This document shows positions 1-56,807 of a stretch of 56,807 nucleotides of DNA, in pieces. The notes below the pieces were generated by a model that saw only the letters and a program-made list of their open reading frames with translations, was not told the DNA's origin and did not search any database. The stretch comes from Bacteroidota bacterium (GTDB taxonomy: Bacteria > Bacteroidota > Bacteroidia > UBA7662). The DNA is taken from assembly GCA_005799025.1 (NCBI GenBank), contig SYHX01000073.1, positions 1 through 56,807 of the forward strand. Direction: 5' to 3'. A program made the translations under genes and the position numbers. Each line of letters begins with the position of its first letter. Within the stretch, counting starts at the first letter, position 1.

Positions 1-69
1 GAAGAATCTATTCATCAAATGCTCGAAATGGCCCAATCCAGGGATTGCATTACGAAATGAACAGGCGTG

Positions 70-93
70 AAAAAAAGCGGCACGAAGGCCGCT
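70..93 (-). terminator. Intrinsic terminator of rpsO
   Basis: Minus strand reads AGCGGC-CTTCGT-GCCGCT followed by a T run, 10 nt after the rpsO stop. Confidence 0.85.
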
Positions 94-103
94 AAATTTT
101 AAA

Positions 104-373
104 TTACCTACGAAGATTTAACTTCTCAACAATAGCCCTGTAGCGAGCGATGTCAATTTGTTTGAGGTAATTCAATAAATCCCTGCGCTTTCCGACCATT
201 TTGACTAGGGAAAGCTGAGTGGAATAGTCTTTTTTGTTTTTCTTGAGGTGTTCTGTCAGGTGAGAAATCCTGAAAGAGAACTGGGCTATTTGGCTTTCTG
301 CCGTGCCGGAGTCCTGAGCATTCTGGCCGTAACGGCTATAAATTTCTGCTCGTTGGGTTTTGTCTAGGTACAT
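104..373 (-). CDS. rpsO: 30S ribosomal protein S15
   Basis: 89 aa; DSGTAESQIA...HLKKNKKD...LVKMVGKRRDLLNYL...LNLR matches the S15 signature. Confidence 0.98.
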   Translation of the reverse strand: MYLDKTQRAEIYSRYGQNAQDSGTAESQIAQFSFRISHLTEHLKKNKKDYSTQLSLVKMVGKRRDLLNYLKQIDIARYRAIVEKLNLRR

Positions 374-478
374 TTTCCGCTTATTTGGGGCCGCTGGTTA
401 GGTTTATTGATATGATTTTCCAGTTTATGTAAATCGCTTTGGTAAACAGCCGCTGGAGAATTTTTTATTTTAGGAATG

Positions 479-510
479 CAAAGATAGTCTTAAGAACCCG
501 TTTAACCAAA
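479..510 (-). promoter_or_regulatory. Bacteroidota housekeeping promoter for rpsO (-33 TTTG / -7 TATCTTTG)
   Basis: Minus-strand TTTG at 507-510, 20-nt spacer, TATCTTTG at 479-486. Confidence 0.75.
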
Positions 511-1356
511 TCAATGGCGCAAAAGATCCATGAGGCGGGCCAAGGTCTCCTTGAGCTTGTGCCGTGGAACGATTAAGTCCAGAAACCCGCTTTCTAACAC
601 CGATTCGGCGGATTGAAATCCCTCAGGTAGGTCTTTTTTGATGGTTTCTTTGATAACCCTTGGTCCTGCAAAGCCAATCAAGGCCCCGGGTTCCGCAAGA
701 TTGAAATCCCCAAGCATCGCAAAAGACGCAGTGACCCCACCCGTAGTTGGATCAGTCATCAAGGAGAAATAGGGAATGCCTTCTTGGTCCGCGAGCGCCA
801 ATTTGGCAGAAGTTTTGGCCATTTGCATAAGGGAGTAGGCTGCTTCCATCATTCTTGCCCCTCCTGAACGCGAAATGACCAAAACAGGGCACTTCAATGC
901 TCTGGCTTTGTCAATTGCTCTGGCAATCTTCTCCCCCATCACCGTGCCCATTGAACCACCTATAAACTCGAAATCCATGCAGGCGACTACCAAGTCATGG
1001 CCCTCTAGCTTTCCATGGGCTGAGCGAAGTGCATCCTTGAGTCCTGTCTTGTCCTGTGCATCTTGTAGACGTTTGGCATAATCCTTGGTATCCACGAAGT
1101 TAAGTGGATTCAGCGAAATCAAATTTTCATCCAATTCCTGGTATTTCCCTTTATCGAATAAGAGCCCAAAATAACCCTCTGAACCCAAGCGATGATGGTA
1201 ATCGCATTTGGGACATACCGAGAAATTCTCATGAAGGTCTTTGGTCAAAACCGAAGCTTTGCATGACGGGCATTTGAACCAAATCCCATCAGGCACTTCA
1301 AGTTTCTCCTTCGTGGAGGTTGTTACACCCGCAGTTGATCGTTTGAACCACGCCAT
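511..1356 (-). CDS. accD: Acetyl-CoA carboxylase carboxyltransferase beta subunit
   Basis: WFKCPSC...CPKC zinc finger, FIGGSMG, SGGARM, PTTGGVTASFA, GFAGPRVI. Confidence 0.97.
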   Translation of the reverse strand: MAWFKRSTAGVTTSTKEKLEVPDGIWFKCPSCKASVLTKDLHENFSVCPKCDYHHRLGSEGYFGLLFDKGKYQELDENLISLNPLNFVDTKDYAKRLQDAQDKTGLKDALRSAHGKLEGHDLVVACMDFEFIGGSMGTVMGEKIARAIDKARALKCPVLVISRSGGARMMEAAYSLMQMAKTSAKLALADQEGIPYFSLMTDPTTGGVTASFAMLGDFNLAEPGALIGFAGPRVIKETIKKDLPEGFQSAESVLESGFLDLIVPRHKLKETLARLMDLLRH

Positions 1357-1379
1357 ATTGCCTTTTCGATGAATTTGAA

Positions 1380-2432
1380 CTAAGCGATATCCACCGTGCT
1401 ATCGAGGTACACATCCTGCACTTTGTGTAGCAAATCAATGCCTTCATTCATGGGACGTTGGAACGCTTTGCGACCTAAGATCAGACCGGAGCCGCCGGCT
1501 CGCTTGTTGATGACCGCGGTGGCAACCGCTTCGCTCAGGTCATCGGCACCCTTGGACTCACCGCCTGAATTAATCAGTCCTGCACGTCCCATATACCCGT
1601 TAGCAACTTGGTAGCGGCATAAATCAATGGGATGATCTGTGGTCAATTGCTCGTAAACCAATTTGTGGGTTTTGCCATGTTTGGTGGCTAGATAACCGCC
1701 GTTGTTGGTGGGCAGCTTCTGCTTGATGATATCCGCCTGTATGGTGACGCCCAAATGATTGGCTTGGGAGCTCAAATCGGTCGAGGTATGGTAGTCCACG
1801 CCGTCCACTTTGAACGCTGGATTCCGGAGGTAACACCACAGAATAGTGGCCATTCCAAGGGAATGGGCTTCTTCAAATGCTTCGGCAATCTCAACCAATT
1901 GCCTGCGCGATCCTTCTGAACCAAAGTAAACGGTGGCACCTACGGCAACGGCTCCCATTTCCCAGGCCTCCCTCACGGAACCAAACATGATTTGCTCGTG
2001 TTCGTTCGGATAGGATAGAAATTCGTTGTGGTTGATTTTTACGATGAATGGAATCTTGTGGGCATAAAGTCTTGCAACGGAGCCCAATACCCCGAAGGTG
2101 GAAGCAACGGCATTGCAACCGGATTCAATCGCCAAGCGGACAATATTCTCAGAATCGAAATAAATGGGATTTGGGGCAAACGATGCGCCGGCAGAATGCT
2201 CAATTCCTTGGTCCACGGGGAGAATTGAAAGGTACCCACTGCCAGCCAACCGACCGGAGCCGTATAGGGTTTGTATGCTCCTAAGAACAGGGATCGAGCG
2301 GTTCGAGGCTGTCCAAATTCGATCGACAAAATCAGGTCCGGGCAAATGCAAATCGGATGCCGCGATGGTTTTGCAACGATGACCTAGGAGAAATTCTGCT
2401 TGATTTCCAAGAATTTGTGATGTTTGTGACAT
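1380..2432 (-). CDS. fbaB: Class I fructose-bisphosphate aldolase (DhnA/FbaB type)
   Basis: [24 protein letters not shown] Schiff-base Lys, [15 protein letters not shown]. Confidence 0.95.
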
Positions 2433-2520
2433 GTTGATTATTGGATATAGACTTCTTTAGAGCACGAAGATAAGCCCTGAGTCTTGGGCACCTGTTACTA
2501 ATTTTGGAGAAAAACCTCCT

Positions 2521-2997
2521 ATGATTATTTGCCAAAGCGTTACTGAACAGTCTGTCCTTCAAAAAATCTACTTTCTAAGGTCTCAAGTTTTTGTGGAAGA
2601 GCAAGGAGTCAGCGCGGAGGAGGAATTTGATGAATTTGAAGAAACTAGCATTCATTGGGCGGCCAACCTTGGCGATGAAGTTATCGCATGTGCACGCTAC
2701 AGGCGAACTGAGAAGGGCTTTAAAATTGAAAGAATGGCTGTTCGCGAAGATTTTCGGAAGCAAGGAATTGGCCGTTATCTCTTATCCAGCATTCTCGAAA
2801 CCCTACGGCTCAAAATTGCCTTAAGTCAGCAAGCAGAAGTCCAAGAGCCAAAACCGGAAATCTACCTTCATGCACAGGTACAGGCTCTACCGTTCTATTT
2901 GGCACAGGGTTTTGTTCAAGTTGGCGAAATTTTTTATGAGGCCTGTATCCCCCACTATCGCTGCATATTTCAAGACTTTGAGGGTAGGGTTCCTTAA
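2521..2997 (+). CDS. GNAT N-acetyltransferase (ElaA/YjcF-like)
   Basis: LRSQVFVEEQ, ERMAVREDFRKQGIG acetyl-CoA motif, LHAQVQALPFY...GF, EACIPH. Confidence 0.9.
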   Translation: MIICQSVTEQSVLQKIYFLRSQVFVEEQGVSAEEEFDEFEETSIHWAANLGDEVIACARYRRTEKGFKIERMAVREDFRKQGIGRYLLSSILETLRLKIALSQQAEVQEPKPEIYLHAQVQALPFYLAQGFVQVGEIFYEACIPHYRCIFQDFEGRVP

Positions 2998-3108
2998 GCC
3001 ACCCCCTTTTCCAATTTAGCTCGATTAGGCCTTCTTCCAAATTTCATGAATATTCATATTTAAGCGTAATAAAACGTCTCTTGATTTAAAGAATGCCGTG
3101 TTTGCATC

Positions 3109-5445
3109 ATGGAATTGAATCCATGGGGCGAATCAACGTTTAGGGCCATTCGCTTGGGATTATCGGCTTTCTTGGGCATAGGCCTCGGTGCATGTTGTCC
3201 CTGGACAACCTTCGGATGGTATCACCTCCATGGCCTGTCGTTGAGTGGTGCCATTGTGCTGGCCTTGCTTTTGCATATTAGCACCAATAGAGCTGCCTAT
3301 TGTGCACGTAATATTCCAGGCATTTTGTGCTGGGTCAGTTTGATATCAGGCCTAGCCTCGCACCAAATACCTTCGTCTCTGAAAGAAACAAGGTTACTTG
3401 GATTACCTATTCCTTCGGCACATTCTAAAACCGCCAAATCAAGCTATCTGGGCGCTGACCTGATGCTGATGCAAGTCTACCGTCAGGAGGGACCGACGCG
3501 GTTCAGGGCAGTCCTATGCAAACGATTAGTTTATTCAACTTACGATAGTGATTGGATTGCCTACCCTTACCAAAAAGATGTTCTCTTGAATCTCCCTTTT
3601 CATCATCAGTCCAGAGACCATTTAGAAAAATCGTTTCCCAAAGTTGGCGATTTCCTTCTCTTCGAAACCACCTATTTACGAGCCATTCCTGGTCCATTAA
3701 ATCCAGGGCAGACAGACTTAAGGGACTATTATCAAAGTCAAGGCCTAAAATTCGAAATCAATTTGAGGCAAGAAGGAACTTACCGAATTATCGACAAGGA
3801 TAAGTTACTGAAAACAAATACGCTATGCAGCGATCTATCGTACAAAGTGAAATTTGGAAGGTGGCAGAGCTATTGGACGCATCGAATGGATTTAAGCATC
3901 TCCGACTCGGTGGGATGCGCATTGTCCAAAGCGCTATTGTTGGGATGGCGGGCGGATCTTAGCAACGAACTTCAAGAGGGCTTTCGTAATTCCGGAACCG
4001 TGCACCTGTTGGCTGTTTCGGGGATGCATGTGCTTCTAATCCACCAAATGCTGCTATGGATGATGCGGGGTCTCTACCTCATTTGGGTAGCCGTCCATCG
4101 AAGGTCAGGGCAAGTTCGTAAACCACCAAATTACCTGATATTCTTGGTCTTATCATCGCTAGTAATGGGTTATGCACTCCTAACCGGTGGAGCACCATCA
4201 GCCATGAGGGCTGCCATGGTGTTAATCTGGATGAATTGGAATTCAATCCTTTCTGGAAATAGGCATGCATCAGGCGCCCTAATTTTGATAGGCATTGTTC
4301 TCGTATGGTTAGAACCAAATTCATGGAAAGACCCTGGTTTTCAATTGAGTTTCGGTGCCGTTGGAGGTTTGCTGTGGATCTACGCTCCCATGTGGAAATG
4401 GACACGCTTGGAGCAACGGTCTCTATGGATTCGGTATCCAGTTTCTTTGGTCGGCATGAGCCTTGTCGCTCAAGTGGTAACCGCACCCCTATGTTGGTTT
4501 CATTTTGGACAATTCCCTAATTATTTCCTATTAGCTAATCTGGTACTGGTGCCTTTGGCCTCACCCTTATTGATTTTGGCAATCGGATGGACTGTGGTAG
4601 GTAGTCATTCCATCGTTGGCTCGATTTTGGCATGGGTTGGGAAATTCCTTTTTGGGATTACCGCTCAATGCACCGCCATTATTGGGAGCTGGCCAAGTGC
4701 AGTGACCTACCACTGGGACTTCAAAGGCAGTGACTTACTCATCACATTTAGCATTTTGGGGCTGCTCATTCTGGGTATGTCCACCGGGATGGCCAAAAGA
4801 AATTCATCCGAACGTATCATGGTGTTTCGCCAATTGACGCTATTTCTTTCGATCAGTTGGATTTTCTTGCTAGTTAATCGAAATGTCCGGTGGTTTCAAG
4901 AGAGAAAAGATACAGTATGCATTGTATTTGGACTTTCGGCAGGTAATTGCCTTGCGGTGTTGGATGGAAGGGGCCTGCTATGGTCGGGTGATATGGCGGG
5001 TCTTACCGATCGAAGGCCTTTGCAATGGAAACGGAAGCATACCAAACTACCTGATCACCCCATGGCTTCCAACGACTCGGGCTCCACCTGCCGACTTATG
5101 CAATGGGATGAGGAAATAACATTGATTGCTGCAATGAGGGACACAATCAAGCTTGTTCCTCTCAGAGGCGAACCGTTGAGGTTATTGCACCTATTCGGCA
5201 AAAGAACATACCGATTAAGCCGTAAAGTTGATTTCGTCGTCTTGGGGCCTCAAAGTTGGATACAATGGTCAACAAACCAAGCCCCCTCTAATTTGATTCT
5301 CGCTGGGGGACATCATCCATGGAATAGGCGAAAAATGGCCTCCTTGTGCCTACAGCAAGGGATTGGATTCTATGATTTGAGCCCATCCAATCTTTCTGAT
5401 TCCAAGGTATTTTCGCCTTACCCTCCACCAAAAAGGATACTATGA
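3109..5445 (+). CDS. comEC: ComEC/Rec2 family DNA-uptake membrane protein
   Basis: NPGQTD, GTVHLLAVSGMHV, TGGAPSAMRA, DPGFQLSF, HFGQFP..LLANL; multiple hydrophobic helices. Confidence 0.9.
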   Translation: MELNPWGESTFRAIRLGLSAFLGIGLGACCPWTTFGWYHLHGLSLSGAIVLALLLHISTNRAAYCARNIPGILCWVSLISGLASHQIPSSLKETRLLGLPIPSAHSKTAKSSYLGADLMLMQVYRQEGPTRFRAVLCKRLVYSTYDSDWIAYPYQKDVLLNLPFHHQSRDHLEKSFPKVGDFLLFETTYLRAIPGPLNPGQTDLRDYYQSQGLKFEINLRQEGTYRIIDKDKLLKTNTLCSDLSYKVKFGRWQSYWTHRMDLSISDSVGCALSKALLLGWRADLSNELQEGFRNSGTVHLLAVSGMHVLLIHQMLLWMMRGLYLIWVAVHRRSGQVRKPPNYLIFLVLSSLVMGYALLTGGAPSAMRAAMVLIWMNWNSILSGNRHASGALILIGIVLVWLEPNSWKDPGFQLSFGAVGGLLWIYAPMWKWTRLEQRSLWIRYPVSLVGMSLVAQVVTAPLCWFHFGQFPNYFLLANLVLVPLASPLLILAIGWTVVGSHSIVGSILAWVGKFLFGITAQCTAIIGSWPSAVTYHWDFKGSDLLITFSILGLLILGMSTGMAKRNSSERIMVFRQLTLFLSISWIFLLVNRNVRWFQERKDTVCIVFGLSAGNCLAVLDGRGLLWSGDMAGLTDRRPLQWKRKHTKLPDHPMASNDSGSTCRLMQWDEEITLIAAMRDTIKLVPLRGEPLRLLHLFGKRTYRLSRKVDFVVLGPQSWIQWSTNQAPSNLILAGGHHPWNRRKMASLCLQQGIGFYDLSPSNLSDSKVFSPYPPPKRIL

Positions 5446-6203
5446 TAAGCTACCGCCTGGAAAATCGAGTTGCCAGAATAACCCTTAACCGTCCGGACAA
5501 AAAGAATGCCTTGAGCCCTACTATGGTAGATGCGTTGTTATCAGGTGTCACCCAGGCCATGAACGACGATGAGGTTAGGGCCATTGTCTTGGCAGCAGAA
5601 GGTGACGTGTTCAGTGCAGGGGCTGACTTGGAAGCCTTGCAAGCCATGCAACTTTGGGATGAGGAGGAGCAGAAAAAAGATTCCCTTAAGCTGGCCAGCT
5701 TGTACAGTCTTCTCTACAGCGGACCCAAACCCGTCATTGGACTCGTTCAGGGTCATGCCTTGGCGGGTGGTTGTGGGCTGGTTTCGGTATGTGATTGGGT
5801 ATTTGCGGTTCCTTCAGCTCAATTTGCTTATACCGAAGTGGCCATCGGCTTTGTTCCCGCCATGGTCTCTGTTTTCTTGTGCCACAAATTGGGCGAAGGC
5901 TTTGCTAGGCCTCTTTTGATGAATTCAGCACGTATCAGCGCCGTGGAAGCCCTGAACTGTGGACTTGTATATAAAATTGTCCCTCCTGAGGAACTGGAGG
6001 TTGCCGTTCTTGAATTTGTGCAGCATTTGATCGCCCGAAATAGTGGAAACTCTATAGCCTTGACCAAGAACCTTTTGGCCAGAAATGCAGGCTTGGATCA
6101 GGCCATGGCTTCTGCGATTGAAACCAATGTGGAGGCCCGCCAAAGCGAAGCCTGCAAGCGTGGTATTACTGCCTTTTTGAATAAAGAAAAGGTCCTTTGG
6201 TAG
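5442..6203 (+). CDS. Enoyl-CoA hydratase/isomerase (methylglutaconyl-CoA hydratase-like)
   Basis: ITLNRPDKKNAL, FSAGADL, GHALAGGCGLVSVCD, TEVAIGFVPA; ATGA overlap with comEC. Confidence 0.9.
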   Translation: MISYRLENRVARITLNRPDKKNALSPTMVDALLSGVTQAMNDDEVRAIVLAAEGDVFSAGADLEALQAMQLWDEEEQKKDSLKLASLYSLLYSGPKPVIGLVQGHALAGGCGLVSVCDWVFAVPSAQFAYTEVAIGFVPAMVSVFLCHKLGEGFARPLLMNSARISAVEALNCGLVYKIVPPEELEVAVLEFVQHLIARNSGNSIALTKNLLARNAGLDQAMASAIETNVEARQSEACKRGITAFLNKEKVLW

Positions 6204-6301
6204 GAAAGGAATTGCCTATAGACCCGTTCTTCAAAAGGCAAATTAAGTCCCTTCGCCCCCTCCAAAACGCCCCCAAATGGCCTACTGAAAGTCTTTGAGG
6301 C

Positions 6302-6309
6302 TATCTTTG
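6302..6309 (+). promoter_or_regulatory. -7 promoter box for the suf operon
   Basis: TATCTTTG ~77 nt upstream of the sufB ATG at 6386. Confidence 0.65.
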
Positions 6310-6385
6310 CACCCGCTTGACTATCCCTATATGGGACTCCTCATCGCCATACCAAACGAAATACCACCAATATTGTTCCTCCAAT

Positions 6386-7873
6386 ATGCGTGTTGACCAC
6401 ACTGATCCTGTTCCCGTTGTGAATGACAAACCCGAAGAAGATGTCCTTTTGAACAAATGGGCAGAGCAAGATTACGAGTTCGGTTTCATCAGCAATATTG
6501 AGCAAGACATTGTTCCCAAGGGGCTCAGCGAAGAGGTCATCCGTTGGATTAGCGCCCACAAGGAGGAACCGTCTTGGCTCCTGGACTGGCGCCTCAAAGC
6601 CTACCGCCACTGGTTGACCATGCCAAGCCCCCAATGGGCCCACCTGGAGATTCCTGCGATTGATTTTCAGAACATCTCCTATTATGCGGCTCCCAAAGCC
6701 AATGCAAAGCTTAACTCCTTGGACGAACTCGACCCTGAAATCAAATCCACTTATGACAAGCTTGGGATACCCCTAGAGGAACAACTCATTTTGGCTGGGG
6801 TAGCTGTAGATGCAGTTTTGGATTCTGTTTCTGTTGTAACAACATACAAAGAAAAACTTGCCGAAAAGGGTATTATCTTCTGCTCCTTCTCAGAAGCGGT
6901 TCGCGAGCACCCGGAATTGGTCAGAAAACACCTTGGCAAGGTCGTGCCCTACACCGATAATTATTACGCCGCCCTCAATTCAGCAGTTTTCTCGGACGGA
7001 TCTTTTGTGTACATCCCCAAGGGTGTTCGTTGCCCCATGGAACTCAGTACGTATTTCAGAATCAATGCGGCTGGAACCGGACAATTCGAACGCACCCTTA
7101 TTGTGGCCGATGATGAAGCCTATGTTTCGTATTTGGAGGGATGCACAGCGCCCAAGCGCGACGAGAATCAATTGCATGCCGCAGTTGTCGAATTAGTCGC
7201 CTTGAACCGTTCAGAAATTCGATATGCCACCGTTCAAAATTGGTATCCTGGTGATGCCAACGGAATTGGAGGTATCTACAATTTTGTTACCAAAAGAGGG
7301 ATATGTCAAGGGGTTTCCTCCAAAATTTCATGGACCCAAGTTGAGACAGGGTCCGCAATTACCTGGAAATATCCGTCGGTGGTTCTCCTAGGGGATCGCA
7401 GCACTGGTGAATTTTATTCGGTAGCCTTAGCTGCCAGAGCACAGCAAGCCGATACCGGCACCAAAATGATTCATATCTGCAAAGACACCACCAGACGTAT
7501 TGTGAGCAAAGGCATCAGCGCAGGTCGGGGCCAAAACGCCTACCGAGGCTTAGTCAAAGTCCGGGAATCTGCAACCAATGCCCGCAATTACTCCCAATGC
7601 GATTCTCTGCTGATGGGTGACCGCTGTGGCGCTCATACCTACCCTTATTTTGAAATCAATTGTCCTGACGCCCAAGTGGAGCATGAAGCAACGACCTCCA
7701 AGATTGAAGAGGACTTGCTTTATTATTGCCAACAAAGAGGACTGCCCACAGAAGAAGCCATTGCGCTGATTGTGAACGGATACGCCAAGGAGGTTCTGGA
7801 CAAGTTGCCCATGGAATTTGCTGTAGAAGCACGGAAGCTCCTCGCTATTTCTTTGGAAGGCAGTGTGGGTTGA
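6386..7873 (+). CDS. sufB: Fe-S cluster assembly protein SufB
   Basis: [68 protein letters not shown] at 6386 preferred over TTG at 6317 because of the promoter position. Confidence 0.97.
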
Positions 7874-7919
7874 ACTTCCTTCCAATCGGCCATCATGAAC
7901 AATTTATTTTGAGAATTTT

Positions 7920-8666
7920 ATGTTAGAAATCATAGATTTGCATGCGTCCGTGGATGATAAACCCATCCTCAAAGGTTTGAACCTCCAAATTCGACCCGGA
8001 GAGGTGCATGCAATCATGGGGCCCAACGGATCGGGGAAATCAACCCTTTCACACGTTTTGGCGGGCAGACCTGGATACGATGTCCGTGGATCCGTTCGGT
8101 TCAATGGGCAAGACCTTCTTGATTTAGCGCCTGAAGAACGGGCATGGGCCGGGCTCTTTCTTGCGTTTCAATATCCGGTAGAAATCCCTGGCGTGAGCAA
8201 TACCAATTTTATGCGTTCCGCCCTGAACCAAGTGCGAAACCAACGGGGTCTGTCGGCCCTCGAAGCGGGTGATTTCCTGAAAATCATGCGTGAAAAGGCA
8301 GCCCTTGTTCAATTGGATCCTTCCTTCTTGTCCAGGCCTGTGAACCTGGGCTTTTCAGGGGGCGAAAAGAAAAGAAATGAAATTTTTCAAATGGCCATGC
8401 TGGACCCCCGTTTAGCCATATTGGATGAAACCGATTCGGGACTTGATATTGACGCTTTGCGTATTGTTGCGGAAGGTGTTCAAAAGCTTCGCAGAGAGGA
8501 CAACAGCTTTTTGGTCATCACGCATTACCAGCGCTTGTTGGACCATCTTAAGCCAGACATTGTCCATGTTTTGATGGATGGGAAAATTATACGCACAGGT
8601 GATCATACCCTCGCTCTTGAGTTGGAGGAAAAAGGCTATGATTGGCTCAAAGCGAAATTTGTATGA
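7920..8666 (+). CDS. sufC: Fe-S cluster assembly ATPase SufC
   Basis: [42 protein letters not shown]. Confidence 0.97.
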
Positions 8667-9850
8667 CTTTGAACTCTATTACCGGCTCGGCACAAACAAC
8701 AGAATGGCCAAACAGTCGAATTGAGGCATGGAAATACACAGACCTCAATCAACTGGTGTCCAACATGCCCCTTAGCAATGGTAGCCCTTCCATTCCGTTG
8801 TGGCAGGTTGAGCCTCACGATCTGCAGAGCCTGTTCACCGAATTGGAAAGCCCCGAAGCGATCCTCCGAGAATTAGATGGGTTTAGCCGCCTAGTTCATG
8901 CCGCCGGCCGCGGAGGTTGGCTTGCCCATATTCCCGCCGGAACCTCTTCCAATTTCCCTGTTCGATTGACGTATACCCCTTCTTCGAATGCGGGCTGGTC
9001 TGGCTATACCCATCAGATTCAAGTGGCCGAAGGTGCTCGAATAACACTCATTGAAGAATTCGAGGAAGACGAATCGCCAGAGAATCTCTCGGTGAAGAAC
9101 GAACCTCTCGAAGCCTATTCCACCCCTGTTCTTTCTATGACCTTGCATCATCTGCAGGTGAATCTAGCACGAGGTGCAGAACTGAAATTGATACGACTCT
9201 TTCATTGCCCAATGAGCAAAGCCCTTGTACACCAAATCGACGCCCAACAAGAAGAAGGAAGCAACCTCGAGGTACAAACAGTCGTCATGGGGTCTGGAAT
9301 TATTCGCAACAATATTCACATTCAGCAACTCGGAGATCGCTGTTCCAGCAATCTGCTGGGATTAAGTGTAGCCATTGGCGGAGGACATCTCGACCAATAC
9401 AGCAGAATTCGGCATAATGCCCTGGAAGGAAACAGCCACCAGCACTACAAAGCTATTGCTGCTCCCAATTCGACGACCATCTTTAACGGAGTTTTGAGGG
9501 TTGAACCCAATGCCCAACAAACCAATGCCTATCAACGCAGCAGTAATTTGATGTTGGATCCAGCATCCCTAAGCCGAGTCAATGGATCATCCCCGTCCAT
9601 ACGATCCGGTAAGGTCAACGCTAAGCCTGAATTGCAAATCTTTGCTGATAATGTCAAGTGCTCACACGGCGCGACCATGGGCAAGCTCAACACCGATTCC
9701 ATCTTTTATCTCCAAAGCCGTGGGCTTACTTTCGAAGAAGCGCAAAAGATACTTACCTTGGCCTTCGCCATGGAAATTGTTGATCAGTTGGAAGATGAAA
9801 GAATGCGTGCAAAGGTGATCTCCATTTTGGATCTAAAGCAATGGCAATGA
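8663..9850 (+). CDS. sufD: Fe-S cluster assembly protein SufD
   Basis: [45 protein letters not shown]; ATGA overlap with sufC. Confidence 0.93.
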
Positions 9851-9851
9851 A

Positions 9852-11099
9852 ATGAACGATTTGAAATCATCTTTCTCGCTGTCCACCCCTTTTAGGGAAG
9901 AATTTCCTGAATTGACGGTCAAGGTTCATGGACATGATTTAGTTTATCTCGACAATGCATCCACCACCTTGAAACCTATGGCGGTTTTGGATGCGGAGCG
10001 AATCTTCTACACCAACTCCTACGCCAACGTGCACCGCGGTGTTCACTATTTGAGCCAATTGGCCACAGATGCCTACGAGGGTGCCCGACGTAAGGTGGCA
10101 AATTTCATTGTTGCTCATTCAGAAAACGAAATAATATTTACCAAAGGAACTACCGAGGCTATTAATCTTTTGGCCAACAGTTGGGGTAATTCATATATAC
10201 AATCAGGAGACGAAATCCTCGTCTCTGCGATGGAACATCACGCCAACCTGGTTCCTTGGCAAATGCTTTGCCAACGAAGCGGCGCAACCCTTCAAATTGT
10301 TCCTCTCAACGATGCAGGAGAATTGGATCTTGATGCCTTGGATCGTTTGCTTAGCCCACGAACCAAACTAGTAGCCATGGTCTGGGTCAGCAATATCCTC
10401 GGCACCATCAATCCGATCGAAGAAATTATTTCCAAGGCCCATCGCGTGGGCGCTAAGGTTTTGGTGGACGCTGCTCAGGCCATTGCCCATTGGGGCATCA
10501 ACGTTCAGAGCCTTAAAGCGGATTTCCTGTGTTTTTCGTCTCACAAAATGTTTGGGCCCACGGGAATCGGGGTACTCTATGGGCGTAGCGAACATTTAAG
10601 CCTCATGCCCCCGTGGCAAGGCGGTGGGGATATGATTCGTGAAGTGGAATATACAGAGGCAACCTACGCTGATCCTCCCTTACGTTTCGAAGCGGGAACC
10701 CCCCCAATTGCCCAAGCCGTGAGCCTAGGTGCAGCCATTGATTGCATCAACAAGTGGACATGGGAAGCGATGCAATCCCAAGAGGAGGAACTGTATACCC
10801 ATCTTCAAGAAGTTTTGGATAGCGTACCTGGCCTTCGTCGAATAGGATATGCGAAGAATAGGGTTGCCGTGCAGAGTTTTTTATTAGGAGATGCACACCC
10901 CTACGATGTAGGTATGCTGCTGGACTCCATGGGAATAGCCGTGAGAACAGGTCATCATTGCGGACAACCCCTGATGAAAAAATTGGGCATTCCAGGTACC
11001 GTTCGGGCCTCCCTCTCCATTTACAATACCCACCAAGAAATTGATCATTTGGGTCATAGCCTCCATAAAGTCGCTCGCATGCTCGGAATCACCCCATGA
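9852..11099 (+). CDS. sufS: Cysteine desulfurase SufS
   Basis: YLDNAST, NVHRG, EHHAN, SSHKMFGPTG (PLP Lys), RTGHHC (catalytic Cys). Confidence 0.96.
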   Translation: MNDLKSSFSLSTPFREEFPELTVKVHGHDLVYLDNASTTLKPMAVLDAERIFYTNSYANVHRGVHYLSQLATDAYEGARRKVANFIVAHSENEIIFTKGTTEAINLLANSWGNSYIQSGDEILVSAMEHHANLVPWQMLCQRSGATLQIVPLNDAGELDLDALDRLLSPRTKLVAMVWVSNILGTINPIEEIISKAHRVGAKVLVDAAQAIAHWGINVQSLKADFLCFSSHKMFGPTGIGVLYGRSEHLSLMPPWQGGGDMIREVEYTEATYADPPLRFEAGTPPIAQAVSLGAAIDCINKWTWEAMQSQEEELYTHLQEVLDSVPGLRRIGYAKNRVAVQSFLLGDAHPYDVGMLLDSMGIAVRTGHHCGQPLMKKLGIPGTVRASLSIYNTHQEIDHLGHSLHKVARMLGITP

Positions 11100-11959
11100 A
11101 CATTATAGAAACACCCGCACAAATTCAGGACAACCTAGCCCTTGACTTTGAACTCCTCGAAAATTGGGAAGATCGTTACCAATATCTTTTGGAAATAGCC
11201 AAAGAATGCCCCCCACTTGCAGAAGCATTCAAGAATGATTCTTTGCTGATCAAAGGATGTCAATCCAAGGTATGGCTTAGGGCAACCTGCAATTCTGAAG
11301 GAGGTATGGAATTCGCCGCAGATTCAGATGCATTGTTGGTCAAAGGAATCATGACTCTTCTGCTCAAAGTCTTTCAGCATCAAAGCCCGGAAGCTATCTT
11401 GGAAACTCGCTTTGACCTTCACGAGCGTACCGGACTTCAACACCACCTGTCCCCGAATCGCGCCAACGGTTTGGGTGGAATGCTCGATCGTATTCGCCAA
11501 CTCGCGCTTTTGTATCGCCCTGTTCAAGAAAGCCTAGGAAAAATTTCACCCCAAGCGATTCCAGTAAATAATCAATTGGATTTCAACACACCTAAGAAAC
11601 TATCTGCAAAATCGAAAGAGCGCACTTCTTCACAGCCTAATAAATCCCCCACCTTTGTGGAGATCCAAGATGCAGTATTGAGCATTATCAAGACAATCTA
11701 CGACCCTGAAATCCCTGTGAACATCTACGACTTGGGGCTCATCTACAATATCGAAGTACAGCAAGGGGGTAAAGTGTTGGTCACCATGACTTTAACCTCA
11801 CCATCCTGCCCAGTGGCCGGAACCTTGCCCGGGGAGGTGGAGGACAAGATCCGCGGCGTTCACGGCGTGAACGAAGTGAAAGTAGAACTCACCTTTGATC
11901 CCCCCTGGTCCCAGGATTTGATGAGCGAAGAGGCGAAATTGGAGTTAGGGTTCTTGTAA
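11096..11959 (+). CDS. SufE sulfur acceptor fused to a SufT/DUF59 domain
   Basis: N-terminal WEDRYQYL, KGCQSKVW, DSDA, LSPNRANG (SufE); C-terminal YDPEIPVNIYDLGLIY, MTLTSPSCP, FDPPW (DUF59). Confidence 0.9.
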   Translation: MNIIETPAQIQDNLALDFELLENWEDRYQYLLEIAKECPPLAEAFKNDSLLIKGCQSKVWLRATCNSEGGMEFAADSDALLVKGIMTLLLKVFQHQSPEAILETRFDLHERTGLQHHLSPNRANGLGGMLDRIRQLALLYRPVQESLGKISPQAIPVNNQLDFNTPKKLSAKSKERTSSQPNKSPTFVEIQDAVLSIIKTIYDPEIPVNIYDLGLIYNIEVQQGGKVLVTMTLTSPSCPVAGTLPGEVEDKIRGVHGVNEVKVELTFDPPWSQDLMSEEAKLELGFL

Positions 11960-11962
11960 GAA

Positions 11963-12943
11963 TTAATACCAAAAACGATTATAGACAACTATAGTGGTTG
12001 GCTTGCTTTTTACATGAGCAACAGCCACTTTAGCAGCCGCTCTAACAATTTCTTTCTTCAAGTCAGCAGTATTCTGCTGCTCCTGCATTTGATATTGCCA
12101 CTCTCTTTGATCGAGCTCTTTGATACGCTGCTTTATATCGTTTCGAATTTGACCTAAGAGATTCTTTGCATTGGTATAACAAGAAGAAAGTGGGTCAATT
12201 TGAATGAGTAAACGAGATGCCTCTTCTGCACCATTTTCATCCTGCTTTGCGCTCCAAATTGAACTCGCTTCGTTGTAAATCTTCTTACATTCATAATCGA
12301 TTTTACTACGATAAATTACTCCAGTCATGTCATTAGCTTTTTCGTAACAAACGGAGCTGACTTGTGGAATTGAGGAAAGCAAAGTCAGCCCTTCATCGTA
12401 TTCCGCTTTAGCGGTAAAGGCGTCTACGGCTTTAAGTATGAAATCACACTGGGAGTTGTAATATTCCAAAATTTTCTTCTTGCCCTCATTTATAAATGTT
12501 TCAAATTTAGGATTATCCGTTTTGATACTTTTTAGAGCAGACATGTAGGCTTTGGTTTCGTTCTCCCCTACTCCCTTGGAAGAAATGGAATAGGATGAAA
12601 ACAACTTACCGTCAACACCATCGCCTATAAAAAAAGAAACTTCCAAAACCAAAACATGCATTGCGGGGGCCGTACTCGTTATCGATTTATCCGTAACTGT
12701 AATCCTAGGCACTATTGAAAACCTTTTATTTAACCCATTATCTGCTACACCGTACTTTGAAACAATCTGGGAAAGCCGATTTTCTAGAGCAGATTGAACA
12801 ATAGGCGTTATCGGCTCTACTTGATCGGGAACGTGAACATTTAACGATATTCTGGCAAAATCATCAGGAGATTTTTCAACATTTTGAGAAAAACTAATAG
12901 ATGATAAGGCAAGTAAACATATCAAAAAGAGTATTTTTTTCAT
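11963..12943 (-). CDS. Exported hypothetical protein (N-terminal alpha/beta domain, TPR-like helices, C-terminal coiled coil)
   Basis: 326-aa ORF; signal peptide ending ISFS-Q; KGVGENETKAY motif; helical Cys-containing middle region. Confidence 0.75.
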   Translation of the reverse strand: MKKILFLICLLALSSISFSQNVEKSPDDFARISLNVHVPDQVEPITPIVQSALENRLSQIVSKYGVADNGLNKRFSIVPRITVTDKSITSTAPAMHVLVLEVSFFIGDGVDGKLFSSYSISSKGVGENETKAYMSALKSIKTDNPKFETFINEGKKKILEYYNSQCDFILKAVDAFTAKAEYDEGLTLLSSIPQVSSVCYEKANDMTGVIYRSKIDYECKKIYNEASSIWSAKQDENGAEEASRLLIQIDPLSSCYTNAKNLLGQIRNDIKQRIKELDQREWQYQMQEQQNTADLKKEIVRAAAKVAVAHVKSKPTTIVVYNRFWY

Positions 12944-12960
12944 GCTTAAAATTGTTTTGA

Positions 12961-13926
12961 TTATTTTTCACCAATTACTAGTTGGGCTTGTCCTAGACCT
13001 TTAGTCATTAACTTGGATTCAATTTGATAAGTGTCTTCTAAGTATTTACGTAAGGTATTAGCCCAACTTCTAGCACTTAACGCCTTGCCTTTATCATCAA
13101 AAAACGGAATCCGAACATCCTTGAATAACATCATATTCTCAGTTGCATCAGCTAAATTAAAATTACCATCGACGGTATTACCACCAACCCATTTTTCAAT
13201 TAAAGTACTCAATTCATCATCCCCATAATCTTCCGTTTCAAGGTCTTTATCCCAAGAAGAAAATGTTTTAATCCTGAACTCAATCGCTCTTCCTTTGTCC
13301 AAAAGGTCATCAAAGTGTCCCTGTAAACGAGCCAAAAAATTGTCCATGTGAGCGCTAACCGCTTCTTCCAACAATACTGCTAATTCTGGGGTGTAGGATG
13401 CAGGCCCTGTACCAGTTGCAGAAGCTATTTCTTTACCTGTATAAGAGTCTAAGCCTTGAAGAGTAAATGTGACTGATCTAGCCATTCCATTCCGATTTAC
13501 TGTCCATGTTAGTTGAATTATAATATCCGCTTTGGCTGTTTTCATCAAACGATCCATAGGAGACTCACTAACTCCCGCTCCTGATTTATTTGTTAATAAT
13601 GCATCTTCTGCACTTTGAGCTTCAAGTTTTTTGAGTTCTTGCTCCAAATTGAGGGCCGGCATGGATCGACTAGCAAAAGCCTGATTAATCCCAGCAAGCA
13701 CTGATAATAAATCTGAACTATTTTGGAAGGCCCTTTTGTAGTTAGGAACGTCTCGAGATGTGCCCTGATCATCAAAAGACTCAATGAAGCCATTTTGAAT
13801 GCACCAATTGTCCGATGGCACCACCATGATTTCAGGATTCTTTCTGCGATCTTTAGGGGCGTCCTGTGCTGCCAAAAAGCTTGAAGCTACCGTAAAAAAC
13901 CAAAATGCAAGAGCTATTTTTTTCAT
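12961..13926 (-). CDS. DUF6175 family exported protein
   Basis: PEIMVVPSDNWCIQNG, ADIIIQLTW, LQGLDSYTGK, FKDVRIP, GLGQA..VIGEK recalled as DUF6175 motifs; signal peptide ending FLAA-Q. Confidence 0.75.
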   Translation of the reverse strand: MKKIALAFWFFTVASSFLAAQDAPKDRRKNPEIMVVPSDNWCIQNGFIESFDDQGTSRDVPNYKRAFQNSSDLLSVLAGINQAFASRSMPALNLEQELKKLEAQSAEDALLTNKSGAGVSESPMDRLMKTAKADIIIQLTWTVNRNGMARSVTFTLQGLDSYTGKEIASATGTGPASYTPELAVLLEEAVSAHMDNFLARLQGHFDDLLDKGRAIEFRIKTFSSWDKDLETEDYGDDELSTLIEKWVGGNTVDGNFNLADATENMMLFKDVRIPFFDDKGKALSARSWANTLRKYLEDTYQIESKLMTKGLGQAQLVIGEK

Positions 13927-13937
13927 GAGACAAATAA

Positions 13938-14435
13938 TTAGAGGCCTAGTTTCCTGATAATTCCATCTTGCTCCAATTGATTACGCAACAAATCGTAATT
14001 TACGATAACCAATATACCAACTTTGAACTCTTTTTTGTTAATTCGAACTAAATCTGGAGCCTCATCTGAGGCTTGTGTAACAAATTTCAAGTAAGATCCA
14101 CCATTAGCGAAGAAATTATTGAAATACTCTTGATTTTGTGATTCCGAGGTACTGCCACGCAACAGCGCCATTTGGCCAGGAACCCTCCCGTCTGCACTTG
14201 CAGGAATTCCTTTAAAAATAACTCCATGAACGGCATTGCGTTTTGCTAATTCTAAAGCATATGCAGTGTTTCGGCTGTACGACCAAATTTTAAAGGCCTT
14301 TGAGCCGGATTTGGAAGTAAATGTTGATTCGATGCTATAGCGCCAAACATTGGTGTAGATATCGATTTTCTTGGGTGCGCATCCATTCAACGTGGAAAGT
14401 AATGTTAGGAAACACAAAGCTAAAATCTTTTTCAT
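13938..14435 (-). CDS. Lipoprotein, LPP20-like
   Basis: Lipobox LNG-C; AKRNAVHGVIFKGI, YFNNFF..GG.YLKFV, LRNQLEQDGIIRKL. Confidence 0.7.
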   Translation of the reverse strand: MKKILALCFLTLLSTLNGCAPKKIDIYTNVWRYSIESTFTSKSGSKAFKIWSYSRNTAYALELAKRNAVHGVIFKGIPASADGRVPGQMALLRGSTSESQNQEYFNNFFANGGSYLKFVTQASDEAPDLVRINKKEFKVGILVIVNYDLLRNQLEQDGIIRKLGL

Positions 14436-14443
14436 GTTAAAAA

Positions 14444-15832
14444 TTATTTAATTAAGCGTAAGAAAGTTCCATTTTTGACACTACCCTTGAATTCGGTGAA
14501 TTCACTTTGGACAAGATCAGTTCCGTCGTCATTTTTTGGCTTTTCTCCAGCATTGTATCGGTTGTCCCAAACTTTTCCTTTAACAACTTTAACCGTTGAA
14601 ACCCTTTTGAACAAAATATTACCAGTCCCAGACTCTTCCTGCAATTCCAAAACCTCAAATTTCTCGCCTCCCTCCAAGCCTTCTTTCATGCCTATTTCGG
14701 CTGTAAGAGGCTCTTTAGATCGAATTTTAACCAACGGCTTAAACACGTCATTTTCTTTCTGCAACTTAGCAAATGCGTTGTCGATGTTACGTACCAAAAC
14801 TTTATCAATAATCTGCTCGATTGTTTTGCCTTCGGCAAACAAAAAGATACTGCTGTTGACTTGATTATTCACGAATTCCATTTTAAACACAGAATCACCG
14901 GACAGAAAACTAATTTGCGACGGAGTCAACGTGGCTTTTTCTCCCTTTAATAAAGATCCGATTTGTCCGTCATTTAAGGATAATTTTTCATTGAAATAGG
15001 CCTTGATTGAGTCATTCCACGCAATTTTGTATAACCACGTTTTGCTGGTTAGCGTATAGCCATCCTTCGTTTTTTGGTAGAGTAATTCTGCGGCTTTTCG
15101 ACTTACTTCCTTGATCATTTCCTGCTGTTTTGACATATTGATGCTCAAAATAGCGGCATCGCGAACAAGCTTTGCGAAGGGCTCATTCTCAATGAAATTC
15201 AACTTAGTGAAGGTGACAAATGTATTGGATATTAGCTGGTCAATGAGCGCAGGATTCATGATCGCATTGAGCTTATTCACTGCGATTTCTGATTGCCGGA
15301 TATCAGAATTCGTGGCATTGTAATTTGTCCTTTTCTTGAAAATATCAAACGATAGGGCCTTAGATTCCAAATTAAAGTCATGCCACCTTTGAAGTAATAA
15401 ATTCGGGAAAAAGTCAGTTTTCATTGCCTTCTTGATTCTCATGTCAACCTCCTCCCTCTCATCGGGGAGTCCAAACGCAATGGAACTGTCGGCAGCCAAA
15501 TATCGTAAACCCTTATTCTGGGCGCGGGCCTTAATCAACTTAAATTCCGAAAGTGTGTCTTTTAGGTAACCCATTTCTTTTAGTTCAAGATCCGACAAAT
15601 GAAACTTCGCTAGATTAATTGTAGGATAATCTATACCATGTTTATCATATTTATCGGGGAATGGATACCCATTCCAAGATTTAATTACAGCATCTTTCTG
15701 GGGGAATGATTCTGACTCGATTAGAATCGTTTGCAAGCTGCTGCGGAAATATAAATCATTTAACTTGCCTTGACTCATTGCATTGAAAGACCAAAAGGTG
15801 ATTCCGATGAATAATATTATTTTTTGGTTCAT
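14444..15832 (-). CDS. Exported hypothetical protein with a FlgT-C-like C-terminal beta domain
   Basis: Start re-set to MNQKII; signal peptide ending NAMS-Q; C-terminal AEIGMKEGLEGGEKFEVLE...VWDNRY. Confidence 0.7.
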   Translation of the reverse strand: MNQKIILFIGITFWSFNAMSQGKLNDLYFRSSLQTILIESESFPQKDAVIKSWNGYPFPDKYDKHGIDYPTINLAKFHLSDLELKEMGYLKDTLSEFKLIKARAQNKGLRYLAADSSIAFGLPDEREEVDMRIKKAMKTDFFPNLLLQRWHDFNLESKALSFDIFKKRTNYNATNSDIRQSEIAVNKLNAIMNPALIDQLISNTFVTFTKLNFIENEPFAKLVRDAAILSINMSKQQEMIKEVSRKAAELLYQKTKDGYTLTSKTWLYKIAWNDSIKAYFNEKLSLNDGQIGSLLKGEKATLTPSQISFLSGDSVFKMEFVNNQVNSSIFLFAEGKTIEQIIDKVLVRNIDNAFAKLQKENDVFKPLVKIRSKEPLTAEIGMKEGLEGGEKFEVLELQEESGTGNILFKRVSTVKVVKGKVWDNRYNAGEKPKNDDGTDLVQSEFTEFKGSVKNGTFLRLIK

Positions 15833-15848
15833 GGGGATGTTTTTTTTA

Positions 15849-15856
15849 CAAAAATA
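15849..15856 (-). promoter_or_regulatory. -7 promoter box of the four-gene exported-protein operon
   Basis: TATTTTTG 17 nt upstream of the ATG at 15832; the context is AT-rich so a chance match is possible. Confidence 0.5.
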
Positions 15857-15933
15857 AATTGAATTTTGAATTATGCATCTATTTGTTGTGTTTTTATTAG
15901 CTGACAATTTTCGATATATCACCACCTAAAAGG

Positions 15934-16962
15934 TCAGAAATCCCTATTGATTAGCGAAACACAATAACCATATAAAATAGAACGGTAATGATTATGAGCA
16001 AAATTTTGTTCAAAAATGAGTTTATGAATGGCTTTGAGGTAATTTGACTTGAATTCAAAAGCCAATTGAGTCACTCCAATTTGATCGTATACCATAACTA
16101 TAGACTTGACCAGCTCATGGTTAATTTCTAACCCTGTTCCATCAAGACGTTTAATTTCAGAAAATCTCTGCGAGAGAAGCTGTTTCTGGACAGAATTCGA
16201 ATGTTCCCATGCCAAAACCCTCAAAAAATTAAATTTGCAGGCTTTGATGTCTCCTGCGATCTGTTTGCCGAACCGCCCTGGATCACCATATACGTCTAGC
16301 CAATCATCCTGCACTTGAAAAGCCAACCCAGTAAGATAACCCACCTTAAACATGGCCTGGCTATCGACAGCCGAAGCACCGCCCATCATCGACCCAATCT
16401 TGAGCGAAGAGCCCAAGAGCACCGCTGTTTTGAGGCCAATCATTTCACTGTACTCACTTAGACCGACTTCTTCCCTGCCCTGGAAATCCATATCCAATTG
16501 CTGACCTTGGCAGACCTGCAAAGCAACCCGGTTGAATTCGTTTAACAGATCCGGCAGCAGTTCAGGTTTTGCCTGTACCATCCGGCTGTAGGCCTCGATG
16601 AGAAGAGCATCGCCAGAAAGTATCGCTGCATTCAAGCCATAACGAAGATGAACCGTGGACTGATTCCTTCGAAGCGGCGATTCATCCATAATATCATCAT
16701 GCAGCAAGGTGAAATTATGAAACAATTCCAAGGCCAAGGCTTGGGGCAATGCTGATTGAGCTACCCCCCCTGCCATTTCACAAGCCATCAAACAAAGAGC
16801 GGGGCGCAGTCTTTTGCCTCCCAAACCCATGAAATAATCCATAGGGGCATATAACCCTGTAGGTTGCGCCACGGACCAATCCAGCTCCTTCAACCCATAA
16901 TCCACTAGAGAACGGAAACGGTCTAAATCCAATGTGATCGCTTGTTTATTAGTGTGGGACAT
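15934..16962 (-). CDS. Polyprenyl (geranylgeranyl/farnesyl) diphosphate synthase
   Basis: GGKRLRP, LHDDIMD..LRR (FARM), GQQLD, KTAVL, FQVQDDWLD (SARM). Confidence 0.93.
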   Translation of the reverse strand: MSHTNKQAITLDLDRFRSLVDYGLKELDWSVAQPTGLYAPMDYFMGLGGKRLRPALCLMACEMAGGVAQSALPQALALELFHNFTLLHDDIMDESPLRRNQSTVHLRYGLNAAILSGDALLIEAYSRMVQAKPELLPDLLNEFNRVALQVCQGQQLDMDFQGREEVGLSEYSEMIGLKTAVLLGSSLKIGSMMGGASAVDSQAMFKVGYLTGLAFQVQDDWLDVYGDPGRFGKQIAGDIKACKFNFLRVLAWEHSNSVQKQLLSQRFSEIKRLDGTGLEINHELVKSIVMVYDQIGVTQLAFEFKSNYLKAIHKLIFEQNFAHNHYRSILYGYCVSLINRDF

Positions 16963-16988
16963 ATCATAAAATTAAAGATTAACCAAGC

Positions 16989-19286
16989 TCAACGCTTCAA
17001 GGCGAAAGGTTGGTACCGAAATTCAAGACGCCTATACCGAAGATCAAGGCGAGCAATACGGACCTGCAGCCTTTGCCCTGGGGCCAAACGACTATTTCGC
17101 AAGGAACCGACCAACGCCATTTCTTCTGCATCGAAATAAAAGCGATCATAATCCAAAGAAGACAACGGCAAAAGACCGTCGCAGCGGTTGTAATCCAAGG
17201 TCACCCAAACACCTTGCTCCCCAATCGAAGTGATCATGCCTTCCCAGATTTGATCTTCTTTGCCTTGCAGCATCTGAAGCTGTTTGAAACGAACCGCAGC
17301 CCTTTCGGCCATGGCAGCGGCCCTTTCCTTTTCGCTATCGTATTTGCACAAGCGTTCAAGCTCAGTCTCGTTGTAGGACTGGGAGTGGGTGCTCATAGAC
17401 CCATCCAGATTAGCGAGCAAACGATGCACCAATAAATCAGGGTATCGACGGATAGGGGAAGTGAAATGGGTATAATGAGAAAAGGACAAGCCGTAATGTC
17501 CAATGTTACGGGTCGTATAGATGGCCTTGGCCATGGAACGAATCGCCATTTGTTGCAAGATTTCCGATTCGGGTTTGCCTTCTGACTCTTCGATAAGACG
17601 ATTTAAGGAGGCTGCGATTTGACTACGACTTTGGAATGACAAGGTATAACCCATAAATTCGGCAAAATCAGCTAATTTGCGCAGGCGCTCCGGATCGGGA
17701 AAATCATGGACGCGGTAGACGGAAGCAGGCAAAAGCCGGTCATTCACCGCCTTGGTCAAATGTTCGGCAACAGCCCTGTTCGCCGTGAGCATCCAGTCTT
17801 CTATCAACATGTGAGCCGGTTTTCGCTCTTTGACCCAGACCTCGGTAGGGAATCCTTTGTGGTCCAAATGAAAACGGATTTCTTCGGTTTCAAATCCAAT
17901 AGAGCCTGATTCAAAACGCCGCTGACGCATCTTGGTGGCCATTTGATTCAGTAATTTCAATTCTTCGGCCCAATCCCCTTGGCCCGTGTCCAGCACTGTT
18001 TGGGCATCTTCGTAGGAAAATCGCCGAAGTGAGCGAATGCAAGTGCGGCCAATCCATGTCGAATAAATTCGACCCTCATCATCCACCTCAAAGACTGAAG
18101 AGTAGCATAGTTTGTCTTCGTTCGGACGCAGGGAACATACAATGTTGGATAAATTTTCGGGCAACATCGGTAACACTTGATGCACCATATACACCGAAGT
18201 CGCCCGAGATGCCGCTTCACGATCCAGTTCCGTCCCATTCCTAACATAGTATGAAACATCGGCTATATGAACCCCAATCTCCCAGCGACCCTCATCCAAC
18301 GGGCGAATAGATAAGGCGTCATCAAAATCCTTAGCATCCTGCGGATCGATGGTCATGGTGGGAACCCCTCGAAAATCCCTTCTACCTTTCAGATCCTCAG
18401 GGGAAAGGAACTGGCCAGATTGGCTGGCTTGACGCAAAGCTTCGGCTCCAAAATGCAAGGAAAATCCAAATTCCACACCAATGGCTGCCATCTCAGTAAA
18501 ATGTTCTCCAGGGCTACCCAGCCATTCGACAAGCTCAACCCTGGGCCATGGAGAGGATTCCGGCCAATCCAACCACGTACCCACCGCTTTGAGACCTTCG
18601 GCTTGATCCCAAGCAAGGGCTTTCCCTTCCAAAGGTTTAGCAGGCGGCAGAAGTTCCAGCCCGCCCTGAAACCCTTTGAGATCCGGCTCCAAAAAATAGC
18701 GTTGGCCTTTGCGACGAACCTTGCCCACAAAATGCGTTCGATAGCGCTCTTCGACCTGCAAAACTGCCGCTCTGTCTTTTCCATAACCCATCAAACGAGA
18801 AGATCCCTGACGTCGACCCCTGCCTTTGCCGGAGGAAAATGCAGCCAATGGAATTATGCGGACCAGATCCCCCGGAAGGGCTCGCCGTAAATGTTCCGGC
18901 GCTACCATCCAATCGGCATCGCTGTCCACTGCCCTTGCAAAGGCCAAACCCCCATGAGTAAATTCCATCCTCGCAAGAATTCCCTCCCCTTGACGTTCGA
19001 TATTGGATTTGCCATGAGCATGGGCAGTACGGGAATTCGATTTAATGGTCAGGCGGAGCAGTTGGTCTTGCTGGCGGTTGAGGATTTTCTGTGCCACCAA
19101 TTTGTCCAGGGCCTGGCCCATCACTTTCAATTCAAAGGGGTCGGTAATTCTCAAGGCATCCGTCAAATCATGCTCGCTTACCGAGGATGATTCTGAAAGA
19201 TCGCGTCCACGGAACCAGCGCAGAATAACATCAGATTGACGATTAATTTGTTCGCGAAGGCTAAGACGCTTGGGGGATTTGGACAC
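16989..19286 (-). CDS. rnr: Ribonuclease R (RNB domain plus S1)
   Basis: TIDPQDAKDFDDA, GVHIADVS, YTHFTSPIRRYPDLLVHR, C-terminal S1-like domain. Confidence 0.93.
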   Translation of the reverse strand: MSKSPKRLSLREQINRQSDVILRWFRGRDLSESSSVSEHDLTDALRITDPFELKVMGQALDKLVAQKILNRQQDQLLRLTIKSNSRTAHAHGKSNIERQGEGILARMEFTHGGLAFARAVDSDADWMVAPEHLRRALPGDLVRIIPLAAFSSGKGRGRRQGSSRLMGYGKDRAAVLQVEERYRTHFVGKVRRKGQRYFLEPDLKGFQGGLELLPPAKPLEGKALAWDQAEGLKAVGTWLDWPESSPWPRVELVEWLGSPGEHFTEMAAIGVEFGFSLHFGAEALRQASQSGQFLSPEDLKGRRDFRGVPTMTIDPQDAKDFDDALSIRPLDEGRWEIGVHIADVSYYVRNGTELDREAASRATSVYMVHQVLPMLPENLSNIVCSLRPNEDKLCYSSVFEVDDEGRIYSTWIGRTCIRSLRRFSYEDAQTVLDTGQGDWAEELKLLNQMATKMRQRRFESGSIGFETEEIRFHLDHKGFPTEVWVKERKPAHMLIEDWMLTANRAVAEHLTKAVNDRLLPASVYRVHDFPDPERLRKLADFAEFMGYTLSFQSRSQIAASLNRLIEESEGKPESEILQQMAIRSMAKAIYTTRNIGHYGLSFSHYTHFTSPIRRYPDLLVHRLLANLDGSMSTHSQSYNETELERLCKYDSEKERAAAMAERAAVRFKQLQMLQGKEDQIWEGMITSIGEQGVWVTLDYNRCDGLLPLSSLDYDRFYFDAEEMALVGSLRNSRLAPGQRLQVRIARLDLRYRRLEFRYQPFALKR

Positions 19287-20877
19287 GGGGTATGGATTGA
19301 ATCAATCGTTGAGTATAAGCGTGTTGAGGTCTTTGTAGAACCTCTTGTGTGGCTGCGATTTCTAAGGTTTGGCCCTCGGACATGACCATCAGGCGGTGGC
19401 ATAAGGAGCCTGCCACAGCGAGGTCGTGGGTTATGAAAATCATCCCGAATTGCAAATCTAGTTGAAGCTGAATAAGCAACTCCAAAATCTGGGCTTGTAC
19501 AGTTCCATCCAAGGCGGCCACTGATTCATCACAGAGCAAAACTTGGGGATGCAAACACAATGCACGAGCCAAGACCAGGCGCTGCCTCTGCCCACCCGAG
19601 AAGGACGCTGGTCGCCGATGAGCGACCTTGGTTGGATCAAGGCCCACCTTGTTTATCCATTCATAGGCAAGGCCTCTGCTTTCTTTGGCTGAATAAAGCG
19701 GGAACTTGCGTTGCAAAGCCAAGCATAACATTTGTTCTACGCTATGCACAGGGTTTAGGCTGCTATAGGGGTCTTGGAAAACCATTTGAATGGCCAAACG
19801 AGTCTCCAATCCTCCAATGAAACGGCCTTGACCCCACAGGGGTTGACCGTTCAAAGAAACTTGACCTTTCGAGGGCAGGATTAGGCCCGCTATCATGCGT
19901 GCTAGACTGCTTTTGCCGGAACCAGAGGCTCCTACAATGCCCAATGAATCCCCTGACTCAAGATCAAAAGAAATGTTTTGCACTACAGTTCGGCCATTGG
20001 GGAGGGTCCATGACAAGTCCCTAACCTTCAACAAACCATGAGAATCATCCGTCGCTGAACGAAAGGGCAAATCATCAGGGTTTGGCCTGGACGCCAACAA
20101 AGCAGCCATGCGTGGGTATTCCTTGGCATTGGCCAAAGCGTGGACAGGCCCCGTTTCCAGAAGATCGCCCTTGTGCATCAAGGCCCAGCGATCAACTAGG
20201 GTACTCATCAAAGGCAAATCATGGCTAATGAACAAGAGGGTCAAACCACGATCGCGTCGAAGTTGACCTAGCAAGGCCATAAGGGATGCCTGAACTTCGG
20301 TATCTAGCGCAGTGGTGGGCTCATCGGCAATCAGCAGAAAGGGATTTCCGCTCAAGGCCATGGCAATCATCAAACGCTGGCGCTGCCCTCCGCTCAATTC
20401 ATGCGGATAGGCATGGAGAATTCTCTCCGTGTCCTCCAAGTGCACCTCACGCAAAGCCTTTTCCATACCCTTTTTGCGCTGATCGCTGCTCCATACCGGG
20501 TAGTACAAAGCGAAGCACTCCTCTAATTGGTCCCCGCATCTCATAACAGGATTCAAGGCCGACAAGGGCTCCTGAAAAATCATCGCTAATTCGCGACCTC
20601 GCAGCGAACGTAGCATTTTGGGCGACACACCCCGCAGGGAGATGGCTTCGGTCATGGGAGGGTTAGTCCATAGCATATCGCCAACCACCTCAAATCGGTC
20701 TTGGTCCAATAAGCCCATCACCGCGAGCGCAGTCAAAGATTTACCAGAACCGGACTCGCCCGCTAAACCAAGAGCCTCCCCTTGCCGTATCTGCAGGTTC
20801 AAATCGCGTACCAAAGCCGATCCTCCCCGTAGAGAGATTGTTAATCCTCTTATTTCAAGCGCAATCGAAGGATTCAT
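19261..20877 (-). CDS. ABC transporter ATP-binding protein with duplicated ATPase domains (Opp/Dpp type)
   Basis: [26 protein letters not shown]; second [25 protein letters not shown]. Confidence 0.93.
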
Positions 20878-20886
20878 GCAAGATCC

Positions 20887-21414
20887 TTAATGGCCCTGAA
20901 CTTTGCGCAACCAGAGGACTCGCCTTTGCGATCCAATTCGTAACACCACGGACAAATCCTTACCGTTACCTTGCTCCAAATCCGCCAAGAAACGATACCC
21001 TAAGGTGGGATCAAGCATCTGGCCCCCAACCCATCCTCTGCGGCCCGGGCGCAATTCCTCCAGCAAACACAAACCTTGCAAAGTCTTCCCATAGCCTGGA
21101 TGATCGGAGGGGCAGAAGCTGCATAGGCTACCGACCTTGTACGGAGAACCGGATGGAAAACCGACTACCTTGGCCGAAAGCACCTTGCCGGAATCCATGG
21201 CAAAGACCAAATACAAGAGGGGCTTATCGTTGCGCGAATCCGAGAGCAGGTACTGCCCTGAAGGCGCCTCCGATAGGAATTGTGCCAAAGGTATTGCCGG
21301 AGTTCTGCTTATTTCTTTGGCCGGACGGCGAGGGCTTGTTGGCGCATTGCTTTCGCATGCCATCAAAAGACCGATCACCAAAGCGCAGTTAAGAAAGCCA
21401 AAAGATATCTTCAT
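20887..21414 (-). CDS. Lipoprotein with a DUF2147-like domain
   Basis: Start MKISFG; lipobox LMA-C; CSFCP, WVGGQMLDP..G..F, C-terminal W.R. Confidence 0.65.
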   Translation of the reverse strand: MKISFGFLNCALVIGLLMACESNAPTSPRRPAKEISRTPAIPLAQFLSEAPSGQYLLSDSRNDKPLLYLVFAMDSGKVLSAKVVGFPSGSPYKVGSLCSFCPSDHPGYGKTLQGLCLLEELRPGRRGWVGGQMLDPTLGYRFLADLEQGNGKDLSVVLRIGSQRRVLWLRKVQGH

Positions 21415-21454
21415 GAAATGAAACTTAGGTATACGATAGGAGTCAAGGAAGCTC

Positions 21455-22078
21455 TCATGATTCTTCTCCTTGATCCTTCCCCAAAGGTAGGTCATCCTGC
21501 ATGACCGCATCAAGAATACGCTCAAACAGGTGTGCTGTAAGTTGGGCGTCTCCCAAAGCCCTATGTCGGCCCTTGGTTTCGATGCCCAATGCCCTGCACA
21601 ATTTACCCAACGAGTACGAAGGTTGTTCAGGAAGAAAATGACGGGCTAATTGTTGGGTACATAACAAAGGTCTCACAAAATCATAGCCTGCCAAGGCCAT
21701 TTCATAGCGCAAGTACCTGTAATCAAAAGTCACCGGATGCCCGACAAGCCAAGCGTCCTTGGTAAAGGCATCAATCGCCTTGGAGCAAGAAGAAAATTTC
21801 GGTGCGGATTGCACCATAGATTGACGAATTCCTGTTAAATCAGCAACAAACGGAGGAATATCCCGATCTGGATTGAAAAGGGATTCCCAAGCAGTCCAAG
21901 ACCTTCCAATCTGAATTCGAACCATACCCAATTCCATCATACGTTCCGGTGGAAATTTTCCTCCGGTCGCCTCGACGTCCAAAACCACAAAGGTGGGATG
22001 AGTTAAAAGCAAATCCCGGAATTCTTCCGAGGCCAATGGCTTTGAACCTTGTTCCCTACCCGCTCTCCTTGCCGACAA
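21455..22078 (-). CDS. DEDDh 3'-5' exonuclease (DnaQ/PolC-like)
   Basis: VLDVEATG, GHPVTFD, HRALGDA; TTG start uncertain. Confidence 0.88.
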   Translation of the reverse strand: MSARRAGREQGSKPLASEEFRDLLLTHPTFVVLDVEATGGKFPPERMMELGMVRIQIGRSWTAWESLFNPDRDIPPFVADLTGIRQSMVQSAPKFSSCSKAIDAFTKDAWLVGHPVTFDYRYLRYEMALAGYDFVRPLLCTQQLARHFLPEQPSYSLGKLCRALGIETKGRHRALGDAQLTAHLFERILDAVMQDDLPLGKDQGEES

Positions 22079-22089
22079 AATGCAAGAAA

Positions 22090-22512
22090 TCAGAATGGCA
22101 TATCGTCCCCGCCCTGCACCGAATAATCCGGTTCAGCAGGCAAAGGGGATCCCATGGAGCCGCCTGGGTAAGAAGGACCTGCCGCCCCTGAAGATGCATT
22201 GGTTGACCCCATGGAAGACGGAGAGGCTGCAGGACCCACACCAGCCTCTGCTGCGGCAATTTTCCAGGCACGGATATCTGTGTACCATCTTCCGTTGTAT
22301 TCTCTGCTCTCCACCTCCACCGAAGCCGTGATTTCGGCTCCGCTTTGCAGAGAGAATTGGTCGATTTTATCGCCCCAAAGGCTCATGCATACTTTGCGAG
22401 GATATTGCCCTCTGGTTTCCAATATAAATTCTTGTTTGCGCCAGCTGTTGCCGCTACGACCCGTCCCGGTGACTTCTGGCAAGAGTTGAATGATTTGACC
22501 TGTGATTTCCAT
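22090..22512 (-). CDS. DUF3127 domain protein (OB-fold, SSB-like)
   Basis: MEITGQI...WRKQEFILET..QYP..V...WGDK...SREYNGRWYTDIRAWKI; acidic tail DDMPF. Confidence 0.88.
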   Translation of the reverse strand: MEITGQIIQLLPEVTGTGRSGNSWRKQEFILETRGQYPRKVCMSLWGDKIDQFSLQSGAEITASVEVESREYNGRWYTDIRAWKIAAAEAGVGPAASPSSMGSTNASSGAAGPSYPGGSMGSPLPAEPDYSVQGGDDMPF

Positions 22513-22617
22513 ATCGCTATGTTTTGAAGAAATTATGCTTTGAGCAAAATTAGCCTTCTGCATGAACTAAACCGAATCCAACCTCAGGTCTTTATCCACA
22601 AACCCACCCAAAGAATT

Positions 22618-24066
22618 ATGGACAATGGAACCCAGAAGGTAAGTTTGCGGCCTATGCCCATTACACTGACGTCCTGGGGGGCTGCTCAACAAGTCACTGG
22701 CAGCATGCATTTGCTGGAACTAAGCGACGGTTACAAAATTCTGGTAGATTGCGGCCTTGAAATGGGGCCCAAAGGCCAAGAAACCGGCCTGGGATTTGAC
22801 GCTTCCTCCATCAACCTTGTCTTACTAACCCATGCGCACATGGACCATAGCGGGAGGCTTCCTGAATTGGTTAGAGAGGGCTACAAGGGGGATATTCTAT
22901 GCACCGAACCCACCATGGAACTAAGTGCTGTACTCCTGAGGGATAGCGCCATGCTGCAAGCCAAACGAATGGCCAACGATCTGCACGGCAGGGCAAAGGG
23001 TCGTAAGAAAGGCGACCAGGCTTTTCGCAAATTAGCCCATCGTTTGGAGCAAGATGCCGAACATTGTCTTCGCCAATTTCATCCACTTCGGATCGAGAAG
23101 GCCTATCGAATTCGCCAGAACCTGTCCATCACCTTGTACCCATGTTCACACCTCTTGGGGGCTGTTTCTGTCGTTTTTGAAATCAAAGATGCTGAACAAA
23201 ACCTTCGTATTGGCTTCAGCGGGGACTTGGGGAGGTTCAATTACCCTGGTTTGCCTGACCCCAAGCCCATGCCCGAAGTGGATTATTTGGTCTGCGAAAG
23301 CACCTACGGTGGTGTTAGCCACCAAGAAACCAGACCCCACACGGTCGTTATTGAAGAATTCATCCGTCAGGCCCTCGAGTTCGAAGGCGGTCGCCTTATT
23401 GTGCCGGCCTTCAGCGTTGGCAGGACCCAGGCTTTTTTGTTAGTCTTGCAACAACTGTATGAAGATGGCAAACTGCCCCCAGATATCCCCGTATATGTGG
23501 ACTCGCCCATGGCCATCTTGTCCACGGAAGTTTATCGGCAAATGGATGACTGGTTGGGCAGGGACGCTTTGAACATGATCAGCATGTACGGCGATGTGTT
23601 TTCGTTTGAGCGGCTACGCTTTGTACAAAACATTGGGCAAAGTCGTAAAATCGCCGCCGATTACAGGCCTTCCATCCTGATTTCTGCATCAGGCATGCTA
23701 GAGGGTGGGCGCATTCATACCCACCTCAAAGAACAATTACAGAATTCCAGGGCCTCCATCTTATTCATCGGTTACATGGCCGAAGGTAGCCTGGGGCGCA
23801 AATTAGCCGATGGTGAAAAATACCTGACGGTGGACGGTCGAACGGTGGAAGTCCGAGCAAAATTATGTTATACAGATGTGTTCAGCGGTCATGCGGATCA
23901 CAACGGACTCATGCGGTTCGTCAGCCAAACGCCAGCATCACGCCTTCGCAGGGTCTTCTTGGTGCATGGAGAGCCGGATCGTATGGAAGCCTTTGCGGAT
24001 GCCCTCGAGGACCAAGGTTACAAAGTCACCCTTCCCATCAAAGGCAAAGTCTATTCTTTGGAATAA
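22618..24066 (+). CDS. MBL-fold beta-CASP ribonuclease
   Basis: GAAQQVTGS, LTHAHMDHSG, SGDLG, ESTYG, PAFSVGRTQ, SASGMLEGGR, FSGHAD, LVHGE; start could also be 22654. Confidence 0.92.
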   Translation: MDNGTQKVSLRPMPITLTSWGAAQQVTGSMHLLELSDGYKILVDCGLEMGPKGQETGLGFDASSINLVLLTHAHMDHSGRLPELVREGYKGDILCTEPTMELSAVLLRDSAMLQAKRMANDLHGRAKGRKKGDQAFRKLAHRLEQDAEHCLRQFHPLRIEKAYRIRQNLSITLYPCSHLLGAVSVVFEIKDAEQNLRIGFSGDLGRFNYPGLPDPKPMPEVDYLVCESTYGGVSHQETRPHTVVIEEFIRQALEFEGGRLIVPAFSVGRTQAFLLVLQQLYEDGKLPPDIPVYVDSPMAILSTEVYRQMDDWLGRDALNMISMYGDVFSFERLRFVQNIGQSRKIAADYRPSILISASGMLEGGRIHTHLKEQLQNSRASILFIGYMAEGSLGRKLADGEKYLTVDGRTVEVRAKLCYTDVFSGHADHNGLMRFVSQTPASRLRRVFLVHGEPDRMEAFADALEDQGYKVTLPIKGKVYSLE

Positions 24067-24128
24067 TTTTTTGATAAGCGTTCCAAGAAAATCTTAAATT
24101 AAAACACACATTATCTGATATACATGCC

Positions 24129-24839
24129 ATGTTCAGGACGCCTTTATTTTGTCTTGGTTCGAGTCTAACGCTCGCATTCATCTTAAGCTGTAGCAACAGC
24201 GATCAAAACCACAAAAAAACCGACTGGTCCAGCGGCTTGCCCATCCTTGGACCCATGGAAATTCTTGAAAGAAAGGACGGCCGTACCGATACTGTTTTTC
24301 GTGAAATGCCGGTTATTTCTTTGGAGGACCAATACGGGGTTGCGTTTCATCACGATTCTTTGGAGGGCCAAATACGTGTGGTGGACTTTTTCTTTGCCTC
24401 TTGCCCTGGGATTTGCATTGATATGAGCCGGCACATGGCTGCCCTAAATGCAGAAGAGCAAAAGAAACAAAGGAATAATCAAGGCAAAGGAACCAAGGCC
24501 ATCGGGCTACGTTTTGTGTCATACACAATTGACCCCCTAAGAGATACACGAGATATCCTCGCTGAATACGCCCTGAGGCATGGGGTACACCCTTCCTCAC
24601 GGCAATGGCTTTTGTTACGGGGAAAAGAAGAGGAAATTCACCGTTTGGCCGAGCAATATTATTTGTTAAGTGCAGGGGCGGATCGCAGTGCTCCAGGTGG
24701 CTTTCTGCATTCAGGACAATTCCTACTCATTGACCCCAAGGGGAGAATTCGTGGCTTATACGATGGGACCAATTGGGCAGAATGTAAGATTCTGCAAAGG
24801 GACATCACTTTGCTTCAGAAAGAGTTCAAAAACAAGTAG
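24129..24839 (+). CDS. SCO family copper chaperone lipoprotein
   Basis: Lipobox ILS-C, FFFASCPGIC (CxxxC), HSGQFLLID..GRIRG.Y. Confidence 0.92.
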   Translation: MFRTPLFCLGSSLTLAFILSCSNSDQNHKKTDWSSGLPILGPMEILERKDGRTDTVFREMPVISLEDQYGVAFHHDSLEGQIRVVDFFFASCPGICIDMSRHMAALNAEEQKKQRNNQGKGTKAIGLRFVSYTIDPLRDTRDILAEYALRHGVHPSSRQWLLLRGKEEEIHRLAEQYYLLSAGADRSAPGGFLHSGQFLLIDPKGRIRGLYDGTNWAECKILQRDITLLQKEFKNK

Positions 24840-24853
24840 GGATCGCCCTTCGT

Positions 24854-26047
24854 TCAAGCCCGGTAGGAGACCAATCCAGTAGCCAGGCAATCCATCGCTA
24901 AGGCGAGGTTAGCTTTCTCCAACACATAGGCCAAACGAACTTCGTCCCTGCCCAGACCAGGTGTGGCGTAAAAGCCTGTAGCAGGCGCCATCATAACCGT
25001 TGCTCCCTCATGTCGATGGTGTTCAAGCATCCAACGGCAAAAATCATCGCTATCGGTAATGGGTAATCGAGCAACAGCATAAAAAGCCCCGCCGGGTAAG
25101 GGACAGGTCACTCCGGGCATCGCAGAGAGCGCCTGCACCATGAGATTGCGTCGGCTAACATATTCTGCTCTGACCTCTTCGAAGTAACTAGAACGGGTAT
25201 GGAGCAACGCAGCCATGGCTCCCATTTGTTCCAAAGTAGGTGGACTTAATCGAGCTTGAGCGTATTTGAGGGCCGTTGCCATTAATTCCTGGTTCTTGGT
25301 AATCAAAGCCCCTATTCTGGCCCCACACGCAGAGTACATTTTGGAGGTGCTTTCCACGACAACTGCATGTTGCTCCAACCCATTCAGTCCCAAAATGGAA
25401 TAATGTTGCTGACCATCGTATACAAATTCGCGGTAAACTTCATCCGCGATGAAAAACAAATCATGTTTCAAGCATAAGCCGGCCAAGGCTTCCAATTCAG
25501 ATTTAGAATACAAGGTGCCGGTGGGATTATTGGGATTGCAAATCATCAAGGCCCTGGTTCGTGGTCCGATTGCAGCTTCGACCGCATCCACTTCAGGTAA
25601 GGCAAAGCGCTCTTCGATCGTTGTTGTGAACGGGCGTACCACCACTCCTCCCATTGCGGCAAATCCGTTGTAATTGGCATAAAAAGGCTCCGGGATCAGA
25701 ACCTCATCCCCCGGGTCAAAACAAGCCATCATGGTCATGATCAAAGCCTCTGAACCTCCGGTGCTGATGAGCACATCTTCAGCGGTGAGACCATAACCCT
25801 TACGATTCAGTTGGTCGGCATACGCCTGCCGGTATTGAACGAGACCCGCCGAATGCGAATACGACAGGACCTTGTCTTGGTGGCTAGAGATGCCTTCCCA
25901 AAAGGCCGGAGCAGTAGCGATATCCGGTTGACCTATATTGAGGTGAAACACCGTGGCGCCACTTTGCTTGGCGGCCTCTGCATACGGAACCAATCGCCGT
26001 ATTGGCGAAGCTGGCATGGTATTACCCCTTAGTGAAATTTTTGGCAT
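24854..26047 (-). CDS. PLP-dependent aminotransferase class I/II (aspartate aminotransferase-like)
   Basis: SPIRRL, LNIGQPD, CNPNNPTG, DEVY, STSKMYSACGARIG; TACCTTTG box at 26061-26068. Confidence 0.93.
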   Translation of the reverse strand: MPKISLRGNTMPASPIRRLVPYAEAAKQSGATVFHLNIGQPDIATAPAFWEGISSHQDKVLSYSHSAGLVQYRQAYADQLNRKGYGLTAEDVLISTGGSEALIMTMMACFDPGDEVLIPEPFYANYNGFAAMGGVVVRPFTTTIEERFALPEVDAVEAAIGPRTRALMICNPNNPTGTLYSKSELEALAGLCLKHDLFFIADEVYREFVYDGQQHYSILGLNGLEQHAVVVESTSKMYSACGARIGALITKNQELMATALKYAQARLSPPTLEQMGAMAALLHTRSSYFEEVRAEYVSRRNLMVQALSAMPGVTCPLPGGAFYAVARLPITDSDDFCRWMLEHHRHEGATVMMAPATGFYATPGLGRDEVRLAYVLEKANLALAMDCLATGLVSYRA

Positions 26048-26141
26048 AAAAAAACCCGTGCAAAGGTACACGGGTCTTTCTAAGATACAAAGAATACTCT
26101 TTGTCGAATCAGCGGACTTCTTAGGGCCTGCTTGGGTTTCT

Positions 26142-26585
26142 TTAGGGCTTGCTCACCGGACTGGAAGCTGGCTTGGTTTCGGGAACACCTGGCTCCACCT
26201 TCTCAACCAAACCGGAGATGGTTAACACCTTCGTGGACTCTGCAGCATTGGAAGTGACCGTGACTTGTTTGGTGAACTGACCCGGACGACCTTGGGAATT
26301 GTAAACAGCTTTGATTTTACCGGTCTTCCCTGGAGGAATGGGCTCACGGGTCCAATCAGGCGTGGTACATCCGCATGATGCAGCAACATTTTGAATAATT
26401 AAAGGCCCTTTACCAGTATTCGTGAATTCGAATTCATGGGTAGCCTGAATGCCTTCTTTGATTTTTCCGAAATCATGGGTTTCTGCCTTAAACTTGAACG
26501 TTGGTTTGTCTTTGGTTTCAACGGTCTGCGCCAAAGCAGAAAAGCCTAAACCCAAAGCAAGGGCAAATGATAGGACTGTTTTCAT
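26142..26585 (-). CDS. DUF1573 domain exported protein
   Basis: HDFGKI, FTNTGKGPLII, SCGCTTP, PIPPG; signal peptide; TATTTTTG box at 26608-26615. Confidence 0.92.
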   Translation of the reverse strand: MKTVLSFALALGLGFSALAQTVETKDKPTFKFKAETHDFGKIKEGIQATHEFEFTNTGKGPLIIQNVAASCGCTTPDWTREPIPPGKTGKIKAVYNSQGRPGQFTKQVTVTSNAAESTKVLTISGLVEKVEPGVPETKPASSPVSKP

Positions 26586-26750
26586 GGAGGGTATTTGTTT
26601 TATTGGTCAAAAATAATACGAATTTGATTTAACTAACGCTCCTTTCTTCAAAAATTGTGCCTTCCAAGATTTTGTACAACCTTTATCTTTACATCCAGTC
26701 CATTACCATATTCACAACCAAATAAGGTAAGTTTATTCCACCCCTTTCGA

Positions 26751-29294
26751 ATGGAAATACCCATAGAAACCGCTCCCTCACCGTCGCAAACCGCATTGAA
26801 CAAAGAGGAATTGGTGGCCGAAGTTCTACGCGACTACCAAACAGGTTGGGAAAGCCGTCATGCAAGCTTATTGGGTCGCAAAGAAGTTTTGACCGGTAAA
26901 GCCAAGTTCGGGATTTTTGGCGATGGTAAAGAATTACCCCAATTAGCAATGGCTAAAGCCTTCAGGAAGGGCGATATACGGTCAGGATATTATCGTGATC
27001 AAACGTTTATGCTTGCGACGGGCATGATGACTTTGGAAAGTTTTTTTGCGCAACTATACGCTCACACTTCGGTGGAGCATGAGCCTGCTTCGGGGGGGCG
27101 CTCCATGAACGGACATTTTGCGACCCGATGGCTGGACCAACAAGGTCAAACGGTGAATTTGACAGACAAACCGCAATCCACGGCGGATATCTCGCCCACA
27201 GGTGGTCAAATGGGTAGAGGGCTGGGCATAGCCTATGCTTCCAAATTATACAGAACCTTGCCAAAACTGGATCCTGCTTCTAAGTTCAGCCGAGGTGGCC
27301 ATGAGATTTCGTACGTGACCATTGGGAATGCCTCCACCAGCGAAGGCCATTTTTGGGAAGTCATCAACGCCGGCGGTGTCCTGCAAGTCCCTCTTTTTGT
27401 GTCAATCTGGGATGATGGATACGGGATCTCTGTACCAGCAGCCTACCAAACCACCAAGGAAAATATCGGCGCATTGCTCCAGGGTTTCCGTACCGGATCT
27501 GATGGAAACGGTTATCGGCTGTACACTTGCCCGGGCTGGGATTACCCCCGGCTATGTGCGCTCTACCTCAAAGCTGCGGATTTGTGTCGCCAAGACCATA
27601 TGCCTGTTCTGTTTCATGTGACCGAACTCACTCAGCCGCAGGGGCACAGCACATCGGGATCTCATGAACGTTACAAATCACCCGAAAGGCTACAATGGGA
27701 AAAGAATCATGACTGCTTGAACCGAATGAGGGCCTGGATTCTCGCCCAGGACTTTGCCGATGAAAAAACCCTGGATCGTATCGAAACAGAGGCCGCAACC
27801 CGAGCCAAGGAAGCGTTGAACAAGGCTTACCAGGCCTTCCGTGAAGACCTTGACTCTTGGACAACGGAAACCCTCCAAAGCCTGGAGACCTGCTCTTATG
27901 CGCTCCATTCCCAAATTTCATCGTTGGCAATTACGGCCAACTCAGGAAATACTGAGCATGGAAATACCGATTCGCTGACTCCGAATATTCAACAAAGCGC
28001 TGCAGCCATAGGCCGAGCAATTTCCGACTTGCGCTCTGAACGGGAACCGCTGCGCAGGGATATCATGCAGGCCCTTCGAAGAAGCATTTGGACGGCTCAC
28101 CGACTAGGCCTTGTGGGCTGGGGCAACGAGTCAGTGCAAGAAGCCTACCGCCAAACCCTTGGCCTACGTTCTCGCCTTGAGAGTCTACATTCATTGTTGT
28201 ACAGCCGTGGACTACACAGCCAATCCGTGGAAGCAACTGTGAAGGTTCAGCCTGTACGCGCGCAATACACTGAGGATTCTGAATCGGTCAACGGCTTCGA
28301 AGTCCTCAACCGTTGTTTTGAATACTGGCTCCGTGAGGAGCCCCGCTTTGTTGCTTTGGGTGAAGATGTCGGAAAAATTGGTGATGTCAATCAAGGATTT
28401 GCAGGACTGCAAGATAAGTTTGGAGAGCTTCGGGTCTCGGATACCGGTATTCGCGAAATGAGTATAGTGGGTCAAGGGCTGGGGGCAGCTATGCGAGGCC
28501 TCCGACCCATGGTGGAAATTCAATACCTTGATTATTTGCTCTACGCCATTCAAATCCTCAGCGATGATGTAGCCACCTTGCAATACCGCACGGCAGGTGG
28601 CCAAAAAGCCCCCCTCATCGTACGTACCCGTGGCCATCGTTTGGAAGGGATCTGGCATTCAGGCTCCCCGATGGGTATGATTACACATGCCCTTCGAGGA
28701 ATGCACGTTTTGGTTCCTCGTAACATGGTTCAAGCAGCCGGATTTTATAATACCCTGATGAAAAGCGACGAACCGGCCCTTGTCATCGAATGCCTGAACG
28801 GTTATCGCCTCAAAGAAACCTTGCCTTCCAACCTGCATGAAATTCGTGTCATTCCCGGTCAGGCAGAAATCCTACGCCAAGGGGAAGATCTGACCCTTGT
28901 CACCTACGGATCCTGTTGCCGCATTGCGATGGAAGCCGCAACCTTATTGGAAGATCTCGGGGTTTCAATCGAGATTATCGACGCTCAGAGTTTATTGCCC
29001 TTTGACCAGGAAGGCCTTTGTGCCAAATCGCTTCGCAAAACATCTAGGCTTTTGGTTTTGGACGAGGATGTGCCCGGGGGTGCATCGGCCTACCTTTTGC
29101 AACAAATATTGGAGAGGCAAGGTGGTTTTGCCCTTTTGGATTGGGCTCCCCAAACTCTAACGGCTCAGGCCCATCGACCTGCCTACGGCTCCGATGGGGA
29201 TTATTTCAGCAAACCCTCAGTGGACGATGTAGTGGAGGCTGTTTGGTCGCTAATGGCCTCCGCGGAGCCCGGCTATTTTGCCCCTCTCCCCTAA
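26751..29294 (+). CDS. 2-oxoisovalerate dehydrogenase E1, fused alpha/beta subunits
   Basis: GKAKFGIFGDGKE, YYRDQT, GNASTSEG..WDDG (TPP), GHSTSGSH, GEDVG, DTGIRE, HSGSP, YGSDGDYFSKP. Confidence 0.93.
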   Translation: MEIPIETAPSPSQTALNKEELVAEVLRDYQTGWESRHASLLGRKEVLTGKAKFGIFGDGKELPQLAMAKAFRKGDIRSGYYRDQTFMLATGMMTLESFFAQLYAHTSVEHEPASGGRSMNGHFATRWLDQQGQTVNLTDKPQSTADISPTGGQMGRGLGIAYASKLYRTLPKLDPASKFSRGGHEISYVTIGNASTSEGHFWEVINAGGVLQVPLFVSIWDDGYGISVPAAYQTTKENIGALLQGFRTGSDGNGYRLYTCPGWDYPRLCALYLKAADLCRQDHMPVLFHVTELTQPQGHSTSGSHERYKSPERLQWEKNHDCLNRMRAWILAQDFADEKTLDRIETEAATRAKEALNKAYQAFREDLDSWTTETLQSLETCSYALHSQISSLAITANSGNTEHGNTDSLTPNIQQSAAAIGRAISDLRSEREPLRRDIMQALRRSIWTAHRLGLVGWGNESVQEAYRQTLGLRSRLESLHSLLYSRGLHSQSVEATVKVQPVRAQYTEDSESVNGFEVLNRCFEYWLREEPRFVALGEDVGKIGDVNQGFAGLQDKFGELRVSDTGIREMSIVGQGLGAAMRGLRPMVEIQYLDYLLYAIQILSDDVATLQYRTAGGQKAPLIVRTRGHRLEGIWHSGSPMGMITHALRGMHVLVPRNMVQAAGFYNTLMKSDEPALVIECLNGYRLKETLPSNLHEIRVIPGQAEILRQGEDLTLVTYGSCCRIAMEAATLLEDLGVSIEIIDAQSLLPFDQEGLCAKSLRKTSRLLVLDEDVPGGASAYLLQQILERQGGFALLDWAPQTLTAQAHRPAYGSDGDYFSKPSVDDVVEAVWSLMASAEPGYFAPLP

Positions 29295-29323
29295 ATTTGA
29301 GTCAGGTCAAGGCCCTTTCTGAT

Positions 29324-29632
29324 TTAATCAATCGTCACCCACAGGCCTTCGTCTCCTAAGGCAGCTTGAATAGGGAGCAAATCCGCATAAGAACCGGACT
29401 TGACTTGGCATTTTCCTTTGAGATGCACAATCCATGCGCATTGTTCGGCCTGCTCTGCACTATGCTCGCAATACCTTATCAAACAAGTAATGACATGCCC
29501 AAAGGTATTTACTTCATCGTTATGCAAAACAAGGTTACAACCCTCATCTTCCAATTCTAATACTGCATATTCGGGCTTTTCCTTGGTGCTGTTCAAGGGA
29601 GTGAGAGGGCTGAAGCGATCGGAATATTTCAT
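29324..29632 (-). CDS. clpS: ATP-dependent Clp protease adaptor ClpS
   Basis: LVLHNDEVNTFGHVI..L..YC.H..EQAEQC..IVH.KGKC; start set at MKYS just after the prmA stop. Confidence 0.9.
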   Translation of the reverse strand: MKYSDRFSPLTPLNSTKEKPEYAVLELEDEGCNLVLHNDEVNTFGHVITCLIRYCEHSAEQAEQCAWIVHLKGKCQVKSGSYADLLPIQAALGDEGLWVTID

Positions 29633-29634
29633 AT

Positions 29635-30687
29635 TCAAGGTATTAACCTTTTTTCGAACAGCAATGTACTCCATTGGTTCAGTGCAGCTGACCCAATGCA
29701 TACCAGTCCCAACTTGCCGGCCTCCTGAAGCAAGACTCCGTGATCTTCGGTATAAAATCCACTTAGCCATAATTGTCCTCCTTGAACCATGGAAGCTTCA
29801 TAAATAACCATGTCCTTTAGCAAAACATTCCGGTTGATATTGGCCAAAATCAAGTCAAATTTTCCGTGCAACGACGATAAAGTAGGCAATAATCCTGCAT
29901 CACCGCAAAGCCAATCGGCATGGAAGCCTTGGGCGGGAACTGCATTTCGGGTTGCATTCTCTGCGGCATTTTCGGCAGACCAGTCTTCTACATCAATCCC
30001 GATCACCGAAGAAGCTCCTAAACGAGCCGCCAAAATTCCCAAGATCCCTGTTCCGCATCCCATATCCAAAACTCGTGCTCCCTCGAGACGAACAGTCGTA
30101 CCGCTCTGCATTGGAATTTGGTATGGGAGCAAGCCCTCAATCGTATCGGTCTTTTGAGGGCCAGGTTTCCAAACCACATTTTGACCCATTTGAATCGTCT
30201 GTGCAGTTGGCGCTCCTAGAAGCCACCAACTCATCAATAAGGTGGTTTCATGATGCCCGGTACCAAAGGACATCCTCGGCATCATGACCAGTTCCAAATC
30301 CAAGCCCTCCATAGGCTCATGAAAGGGAGCACGAAGTCCCAGGGAAGTTCCCAAACGTATCGGCTGAAAATTAGATTCCCATTCCACATTCCAATTGGTA
30401 TGCGGCATGGTATGCGGACCGTCTATCCACAGGACCTTGTCTTGGTTTTCTCCCAACCAGTAGTCTTGAAAAATGGGGCCTATGGTTTCGACAAGCCCAT
30501 AGGCTTCGATGACTAAGGGTGCATGGGTATCTTTCTTTTGATCGTCGGCGAGAGCCCCTTCCCCCTCTTGGATTGTGGACAAGGTTTCAAAGGCTTCAAA
30601 TCCAACTTCGCCCAACAATGCAATCACCAATTCGCAAGATATTTCATCCTCAACCCCCAGTCGCCAACGTAGGTAAGTCCCCCCCAT
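29635..30687 (-). CDS. prmA: 50S ribosomal protein L11 methyltransferase (with insertions)
   Basis: NWNVEWESNF.PI, PRMSFGTGHHETT, VLDMGCGTGILG, ILANINRN, LSGFY. Confidence 0.92.
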   Translation of the reverse strand: MGGTYLRWRLGVEDEISCELVIALLGEVGFEAFETLSTIQEGEGALADDQKKDTHAPLVIEAYGLVETIGPIFQDYWLGENQDKVLWIDGPHTMPHTNWNVEWESNFQPIRLGTSLGLRAPFHEPMEGLDLELVMMPRMSFGTGHHETTLLMSWWLLGAPTAQTIQMGQNVVWKPGPQKTDTIEGLLPYQIPMQSGTTVRLEGARVLDMGCGTGILGILAARLGASSVIGIDVEDWSAENAAENATRNAVPAQGFHADWLCGDAGLLPTLSSLHGKFDLILANINRNVLLKDMVIYEASMVQGGQLWLSGFYTEDHGVLLQEAGKLGLVCIGSAALNQWSTLLFEKRLIP

Positions 30688-30690
30688 CGG

Positions 30691-31461
30691 CTAATCCACT
30701 GAACTTAACACAATATCAGCAAAGTCTCTAGCCTTGAGGGAAGCACCGCCCACCAGGGCCCCGTCCACATCGGGGCAAGCCAAAAGCTCCTTGGCATTGG
30801 AAGTATTCACGGACCCTCCGTAAAGAATGCGGATTTGTTCGGCCAAGGTTGAACCTCTTTGTTGAGCAACCCAGGCACGAATCATGGCATGCACTTCGTT
30901 GGCTTGTTGAGGACTGGCGGTCAGTCCTGTCCCGATGGCCCAAACCGGTTCGTAGGCAATGGATAATGAACCTTGATCTAAATCCTGAATTCGAGACCCC
31001 AATGCCTCCATCAATTGTGAGGTAATCACTTCGTTGAAGCTGCCCCCTTGACGTTGTTCCAAGGTTTCCCCAACACAATAGACCGACATCAAGGCATGTT
31101 CTCGCAAACGATCAATTTTGAGACCGCAAATGGCGGAACTTTCGTGGTGGTGCATGCGGCGTTCACTGTGCCCCACCAAGGCAAAGCTGCTGTGCATCGC
31201 AGCCAAGATGCCAGCAGAAATTTCACCTGTATAGGCTCCTTGATTATGCGCTGAACAGTCCTGAGCTCCCATCAATGCCGAACCCTCCAATTCCGAGCGA
31301 AGGGATGCCAAATGGGTGAAAGGAAGAGCTAATCCCCAATCCATGTCCCGGTGCAAACCGTCACGGATCATGGGGACCATTTGCCTGGCAACCAAGCGCC
31401 CCTCTTCCGGCAGGGTGTTCATTTTCCAATTTCCCAAAATCAAGGGCCTGCGTTTGGACAT
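30691..31461 (-). CDS. tpiA: Triosephosphate isomerase
   Basis: GNWKMN, GAYTGE, GHSERR, AYEPVWAIGTG, YGGSV, LVGGASL; TATTTTTG box at 31487-31494. Confidence 0.97.
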   Translation of the reverse strand: MSKRRPLILGNWKMNTLPEEGRLVARQMVPMIRDGLHRDMDWGLALPFTHLASLRSELEGSALMGAQDCSAHNQGAYTGEISAGILAAMHSSFALVGHSERRMHHHESSAICGLKIDRLREHALMSVYCVGETLEQRQGGSFNEVITSQLMEALGSRIQDLDQGSLSIAYEPVWAIGTGLTASPQQANEVHAMIRAWVAQQRGSTLAEQIRILYGGSVNTSNAKELLACPDVDGALVGGASLKARDFADIVLSSVD

Positions 31462-31522
31462 TTGCTTTAAATTTTCAAGTGTGTAACAAAAATAATTCTA
31501 GAAGAAATCACATCAATGACCA

Positions 31523-32659
31523 CTATTTTTTCTCCCAGGTCCGATGAACAGCAGTTGCCTCGTAAATACTTTGAAGAAAATCCCTCTCAACATCCGATAA
31601 GACGAGACCCCGTCTTTGCATCGCCTTTTCAGCAGTTTGAGCAAATTTATCAAAGCGAAAAGTTTCCATGCCATGGGCACCACCCCAGGCAAAGGATGGG
31701 ATGAATTGACGTACAAATCCGCCTCCAAAAATATTAGCTCCAACCCCAACCACAGTACCCGTATTGAACATGGTATTAATTCCGCATTTGGAATGGTCGC
31801 CCATGATTAAACCACAGAAAGTGAGTCCCGTATTTCGAAAACTGCCCGAAGCGATATCCCATAGCTTAACCTGCTCGTAATTGTTTTTGAGGTTGGAATT
31901 ATTGGTATCGGCTCCCCAATTGCACCATCGGCCGATGACTGAATTTCCCATGAAACCATCGTGTCCCTTATTCGAATAAGAATGGAACACCGAATTGGAA
32001 ACTTCACCACCAACCTTGCAATAAGGGCCTACCGTGCTGTCGCCGTAAATTTTGGCTCCCATTTTGATTGTGCTATGCTCCCCAATGGCAACAGGGCCTT
32101 TGATCATGCTTCCAGGCATAATTTCTGCGGACTCGCCAATCCATATCGGGCCCTCCGAAGCATCAAGGACGGCGGATCGAACAATCGCCGAAGGATGTAC
32201 AAAGACCTGATCTGGACAATACACTGCGGTATGGGGATCAGGATTGACCCGTTGGGTCCAAGTTGGCAAGGCCAATTCACCACCTGCTTCCAAAAGCCAT
32301 CCCATATCCTTCCTAATCTGAGAGCCGTTCTTCAAGAAAATATCCTCAGGGTAGGCAATAAATTCTGCTTCGCCATCCCACTGAGTCCATTCCACGCATT
32401 CAGCCTGACCTTTCCAAACCAAATCCGTCTCACCTTGGCGCAAACCCTTATCTTGGCTTATTGATATCGCAGCAAGCAAGAGGTCATCGTTGGGAATAAG
32501 TCGTGAATTCACCGATAAGGTGGCCTCTTGACGTCGCCATAACAAGTTCCACTTTTGGGATAAGGTCAGTATACCAACCCGGCTGTCCTGAGGTCCAAGG
32601 GTGTAGGTTAACGGAAGCAATCCGTTAACTCTAGCGTCGGCGACAAAGGTCAGACCCAT
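31523..32659 (-). CDS. GlmU-family sugar nucleotidyltransferase-like protein with left-handed beta-helix
   Basis: LLPLT...RVGILT, hexapeptide repeats, NKGHDGFMG, GADTNNSNLKN, GLIMGDHSKCGINT.FNTGTVVG. Confidence 0.85.
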   Translation of the reverse strand: MGLTFVADARVNGLLPLTYTLGPQDSRVGILTLSQKWNLLWRRQEATLSVNSRLIPNDDLLLAAISISQDKGLRQGETDLVWKGQAECVEWTQWDGEAEFIAYPEDIFLKNGSQIRKDMGWLLEAGGELALPTWTQRVNPDPHTAVYCPDQVFVHPSAIVRSAVLDASEGPIWIGESAEIMPGSMIKGPVAIGEHSTIKMGAKIYGDSTVGPYCKVGGEVSNSVFHSYSNKGHDGFMGNSVIGRWCNWGADTNNSNLKNNYEQVKLWDIASGSFRNTGLTFCGLIMGDHSKCGINTMFNTGTVVGVGANIFGGGFVRQFIPSFAWGGAHGMETFRFDKFAQTAEKAMQRRGLVLSDVERDFLQSIYEATAVHRTWEKK

Positions 32660-32662
32660 ACC

Positions 32663-35326
32663 TCAAGCATCCCCCCCACTTGATGGGTTAGGCTCTTCAT
32701 GGCTCGTTTCATCGGAACCAGAAACCGCTGGTGAGCTGCTTTTACTTTTGCGGCTAGTCTTGGTTGGGGATGCCAAGGGAGACTTTTCTTCAGTGGAAGA
32801 ATTTAGACCTGACGGCTGAGTTACATTCGCTTGCATTTGGCCCTCATCGTTGACATCAAGGTTCAAAAAAGCACCTTTGGTCAATTGCCCACTAATCATT
32901 TGCTCGGCCACCACATCCTCCACGTATTTCTGAATAGCCCTCTTCAGCGGCCTGGCGCCAAATTGCGGGTCATAGCCTTTCTCAGCAAGCAAGTCAAAGG
33001 CTTTGCTGCTAAGCGCTACATGATATCCCAAATCCTTGATTCTGCCCAAGACCGGTACGAGAGTCAAGTGAATTATCCTGTCCAATTCCTGACGCTCAAG
33101 CGGATTGAAGATAATTACATCATCAATTCGATTCAAAAACTCGGGCGAAAATGTTTTCTTGAGAGCGCCTTGAATTACTGCCGAACTTTCTTTTTCGCGG
33201 GCATCCACTTTGCTTGGAGTCGTAAATCCAACGCCGGTTCCAAAATCCTTGAGTTGACGAGATCCAATGTTCGAGGTCAAAATAATTAGGGTATTCTTGA
33301 AGTCCACCTTACGGCCTAAACCATCCGTCAATTGACCGTCATCCAATACTTGCAACAGCAAATTGAATATGTCCGGATGGGCCTTCTCCACCTCATCCAG
33401 AAGAATAACCGAGTAAGGTTTACGACGAACTCGTTCAGTCAACTGGCCACCTTCCTCGTATCCAACATATCCTGGAGGCGCACCCACTAATCGAGACACG
33501 GAGAATTTCTCCATGTATTCGCTCATGTCGATACGGACTAAAGCATCTTCGGAATCGAACAGATAACGTGCAAGTTCCTTGGCCAATTCAGTTTTGCCAA
33601 CCCCTGTTGGCCCCAAGAAAATGAACGAACCCATCGGCTTACTGGGGTCTTTGAGGCCTGCCCTTGTGCGAAGAATTGCCTTGCTGACAGCCTCCACAGC
33701 CTTATCTTGACCAATAATTTTTTCTTTGAGGTCGGAGGGCATTTTGCCGATACGTTCTGCTTCAGACTGAGCAATACGTTTGACCGGTACACCGGTCATC
33801 ATCGCAACCACCTCTGCGATATGGTCATCGTTTACAGTGAATCGGGAACGCTTGGACTCTTCTTCCCAACGGCTCTTGGCATTCTCCAAATCTTCCAGGA
33901 CATGCTTTTCGTTGTCCCGAAGTTTGGCTGCCTCCTCGTAGCGCTGGCTCTTGACCACTTTGTTTTTGAGTTCTCGAATTTCCTCCAAGGCAGCCTCTAA
34001 TTGTATAACATCTTGTGGAACTTTAATGTTCCCGATATGTACTCTTGCACCTGCCTCATCAAGAGCATCGATTGCTTTGTCCGGCAAATACCTATCCGAA
34101 ATATAGCGATCAGTAAGCTTTACACAAGCAGCCAAAGCATCCTCGGTATAGGTTACCTGATGATGATCCTCGTATTTGTGCTTAATGTTATGCAAAATTT
34201 GAAGAGTCTCCTCTGCAGAAGGTGGATCCACCATGACCTTTTGAAAACGACGGTCCAGAGCTCCATCCTTTTCGATAAATTGACGGTATTCATTCAAAGT
34301 TGTGGCGCCAATGCATTGCAACTCTCCTCTTGACAAAGCAGGTTTGAACATGTTGCTAGCATCTAGGGATCCGGAGGCGCCTCCGGCACCCACCATCGTA
34401 TGAATTTCGTCGATAAACAAAATCACATCCGGCGATTTTTCCAGCTCGTTCATCACTGCTTTCATTCTTTCTTCAAATTGACCTCGGTACTTGGTACCTG
34501 CCACCAAAGAAGAAAGATCTAAGGTAACAATACGCTTATCAAACAAAATTCGGGATACTTTCTTCTGATGAATTCGAAGTGCCAAGCCTTCTGCAATGGC
34601 CGTTTTTCCAACACCTGGTTCACCGATGAGGATAGGATTGTTTTTCTTGCGACGACTAAGTATCTGGGAAACTCTTTCGATTTCGGAGTCTCTCCCAATA
34701 ATGGGATCCAATCGTCCATCTTCAGCAAGCAGAGATAAGTCACGTCCAAAATTGTCAAGGACTGGGGTCTTGCTTTTGGGGTTGGCCGATTTGCGAGGCA
34801 AATCACCAGACCCCTTTTTGTCATCATCCCCGTACGCGTCTTCGTATGATGATCGAGGAGAAGCCGGCGGCTCCGTCCTTTCTCTGCCCTCAATCATGGC
34901 ATCAATTTCTTCCTTGACCAACTCATAGGTAAGATCGAATTTTTCGAGTACCCTGTTGGCCAAACAATCCTCATCGCGAAGAATAGATAACAACAAATGA
35001 ACAGTGCCAATCAACTCGCTCTTTAAAAGCTTGGCCTCCAGAAACGTAATCTTAAGGATTTTCTCCGCCTGCTTGGTCAATGGAATTTGATCGGCCTGTA
35101 ACCCCTCCTTTTCGCCTGTATGCCGCATGGAGTCTTCGACAGCAGCTTTGAGTTTGTCAATATTTACACCGAGGTTACGCAAAGTTTTGATGGCCTGCCC
35201 ATCGCCTTCGCGGATAAGACCCAAAAGCAAGTGACCTGCGTCGATATAATCATGTCCCAAGCGTACAGCCTCTTCTCGGCTGAACGCAATGACATCCTTG
35301 ACCTTGGGAGAAAACTTTGCATCCAT
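32663..35326 (-). CDS. clpC: ATP-dependent Clp protease ATP-binding subunit ClpC
   Basis: Clp-N repeats, GEPGVGKT, LFIDE, UVR coil (YEEAAKLRD), GPTGVGKT, RIDMSEY, GARPLKR. Confidence 0.95.
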   Translation of the reverse strand: MDAKFSPKVKDVIAFSREEAVRLGHDYIDAGHLLLGLIREGDGQAIKTLRNLGVNIDKLKAAVEDSMRHTGEKEGLQADQIPLTKQAEKILKITFLEAKLLKSELIGTVHLLLSILRDEDCLANRVLEKFDLTYELVKEEIDAMIEGRERTEPPASPRSSYEDAYGDDDKKGSGDLPRKSANPKSKTPVLDNFGRDLSLLAEDGRLDPIIGRDSEIERVSQILSRRKKNNPILIGEPGVGKTAIAEGLALRIHQKKVSRILFDKRIVTLDLSSLVAGTKYRGQFEERMKAVMNELEKSPDVILFIDEIHTMVGAGGASGSLDASNMFKPALSRGELQCIGATTLNEYRQFIEKDGALDRRFQKVMVDPPSAEETLQILHNIKHKYEDHHQVTYTEDALAACVKLTDRYISDRYLPDKAIDALDEAGARVHIGNIKVPQDVIQLEAALEEIRELKNKVVKSQRYEEAAKLRDNEKHVLEDLENAKSRWEEESKRSRFTVNDDHIAEVVAMMTGVPVKRIAQSEAERIGKMPSDLKEKIIGQDKAVEAVSKAILRTRAGLKDPSKPMGSFIFLGPTGVGKTELAKELARYLFDSEDALVRIDMSEYMEKFSVSRLVGAPPGYVGYEEGGQLTERVRRKPYSVILLDEVEKAHPDIFNLLLQVLDDGQLTDGLGRKVDFKNTLIILTSNIGSRQLKDFGTGVGFTTPSKVDAREKESSAVIQGALKKTFSPEFLNRIDDVIIFNPLERQELDRIIHLTLVPVLGRIKDLGYHVALSSKAFDLLAEKGYDPQFGARPLKRAIQKYVEDVVAEQMISGQLTKGAFLNLDVNDEGQMQANVTQPSGLNSSTEEKSPLASPTKTSRKSKSSSPAVSGSDETSHEEPNPSSGGDA

Positions 35327-35353
35327 GGAACGTGCTTTGGTACAAAATTAGAC

Positions 35354-35369
35354 ACAAATTTCGTGCCAA
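35354..35369 (-). promoter_or_regulatory. Sigma-54-like -24/-12 promoter upstream of clpC
   Basis: Minus strand TTGGCACG-AAAT-TTGT against consensus TGGCACG-N4-TTGC; a TAATTTTG -7 box also lies at 35343-35350. Confidence 0.55.
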
Positions 35370-35464
35370 ACCTTGATATGATCCAAAATTACATGGATCC
35401 CGTCCTCGGCATACAAAGTGCCTTCAAAGCACCATAGACATCATTGAAATGCCTTATTGGAACC

Positions 35465-37714
35465 CTATGGACGGTGTATCAACAAACGCTCCTGTCCAAA
35501 GTGGCCTTGATGAAGGACTTCAACCAGGTAAATACCTTGGGGCCACCCGGCTGTTTCCAAGTCAGCAATAGCGTTTCCGGCCTGCAAATACCATTGATCC
35601 TGATGATGCAAACGGCCTTGAGCATCCATAACACGAACAAGAACCTTGGCGTCCCCCTCCAAATCAAGAGCCAATCGGACCCTATCCGTACCAGGATTAG
35701 GGAAAATACGAAAACGGGTGCTTGAAATTTCGGTTAAAGGACGAATCGAAGAGCCTATGGAAGTCCCAAAACCATCAACATCGCTACGATTCCGCGGCTG
35801 TAATTTCCAATTCCCAAAGTTGTAAGTCAAAATGCCACGGATGAAATTCAAGCGCTGACGGAATGTCAGTGAATCCGTGTTGAAATTCTGACCGAGGTCA
35901 AGACTTGACAAGGAAACCCCGCCACGAACCCTTAAGCCTGCGGCGACCGATGAATCTGCATAAATACTGAATTCTCCAAAATTGCTGGGCGCATCCGGAT
36001 TTTGATTCACCACATAAACTGAATCAAACACTAACAAAGAGGATTCATGTGGTTCCGTATAAGAAAATCTCCTTGCCATAATGGAATCCATGGGTACGCG
36101 GAAAGCCGCATAGGGCTGGCCAGGAACAATAAACTGATAATCCAAAACTTCAAGGGTGGTAATACCGAAGTCTTCGACGACCAAGCCCTTTTTGATCCAA
36201 ATACTATCTCCCCTGAGACGGGTATCAATATCCGTTGAACCATTGTTATCAGGACGCAATGTGATTCCTGTCCAAGGTCCCACACCATCCTGGAAAATGA
36301 TCCTCCCGTAATCCGACGGATCCAGGGTGGACATGATTCTACCTCTGATTTGCATGCTGTCCAAAACCATGCCATCGTAAATAGAGCGACCGCCAATAAC
36401 CGGTGATTCTTGAATCTCCGATACTCGGGTAATTCCCCCGTTCATCACCCTAAACAACCCAAAGGATTGTATCGTATCTGGCTGTACCCCGTTATTGTTC
36501 TGATTATCGGTTGCACGGATATAGTAATGAAAAAATGCGCCGTTGGTGGTGAACACTGAGCCAGGAATGATCGCCTGAAAAGAATCCGGAGCGACCACGG
36601 TCATCGTAACCGAATCATAGAGACCTCCTGTAACACCTGGGGCATAAAATAATTTAGCAGCGGTCACCGAACCGTCCAAGTCCACAATGCGGGCTCCGAT
36701 GCGTACGGTATCCCCTACCTTGGGCACCGATGGACTCGCTTTCCAGTTGCTAATGAAGGGTGGCGATGCCATCACCGAACCGAGGTCAGATGGCGTCAAG
36801 GGGATTATTTCGTACCTCGGATACAAATTTCCAAAATTGGTTTCGGTAATCACACCCCGTACGTGAGAAAACACCTTGCCTTGTTGAACAAAGACCGGAG
36901 CACCGGGATTGGGCGGAACCGATGCCGTAGAAGAAACAAAAGGAGGGCGAAAGAATCGAATCGCATCGCGTACATTGATTTCGGAGCCTGAAGCATCCCT
37001 CAGCATCCAACTAACCCTACCACCCCCAAAAGTGCTTACGTTAGTTACCAACACATTATTAAACTGAACATACATGCCTTCGTAGGGTTCTCCACTAGGC
37101 TTTTGAATTTGTTGCGGTACGGCCGGATTGTTTGGATCATACACCATGAACAAATTCATAAAAGAAGGTCGGGGAGGCCGAGGCGCACCAAATCCCAAAA
37201 CTGTGCTGGCCACACCAATTAAATTCAATTGGGTTTCCCCTGAATTAGGCGAAGCATCTTGGTATTCTCCTACGATACCGGTACATTCCACGATATTGCC
37301 TACCTGGAAATTACTAAAAAAGCCAATCGCAGCGGAATCCGCAAGAATGGGCAAACGAACGAGCAGGCCCTTCCATACTCCATCCGCTAAACCCAAGGTA
37401 TCCACCAAGTAGGTCGCTTTCCAAGAGGTACTCAGGGCGTGATCTCTAGGATTTAAAATAACCATCCCCCGTACCCTGACTGTATCCCCCATAAAGCGGG
37501 ACAAAGTTTTGCCGGTGAGCAGGGTGTCTTGATTCACCCACTGAATTGAATCAATGGAACGCAAAGGGTACGTTTGAGCATTCGCCTGCTGGAATAATTG
37601 AAGGCCCAGCAATGCCACGCACAAGACCCAAAAATGCAGAAAACTTTTCGCGAAAGTCCCATTGGATGCAATTGCGAGTCCATGTCCTGGGGCAGAAGGT
37701 TGGTTTTTTATCAT
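35465..37714 (-). CDS. T9SS-secreted protein with repeated OB-fold-like domains and an Ig-like domain
   Basis: Signal peptide ending ANA-Q; C-terminal IFPNP...DAQGR...GIYLVEV CTD; repeats EPYEGMYVQF / EPHESSLLVF and YEIIP / WKLQPR. Confidence 0.8.
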   Translation of the reverse strand: MIKNQPSAPGHGLAIASNGTFAKSFLHFWVLCVALLGLQLFQQANAQTYPLRSIDSIQWVNQDTLLTGKTLSRFMGDTVRVRGMVILNPRDHALSTSWKATYLVDTLGLADGVWKGLLVRLPILADSAAIGFFSNFQVGNIVECTGIVGEYQDASPNSGETQLNLIGVASTVLGFGAPRPPRPSFMNLFMVYDPNNPAVPQQIQKPSGEPYEGMYVQFNNVLVTNVSTFGGGRVSWMLRDASGSEINVRDAIRFFRPPFVSSTASVPPNPGAPVFVQQGKVFSHVRGVITETNFGNLYPRYEIIPLTPSDLGSVMASPPFISNWKASPSVPKVGDTVRIGARIVDLDGSVTAAKLFYAPGVTGGLYDSVTMTVVAPDSFQAIIPGSVFTTNGAFFHYYIRATDNQNNNGVQPDTIQSFGLFRVMNGGITRVSEIQESPVIGGRSIYDGMVLDSMQIRGRIMSTLDPSDYGRIIFQDGVGPWTGITLRPDNNGSTDIDTRLRGDSIWIKKGLVVEDFGITTLEVLDYQFIVPGQPYAAFRVPMDSIMARRFSYTEPHESSLLVFDSVYVVNQNPDAPSNFGEFSIYADSSVAAGLRVRGGVSLSSLDLGQNFNTDSLTFRQRLNFIRGILTYNFGNWKLQPRNRSDVDGFGTSIGSSIRPLTEISSTRFRIFPNPGTDRVRLALDLEGDAKVLVRVMDAQGRLHHQDQWYLQAGNAIADLETAGWPQGIYLVEVLHQGHFGQERLLIHRP

Positions 37715-37758
37715 GGTTTTCTAAAATAATGAAAATGTTGAAGGGAAATCTTAAATTA

Positions 37759-37801
37759 GGGCGCTCTGTCGATTAATCATTGAACAAAGCGCCCAAAAGT
37801 A
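37759..37801 (-). promoter_or_regulatory. Stem-loop adjacent to a -7 promoter box (leader structure or terminator)
   Basis: GGGCGCTTTGT...ACAGAGCGCCC inverted repeat at 37759-37794; TACTTTTG at 37794-37801. Confidence 0.5.
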
Positions 37802-37865
37802 AGTTAGCGGAATGAAATCTAAATCAAATCTGGAAATTGAAGGAAAAAGTTTAATCCCAAGTCGT

Positions 37866-40800
37866 TCAAGGAGAAATAATCCATTTTAGGGGGCCTACAG
37901 TAGGCTGACCCGGCTCTTGAATCCTGACCCAGTAGGCTCCTGGTGGTAAATTGGGGGCGGTTATTCCACCATTTCGTAGCCCTTCACGGTGCCAAGGCCT
38001 CCCCACCACACCCAATGCCATGGGAAACCATTCTGCTTGAGCCTGACTTGACTCTTCGGGCTGTCCATTCCACTGCAAGACCTGGCCCGGCCGGATAGGA
38101 TTGGGGCCGAATAAAGGCAGGGTATTTTGTATAAATCTCCTGTTGGCTGCCTGACAATCAGGGTCTATGTAATTCTGTGGAACCCTGAGGATAAGCTGGT
38201 GAAGATTAGAATTCGGACCCCACAAGCAGGGGGATGGGGTATGCTTGTCACGGCCAAGGGCACAAATCCAATAGGCTTGAACGCGCTCCCACCGTAAATC
38301 AGGCAAAGCAGGTTTCCACGAAATCATAGTAATTTCCTTAGTCCGTGAAATTTGTTTCTGCCATACCAAGGCCTCGGATCCGTTGCGGAACATTTCCTGA
38401 CCACAAGTATTCATCCATTGCGTCCAACGACGTTGAGCATTCAAGAAAAAAGGATCTTGTATACCGCCAAAACGTTCCATCCATTCCAGCATCTCTAGGC
38501 TTAATTGGGCCCAATACTGAGTCAAAATGGAATAATTCGAAAGTCCATTGCAGGCAATCTCCATGCTTTGACAGGTGCTGTTCCATGCTCTCAACAGCGA
38601 TCTACGCCTATTCATCAAATTCAAGGGGGAGGGAATAGACCAATCGTTGGCGATTTCATGCAGGCCCTGAGCCAAGGCCTGCAAGGAGTCCGCAAAGGTG
38701 CGGCCCAAGGAAGCAAGGTTTCGTTCGCGTACATAGGCAGACCCACCTCCCGTTGCCATACGGTTTTGGCAAGCAAGCGCCGAAGAGCTTGACCCGCTGC
38801 TCAAATAAACCAAGGGGTTACCATCCCAATCCACCAAATTGGCAGGGATCAACCCTTGTCGCAGACTCATTCTATTCCCATGTAATTCCAATCCGTATAG
38901 TCCTCCCCGCTGAGGAATTAAATACTGCAAGGCCAATCCGCTCAGCATCCCATCCAGATGCCAACCTGTTCCACTAAAGGAATTTTCGCCATTTCGCAAA
39001 TAAAGTAAATCCACCTCCTCCAAATACAAAGCCGTACGGTTGTTACCAAATTGATTCAAAGCCCCATTGCCCAGCCATACCTGGGTATTCCCGGCATACC
39101 ATCCCGTCTCGTTACGAGAAAAACCGCTGCACATGACCTCTACCCTCAATTGTCCAAAGCTGAACATACCGGTGCGGTTGGAATCCAATCTGCATTCCTG
39201 CAACCGTAACAATGCACCTGCCTGACCCATCACATCCACCCCACTCACATGACCCACCCACTCTGATTGCAGCGCGCGGCTCAAACCAATGATGTCATAT
39301 CCTCGCCAACCAATACGGTTGTTTCGAAATCGGCAACGAAGCAATTCAATTCCCGCCGAATGAGTTTCCAAACCAATATCGTTACCTACGAATTCAAGAT
39401 CCCGAATTTGAGGCCTGGACATCACCCCAAAAAGGTGGAGCCTAAGGCCGGTTTGCATATTCGTGATTTGAACCTCCGAAAGATTCCTGAGGGCTGTGCC
39501 ATGAACCACCCATGCAGTCCCCGGTCTACGATTGGTATTTTCGCCAACCCGACAGCGTTGCACTGAAACCGAGCCGTAACATTCCCATGTGGAACCCGAA
39601 CTGATACGCACACTGCACGATTCCAACAAAACAGCATCTTGCAGCGACCCCAAATGCCAATGGCCCTCAATCACCAAACGTAAATGCTCGGCGGATCGCC
39701 CCCTTAATTCCAGGGAGGCAGCTGCCCCAAAAGACCAACGAGAAGAAGGATGCCTTGCAATTACCCAAAGGATCCCTCCCCCCATGGGGGCTAGACGGGC
39801 TCCGGGATGCAGGATTACCTGTCCGTGGATTTCGAGAATGGAAGAATCGCCTTGCAATTCCACCACAGCGCCGGGATGAATTTCCAAGACGGTACCGGTA
39901 TCCAGGCGTAACCTGTACCCGTTCTGTATGGTCAAACGACTACCTCGACGAAGAATCAAACGAGTCCCGGACGCAAAACGAACCGTGGAAGCATCATAAC
40001 CCCAGCCACCGCCGGGCCGCCCTATTTGCATTAGGGCATCCGTCCCGAGTTCAACCCGAACGGAATCGCAGGCGCTTGCTACCGTTGCAATTTCCCTGTC
40101 TGCATTCGTAGGCAAAAAACGTGTATGCGCAACCTCGTTCACCCGCAGTGGCCCACCTCCAAATATGCGTAATCCTGAACCCGCTCCAAGACTTAAGGAT
40201 GGAATGCGAATATCCGAGTTGAATGGAAGGTATGGTACGGAAAGAAGATGCCAACCTAAATCTAGGGTATCACCTTGTACCAAGGTAAGGGGTCTTGAAG
40301 GATTCGTGCTCGATGAACGCATCCAATCCATGGCCCTGCCTGCCCATGTTCGGTAAACCATCGCGTGCGGATCATTGGCATGATGCTCACCCCACAAAGG
40401 CCTGCTTATCCAACGTTCAAAATTGAATGGGCTCCAAGGAGATAGAATGGAAACCACAGGCACAAAGGGCGATGATATAATGTTCAGCGCTGAAACCGAA
40501 CTCACGAAAGTATGCAGGGAGACAGGTTCGGTACTTTGTACAAAACGGTCAGCGCTCACCACTCCAAAGTTGGAATAGTCTCCAGGAACATAATCCACAC
40601 CCCACCGAGGTGCCGTATTGATCACCGAGTAAACGCCCAAACGATTCCGATCAAGGTGACTTTGCCAATCTCCTTCCAACATGGTTCGAAAACGATTGTG
40701 GATCCCTGCGGCAACCAACTGCCTTGATATCAAAAACCAAGGAGTCCACGGTGGATAGGCCATGATGGCAATTTTATGAATCAACGTATTCAACGCCAAG

Positions 40801-42860
40801 GAACCAAGACCTTTGAGGTAGTTTCCGTATTGACGCTGTATATCTGCAAAATTGGTTTGAATATCGTTTCCGGCAAGGTAAACCGTATCCAAGGCCGGTA
40901 GATTTGGCGAATGAACCAAGACATGGCCTCGGTTTCGAAACAGGTACATCCTTTGAGAACCCATATCCCTGAACGAACGAAAAGGCAAGGGAAAAGTGCA
41001 AGGCGCCCATACTCCTGCATCCATCGCAAAGGCAATTTCTCCGGATCGAATACTGTCCAAGGGTGCTGAGGCATGCCTTCCTTGCCGCAAACCTGCCAAT
41101 GATCCGTTAGTAAAGGCATAATTGCGGGACTGTAAAGGCAAACCCAAAGAATCCAACAGGGCCATAAGCCTATGGTGAAATTGCTGCAAGGTTGTGTCAT
41201 AATGGTAAATGAGCATTTGAGAGGCGGCCGGAGATCGCAACACATAATGCAGTTGCTGACGATTCCGCTCCAAACGTCCCATTAAATTCCCCCGAAGGAC
41301 CCCATCTACCAAAGCATGCTGGGCACTCAACGGAAGATTAGCGCCTCGGTGTGGTGTGGATAAGGTACCAAATGAAGAGACCCCATGACAACAACCGGAT
41401 AATTCCATTTGACGCAAAGCCACCCTGGCAATCAATCCTCCCATGCTCGCTCCAACAACATGTATGGGCGCGGTCAAAGGTGTCAAACCTGCCGCTGTAC
41501 GGGTCGAGTCGCATATTTTCTTGATTTGTTCTAACAACGAAATAAGAGCTGCGGAATTCTTCTCCACCGAAGCATGATTGCTTTGAAAATCCACAAAAAC
41601 CAGATCAAAGCCTTGTCTTTCCAGAGAATCCAAAAGCATAGGTAATTCTGCCAATTGACGGTAACGTTCAGGGAAAGCACCCGAACTCACTGAGGACCAA
41701 TGGATATCCCCGTAACCTTGATGATTACCGGGCACATCCTCGTTGGAACCGTTCACCCAAACGCCGCCCTCGAATCCTTCCACCACCACGACGGGCTGCC
41801 GTAATCCATACGGGGTATACCGTGACCGCTTGAGGAAAGCTACGGCTTTGCCCATATTCGATGCGGATAGGGACCTGCATGCCGTTGGTCCGCTGTTCAA
41901 AATTCGGTCTGGAGCACCCCATCGCATTTCGGCCCATTGCAAAGGAATATTGGTTGATTGGTCTCCAAGGATCAGGCCATTGGCTTGAACCCAACGAACC
42001 TTTACGGTCTTGTGCCCAAAATGCGTGTACTGCCATTGCAATACTTGACCTGGCCAAACCCTGCGCCAGCCCATACCATCCCCCATGTCCACCTGAGGGT
42101 AGGAGCCGGAATCGTTACTTACCCAGAAGGCGGGCGGAACCATAAGACGAAGCACTTGGTTGGCCCTGGTGCCGTACAAAATCGCTCGATCCAAAACAGC
42201 TTGCACAAAATGCCTTCGGATAGACCATCCGCCCAAAACTTCCGCTGTATCAGGGGTAAAGAGTGTATCCATTACCACATAAGTCGGCACTGCTCCGTTA
42301 GGAAACCAAAGGGTGTCACGAAGACGACGCGGTGCAAGGGCCAACATCAGTCGATCCGCCAAAGAATCGTAAGTCAGCAGGCCCTTATCCAATGCTGAAT
42401 CTGCAATTTCACGATGCCTTAGATTCATCAATCGCAACTGCAAGTCCATGATGGGCACTCTTTGAATAACCGGCATCTGGATCTGACCCGCATATCGAAC
42501 ACTATCCGCATAATCATTCATCCCCTCCGGCCTCAGCCTCATAAAATTCGAGGTCGAATAGGCTCCGTAATAAAAGAGCCTGTAATACTCCTCCCAATCC
42601 GTCAAATCCGCAGGTTCCTGACGGTAAGGCGTATAGCGGTCTGGATTCAAGCCGCTGGGATTTCGTAAAAGAGATAGAGGACTTCGGTCCACCAAGATTA
42701 ATTCCGGAACATAAGGTTGCAAAGGGGCATAGCGGTTGATATGCCTCCATTCATTAGGAGTCTGGGCAAACAAACCCTGAGTCCCTAGCTCCAACAGTCT
42801 CAGCAAAAGGAAAACAGAAATTGACCCGAACCATGCGGGAATTTTAAAAATAATTTTCAT
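37866..42860 (-). CDS. Large secreted protein: alpha/beta-hydrolase (PGAP1-like lipase/esterase), beta-helix repeats and a T9SS-like CTD
   Basis: Start MKIIFK, signal ending LFA-Q; VVVVEGFE, VVGASMGGL (GxSxG), STPHRGAN; parallel beta-helix-like repeats; GPNP...PGAYWVRI tail. Confidence 0.75.
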   Translation of the reverse strand: MKIIFKIPAWFGSISVFLLLRLLELGTQGLFAQTPNEWRHINRYAPLQPYVPELILVDRSPLSLLRNPSGLNPDRYTPYRQEPADLTDWEEYYRLFYYGAYSTSNFMRLRPEGMNDYADSVRYAGQIQMPVIQRVPIMDLQLRLMNLRHREIADSALDKGLLTYDSLADRLMLALAPRRLRDTLWFPNGAVPTYVVMDTLFTPDTAEVLGGWSIRRHFVQAVLDRAILYGTRANQVLRLMVPPAFWVSNDSGSYPQVDMGDGMGWRRVWPGQVLQWQYTHFGHKTVKVRWVQANGLILGDQSTNIPLQWAEMRWGAPDRILNSGPTACRSLSASNMGKAVAFLKRSRYTPYGLRQPVVVVEGFEGGVWVNGSNEDVPGNHQGYGDIHWSSVSSGAFPERYRQLAELPMLLDSLERQGFDLVFVDFQSNHASVEKNSAALISLLEQIKKICDSTRTAAGLTPLTAPIHVVGASMGGLIARVALRQMELSGCCHGVSSFGTLSTPHRGANLPLSAQHALVDGVLRGNLMGRLERNRQQLHYVLRSPAASQMLIYHYDTTLQQFHHRLMALLDSLGLPLQSRNYAFTNGSLAGLRQGRHASAPLDSIRSGEIAFAMDAGVWAPCTFPLPFRSFRDMGSQRMYLFRNRGHVLVHSPNLPALDTVYLAGNDIQTNFADIQRQYGNYLKGLGSLALNTLIHKIAIMAYPPWTPWFLISRQLVAAGIHNRFRTMLEGDWQSHLDRNRLGVYSVINTAPRWGVDYVPGDYSNFGVVSADRFVQSTEPVSLHTFVSSVSALNIISSPFVPVVSILSPWSPFNFERWISRPLWGEHHANDPHAMVYRTWAGRAMDWMRSSSTNPSRPLTLVQGDTLDLGWHLLSVPYLPFNSDIRIPSLSLGAGSGLRIFGGGPLRVNEVAHTRFLPTNADREIATVASACDSVRVELGTDALMQIGRPGGGWGYDASTVRFASGTRLILRRGSRLTIQNGYRLRLDTGTVLEIHPGAVVELQGDSSILEIHGQVILHPGARLAPMGGGILWVIARHPSSRWSFGAAASLELRGRSAEHLRLVIEGHWHLGSLQDAVLLESCSVRISSGSTWECYGSVSVQRCRVGENTNRRPGTAWVVHGTALRNLSEVQITNMQTGLRLHLFGVMSRPQIRDLEFVGNDIGLETHSAGIELLRCRFRNNRIGWRGYDIIGLSRALQSEWVGHVSGVDVMGQAGALLRLQECRLDSNRTGMFSFGQLRVEVMCSGFSRNETGWYAGNTQVWLGNGALNQFGNNRTALYLEEVDLLYLRNGENSFSGTGWHLDGMLSGLALQYLIPQRGGLYGLELHGNRMSLRQGLIPANLVDWDGNPLVYLSSGSSSSALACQNRMATGGGSAYVRERNLASLGRTFADSLQALAQGLHEIANDWSIPSPLNLMNRRRSLLRAWNSTCQSMEIACNGLSNYSILTQYWAQLSLEMLEWMERFGGIQDPFFLNAQRRWTQWMNTCGQEMFRNGSEALVWQKQISRTKEITMISWKPALPDLRWERVQAYWICALGRDKHTPSPCLWGPNSNLHQLILRVPQNYIDPDCQAANRRFIQNTLPLFGPNPIRPGQVLQWNGQPEESSQAQAEWFPMALGVVGRPWHREGLRNGGITAPNLPPGAYWVRIQEPGQPTVGPLKWIISP

Positions 42861-43008
42861 CGTAGAAGAGTCTAAAAAGTGCTTCAAATGCGCTATAGGC
42901 AGATTCAAATGCAACCTCTATCCAGGACATCCGGCCACTCAGGAAAAAGGTTTGATTGTCGAGCCAATGTTAATGGCCTCGAGCGAGTCAAAAAAGTACA
43001 ATAGGACC

Positions 43009-43650
43009 TCAAGGGGCCCAGGTCCACTCCAAGGTGTCCAAGGGAGGCACCGTCAAGGTATAGGAAGAAACCACTACACTCGCCCCAATACTAGGGCGAT
43101 AAGTCACCTGAACCTGCAGCGGCATCACGGAATTCCATGGGATAATTCTCTCGATAAAATTCGATTGATACAGCGTCTCGATCCATGAACCTGCCTGAAT
43201 CATTGCCAAGCCCCCTTGACCCATTTTCTCCAAGTTCATCTGCAATCGTAGCCAACCCAAGGCAGGTAATTCAATACGCAAATTGGTCATGGAACGGGAG
43301 GTTAGCAAAGGCATTGAATTTGGCTCAAAATGCTTAGGGGGGATGTCGCGCAAGACCATACGCAACCTATCAGGATTATCCTTACATGGAAAACGAAGTT
43401 CAAAAAAACCAGACGAATCAGTGGCCCATGCGACCATAGGATTACGTCCTTCGAAATCGCTGCTGTAACATAAAGCAAGGTTGACCGGAGACCCTACAGG
43501 CCATTCAGTCCCCGCTGTTACCACTCTACCCGCGATTCTGTAATCCGGTTCTATTTTGTCCTTGGAAGTACATGCGATACCCAAACTTATCATCAATACC
43601 CATCCTGCTAACCTCTTGCCAAGTCGATATAACCATGTTTCCCTTTTCAT
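43009..43650 (-). CDS. Hypothetical lipoprotein
   Basis: 213-aa ORF, lipobox GIA-C, GRVV...TDSSGFF (prealbumin-like fold motif). Confidence 0.7.
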   Translation of the reverse strand: MKRETWLYRLGKRLAGWVLMISLGIACTSKDKIEPDYRIAGRVVTAGTEWPVGSPVNLALCYSSDFEGRNPMVAWATDSSGFFELRFPCKDNPDRLRMVLRDIPPKHFEPNSMPLLTSRSMTNLRIELPALGWLRLQMNLEKMGQGGLAMIQAGSWIETLYQSNFIERIIPWNSVMPLQVQVTYRPSIGASVVVSSYTLTVPPLDTLEWTWAP

Positions 43651-43761
43651 AAAACGAAGGTATCAGGTTAAAAAAGCATTATTCGGTAAATAACGCTTAG
43701 CACAGCTACTTAAAGGCTAAACAATTTGACCAAAGAAGATGCATGGCTTAATATTGCAATA

Positions 43762-45024
43762 ATGAAGCTAAAATTGATTCTACTATGGATATGTGCCTTG
43801 AATTTCATAGGTCCAATCAAAGGGCAAAATAACCTCCGTGATTTGCTCCAACAAGTTAGTGTGAAACATGACTTAATGGGCGGCTCTCTCGTTATTTTTA
43901 ATGACGAAAAAATCCTTGCGGAAGGTTACTACGGAAGATCTGATTATCGTCGAAGAATTGCAACCAATTCCCGTACCATCTACAGAGTAGCCAGCATTTC
44001 TAAGATGATCACTGCAATTGCCATGATGCAATTGATTGAAAAAAACGTATGCAGTCTAGATAAAGATGTTAGCCAAATTTTAGGATATTCCGTACAGAAC
44101 CCCTCTTATCCTCATAATCCCATTACCGTAAGGATGCTGCTATCTCATACTTCTGGTATTACCGATAGCAAAAGCTACAGCCAATTTATATCCTCCACGA
44201 CAAACGAAAAGTCAATACCAAACCTATACGAAATCCTCAATAAGGAAGGAATATACTATTCCGACCTAACGTATTCCCCAGATAAACCAGGTACTTACTT
44301 TCAGTATTCCAATATTAACTATGTTATCGTTGCCACGATTATCGAGAAAATTACCCGCGAAAGATTTGATCATTATTGCAAAAAGAATATCTTTAACATC
44401 CTAGACCTAAAGGCTTCTTTCAATCCGCAAGCCATTAAAAATGTTAACAATGTCGCCGTCCTATATCGCAAAAAAGACGGCCAATGGCTACCACAAACGG
44501 ATAATTTTAAAGGGAAAAGGCCAAACCTACAAAACTTAAGTGGGTACATCGCTGGAATCAATGCCGGCAGACTAGGCCCACAGGGCTCGCTTCGTTCAAG
44601 CGCCAAGGATATCGCCAAAATAATGATATCACTGAACAAAAATCCACAAAAACAAAGTAAAGTCTTGCTAAGAAAATCAACAGTGGATACCATGTACTCA
44701 AGTCAATGGATAGAACAAGATTCCAATGGAAATAATTATAACGGCCTTTTCCGAAATTGGGGTCTAGGTATTCACCGTTTGACAGGAAAACCAAACGCTG
44801 ATATTGCCCTGCCCAATAGTCGCCTCATGTTGGGTCATTGCGGTGAAGCTTACGGACTAATCAGCGCGGCTTACTACGACCCTGAAAGAAAACTAGGATT
44901 TGTATTTATTACCAATGGAGTTGGACAAAGTCTCATGCAAAGCAACAAATCAGCGTTTTACACAGTGGAAAAAGATGTTTTTGATGCTGTAGAAAATTAC
45001 TTTGCCTCTTCACTGAGAAAATAA
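43762..45024 (+). CDS. Serine hydrolase, beta-lactamase class C / D-peptidase family
   Basis: ASISK (SxxK), LLSHTSG, YSN, GHCGEAYG; signal peptide; AT-rich. Confidence 0.9.
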   Translation: MKLKLILLWICALNFIGPIKGQNNLRDLLQQVSVKHDLMGGSLVIFNDEKILAEGYYGRSDYRRRIATNSRTIYRVASISKMITAIAMMQLIEKNVCSLDKDVSQILGYSVQNPSYPHNPITVRMLLSHTSGITDSKSYSQFISSTTNEKSIPNLYEILNKEGIYYSDLTYSPDKPGTYFQYSNINYVIVATIIEKITRERFDHYCKKNIFNILDLKASFNPQAIKNVNNVAVLYRKKDGQWLPQTDNFKGKRPNLQNLSGYIAGINAGRLGPQGSLRSSAKDIAKIMISLNKNPQKQSKVLLRKSTVDTMYSSQWIEQDSNGNNYNGLFRNWGLGIHRLTGKPNADIALPNSRLMLGHCGEAYGLISAAYYDPERKLGFVFITNGVGQSLMQSNKSAFYTVEKDVFDAVENYFASSLRK

Positions 45025-45065
45025 ATTATCTCAAATTGTTTGATCAATTTCAGCTATTAATAAAT

Positions 45066-45512
45066 TTAATGTAAATCCCGAACCGCACGCACATGACGCG
45101 TGTATTTCTTGTCATAGTCATCGTTGTCTCCATCGTAGCTTTGTCCACTTCCAAAACCGAGGCTCCAAGCGTCATTTGCTCCTTTCAACGAACTACTCCA
45201 ATACAAACGGTCATCTTTAAAATTTCCTCTCTTTTTGAGGTGAATCTGTTTATGCATTGCCTCAAGTTCTTCTTTACTCGGTAAACGCCAGCCATCCCCT
45301 AGGTCTTTACAAGCTTTCATAGCATCATGCCAATTCAAATCCGCGGGAAAATCCTCTTTAGCTATTTGAATTGTCTTCCCATAAAACATAAAAGCCTCAT
45401 ACCCGCCTTCAGTTGATGGCCCTTTCACGGTATCGACTTTCATCTCCTCAGTAGATGCCCCATCACCACACCCCGCAAAGATCAATGCAAGCAATAAAAC
45501 AGCGTATTTCAT
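45066..45512 (-). CDS. DUF1566 (Lcl/C-type-lectin fold) lipoprotein
   Basis: Lipobox FAG-C; W.DA..AC..LG.GWRLPSKEEL, YWSSS, AW, VRAVR; TATCTTTG box at 45534-45541. Confidence 0.85.
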   Translation of the reverse strand: MKYAVLLLALIFAGCGDGASTEEMKVDTVKGPSTEGGYEAFMFYGKTIQIAKEDFPADLNWHDAMKACKDLGDGWRLPSKEELEAMHKQIHLKKRGNFKDDRLYWSSSLKGANDAWSLGFGSGQSYDGDNDDYDKKYTRHVRAVRDLH

Positions 45513-45615
45513 AGGTATTGGTTTTAGCCTACCCAAAGATACCTTGCTTGAAAGCTGTGTTCAAGCCGTAGGAAGGAATCTTTTGAGGCCGTTTGCATGC
45601 AAATTGAATGCACAT

Positions 45616-45652
45616 AAAAAAGGGTCTACGAGACCAATGTTCGTAAACCCTT
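45616..45652 (-). terminator. Hairpin terminator downstream of tRNA-Pro
   Basis: AAGGGTTTACGA...TCGTAGACCCTT followed by a T run on the minus strand. Confidence 0.7.
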
Positions 45653-45662
45653 GATTACCAAG

Positions 45663-45736
45663 TCGGGGTGGCCAGATTCGAACTGACGGCCTCCTGCTCC
45701 CAAAGCAGGCGCGATACCGGGCTACGCTACACCCCG
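45663..45736 (-). tRNA. tRNA-Pro (TGG)
   Basis: CGGGGTG...CCTGC-TTTGGGA-GCAGG...TTCGAAT...CACCCCGA cloverleaf; CCA not encoded; TATATTTG box at 45746-45753. Confidence 0.96.
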
Positions 45737-45818
45737 AAAAGTCGGCAAATATACACGGAAAAGGCGCTTAATGGCCTCCTTGCAAGGGAACCCATGAAAG
45801 TGCCTTCACAATAATCCA

Positions 45819-47225
45819 TCAGGCAGAACACGTCGTCCCACTCACATGATCCAGACCTTCCACCGAACGAAGGGCCGAATACCCTCCTTCGATATTCACC
45901 AGATGGGTATAGCCCCGGGACTCCAGCAAGGAGACCAGTATGAGGGAACGGTAACCCCCAGCGCAATGCACCAAAGTCTTTTGGGTGAGCTGCATCGGCG
46001 GCTGGGCGATTAAAACATCGTCCAAAGGATAGAGTAAAGCCTGCTTCAAGTGACCGGCATTGTATTCCCCAGGACGACGGGCATCCAAAACAAGGGGAGA
46101 ACCCTCAGCCAAAAGGCCCGAAACATCCTGCGCTGCCACGCAAGCAGTGCTTTGGACCTCAAAATCGGCCTGATGCCAGGCCGCTACGCTGCCCTGCAAA
46201 TAACCCAGGGCCAGGTGATAGCCAACGCGAGCCAAACGGGTGACCGCTTCCTTTTCGCGGCCTTCATCGACCACCAAGAGGAATTTTTGGTGGATATCAG
46301 GGAATATACTGCCCACCCAAGGCGCGAATTGCCCATCCAATCCGACAAAAATGGAACCGGGAAGATGCGCATGGGCATAGGCCGATGGGGATCGGGTATC
46401 CAGGATCACCACTGTGGGATCGGAGGCAAGGGTTTTGAACTGAACCGGCCCCAAAGGTTGGAGTCCCCGGTCCAAAACAAGGCCCAAGGCCTCGTAACCG
46501 GCTTTGTTAAAATGCACATTGTGAGGGAAATAGGCCGGTGGTGCGGCAATTCCAGTGGTCAATTCCTTTACAAAATCCTCTTCGGTCATGTTTCCCTGTA
46601 GGGCATAGTTCACCTCCTTCTGGTGACCCAAGGTATCAAAGGTTTCTTTGCTCATGTTTTTGCCGCAAGCGGAACCGGCACCGTGGGCGGGGTAAACCAA
46701 AACCGTGTCCGGCAAAGGCATGATTTTGGAACGCAGGGAATGGTAGAGGGTGGCGGCCATTTCTTGGGGCGTTGCGGTAGCTCCAGCGGCCAAATCGGGA
46801 CGACCCACATCGCCGATAAAGAGGGTATCCCCGCTAAACAAAGCATGCGGCTGAACCCCTTCGTCCCGCAACAAATAGCAAGTACTCTCCGGCGTATGTC
46901 CCGGCGTATGCAGAACTTCGAGGCTCAGTTTCCCGAACCGCAACACCTCCCCATCCTCGGCGATATGCGCCTCAAACCCCGGCTTCGCCTCCGGGCCAAA
47001 GACCACGGTGGCCCCGGTCGCCGCCGCCAAATCCAGATGCCCCGAAACAAAATCAGCATGAAAATGCGTTTCAATCACATATTTAATGCGGGCCCCGTCC
47101 TGTTCGGCACGTTCTAAATAGGCGCTCACATCACGGAGCGGATCAATCACGACAGCCTCGCCTTCGCTTTCGATGTAGTAGGCCCCCTGGGCAAGGCAAG
47201 ACGTATACAATTGCTGTAATTTCAT
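45819..47225 (-). CDS. MBL-fold metallo-hydrolase with two rhodanese domains (persulfide dioxygenase-like)
   Basis: ETHFHADFVSG, HTPGHTPES, GDTLFIGDVGRPDL, PAHGAGSACG, HCAGGYRS; start MKLQQ. Confidence 0.92.
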   Translation of the reverse strand: MKLQQLYTSCLAQGAYYIESEGEAVVIDPLRDVSAYLERAEQDGARIKYVIETHFHADFVSGHLDLAAATGATVVFGPEAKPGFEAHIAEDGEVLRFGKLSLEVLHTPGHTPESTCYLLRDEGVQPHALFSGDTLFIGDVGRPDLAAGATATPQEMAATLYHSLRSKIMPLPDTVLVYPAHGAGSACGKNMSKETFDTLGHQKEVNYALQGNMTEEDFVKELTTGIAAPPAYFPHNVHFNKAGYEALGLVLDRGLQPLGPVQFKTLASDPTVVILDTRSPSAYAHAHLPGSIFVGLDGQFAPWVGSIFPDIHQKFLLVVDEGREKEAVTRLARVGYHLALGYLQGSVAAWHQADFEVQSTACVAAQDVSGLLAEGSPLVLDARRPGEYNAGHLKQALLYPLDDVLIAQPPMQLTQKTLVHCAGGYRSLILVSLLESRGYTHLVNIEGGYSALRSVEGLDHVSGTTCSA

Positions 47226-47246
47226 GAGAAAGGGGCGTTTATCCAA

Positions 47247-47270
47247 CAAAAATAGGGCCCTGAGGCCCTA
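47247..47270 (-). terminator. tRNA-Ser terminator whose T-tract overlaps a -7 promoter box
   Basis: Minus strand TAGGGCC-TCAG-GGCCCTA-TTTTTG. Confidence 0.7.
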
Positions 47271-47285
47271 ATTCCTGAAACCCTG

Positions 47286-47372
47286 CGGTGAGAGAGGGAT
47301 TCGAACCCTCGGTACAGTTTCCCGTACGACAGTTTAGCAAACTGTTGGTTTCAGCCACTCACCCATCTCACC
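47286..47372 (-). tRNA. tRNA-Ser (GCT)
   Basis: GGTGAGA...ACAGT-TTGCTAA-ACTGT, long variable arm, GGTTCGAATCC, TCTCACCG; TATATTTG box at 47412-47419. Confidence 0.96.
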
Positions 47373-48003
47373 TGATGCCTTTGGACTGCGCTCTGTCGGG
47401 CCAAAGGATCGCAAATATACGCCGAAATAGACTCCCAAAAACGCCTCTGAAACGAAACAAAAGGTCCGTTTACCAATAAACTGCGTCGTGATTTTGGACT
47501 CAAAGAGCCATACCCATGTCCTTCAGAAAATTAGGCCTATTCTTAATGAGCTGCCCATTCAATTTGCTGTTAGATCAACTTTAATTGATTACGGACAGGA
47601 ATCTTATTTATAAATCAATTATAGACTCTTAACAACAGATATACAGCTTATTTACTCGATAGGTTGGTAAATTCAAATGGCTTAGTGGCCATAATCAGCT
47701 AGATGGTTTTCAGATGAGTGCATGGCCAATCGAAATCAATTCAGATACGCCACATAACCCTCCCAGCCAAAACCTTGGTAAGCAAAACGGTTATCGGGTA
47801 TAACAATGCCATTTACACCGCCAATCCTTTCCCGTTGGACATGGACTGGAATTAAGTAACTAAATCCAATATCGAAAGAACAATCCACTACTTGGACAAA
47901 AGTACGACCACCCTTTCGGCAGGGAGGAATTTGGCCGCCGAAACCTGAGGAAACTACAGATAATTAACGCTTTCAAAACTCTGCTAAATCATCCATTATC
48001 TAC

Positions 48004-48176
48004 ATGATATGGATTGTTGCTTTGACACGACAAAATAACCATGGCCCAGCCCAGCCCCCTCCCGATGACCCCAATAAAGCAGGTGGCGCAATGGGAGGCG
48101 CCGGGATTCCCGTCGACAGGGGCGCCCAAGTACCCTTATGGCGGCCGCGGTCGGCATAAGCCTGAAAAAGACCTAA
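48004..48176 (+). pseudogene. Frameshifted PID-CTERM-like small exported protein
   Basis: One frame gives AQPPPDDPNKAGGAMGGAGIPVDRGA; a shifted frame continues STLMAAAVGISLKKT*, reconstructing P[IV]DGG-hydrophobic-KK. Confidence 0.55.
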
Positions 48177-48280
48177 AGGAAGAACCGCCTCATAATTCAC
48201 TAATCCAAGATAATTAGGCCTCCTTGCGGTCTTTGGTCAGAGACCGAAAAGAAGTAATAGGATGTGCATATCTTCATGGT

Positions 48281-49273
48281 ATGAACTGCAGAACTTCGTG
48301 GCATGATAAGAGACCGCATTCCAATGCACTGCTTTCTATTCGCGGGTATAGCATCTTCATAGCCATCTTTTGTTTGTGCTTTACGGGTTGCATCAATGCC
48401 CCTGATACTGATAGTTTTTTGAAGGATGGGTTTGAAAAACCCATCCCATCCGATGATTACCCTTCAGTTCCTCAGCGAATCCCTCCACCCAATTTAAAGC
48501 CTGGGAAATTGGTAGAAAGACAAGTATTGGACACCTTGGTTCGATGGTGGTGCTGGAAGGACTGTAGTAACCGGCTATGGACAATCTGGATTGATATCCC
48601 TCTTCATGTCCTTGAGAAATCTCGAGAAACCAGGCAACGGGTAACCCTCAACTCTTGGATACGCAACAGTCCTAATTATCAAATTATGGTAGAACATGAC
48701 GCGCCTTACATCCGCGCCTTGGCAGACAGGCTTCGAAAAATGGCATTAGCCAAGGGCCTTAATATTTCCCAAACCTCAGCGATGGTGGTGCAAATGGTCC
48801 AAAATATTCCTTATACTTTGGTGCATCCTCACAGCCACCCGGAAATGGAATCAAGAGACATTCAAAAAAATAGTCAATTCGTTCGAAAATATCATCGAAA
48901 CCCCCGGCATACTCCCCTCTCCAAAGAGCCTTTTGGAGGATGTTATGCCAATGCAGATCCGGCGGGCGTTTTGTCCCCTATTGAATTCTTAGCTGATTTT
49001 AAGGGCGATTGTGATACCCGAACGGTATTTTTATACACCCTTTTGCGATGTATGGGGCTGAAGGCCGTGGTCATGAATGGACCCGGACATTCCATGCTCG
49101 GCCTTCCCTACGCTGCCAAACAGCCCGGACTACCTTATTTGCTCCATCAAGGTCAAAAGTACTATTTTGTGGAAACTACTGTTATAGTACGAAACTCACG
49201 GTATTGCGGGCCTCATATTGGAGAAGTACCACGGAATTTTCGCGCCGAACAATGGCGTATTGTCTTGCATTAA
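48281..49273 (+). CDS. Transglutaminase-like lipoprotein
   Basis: VQNIPY, GDCDTR (Cys), HSMLG (His), YYFVETT; lipobox FTG-C; start uncertain. Confidence 0.75.
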   Translation: MNCRTSWHDKRPHSNALLSIRGYSIFIAIFCLCFTGCINAPDTDSFLKDGFEKPIPSDDYPSVPQRIPPPNLKPGKLVERQVLDTLVRWWCWKDCSNRLWTIWIDIPLHVLEKSRETRQRVTLNSWIRNSPNYQIMVEHDAPYIRALADRLRKMALAKGLNISQTSAMVVQMVQNIPYTLVHPHSHPEMESRDIQKNSQFVRKYHRNPRHTPLSKEPFGGCYANADPAGVLSPIEFLADFKGDCDTRTVFLYTLLRCMGLKAVVMNGPGHSMLGLPYAAKQPGLPYLLHQGQKYYFVETTVIVRNSRYCGPHIGEVPRNFRAEQWRIVLH

Positions 49274-49286
49274 AATTTAATATATT

Positions 49287-49799
49287 ATGAGCAATATTTT
49301 GTTACCAATCGTTTACCTTCTAATCAATTTGCTATTTGGCTTGACCTTGCTAATGTTCAGCCATAGAATTTTGAGCCGCGCACTCCATAATAAACTTGGC
49401 ATTCTTCCTCAAAGTCTGGTATTTAATATTCTTGCAGGAGCCGTTATGCTATCTCTTGCTTTGCTAATCAGTCAAGGCTCAGGCCCCATGATTTCCATGA
49501 TTCAACACTTCAGTCAACACCAGAATTCTGGCTGGATACTCCATTCCGCCGGATACCTGTTGGCCTTTTATTGCTTGAGTTGTGTTTTCGCATACCTCAC
49601 GATTGCAGGTAGTGTTCGGATTTTTCATCGACTCACCGGAGACCTTGATGAAAACAATGAACTCAGGCAAGGCAATGTTGGGGTTGCACTTTTGCTTGGA
49701 ATCCTAATTTTGAGTATCACGATGCTGATAAAAAGCCCGTTGGTTGCTTTGTTTGAAGCCCTTATTCCCTATCCTGATTTGTCTTATGGTGCCTTCTAG
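49287..49799 (+). CDS. DUF350 membrane protein
   Basis: Four hydrophobic segments; LT.DLDENNELRQGNVGVALLLG signature. Confidence 0.75.
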   Translation: MSNILLPIVYLLINLLFGLTLLMFSHRILSRALHNKLGILPQSLVFNILAGAVMLSLALLISQGSGPMISMIQHFSQHQNSGWILHSAGYLLAFYCLSCVFAYLTIAGSVRIFHRLTGDLDENNELRQGNVGVALLLGILILSITMLIKSPLVALFEALIPYPDLSYGAF

Positions 49800-49912
49800 G
49801 AATTCAAATTCTTGGATACTGGCATTCGCCAAAAGTGTAGTCATACCAATTTAAATTTGCTACATTGACTCATTGGTAACCGAATTTAACTTTAACAGTA
49901 AAAACGTATTTA

Positions 49913-50878
49913 ATGATTTCCAAACCGTGCTCTGTGATTCAATCGAATTGGCGATGCTCTCGGTTGTCCTTGGTTCTCTTGGCTGTAGCAGTTATAGGTT
50001 GGATGATGATCAATACCCCATCAGCTGCAGCTCAATGTGCGCATAATCCCACGGTTACCCCCAATAACCTGATTTTTTGTCCCGGTGGAGGATCAGATAC
50101 CTTGTGGACCCAAAGCTACCAGGTGTACCAATGGTACAAGGATGGGGTGATTCAGCCCGGAGATACGTTCCAGTACCGAAGAGTTACCCACCTCGATGCA
50201 GGATCCATGTTCTCGGTGGATGCTACCCTGAACGGGTGCACCGAAAGATCTCCCCACGTCCTGGTGGATGGTTGGGTTTTTTTGCTCCCGGTCGTAGCCA
50301 CAGATGGTCTTCGCTTTCCTCTTTGCATTGGGGATACCCTAAGGCTCCGTCTTTTACCACCCTACACGGTCAATATCCAATGGACCAACGGGGGCGTACC
50401 CATCCCTGGTGCCACCGACGATACCCTGATCGTCACCACGGATGGGGATTATTGCGTGAGCGGAGCACCCGAATTATGCCCTGCCTTCCTTCAGCAACTT
50501 GGGGTTATACTAACTTATCGATTTGTGCCCTGCGGGTCTTCTTCTGACCCTTGGGAATCAAATTCCGCCGTAAATAACCATTCAAACCGATTGTCCTTTG
50601 GAGCTTTCCCTAATCCTTCCGCTAAACCTTATCTCTTCCTCAAAGGCAATCCTGAATTCGAGGATGGTATTTTGAAAGTCTTCGACCTCAGAGGTCAGAA
50701 TATTTTGAGCCATCCCATAACCCATAAAGATCCCAATATTCCTTGGGTCCAAAACAATGAAAGTCAAACCCATGGAATTCAAGTCGAATTACCATTTGCC
50801 CACCATGCTGGGTTCTACACCTTAGTTTGGCAAAGCCGCAGCGGATATTGGATCACCAAATGGGTCATTTCCCCCTAA
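49913..50878 (+). CDS. T9SS-secreted protein with two Ig-like repeats
   Basis: Signal ending AAA-Q; YQWYKDG and IQWTNGG..IPGAT repeats; AFPNP...VFDLRGQ...GFYTL CTD. Confidence 0.75.
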   Translation: MISKPCSVIQSNWRCSRLSLVLLAVAVIGWMMINTPSAAAQCAHNPTVTPNNLIFCPGGGSDTLWTQSYQVYQWYKDGVIQPGDTFQYRRVTHLDAGSMFSVDATLNGCTERSPHVLVDGWVFLLPVVATDGLRFPLCIGDTLRLRLLPPYTVNIQWTNGGVPIPGATDDTLIVTTDGDYCVSGAPELCPAFLQQLGVILTYRFVPCGSSSDPWESNSAVNNHSNRLSFGAFPNPSAKPYLFLKGNPEFEDGILKVFDLRGQNILSHPITHKDPNIPWVQNNESQTHGIQVELPFAHHAGFYTLVWQSRSGYWITKWVISP

Positions 50879-50904
50879 CTAAAGCTATATCTAGGACACA
50901 ATAA

Positions 50905-53900
50905 ATGTTGCAACGTATAATTGACTTTTCTATACGTCAACCTCTTTGGGTCGCCTTGATGACAGTTGCCATGGTAATTACCGGGCTGTTTCAATTGCGT
51001 TATCTTCCTATTGATGCCGTTCCTGACATCACCAACAACCAGGTGCAAGTCATCGCCGTTTCCCCCTCACTGGGAGCAGTCGATGTGGAACGCCTTATCA
51101 CCCAGCCCCTTGAATTAGCGAATCGTAATATTCCGGGCCTAGAGGAGATTCGCAGCTTTTCGAGGATGGGATTATCGGTTATCACCTTGGTCTTTAAGGA
51201 TGATGTGGATATTTATTGGGCAAGACAACAAGTCGGCGAACGCTTGCAAGAAGCCTCCCAACAAATCCCCGAGGGCTTGGCCAATCCTTACCTCGCCCCA
51301 GTTACCACAGGTCTTGGGGAGATCTACCAATATATTCTTCGTCCAGCACCCGGCTTTGAAACCGTCCATGATCTCCGTTCCCTTAGGACCATGCAAGATT
51401 GGCTGGTACGAAGACAATTGATGAGCGTACCTGGTGTGGCCGATGTCAGCAGCTTCGGAGGCAAACTCAAACAAATTGAGGTGAGCCTGCGGCCTGGGGA
51501 TCTGCAGGCCATGGGGGTAAGCCTTAATGAAGTTTACGACGCCGTTCAATCCGCCAACCAAAATGCAGGTGGTGCCTATATCCATCAAGATGCCACCCAA
51601 TTGTCCATTCGATCCGAAGGAATGCTGCGATCGCCTGCCGATTTGGAACAAATTGTTATCAAAATCTCTCCGACGGGATTGCCCATTCTGCTCAAAGACC
51701 TTGCTGAAGTTCGACTGGGCCATGCAGTTCGTTATGGTGCCCTCACCTACAACGGGGATGGGGAAGTTGCCGGCGGTGTAGTCATGATGCTCAAAGGGCA
51801 GAATTCAGGTAAGGTAATTGCCGATGTCAAAGAAAAGATCGAAGCCATACGCTCCAACCTACCCCAAGGGGTCATCCTTGAGCCCTTTCTGGATCGAACC
51901 AAAATGGTCAACAGCGCCATCCAAACCGTGGGAGTCAACCTTGCCGAAGGAGCCCTCATTGTGGTTCTGGTCTTGGTATTCTTTTTGGGCAATTTGAGGG
52001 CTGGTCTTTTGGTGGCCTCGGTCATTCCCTTGGCCATGTTGTTTGCTGTAAGTATGATGAATTTCTTTGGTGTTAGCGGTAATCTCATGAGCTTGGGGGC
52101 TCTTGATTTTGGATTGATTGTGGATGGAGCAGTTATCGTTGTGGAGGCCGTGATGCATCGTCTTCATTCCGGGGCTTCCTTGCTGGCCGGCCGAAATCCT
52201 GCGGGTCCTGAAGCACGAACTCTGCTCCGAGAAGAAGTTCGGCGCTCTGCAGGGCGTATGATGGGTCCGGCCTTTTTTGGGCAACTCATAATCCTGATGG
52301 TGTATTTGCCCATTTTGAGCCTTCGCGGTATCGAAGGCAAGATGTTTATCCCCATGGCCCAAACCGTTTTGTTTGCCTTGCTTGGAGCTTTTCTGTTGAG
52401 CCTCACCTACATCCCCATGATGAGTAGTTTGGTTTTACGATGGAATGCCCAAGAATGGCAGGTCGGTAACCGCATCATGGCGTGGTTGACCAAGGTCCAA
52501 CAAAATGCCTTGGGGGCCTTCTTGTATCGCCCCGGGCCCTGGATGGCCGCTGTGTTGTGTCTTTTTGTCGGATCTCTTCTGTTGTTTGGAAGGTTGGGCG
52601 GTGAATTTATTCCAGACTTACCCGAAGGTGACTTTGCCGTAGAAACTAAATTGTTACCGGGATCCAACCTGGAAACATCTACCGAGGCAGTACGCCAAGC
52701 ATCAGGATTGCTCAAAGCCCGTTACCCGGAAGTCATCAAGGTTGTAGGCAAAATCGGTAGTGGAGAAATCCCCACAGACCCCATGCCCATGGAGGCCGCG
52801 GACCTGATGATTATTTTGAAGGATCCTTCGGAGTGGACCTCCGCCAAAAGTTGGGATGAACTTGCTACTAAAATGGGCCAAACACTGGAGGAAATCCCTG
52901 GAGTGGCCTTTGGTTTTCAATACCCTGTTGCAATGAGATTTAACGAACTCATGACCGGCGCCAAACAAGATGTCGTCGTCAAAATCTACGGCGAAAACCT
53001 GGACAGCCTGGCTCGGTATGGCAAACAAATGGGCGGGTTGATCAAAACCATACCAGGGGCTGAAGACGTATGGGTTGAACAAGTAGAAGGCTTGCCTCAG
53101 TTAATTGTTCGTTTGGATCGTTCCTCTTTGGCGCGATACGGCCTCAAAGTGACCGACGTGAACCGACAGGTCCAAACCGCCTATGCCGGCCTCAAAGCGG
53201 GCGAAATGTTGGAAGACGAAAAGCGTTTTGATATTGTCTTGCGTATGCCCGAAGAATTGCGGGAAAATCCCCATGCGGTACAGGAATTACCTATACATTG
53301 CCCCGATGGAACCGTACTGCCCTTACGTGAAATTGCGGAGGTTCGAACCGAAAACGGGGTCAATCAAATTCAACGTGATAATGCCAGGCGCAGATTGATG
53401 GTGGGATTCAATGTGCGCGATAGGGATGTGGAGAGCATTGTTACGGAATTGAAGCAACGCAGTCCTGCTCAAATGAACTTGGCCCCAGGCTATTTCCTCC
53501 ATTTTGGTGGAGCCTTCGAGAATTTGGAACAAGCCAAGGCAAGGCTAGCCTTGGCAGTACCCTTGGCATTGGCCATCATTCTTCTGCTTTTGTATATCGC
53601 TATGGGCTCCTTGGTCAAAATGGGTTTGGTCTTCATGACCGTTCCCTTATCCGCCATTGGGGGAGTTCTTTTGTTATGGATCAGGGACATCCCATTCAGC
53701 ATCAGTGCAGGAGTGGGTTTCATCGTTCTGTTTGGGGTTTCGGTTCTCAATGGGATTGTGCTAATCAAAGAATTCATGATCCTTCAAACGGAAGACACTC
53801 AAAAATCAATTCGCGATATTCTCCTTCAAGGAACGGCCAACCGTTTACGACCTGTCCTAATGACCGCCACCGTTGCCTCGCTTGGTTTCTTACCTATGGC

Positions 53901-54072
53901 TTTGAGCCAAGGCTCGGGGGCCGAGGTCCAAAGACCTCTAGCTACTGTGGTGATCGGCGGACTCCTTCTCGCGACCTTGATGACTCTTTTCGTGCTGCCC
54001 GCTTTGTTTCAACACCTTTATAGGACTCCTAAATTTGTTCATGAAAATCACAAGAAACTTCAAGATGCCTAA
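50905..54072 (+). CDS. CusA/CzcA family heavy-metal efflux RND transporter
   Basis: LPIDAVPDITNNQVQV, TTGLGEIY, NLMSLGALDFGLIVDG, RLRPVLMTA, EVQRPLATVVIGG. Confidence 0.95.
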   Translation: MLQRIIDFSIRQPLWVALMTVAMVITGLFQLRYLPIDAVPDITNNQVQVIAVSPSLGAVDVERLITQPLELANRNIPGLEEIRSFSRMGLSVITLVFKDDVDIYWARQQVGERLQEASQQIPEGLANPYLAPVTTGLGEIYQYILRPAPGFETVHDLRSLRTMQDWLVRRQLMSVPGVADVSSFGGKLKQIEVSLRPGDLQAMGVSLNEVYDAVQSANQNAGGAYIHQDATQLSIRSEGMLRSPADLEQIVIKISPTGLPILLKDLAEVRLGHAVRYGALTYNGDGEVAGGVVMMLKGQNSGKVIADVKEKIEAIRSNLPQGVILEPFLDRTKMVNSAIQTVGVNLAEGALIVVLVLVFFLGNLRAGLLVASVIPLAMLFAVSMMNFFGVSGNLMSLGALDFGLIVDGAVIVVEAVMHRLHSGASLLAGRNPAGPEARTLLREEVRRSAGRMMGPAFFGQLIILMVYLPILSLRGIEGKMFIPMAQTVLFALLGAFLLSLTYIPMMSSLVLRWNAQEWQVGNRIMAWLTKVQQNALGAFLYRPGPWMAAVLCLFVGSLLLFGRLGGEFIPDLPEGDFAVETKLLPGSNLETSTEAVRQASGLLKARYPEVIKVVGKIGSGEIPTDPMPMEAADLMIILKDPSEWTSAKSWDELATKMGQTLEEIPGVAFGFQYPVAMRFNELMTGAKQDVVVKIYGENLDSLARYGKQMGGLIKTIPGAEDVWVEQVEGLPQLIVRLDRSSLARYGLKVTDVNRQVQTAYAGLKAGEMLEDEKRFDIVLRMPEELRENPHAVQELPIHCPDGTVLPLREIAEVRTENGVNQIQRDNARRRLMVGFNVRDRDVESIVTELKQRSPAQMNLAPGYFLHFGGAFENLEQAKARLALAVPLALAIILLLLYIAMGSLVKMGLVFMTVPLSAIGGVLLLWIRDIPFSISAGVGFIVLFGVSVLNGIVLIKEFMILQTEDTQKSIRDILLQGTANRLRPVLMTATVASLGFLPMALSQGSGAEVQRPLATVVIGGLLLATLMTLFVLPALFQHLYRTPKFVHENHKKLQDA

Positions 54073-55351
54073 CTGTTCTCCAATATATCCAACATACCCA
54101 AGGGCTATTCTCGGAAAGAGAATGTTTCAGCTAACCCTGGCACTTCTTATTGGTCTTTTCTCAGCCTTTCACTCCTTTGCACAGCCCCAACAACAACGCG
54201 AGCTGACCTTGCAAGAAGCGTTGCAAAGAGCACAATCTACCTGGCAACCTCTGAAATCAGACAGCCTAAATACCATGGCTGCCCAGCGCGAAAGCAAAGC
54301 CCATCCCATGCTGGATCCTGCACAAGTCAATAGCGAATGGGGTCAAATTAACTCTGTCTATAGAGACCAGGGGCTGCAAATCAACCAAACCTTTCGGCTA
54401 CCAGGGTTCTATAAAGCCCAACGAAACCTTGCACAAACCAAGTTAGAAGGGGCGCGAATTGAACAAGCGCGTAGCCTCACCAACTTAGAGCGTGATCTAA
54501 TCAGCACATACTACACCTACCAGGTCCTGTATCAAAAAAGAATACTATTACAACACAATGATTCTGTAATTTCTGAAACCGTCAAGGTCTTAAAGCAGCG
54601 ATATCAACGCGGACAAATTAGCGGTTCTGATTTAAATCAAATTCTTTTGATTCAGGGAGAGTCCTCGATCAACATCCAAAAAGCCTCAAGGGAATTGGAG
54701 AATACCTTGCGCTGGTTTCAGTACCTAACCGCTAGCGAATTCATGCCTTGGGGTTTGGACTCTGTCCTTTGGACAGCAGGTCTTGGAATCATCCGCGAAC
54801 AGAACCCCTCGCCTGATTTGGATTTACTCGCAAACCTATCCAAAGAAGCCAAGGCCAATAGCCAACTGAGTCAACAATTGCGCAAACCAGGTTGGAGCAT
54901 TGGGTTACGCAACGTGAGCATCCAAGGTATGGGTCCCGACGGGGTGCTTTATCCCATGAGTCGGCGATTCAATACGTTCCAAGCTGGCCTTGTACTTCCG
55001 TTATGGGGTCGGCCCTTGCGGGAACAAGCCATCGCTGATCGTTTCAGATCCGAAGCCATGCACCTGAATCACAAGCACGGTATAGGACGTTGGAGTGTTC
55101 TTCAGCGAAATACCTTGCTTGAAGTAGCAGACCTCCAAAGCCAATGGTCTAAATTCAACACCATCTTGATTCCCCTCGCCGACGAACTTACCCAGCAAGC
55201 CAATACCCAATTGGCATCCGGCGAATTGGACTTAATTGAATGGACCCATAACCATCAACGTATTATGCAAACCAGAGAATCCTATCTTCAATTGGCGATG
55301 GATTTCAACAATGCCTTAATCCGGCTTCGATTTCCTACATTAATTCCTTAA
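54065..55351 (+). CDS. TolC-family outer membrane efflux protein
   Basis: Signal-like MFQLTLALL...SFA-Q, LTLQEAL, RYQRGQIS, LPLWG, SGELDLIEW; start 54065 or 54122. Confidence 0.85.
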   Translation: MPNCSPIYPTYPRAILGKRMFQLTLALLIGLFSAFHSFAQPQQQRELTLQEALQRAQSTWQPLKSDSLNTMAAQRESKAHPMLDPAQVNSEWGQINSVYRDQGLQINQTFRLPGFYKAQRNLAQTKLEGARIEQARSLTNLERDLISTYYTYQVLYQKRILLQHNDSVISETVKVLKQRYQRGQISGSDLNQILLIQGESSINIQKASRELENTLRWFQYLTASEFMPWGLDSVLWTAGLGIIREQNPSPDLDLLANLSKEAKANSQLSQQLRKPGWSIGLRNVSIQGMGPDGVLYPMSRRFNTFQAGLVLPLWGRPLREQAIADRFRSEAMHLNHKHGIGRWSVLQRNTLLEVADLQSQWSKFNTILIPLADELTQQANTQLASGELDLIEWTHNHQRIMQTRESYLQLAMDFNNALIRLRFPTLIP

Positions 55352-55365
55352 GCCTTTATCCGTCT

Positions 55366-56601
55366 ATGGCCTCTTTCCTTGTATTGTGTTCTTGTGGTCT
55401 GCGATTAGTTTCTTATCCTTTTTGTTGTATTCTGTTGTTGGGAATGTCGGCGGCATGCAGTTCCGACTCGAATCAACAGAACAACTCAGCTACACCTGCT
55501 AAGACGGCGAACCGCTCCCCATCGGAGTCCATGATTCTGAGCCTTACCCTAAGCGAGGAGCAAGCCTCCAACGCTGGCCTTGTTTTGGACAGCTTAAGGC
55601 GGATCCCCTTGAGCCGTGAAATCATACTCAGCGGGCAAATAGAAGCCCCACCCCAAAATCTTATTTCTGTCTCGATCCCTATGCCGGGTCTGCTGAGATC
55701 AACGCATTTGCTACCGGGGATGCGAGTCACCAAGGGTGAAATCCTGGCCTACATGGAGGATCCTGCCTTCATTCAAATGCAAGAACAATACTGGTCCGCG
55801 ACAATACTCTCCGAAAAATTAAGTACCGAAATCAGTGTGCAAGAAGAATTGTTATCATCGGGCGCCAGCAACCCCAAAACATTACGAGACCTGCGCAGTG
55901 AATTACGCACCGTCAATGTGCGGTCCAAGTCACTTGCCGAACAATTGCGTTTGTTAGGAATTGATTTGAAGCAAATGAGCGAACACAATTTGCTCCGCCA
56001 AATTCCTGTGCGTTCCCCGGTCAAAGGTTTTGTGACCAAAGTCCACCACAGCACGGGGCATTACGTAGGAGCCGGGGAAGCGTTGTACGAGCTTGTGGAT
56101 CCTTCGGATGTGCATTTGCGATTGAATGCTTACGAAAAAGACCTGCCATTTCTTTTTGAAAAACAAGAGGTGAAAGCGTTCAACAATCAAGCCCCGGAGG
56201 AGGAGCATACCGCACACATTTTGCTTATTGGCAAGGAATTTGCTGCTGATCGAAGCGTGGAAATTCATTGCCACTTTGACCGTTACGAAGCCCGCCTTCT
56301 TCCAGGGATGTATATGCGGGCCAAATTGATGGGCAAAGCCCAATCCGCTGCCTGCCTGCCTAGTGCGGCCTTGCAAAATTTTAGGGGGCAGCATTATGCC
56401 TTCGAGAAGGTATGGCCTCTGCAGCGCTCTGATAAAATCCACTTTCAGGGCCACAAAGTCAGGATTTTGCAGGAGAACGAAGGCATAACCTGGTTTGAGT
56501 TTGAAGATCAAGCGCAAAGCCAAAGTGGTAGCCGAACCTTTGCGGTGGCTGGCACCTACAACCTTTTGATGACGGCCTTCAACAAGGCTGAGGAAGAATA
56601 G
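55366..56601 (+). CDS. RND efflux periplasmic adaptor (CzcB-like)
   Basis: GQIEAPPQN, LLPGMRVTKG, VRSPVKG, YEKD, LLPGMYM; possible lipobox SAA-C. Confidence 0.92.
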   Translation: MASFLVLCSCGLRLVSYPFCCILLLGMSAACSSDSNQQNNSATPAKTANRSPSESMILSLTLSEEQASNAGLVLDSLRRIPLSREIILSGQIEAPPQNLISVSIPMPGLLRSTHLLPGMRVTKGEILAYMEDPAFIQMQEQYWSATILSEKLSTEISVQEELLSSGASNPKTLRDLRSELRTVNVRSKSLAEQLRLLGIDLKQMSEHNLLRQIPVRSPVKGFVTKVHHSTGHYVGAGEALYELVDPSDVHLRLNAYEKDLPFLFEKQEVKAFNNQAPEEEHTAHILLIGKEFAADRSVEIHCHFDRYEARLLPGMYMRAKLMGKAQSAACLPSAALQNFRGQHYAFEKVWPLQRSDKIHFQGHKVRILQENEGITWFEFEDQAQSQSGSRTFAVAGTYNLLMTAFNKAEEE

Positions 56602-56613
56602 AGACCGTGAGGG

Positions 56614-56689
56614 TGGTGATCCCGACTGGGGTCGAACCAGTAACCTACTGCTTAGAAGGCAGTTGCTCTATCCATTGAGCTACGGGACC
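56614..56689 (-). tRNA. tRNA-Arg (TCT)
   Basis: GGTCCCG...ACTGC-CTTCTAA-GCAGT...GGTTCGACCCC...CGGGATCA-CCA (CCA encoded); TATCTTTG box at 56743-56750. Confidence 0.96.
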
Positions 56690-56807
56690 TGCATAATCGG
56701 TAGGATGGCCATGACCTTGATCCATCTACTTTGAGGCGCGGGCAAAGATAATCGGAGCAGGAGGGTTATTTTTGTCCTTAACAGTCGCTAATCGGCTTTA
56801 TCCAAAC

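Follow-up and report, generated by a model that had tools for sequence, protein, structure and literature searches.

In curli secretion, the export of Pel, the insertion of LPS and the flagellar H-ring of Vibrio, the outer membrane is gated or braced by ring lipoproteins. CsgG, the curli secretion lipoprotein, forms a nonameric outer-membrane channel; PelC forms a dodecameric lipoprotein ring beneath PelB, a TPR-plus-barrel exporter; and LptE and BamD plug or scaffold outer-membrane barrels. Bacteroidota envelope machines differ from Proteobacterial models. In an excerpt of a recent preprint (bioRxiv 10.64898/2025.12.04.692373), FlgT is described as a 26-mer outer-membrane-associated ring, with the C-terminal tail of FlgP docking in a groove of that ring. 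Here we describe a four-gene cassette from a Bacteroidota bacterium, two subunits of which share the fold of these ring lipoproteins. The cassette is a real, undescribed, mobile envelope module, and offers a tractable, defined candidate for a new assembly associated with the outer membrane of Bacteroidota.

The cassette spans positions 11963–15832 on the minus strand of the window, that is, the whole 56,807-nucleotide stretch of contig SYHX01000073.1 that was analysed. According to the ORF list and translations, its genes, g1 to g4, are co-oriented and separated by gaps of 8, 11 and 17 nt (Table 1), exactly the compact arrangement that the first-pass annotation had reported. The idea that they form a conserved unit across Bacteroidota was borne out by the neighbourhood survey: the same genes occur together in 40 other loci, so the arrangement is far beyond chance, and the gene order of the four families is kept across the phylum.

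Table 1 Features of the g1–g4 locus, in positions of the window
Feature	Position	Strand	Description
g1	14444-15832	-	exported protein, 462 aa counted from ATG
g2	13938-14435	-	lipoprotein, 165 aa, unnamed family, lipobox LNG↓C
g3	12961-13926	-	DUF6175 protein, 321 aa, Pfam E 3.6e-110
g4	11963-12943	-	exported protein, 326 aa, near-constant DUF6175 neighbour
TATTTTTG promoter-like motif	15849-15856	-	sequence read; 3' end 16 nt before g1 ATG
Stretch without DNA-level counterpart in congeners	11965-16216	.	four genes and diverged 3' end of the polyprenyl synthase gene

Some associations within the cluster are much tighter than others. Directly downstream of g3 lies g4 in 36 of 39 other loci, and g2 is found next to or fused with DUF6175 in 27 of 35. 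The g2 gene is often duplicated and recurrently fused to the DUF6175 N-terminus: the best 150 DUF6175 representatives include 15 g2::g3 fusions, alongside one g3::g4 fusion, and in six loci of other classes g2 and g3 form a single protein of about 410–434 aa. By contrast, g1 is present in 13 of the 40 loci and an LPP20-type gene accompanied by a 155-aa gene in 15, the overlap of the two sets being zero. Within a sample of 401 Bacteroidota genomes, DUF6175 was found in 26, among them all nine that encode g1. The cassette, missing from the other 375 and mobile, is accessory, unlike LptE and BamD, which are essential, universal and single-copy. DUF6175 thus stands at the centre of a module that is conserved and mobile, comprises three to five exported proteins and exists in exchangeable versions.

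As first proposed, all four proteins carry export signals, three of them cut before a Gln and the fourth, g2, with a lipobox. Read from the sequence, the signal peptides of g1, g3 and g4 end in ...NAMS↓QGK, ...FLAA↓QDA and ...ISFS↓QNV, respectively; Q20 of g4 is invariant across 69 g4 sequences, and Q21 almost so in 22 g3 and in 48 g1 sequences. A lipobox-like motif is present in 8 of 15 g2 relatives and in none of the 22 g3 relatives; in this g3 is unlike CsgG, PelC and LptE, which counts against the complex favoured below. The stated absence of a T9SS C-terminal sorting domain is upheld, since the Pfam search for Por_Secre_tail gave no match at E ≤ 1 in any of the four proteins. Whereas g3 matches Pfam DUF6175 (PF19672) with 368.1 bits (cut-off 23) over model positions 1–293 of 293, searches with g1, g2 and g4 returned nothing above threshold in Pfam, NCBIfam or PADLOC. 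At 50% identity, DUF6175 resolves into no fewer than 837 clusters, and neither it nor PF19672 is named by any paper in the literature searched, in agreement with the earlier statement that the cassette has no described function.

In the genome under study, the cassette is inserted between two convergent genes, one sufE-like and the other for a polyprenyl synthase, and has a GC content of 0.37–0.40 compared with 0.47–0.52 in the flanks. In four genomes of the same genus (G010, G004, G003 and G011), the flanking genes are only about 333–340 bp apart and the cassette is absent at the site; in a fifth, G002, g4 is present with a nucleotide identity of 78%. DUF6175 was detected in none of the 40 relatives searched. 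In a second sample, contigs run across both junctions (X2 records at 11251–13169 and 13176–16813), so the assembly is not chimeric. The cassette is, then, a horizontally acquired low-GC island and an insertion relative to the congeners. In the g3 tree, bacterial orders are intermixed, and phage-type integrases adjoin the cluster in two other loci, L012 and L043. Horizontal acquisition of the cassette had not figured in the first-pass annotation.

Such a patchy, sparse distribution (26 of 401 genomes), together with the insular position of the cassette here, the intermixing of orders in the g3 tree and the phage-type integrases, would also fit a surface-exclusion or a defence and competition island, whose products would modify or screen the envelope to protect it from phages, predators or competitors, much as the lipoprotein TraT does. 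TraT is among the fold matches (Z 6.3–6.6), and two type-B loci contain SIR2_2/AbiH-like genes. However, TraT is placed well below CsgG and PelC, PADLOC recognised none of the four proteins, and in most loci the cluster is surrounded by housekeeping genes, with no further defence genes, SIR2 being confined to 2 of 40. We regard a defensive role as quite unlikely.

Structural models link g3 and g4 to the ring lipoproteins. In the AlphaFold2 model of g3 (pLDDT 85.2, pTM 0.75), the N-terminal domain (residues about 28–210) adopts the CsgG/PelC/FlgT-M/LptE/TolB-N fold and is followed by an alpha/beta C-terminal domain (212–321) with no clear structural match. The top match of the N-domain is CsgG (4q79_B, Z 10.2, rmsd 3.4, 126 aligned; 6lqh_A, Z 9.9–10.0), ahead of PelC (Z 9.3–9.4), the middle domain of FlgT (3w1e residues 94–267, Z 8.4), LptE (about 8) and TolB (about 7), although matches at Z 8–10 are only slightly above the background of Z 7–8 that the tool states for models without a clear match. 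The g4 model (pLDDT 90.8) has an N-domain (about 25–160) of the same fold class, which matches CC_3750 (Z 9.1), the FlgT middle domain (3w1e residues 91–267, Z 8.5), PelC and CsgG (both Z 8.0); LptE aligns with both N-domains at Z 7–8, and 15 PDB entries are common to the top-50 match lists of g3 and g4. The structural matches listed for the two proteins include no FlgO structure and no Lpp20 or FlgP chain, and fold likeness alone is no evidence of function. At the sequence level, none of the four proteins matches CsgG (PF03783) in Pfam at E ≤ 1, hhalign comparison with an alignment of seven Bacteroidota CsgG-like proteins gave probabilities of 2.6% for g3 and 5.3% for g4, and the g3 and g4 profiles display no mutual similarity outside the signal peptides. 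The suggested resemblance of DUF6175 and the g4 N-domain to CsgG and TolB-N thus stands as a likeness of fold (best Z 10.2 and 9.1) and falls as membership in the CsgG sequence family.

Beyond its N-domain, g4 contains the TPR-like part that had been anticipated, and a long helix. Residues 165–271 resemble the TPR of BamD (8adg_D, Z 8.5; Bacteroides BamD 9hj3_D, 7.5) and FimV TPR3 (7.7), scores that count as weak for helical repeats, for which the tool's own note sets a level of about 13; Pfam ARM_TT21 is found in 24 of 69 g4 relatives (best E 5.1e-6). Residues 256–313 form a single long helix of 58 residues, and the disordered tail ends with a conserved aromatic pair (WW/WY).

Among the four families, conservation is highest in DUF6175, with a mean column identity of 61% against 31–41% for the other three. 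Across 22 sequences, D39, W41, E95, D125, D134, D160, R213 and E238 are invariant and a PSDNWC motif is fixed; at the C-terminus, GEK is found in 20 of 22 relatives and the final K in all 22. Because of this conservation and the several invariant acidic residues, an enzyme would also fit: DUF6175 could act in the periplasm on an envelope polymer, with the other three proteins as accessory or targeting factors and no structural ring. Nevertheless, Pfam, NCBIfam and PDB profile searches found no enzyme family for DUF6175, and its good fold matches are all non-catalytic lipoproteins, the enzyme-related ones being limited to tRNA synthetase anticodon-binding domains and Ham1-like NTPases at Z 6–7. 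We consider a catalytic DUF6175 very improbable.

The remaining two proteins are more difficult to place. Besides its N-terminal part, g1 has a conserved beta-rich C-terminal domain (about residues 362–455), and it belongs to a large, unnamed family (900 matches, a Pfam domain in none). Long-form relatives possess an additional C-terminal extension of about 220 aa that resembles an outer-membrane barrel and ends in ...YALPSLF, its top PDB match being a weak one to the 8-stranded NspA (E 0.077); g1 of this window is without the extension. The C-terminus of g1 had been likened to FlgT-C, and traces of this remain: weak matches to FlgT_C (PF16538) occur in two of the 48 relatives, with E 0.0096 at best, and the Atlas points to it at 0.76, short of its trust level. 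The g1 protein itself has no FlgT_C match, and its putative relationship to FlgT-C is weak.

The proposed kinship of the lipoprotein g2, which has a conserved C-terminal GF, to LPP20/FlgP found no support by Pfam or hhalign. No Pfam match to LPP20 (PF02169) was obtained for any of the four proteins or across the whole source genome, and alignment to a 21-sequence LPP20 alignment gave hhalign probabilities of 2.1% for g2, 0.3% for g4, 0.1% for g3 and 0.2% for g1. As judged from these searches, g2 is a weak candidate for the LPP20 family. In passages of PMC12222027, the SHS2-like fold of LPP20/FlgP is described as a sheet of three strands crossed by a single helix, to which ring formers add a beta-hairpin insert. 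True LPP20 domains are found in sister architectures of the cluster, in 7 of 7 distant loci and in L036, and none in the window. The cluster recalls FlgP, of the Vibrio H-ring and the Campylobacter basal disk, in its sister architectures, and FlgT through the middle-domain matches, but differs from FlgT, FlgP and FlgO in that no protein of the window matches LPP20 by Pfam or hhalign and FlgT_C is weak in the g1 family; no flagellar genes were found near the cassette.

With CsgG, the cassette shares Sec export, a periplasmic or outer-membrane setting and a compact operon that also encodes accessory proteins for export, besides the fold of both N-domains; unlike CsgG, g3 has no sequence-profile relation to that family and is not a lipoprotein, and the cassette has no curlin-like substrate gene. 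Like the PelC/PelB pair, the cluster brings together a TPR (in g4) and a putative outer-membrane barrel (in long g1 relatives). It departs from that pair in that polysaccharide synthesis genes are absent from the cluster and its immediate surroundings, the TPR of g4 is joined to a PelC-like domain rather than to a barrel as in PelB, and neither g3 nor g4 is a lipoprotein.

A ring or pore is a plausible hypothesis, and the likely role of the cassette is to scaffold the envelope or to funnel a Sec-exported client, rather than to serve as an enzyme pathway. In the model that we favour, at about an even chance, the cassette is self-contained and mobile, and its four Sec-exported proteins form a complex at the periplasmic side of the outer membrane. 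The lipid anchor of g2 would tether DUF6175 beneath the outer membrane; DUF6175 and g4 may oligomerise, possibly as a ring, by analogy with CsgG, PelC and FlgT, with the TPR and helix of g4 as adaptor and stalk. The extreme C-termini (GEK of g3, WW/WY of g4 and GF of g2) could be docking tails, comparable to the FlgP tail in the FlgT ring. In turn, g1 would be an exchangeable fourth subunit or a client that in other lineages might supply its own small outer-membrane barrel, and in another clade LPP20-type proteins with variable C-termini would take its place. Were the cassette only a passive scaffold, its interest would be moderate.

Less likely than this scaffold, and on balance improbable, is a secretion or display system akin to CsgG-E-F of curli or to PelC-PelB, in which a DUF6175/g4 ring beneath the outer membrane would funnel or present Sec-exported clients that can be interchanged: g1 in this window and, in other clusters, proteins with an LPP20 head and a variable C-terminus. 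It would account for the rank of the ring-forming export lipoproteins CsgG and PelC as top fold matches, for the BamD-like TPR of g4 (PelB also carries a TPR) and for the mutual exclusion of g1 and the LPP20-type genes. The LPP20-type proteins are alike over about 220–250 N-terminal residues and diverge beyond, some carrying Lcl_C and one a borderline PT-HINT (26.6 bits against a cut-off of 27.7). However, the window has no outer-membrane conduit, the local g1 being barrel-less; the barrel of long-form g1 is small and matches NspA poorly; g3 relatives have no lipobox; and no cargo was found. Still more doubtful to us is that the locus encodes a new mobile outer-membrane machine of Bacteroidota, with a lipid-tethered DUF6175/g4 ring of the PelC/CsgG fold that exports or displays interchangeable Sec-delivered clients, namely g1 here and, in a sister clade, proteins that join an LPP20 head to a lectin-like or toxin-like C-terminus. 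If true, it would be a secretion or display system not recognised before.

Upstream of the cassette, the longest ORF of g1 extends to a GTG at 15925. A sigma-70 consensus scan recovered nine sites against 11.5 expected from shuffling, that is, nothing above the shuffled expectation. The motif TATTTTTG we take to fit the Bacteroidota -7 promoter motif TAnnTTTG. Position 15856, previously given as the end of the operon, has no start codon and is instead the first base of this motif, which reads from 15856 to 15849 on the minus strand.

Four genes for exported proteins, here termed g1 to g4, form a unit that recurs across Bacteroidota, as the first-pass annotation had stated; g2 encodes a lipoprotein and g3 the DUF6175 protein. 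We examined 40 loci, comprising 24 named ones from a species-genome collection and 16 surrounding DUF6175 matches in a 401-genome sample of the phylum, and scored every locus with HMMs of each of the families. g4 is located immediately 3′ of DUF6175 in 36 of the 39 loci having a downstream gene. The exceptions are L040, where one small ORF intervenes, and L041 and L045, where the next gene encodes an LPP20-domain protein with a weak or nil score against the g4 model. g2 adjoins DUF6175 or is fused to it in 27 of the 35 loci with upstream information. Among the best 150 of 837 DUF6175 representative clusters, there are 15 g2::g3 fusions and one g3::g4 fusion, and six loci from other classes encode a single protein of 410-434 aa that joins g2 to the first two-thirds of DUF6175. 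g1 belongs to the cluster at 13 of the 40 loci; in the phylum sample, DUF6175 was detected in 26 genomes and g1 in 9, all 9 of which are within the 26. The flanking genes, inspected at 20 loci, share no function. Culturable carriers among the search matches include Sandaracinomonas limnophila FSY-15, Flavobacterium sp. SUN046, Flavivirga jejuensis, and Halosquirtibacter xylanolyticus. Three loci (L013, L022, and L025), whose contigs are assigned to Waltera (Bacillota), Rhizobium, and Gastranaerophilales, have typical Bacteroidota-type clusters that nest within Bacteroidota clades of the g3 tree, and probably represent binning contamination rather than inter-phylum transfer.

The four genes are tightly packed, with intergenic gaps of 8, 11, and 17 nt, and all carry the export signals previously attributed to them: in g1, g3, and g4, a signal peptide in which Gln comes directly after a small residue, and in g2, a lipobox (LNG, cleaved before C). 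The Gln after the cleavage site is invariant in the alignment of 69 g4 sequences and near-invariant in those of 22 g3 and 48 g1 sequences. The pyroglutamate "Q-rule" is a feature of Bacteroidota signal peptidase I substrates, and the conservation in the three families agrees with it. g1 likely starts at the ATG at 15832, because this codon yields a signal peptide and coincides with the initial Met in an alignment of 48 relatives. The motif TATTTTTG is found at 15856-15849 on the minus strand, ending 16 nt upstream of this ATG; the Bacteroidota -7 promoter motif is TAnnTTTG, and TATTTTTG fits as a candidate for that of g1. Scans for sigma-70 promoters and terminators gave counts at or under shuffled expectation. 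At the other end of the cassette (11957-11965), the stop codons of g4 (11963-11965) and of a convergent sufE-like gene (end 11959) are separated by 3 nt, and neither gene showed a terminator-like hairpin. DUF6175 matches g3 along the entire Pfam model (E 3.6e-110), and g1, g2, and g4 have no above-threshold match in Pfam, NCBIfam, or PADLOC. Positions D39, W41, D125, D134, D160, and R213 of DUF6175 are among its invariant residues.

Genes of the cassette, parts of the g4 model, and structural matches of the g3 N-domain (Z, structural-match score against PDB entries)
Feature	Position	Strand	Description
g1	14444-15832	minus	462 aa from ATG; longest ORF extends to GTG at 15925
g2	13938-14435	minus	165 aa
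g3	12961-13926	minus	321 aa
g4	11963-12943	minus	326 aa
g4 part 1	residues 25-160		N-domain; one long helix and three 14-15-residue strands
g4 part 2	residues 145-247		helical repeat
g4 part 3	residues 256-313		single 58-residue helix
g4 part 4			disordered tail
g3 N-domain	residues 28-210		CsgG 4q79_B, Z 10.2, rmsd 3.4, 126 aligned
g3 N-domain			PelC, Z 9.3-9.4
g3 N-domain			XCC0632 (DUF330), Z 9.2
g3 N-domain			FlgT 3w1e, residues 94-267, Z 8.4
g3 N-domain			LptE, Z about 8
g3 N-domain			TolB N-domain, Z about 7
g3 N-domain			PqiC, Z 7.0
g3 N-domain			GNA1162, Z 6.8
g3 N-domain			LpoB, Z 6.6
g3 N-domain			TraT, Z 6.3

The module exists in alternative versions. At 15 of the 40 loci, the cluster includes an LPP20-like protein and a conserved 155-aa exported protein, and none of the 40 combines this set with g1. 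In the g3 tree, these 15 loci group with strong support in one clade that mixes Bacteroidales, Flavobacteriales, and Cytophagales; their LPP20-like protein is conserved over the N-terminal 220-250 residues and variable at the C-terminus. In this sister architecture, the genes 3′ of g4 (noted at L003, L007, L010, L011, and L024) encode LPP20-like exported proteins that diverge after the shared 220-250 residues, some bearing Lcl_C (DUF1566) and one with a borderline pretoxin-HINT match; SIR2_2/AbiH-like genes lie between the LPP20-like genes in L003 and L011, an arrangement reminiscent of polymorphic effector cassettes. Other classes have a longer g1-like protein (570-670 aa), and its C-terminus resembles an outer-membrane barrel (...YALPSLF), with weak support for the barrel (NspA, E 0.077; Pfam OMP_b-brl, E 0.66 in one of 10). 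The g4-like protein of these classes has a true N-terminal LPP20 domain in 7 of 7 cases (29-47 bits; cut-off 25.9), and L036 carries a separate LPP20 gene after g4; therefore, LPP20-type proteins are regular companions of DUF6175. In the g4-like proteins of those classes, profile alignment places the stretch resembling the g4 N-domain of the window at the C-terminus. We rejected the possibility that this N-domain is itself an LPP20 domain, since the g4 profile finds its counterpart in the C-terminal part of the distant LPP20-bearing proteins and not in their LPP20 domain. No LPP20-type protein was found in the cassette of the window or in the rest of its genome. At one distant locus (L038:10044-10511), the cluster is followed by a protein of 156 aa that Pfam identifies as a "6-fold beta flower" (Bflower_3, E 4.7e-43).

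Sequence comparisons provided few clues to the nature of the proteins. The likeness of the lipoprotein to LPP20 suggested by the first-pass annotation was not borne out by sequence profiles, no window protein showing a profile link to this family (0.1-2.1%), and the FlgT_C domain was detected in only 2 of 48 g1 relatives, with E values of at least 0.0096. Profile comparison with CsgG revealed no sequence-level link (2.6% and 5.3%), hhalign among the g1-g4 families aligned signal peptides alone and gave no mutual link, and profile searches of PDB sequences with the g1, g2, g3, and g4 alignments returned nothing meaningful. In the Atlas, g1 and g2 match only unnamed Bacteroidota clusters without structures, and a search for longer relatives with g1 residues 340-462 recovered one 1054-aa protein without a Pfam domain.

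The resemblance is seen at the level of predicted structure, where the CsgG/TolB-N-like fold anticipated for DUF6175 and for the N-domain of g4 was recovered. AlphaFold2 modelled g3 (alignment of 22 sequences; pLDDT 85.2, pTM 0.75) as two alpha/beta domains and g4 (69 sequences; pLDDT 90.8) as four parts, and structural matches were sought with VIA-align. The g4 N-domain matches CC_3750 (Z 9.1), HpaA (Z 8.6), FlgT (Z 8.5), PelC (Z 8.0), and CsgG (Z 8.0), and residues 165-271 match BamD (Z 8.5), in line with the TPR-like part expected for this protein. The g3 C-domain (212-321), searched within the whole model, has no clear match, reaching only Z 6.2-6.6 with ribosomal and designed proteins. 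The Z values for g3 and g4 are only slightly over the tool's stated background of 7-8, and the fold argument thus rests on the coherence of the match lists: the two top-50 lists have 15 PDB entries in common, and nearly all good matches are outer-membrane-associated periplasmic lipoproteins or ring subunits. No Lpp20, FlgP, or FlgO chain is among the matches listed. That DUF6175 instead plays an enzyme role we regard as improbable.

The best-supported reading, to which we give about an even chance, is that the cassette products make up an outer-membrane-associated periplasmic complex. The lipid anchor of g2 would bind DUF6175, a step supported by the recurrent g2::g3 fusions; DUF6175 and g4 would supply domains of the CsgG/PelC/FlgT-M fold, which is prone to ring formation; the TPR and long helix of g4 would serve as adaptor and stalk; and g1 would be an exchangeable fourth part. 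The extreme C-termini of g2, g3, and g4 are strongly conserved (GF in 10 of 15 g2, GEK in 20 of 22 g3 relatives, mostly an aromatic pair in g4), which suggests docking tails, by analogy with the FlgP tail that docks into the FlgT ring, as described in a preprint (bioRxiv 10.64898/2025.12.04.692373). A complex prediction for g4 (20-326) and g3 (22-321) scored 0.00 in both runs, performed without controls, and is evidence neither for nor against the pairing. Ring formation, a channel, and the physiological role are all inference for this periplasmic complex; that it operates as a secretion or display system seems rather unlikely.

The cassette is an acquired island. GC content across the cluster is 0.37-0.40 vs 0.47-0.52 on either side, and in four same-genus genomes (G010, G004, G003, and G011) the sufE-like and polyprenyl synthase genes are convergent neighbors. 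In the two aligned in detail (G010 and G004), window 11965-16216 is replaced by only ~333-340 bp, corresponding to the synthase gene 3′ end and a short spacer. g4 is present in a fifth congener, G002, at 78% nucleotide identity up to the contig end; DUF6175 was found in none of the 40 relatives searched, G002 included, and its copy in G002 is probably unassembled. Contigs from another sample within the study span both cassette junctions, and the join is therefore not an assembly artefact; all listed samples matching the cassette are freshwater metagenomes from that single study, with no RNA data set among them. The cassette borders in the window show neither an integrase nor a repeat. An exclusion or defence island is an explanation to which we assign a low probability. 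Over its 3′ end (15934-16216), the polyprenyl synthase gene has no DNA-level match in congeners, and the C-terminus encoded there is strongly unlike that of G010, the whole protein aligning at 67% identity. Part of this gene may belong to the acquired tract. Further inside it, short contigs from two samples match a 40-base stretch only (window 16685-16724) and continue on both sides into unlike sequence, as would a repeat or a strain variant. Phage-type integrase genes, of which the window has none, adjoin the cluster at L012:7752-8534 and L043:4436-5662, a hint that the module is able to ride on integrative elements.

Full-text search found no paper naming DUF6175 or PF19672, although supplementary tables might mention the family; a search on CsgG-like proteins or PelC in Bacteroidota yielded nothing relevant, and a literature match for LPP20 proved to be a reference-list artefact. 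The building blocks are known folds, and outer-membrane-associated lipoprotein assemblies are a known kind; the module itself, its composition, mobility, and alternative versions lack a description in the literature searched. Elsewhere in the window, the minus strand contains a very long ORF of 1682 aa (37866-42914).
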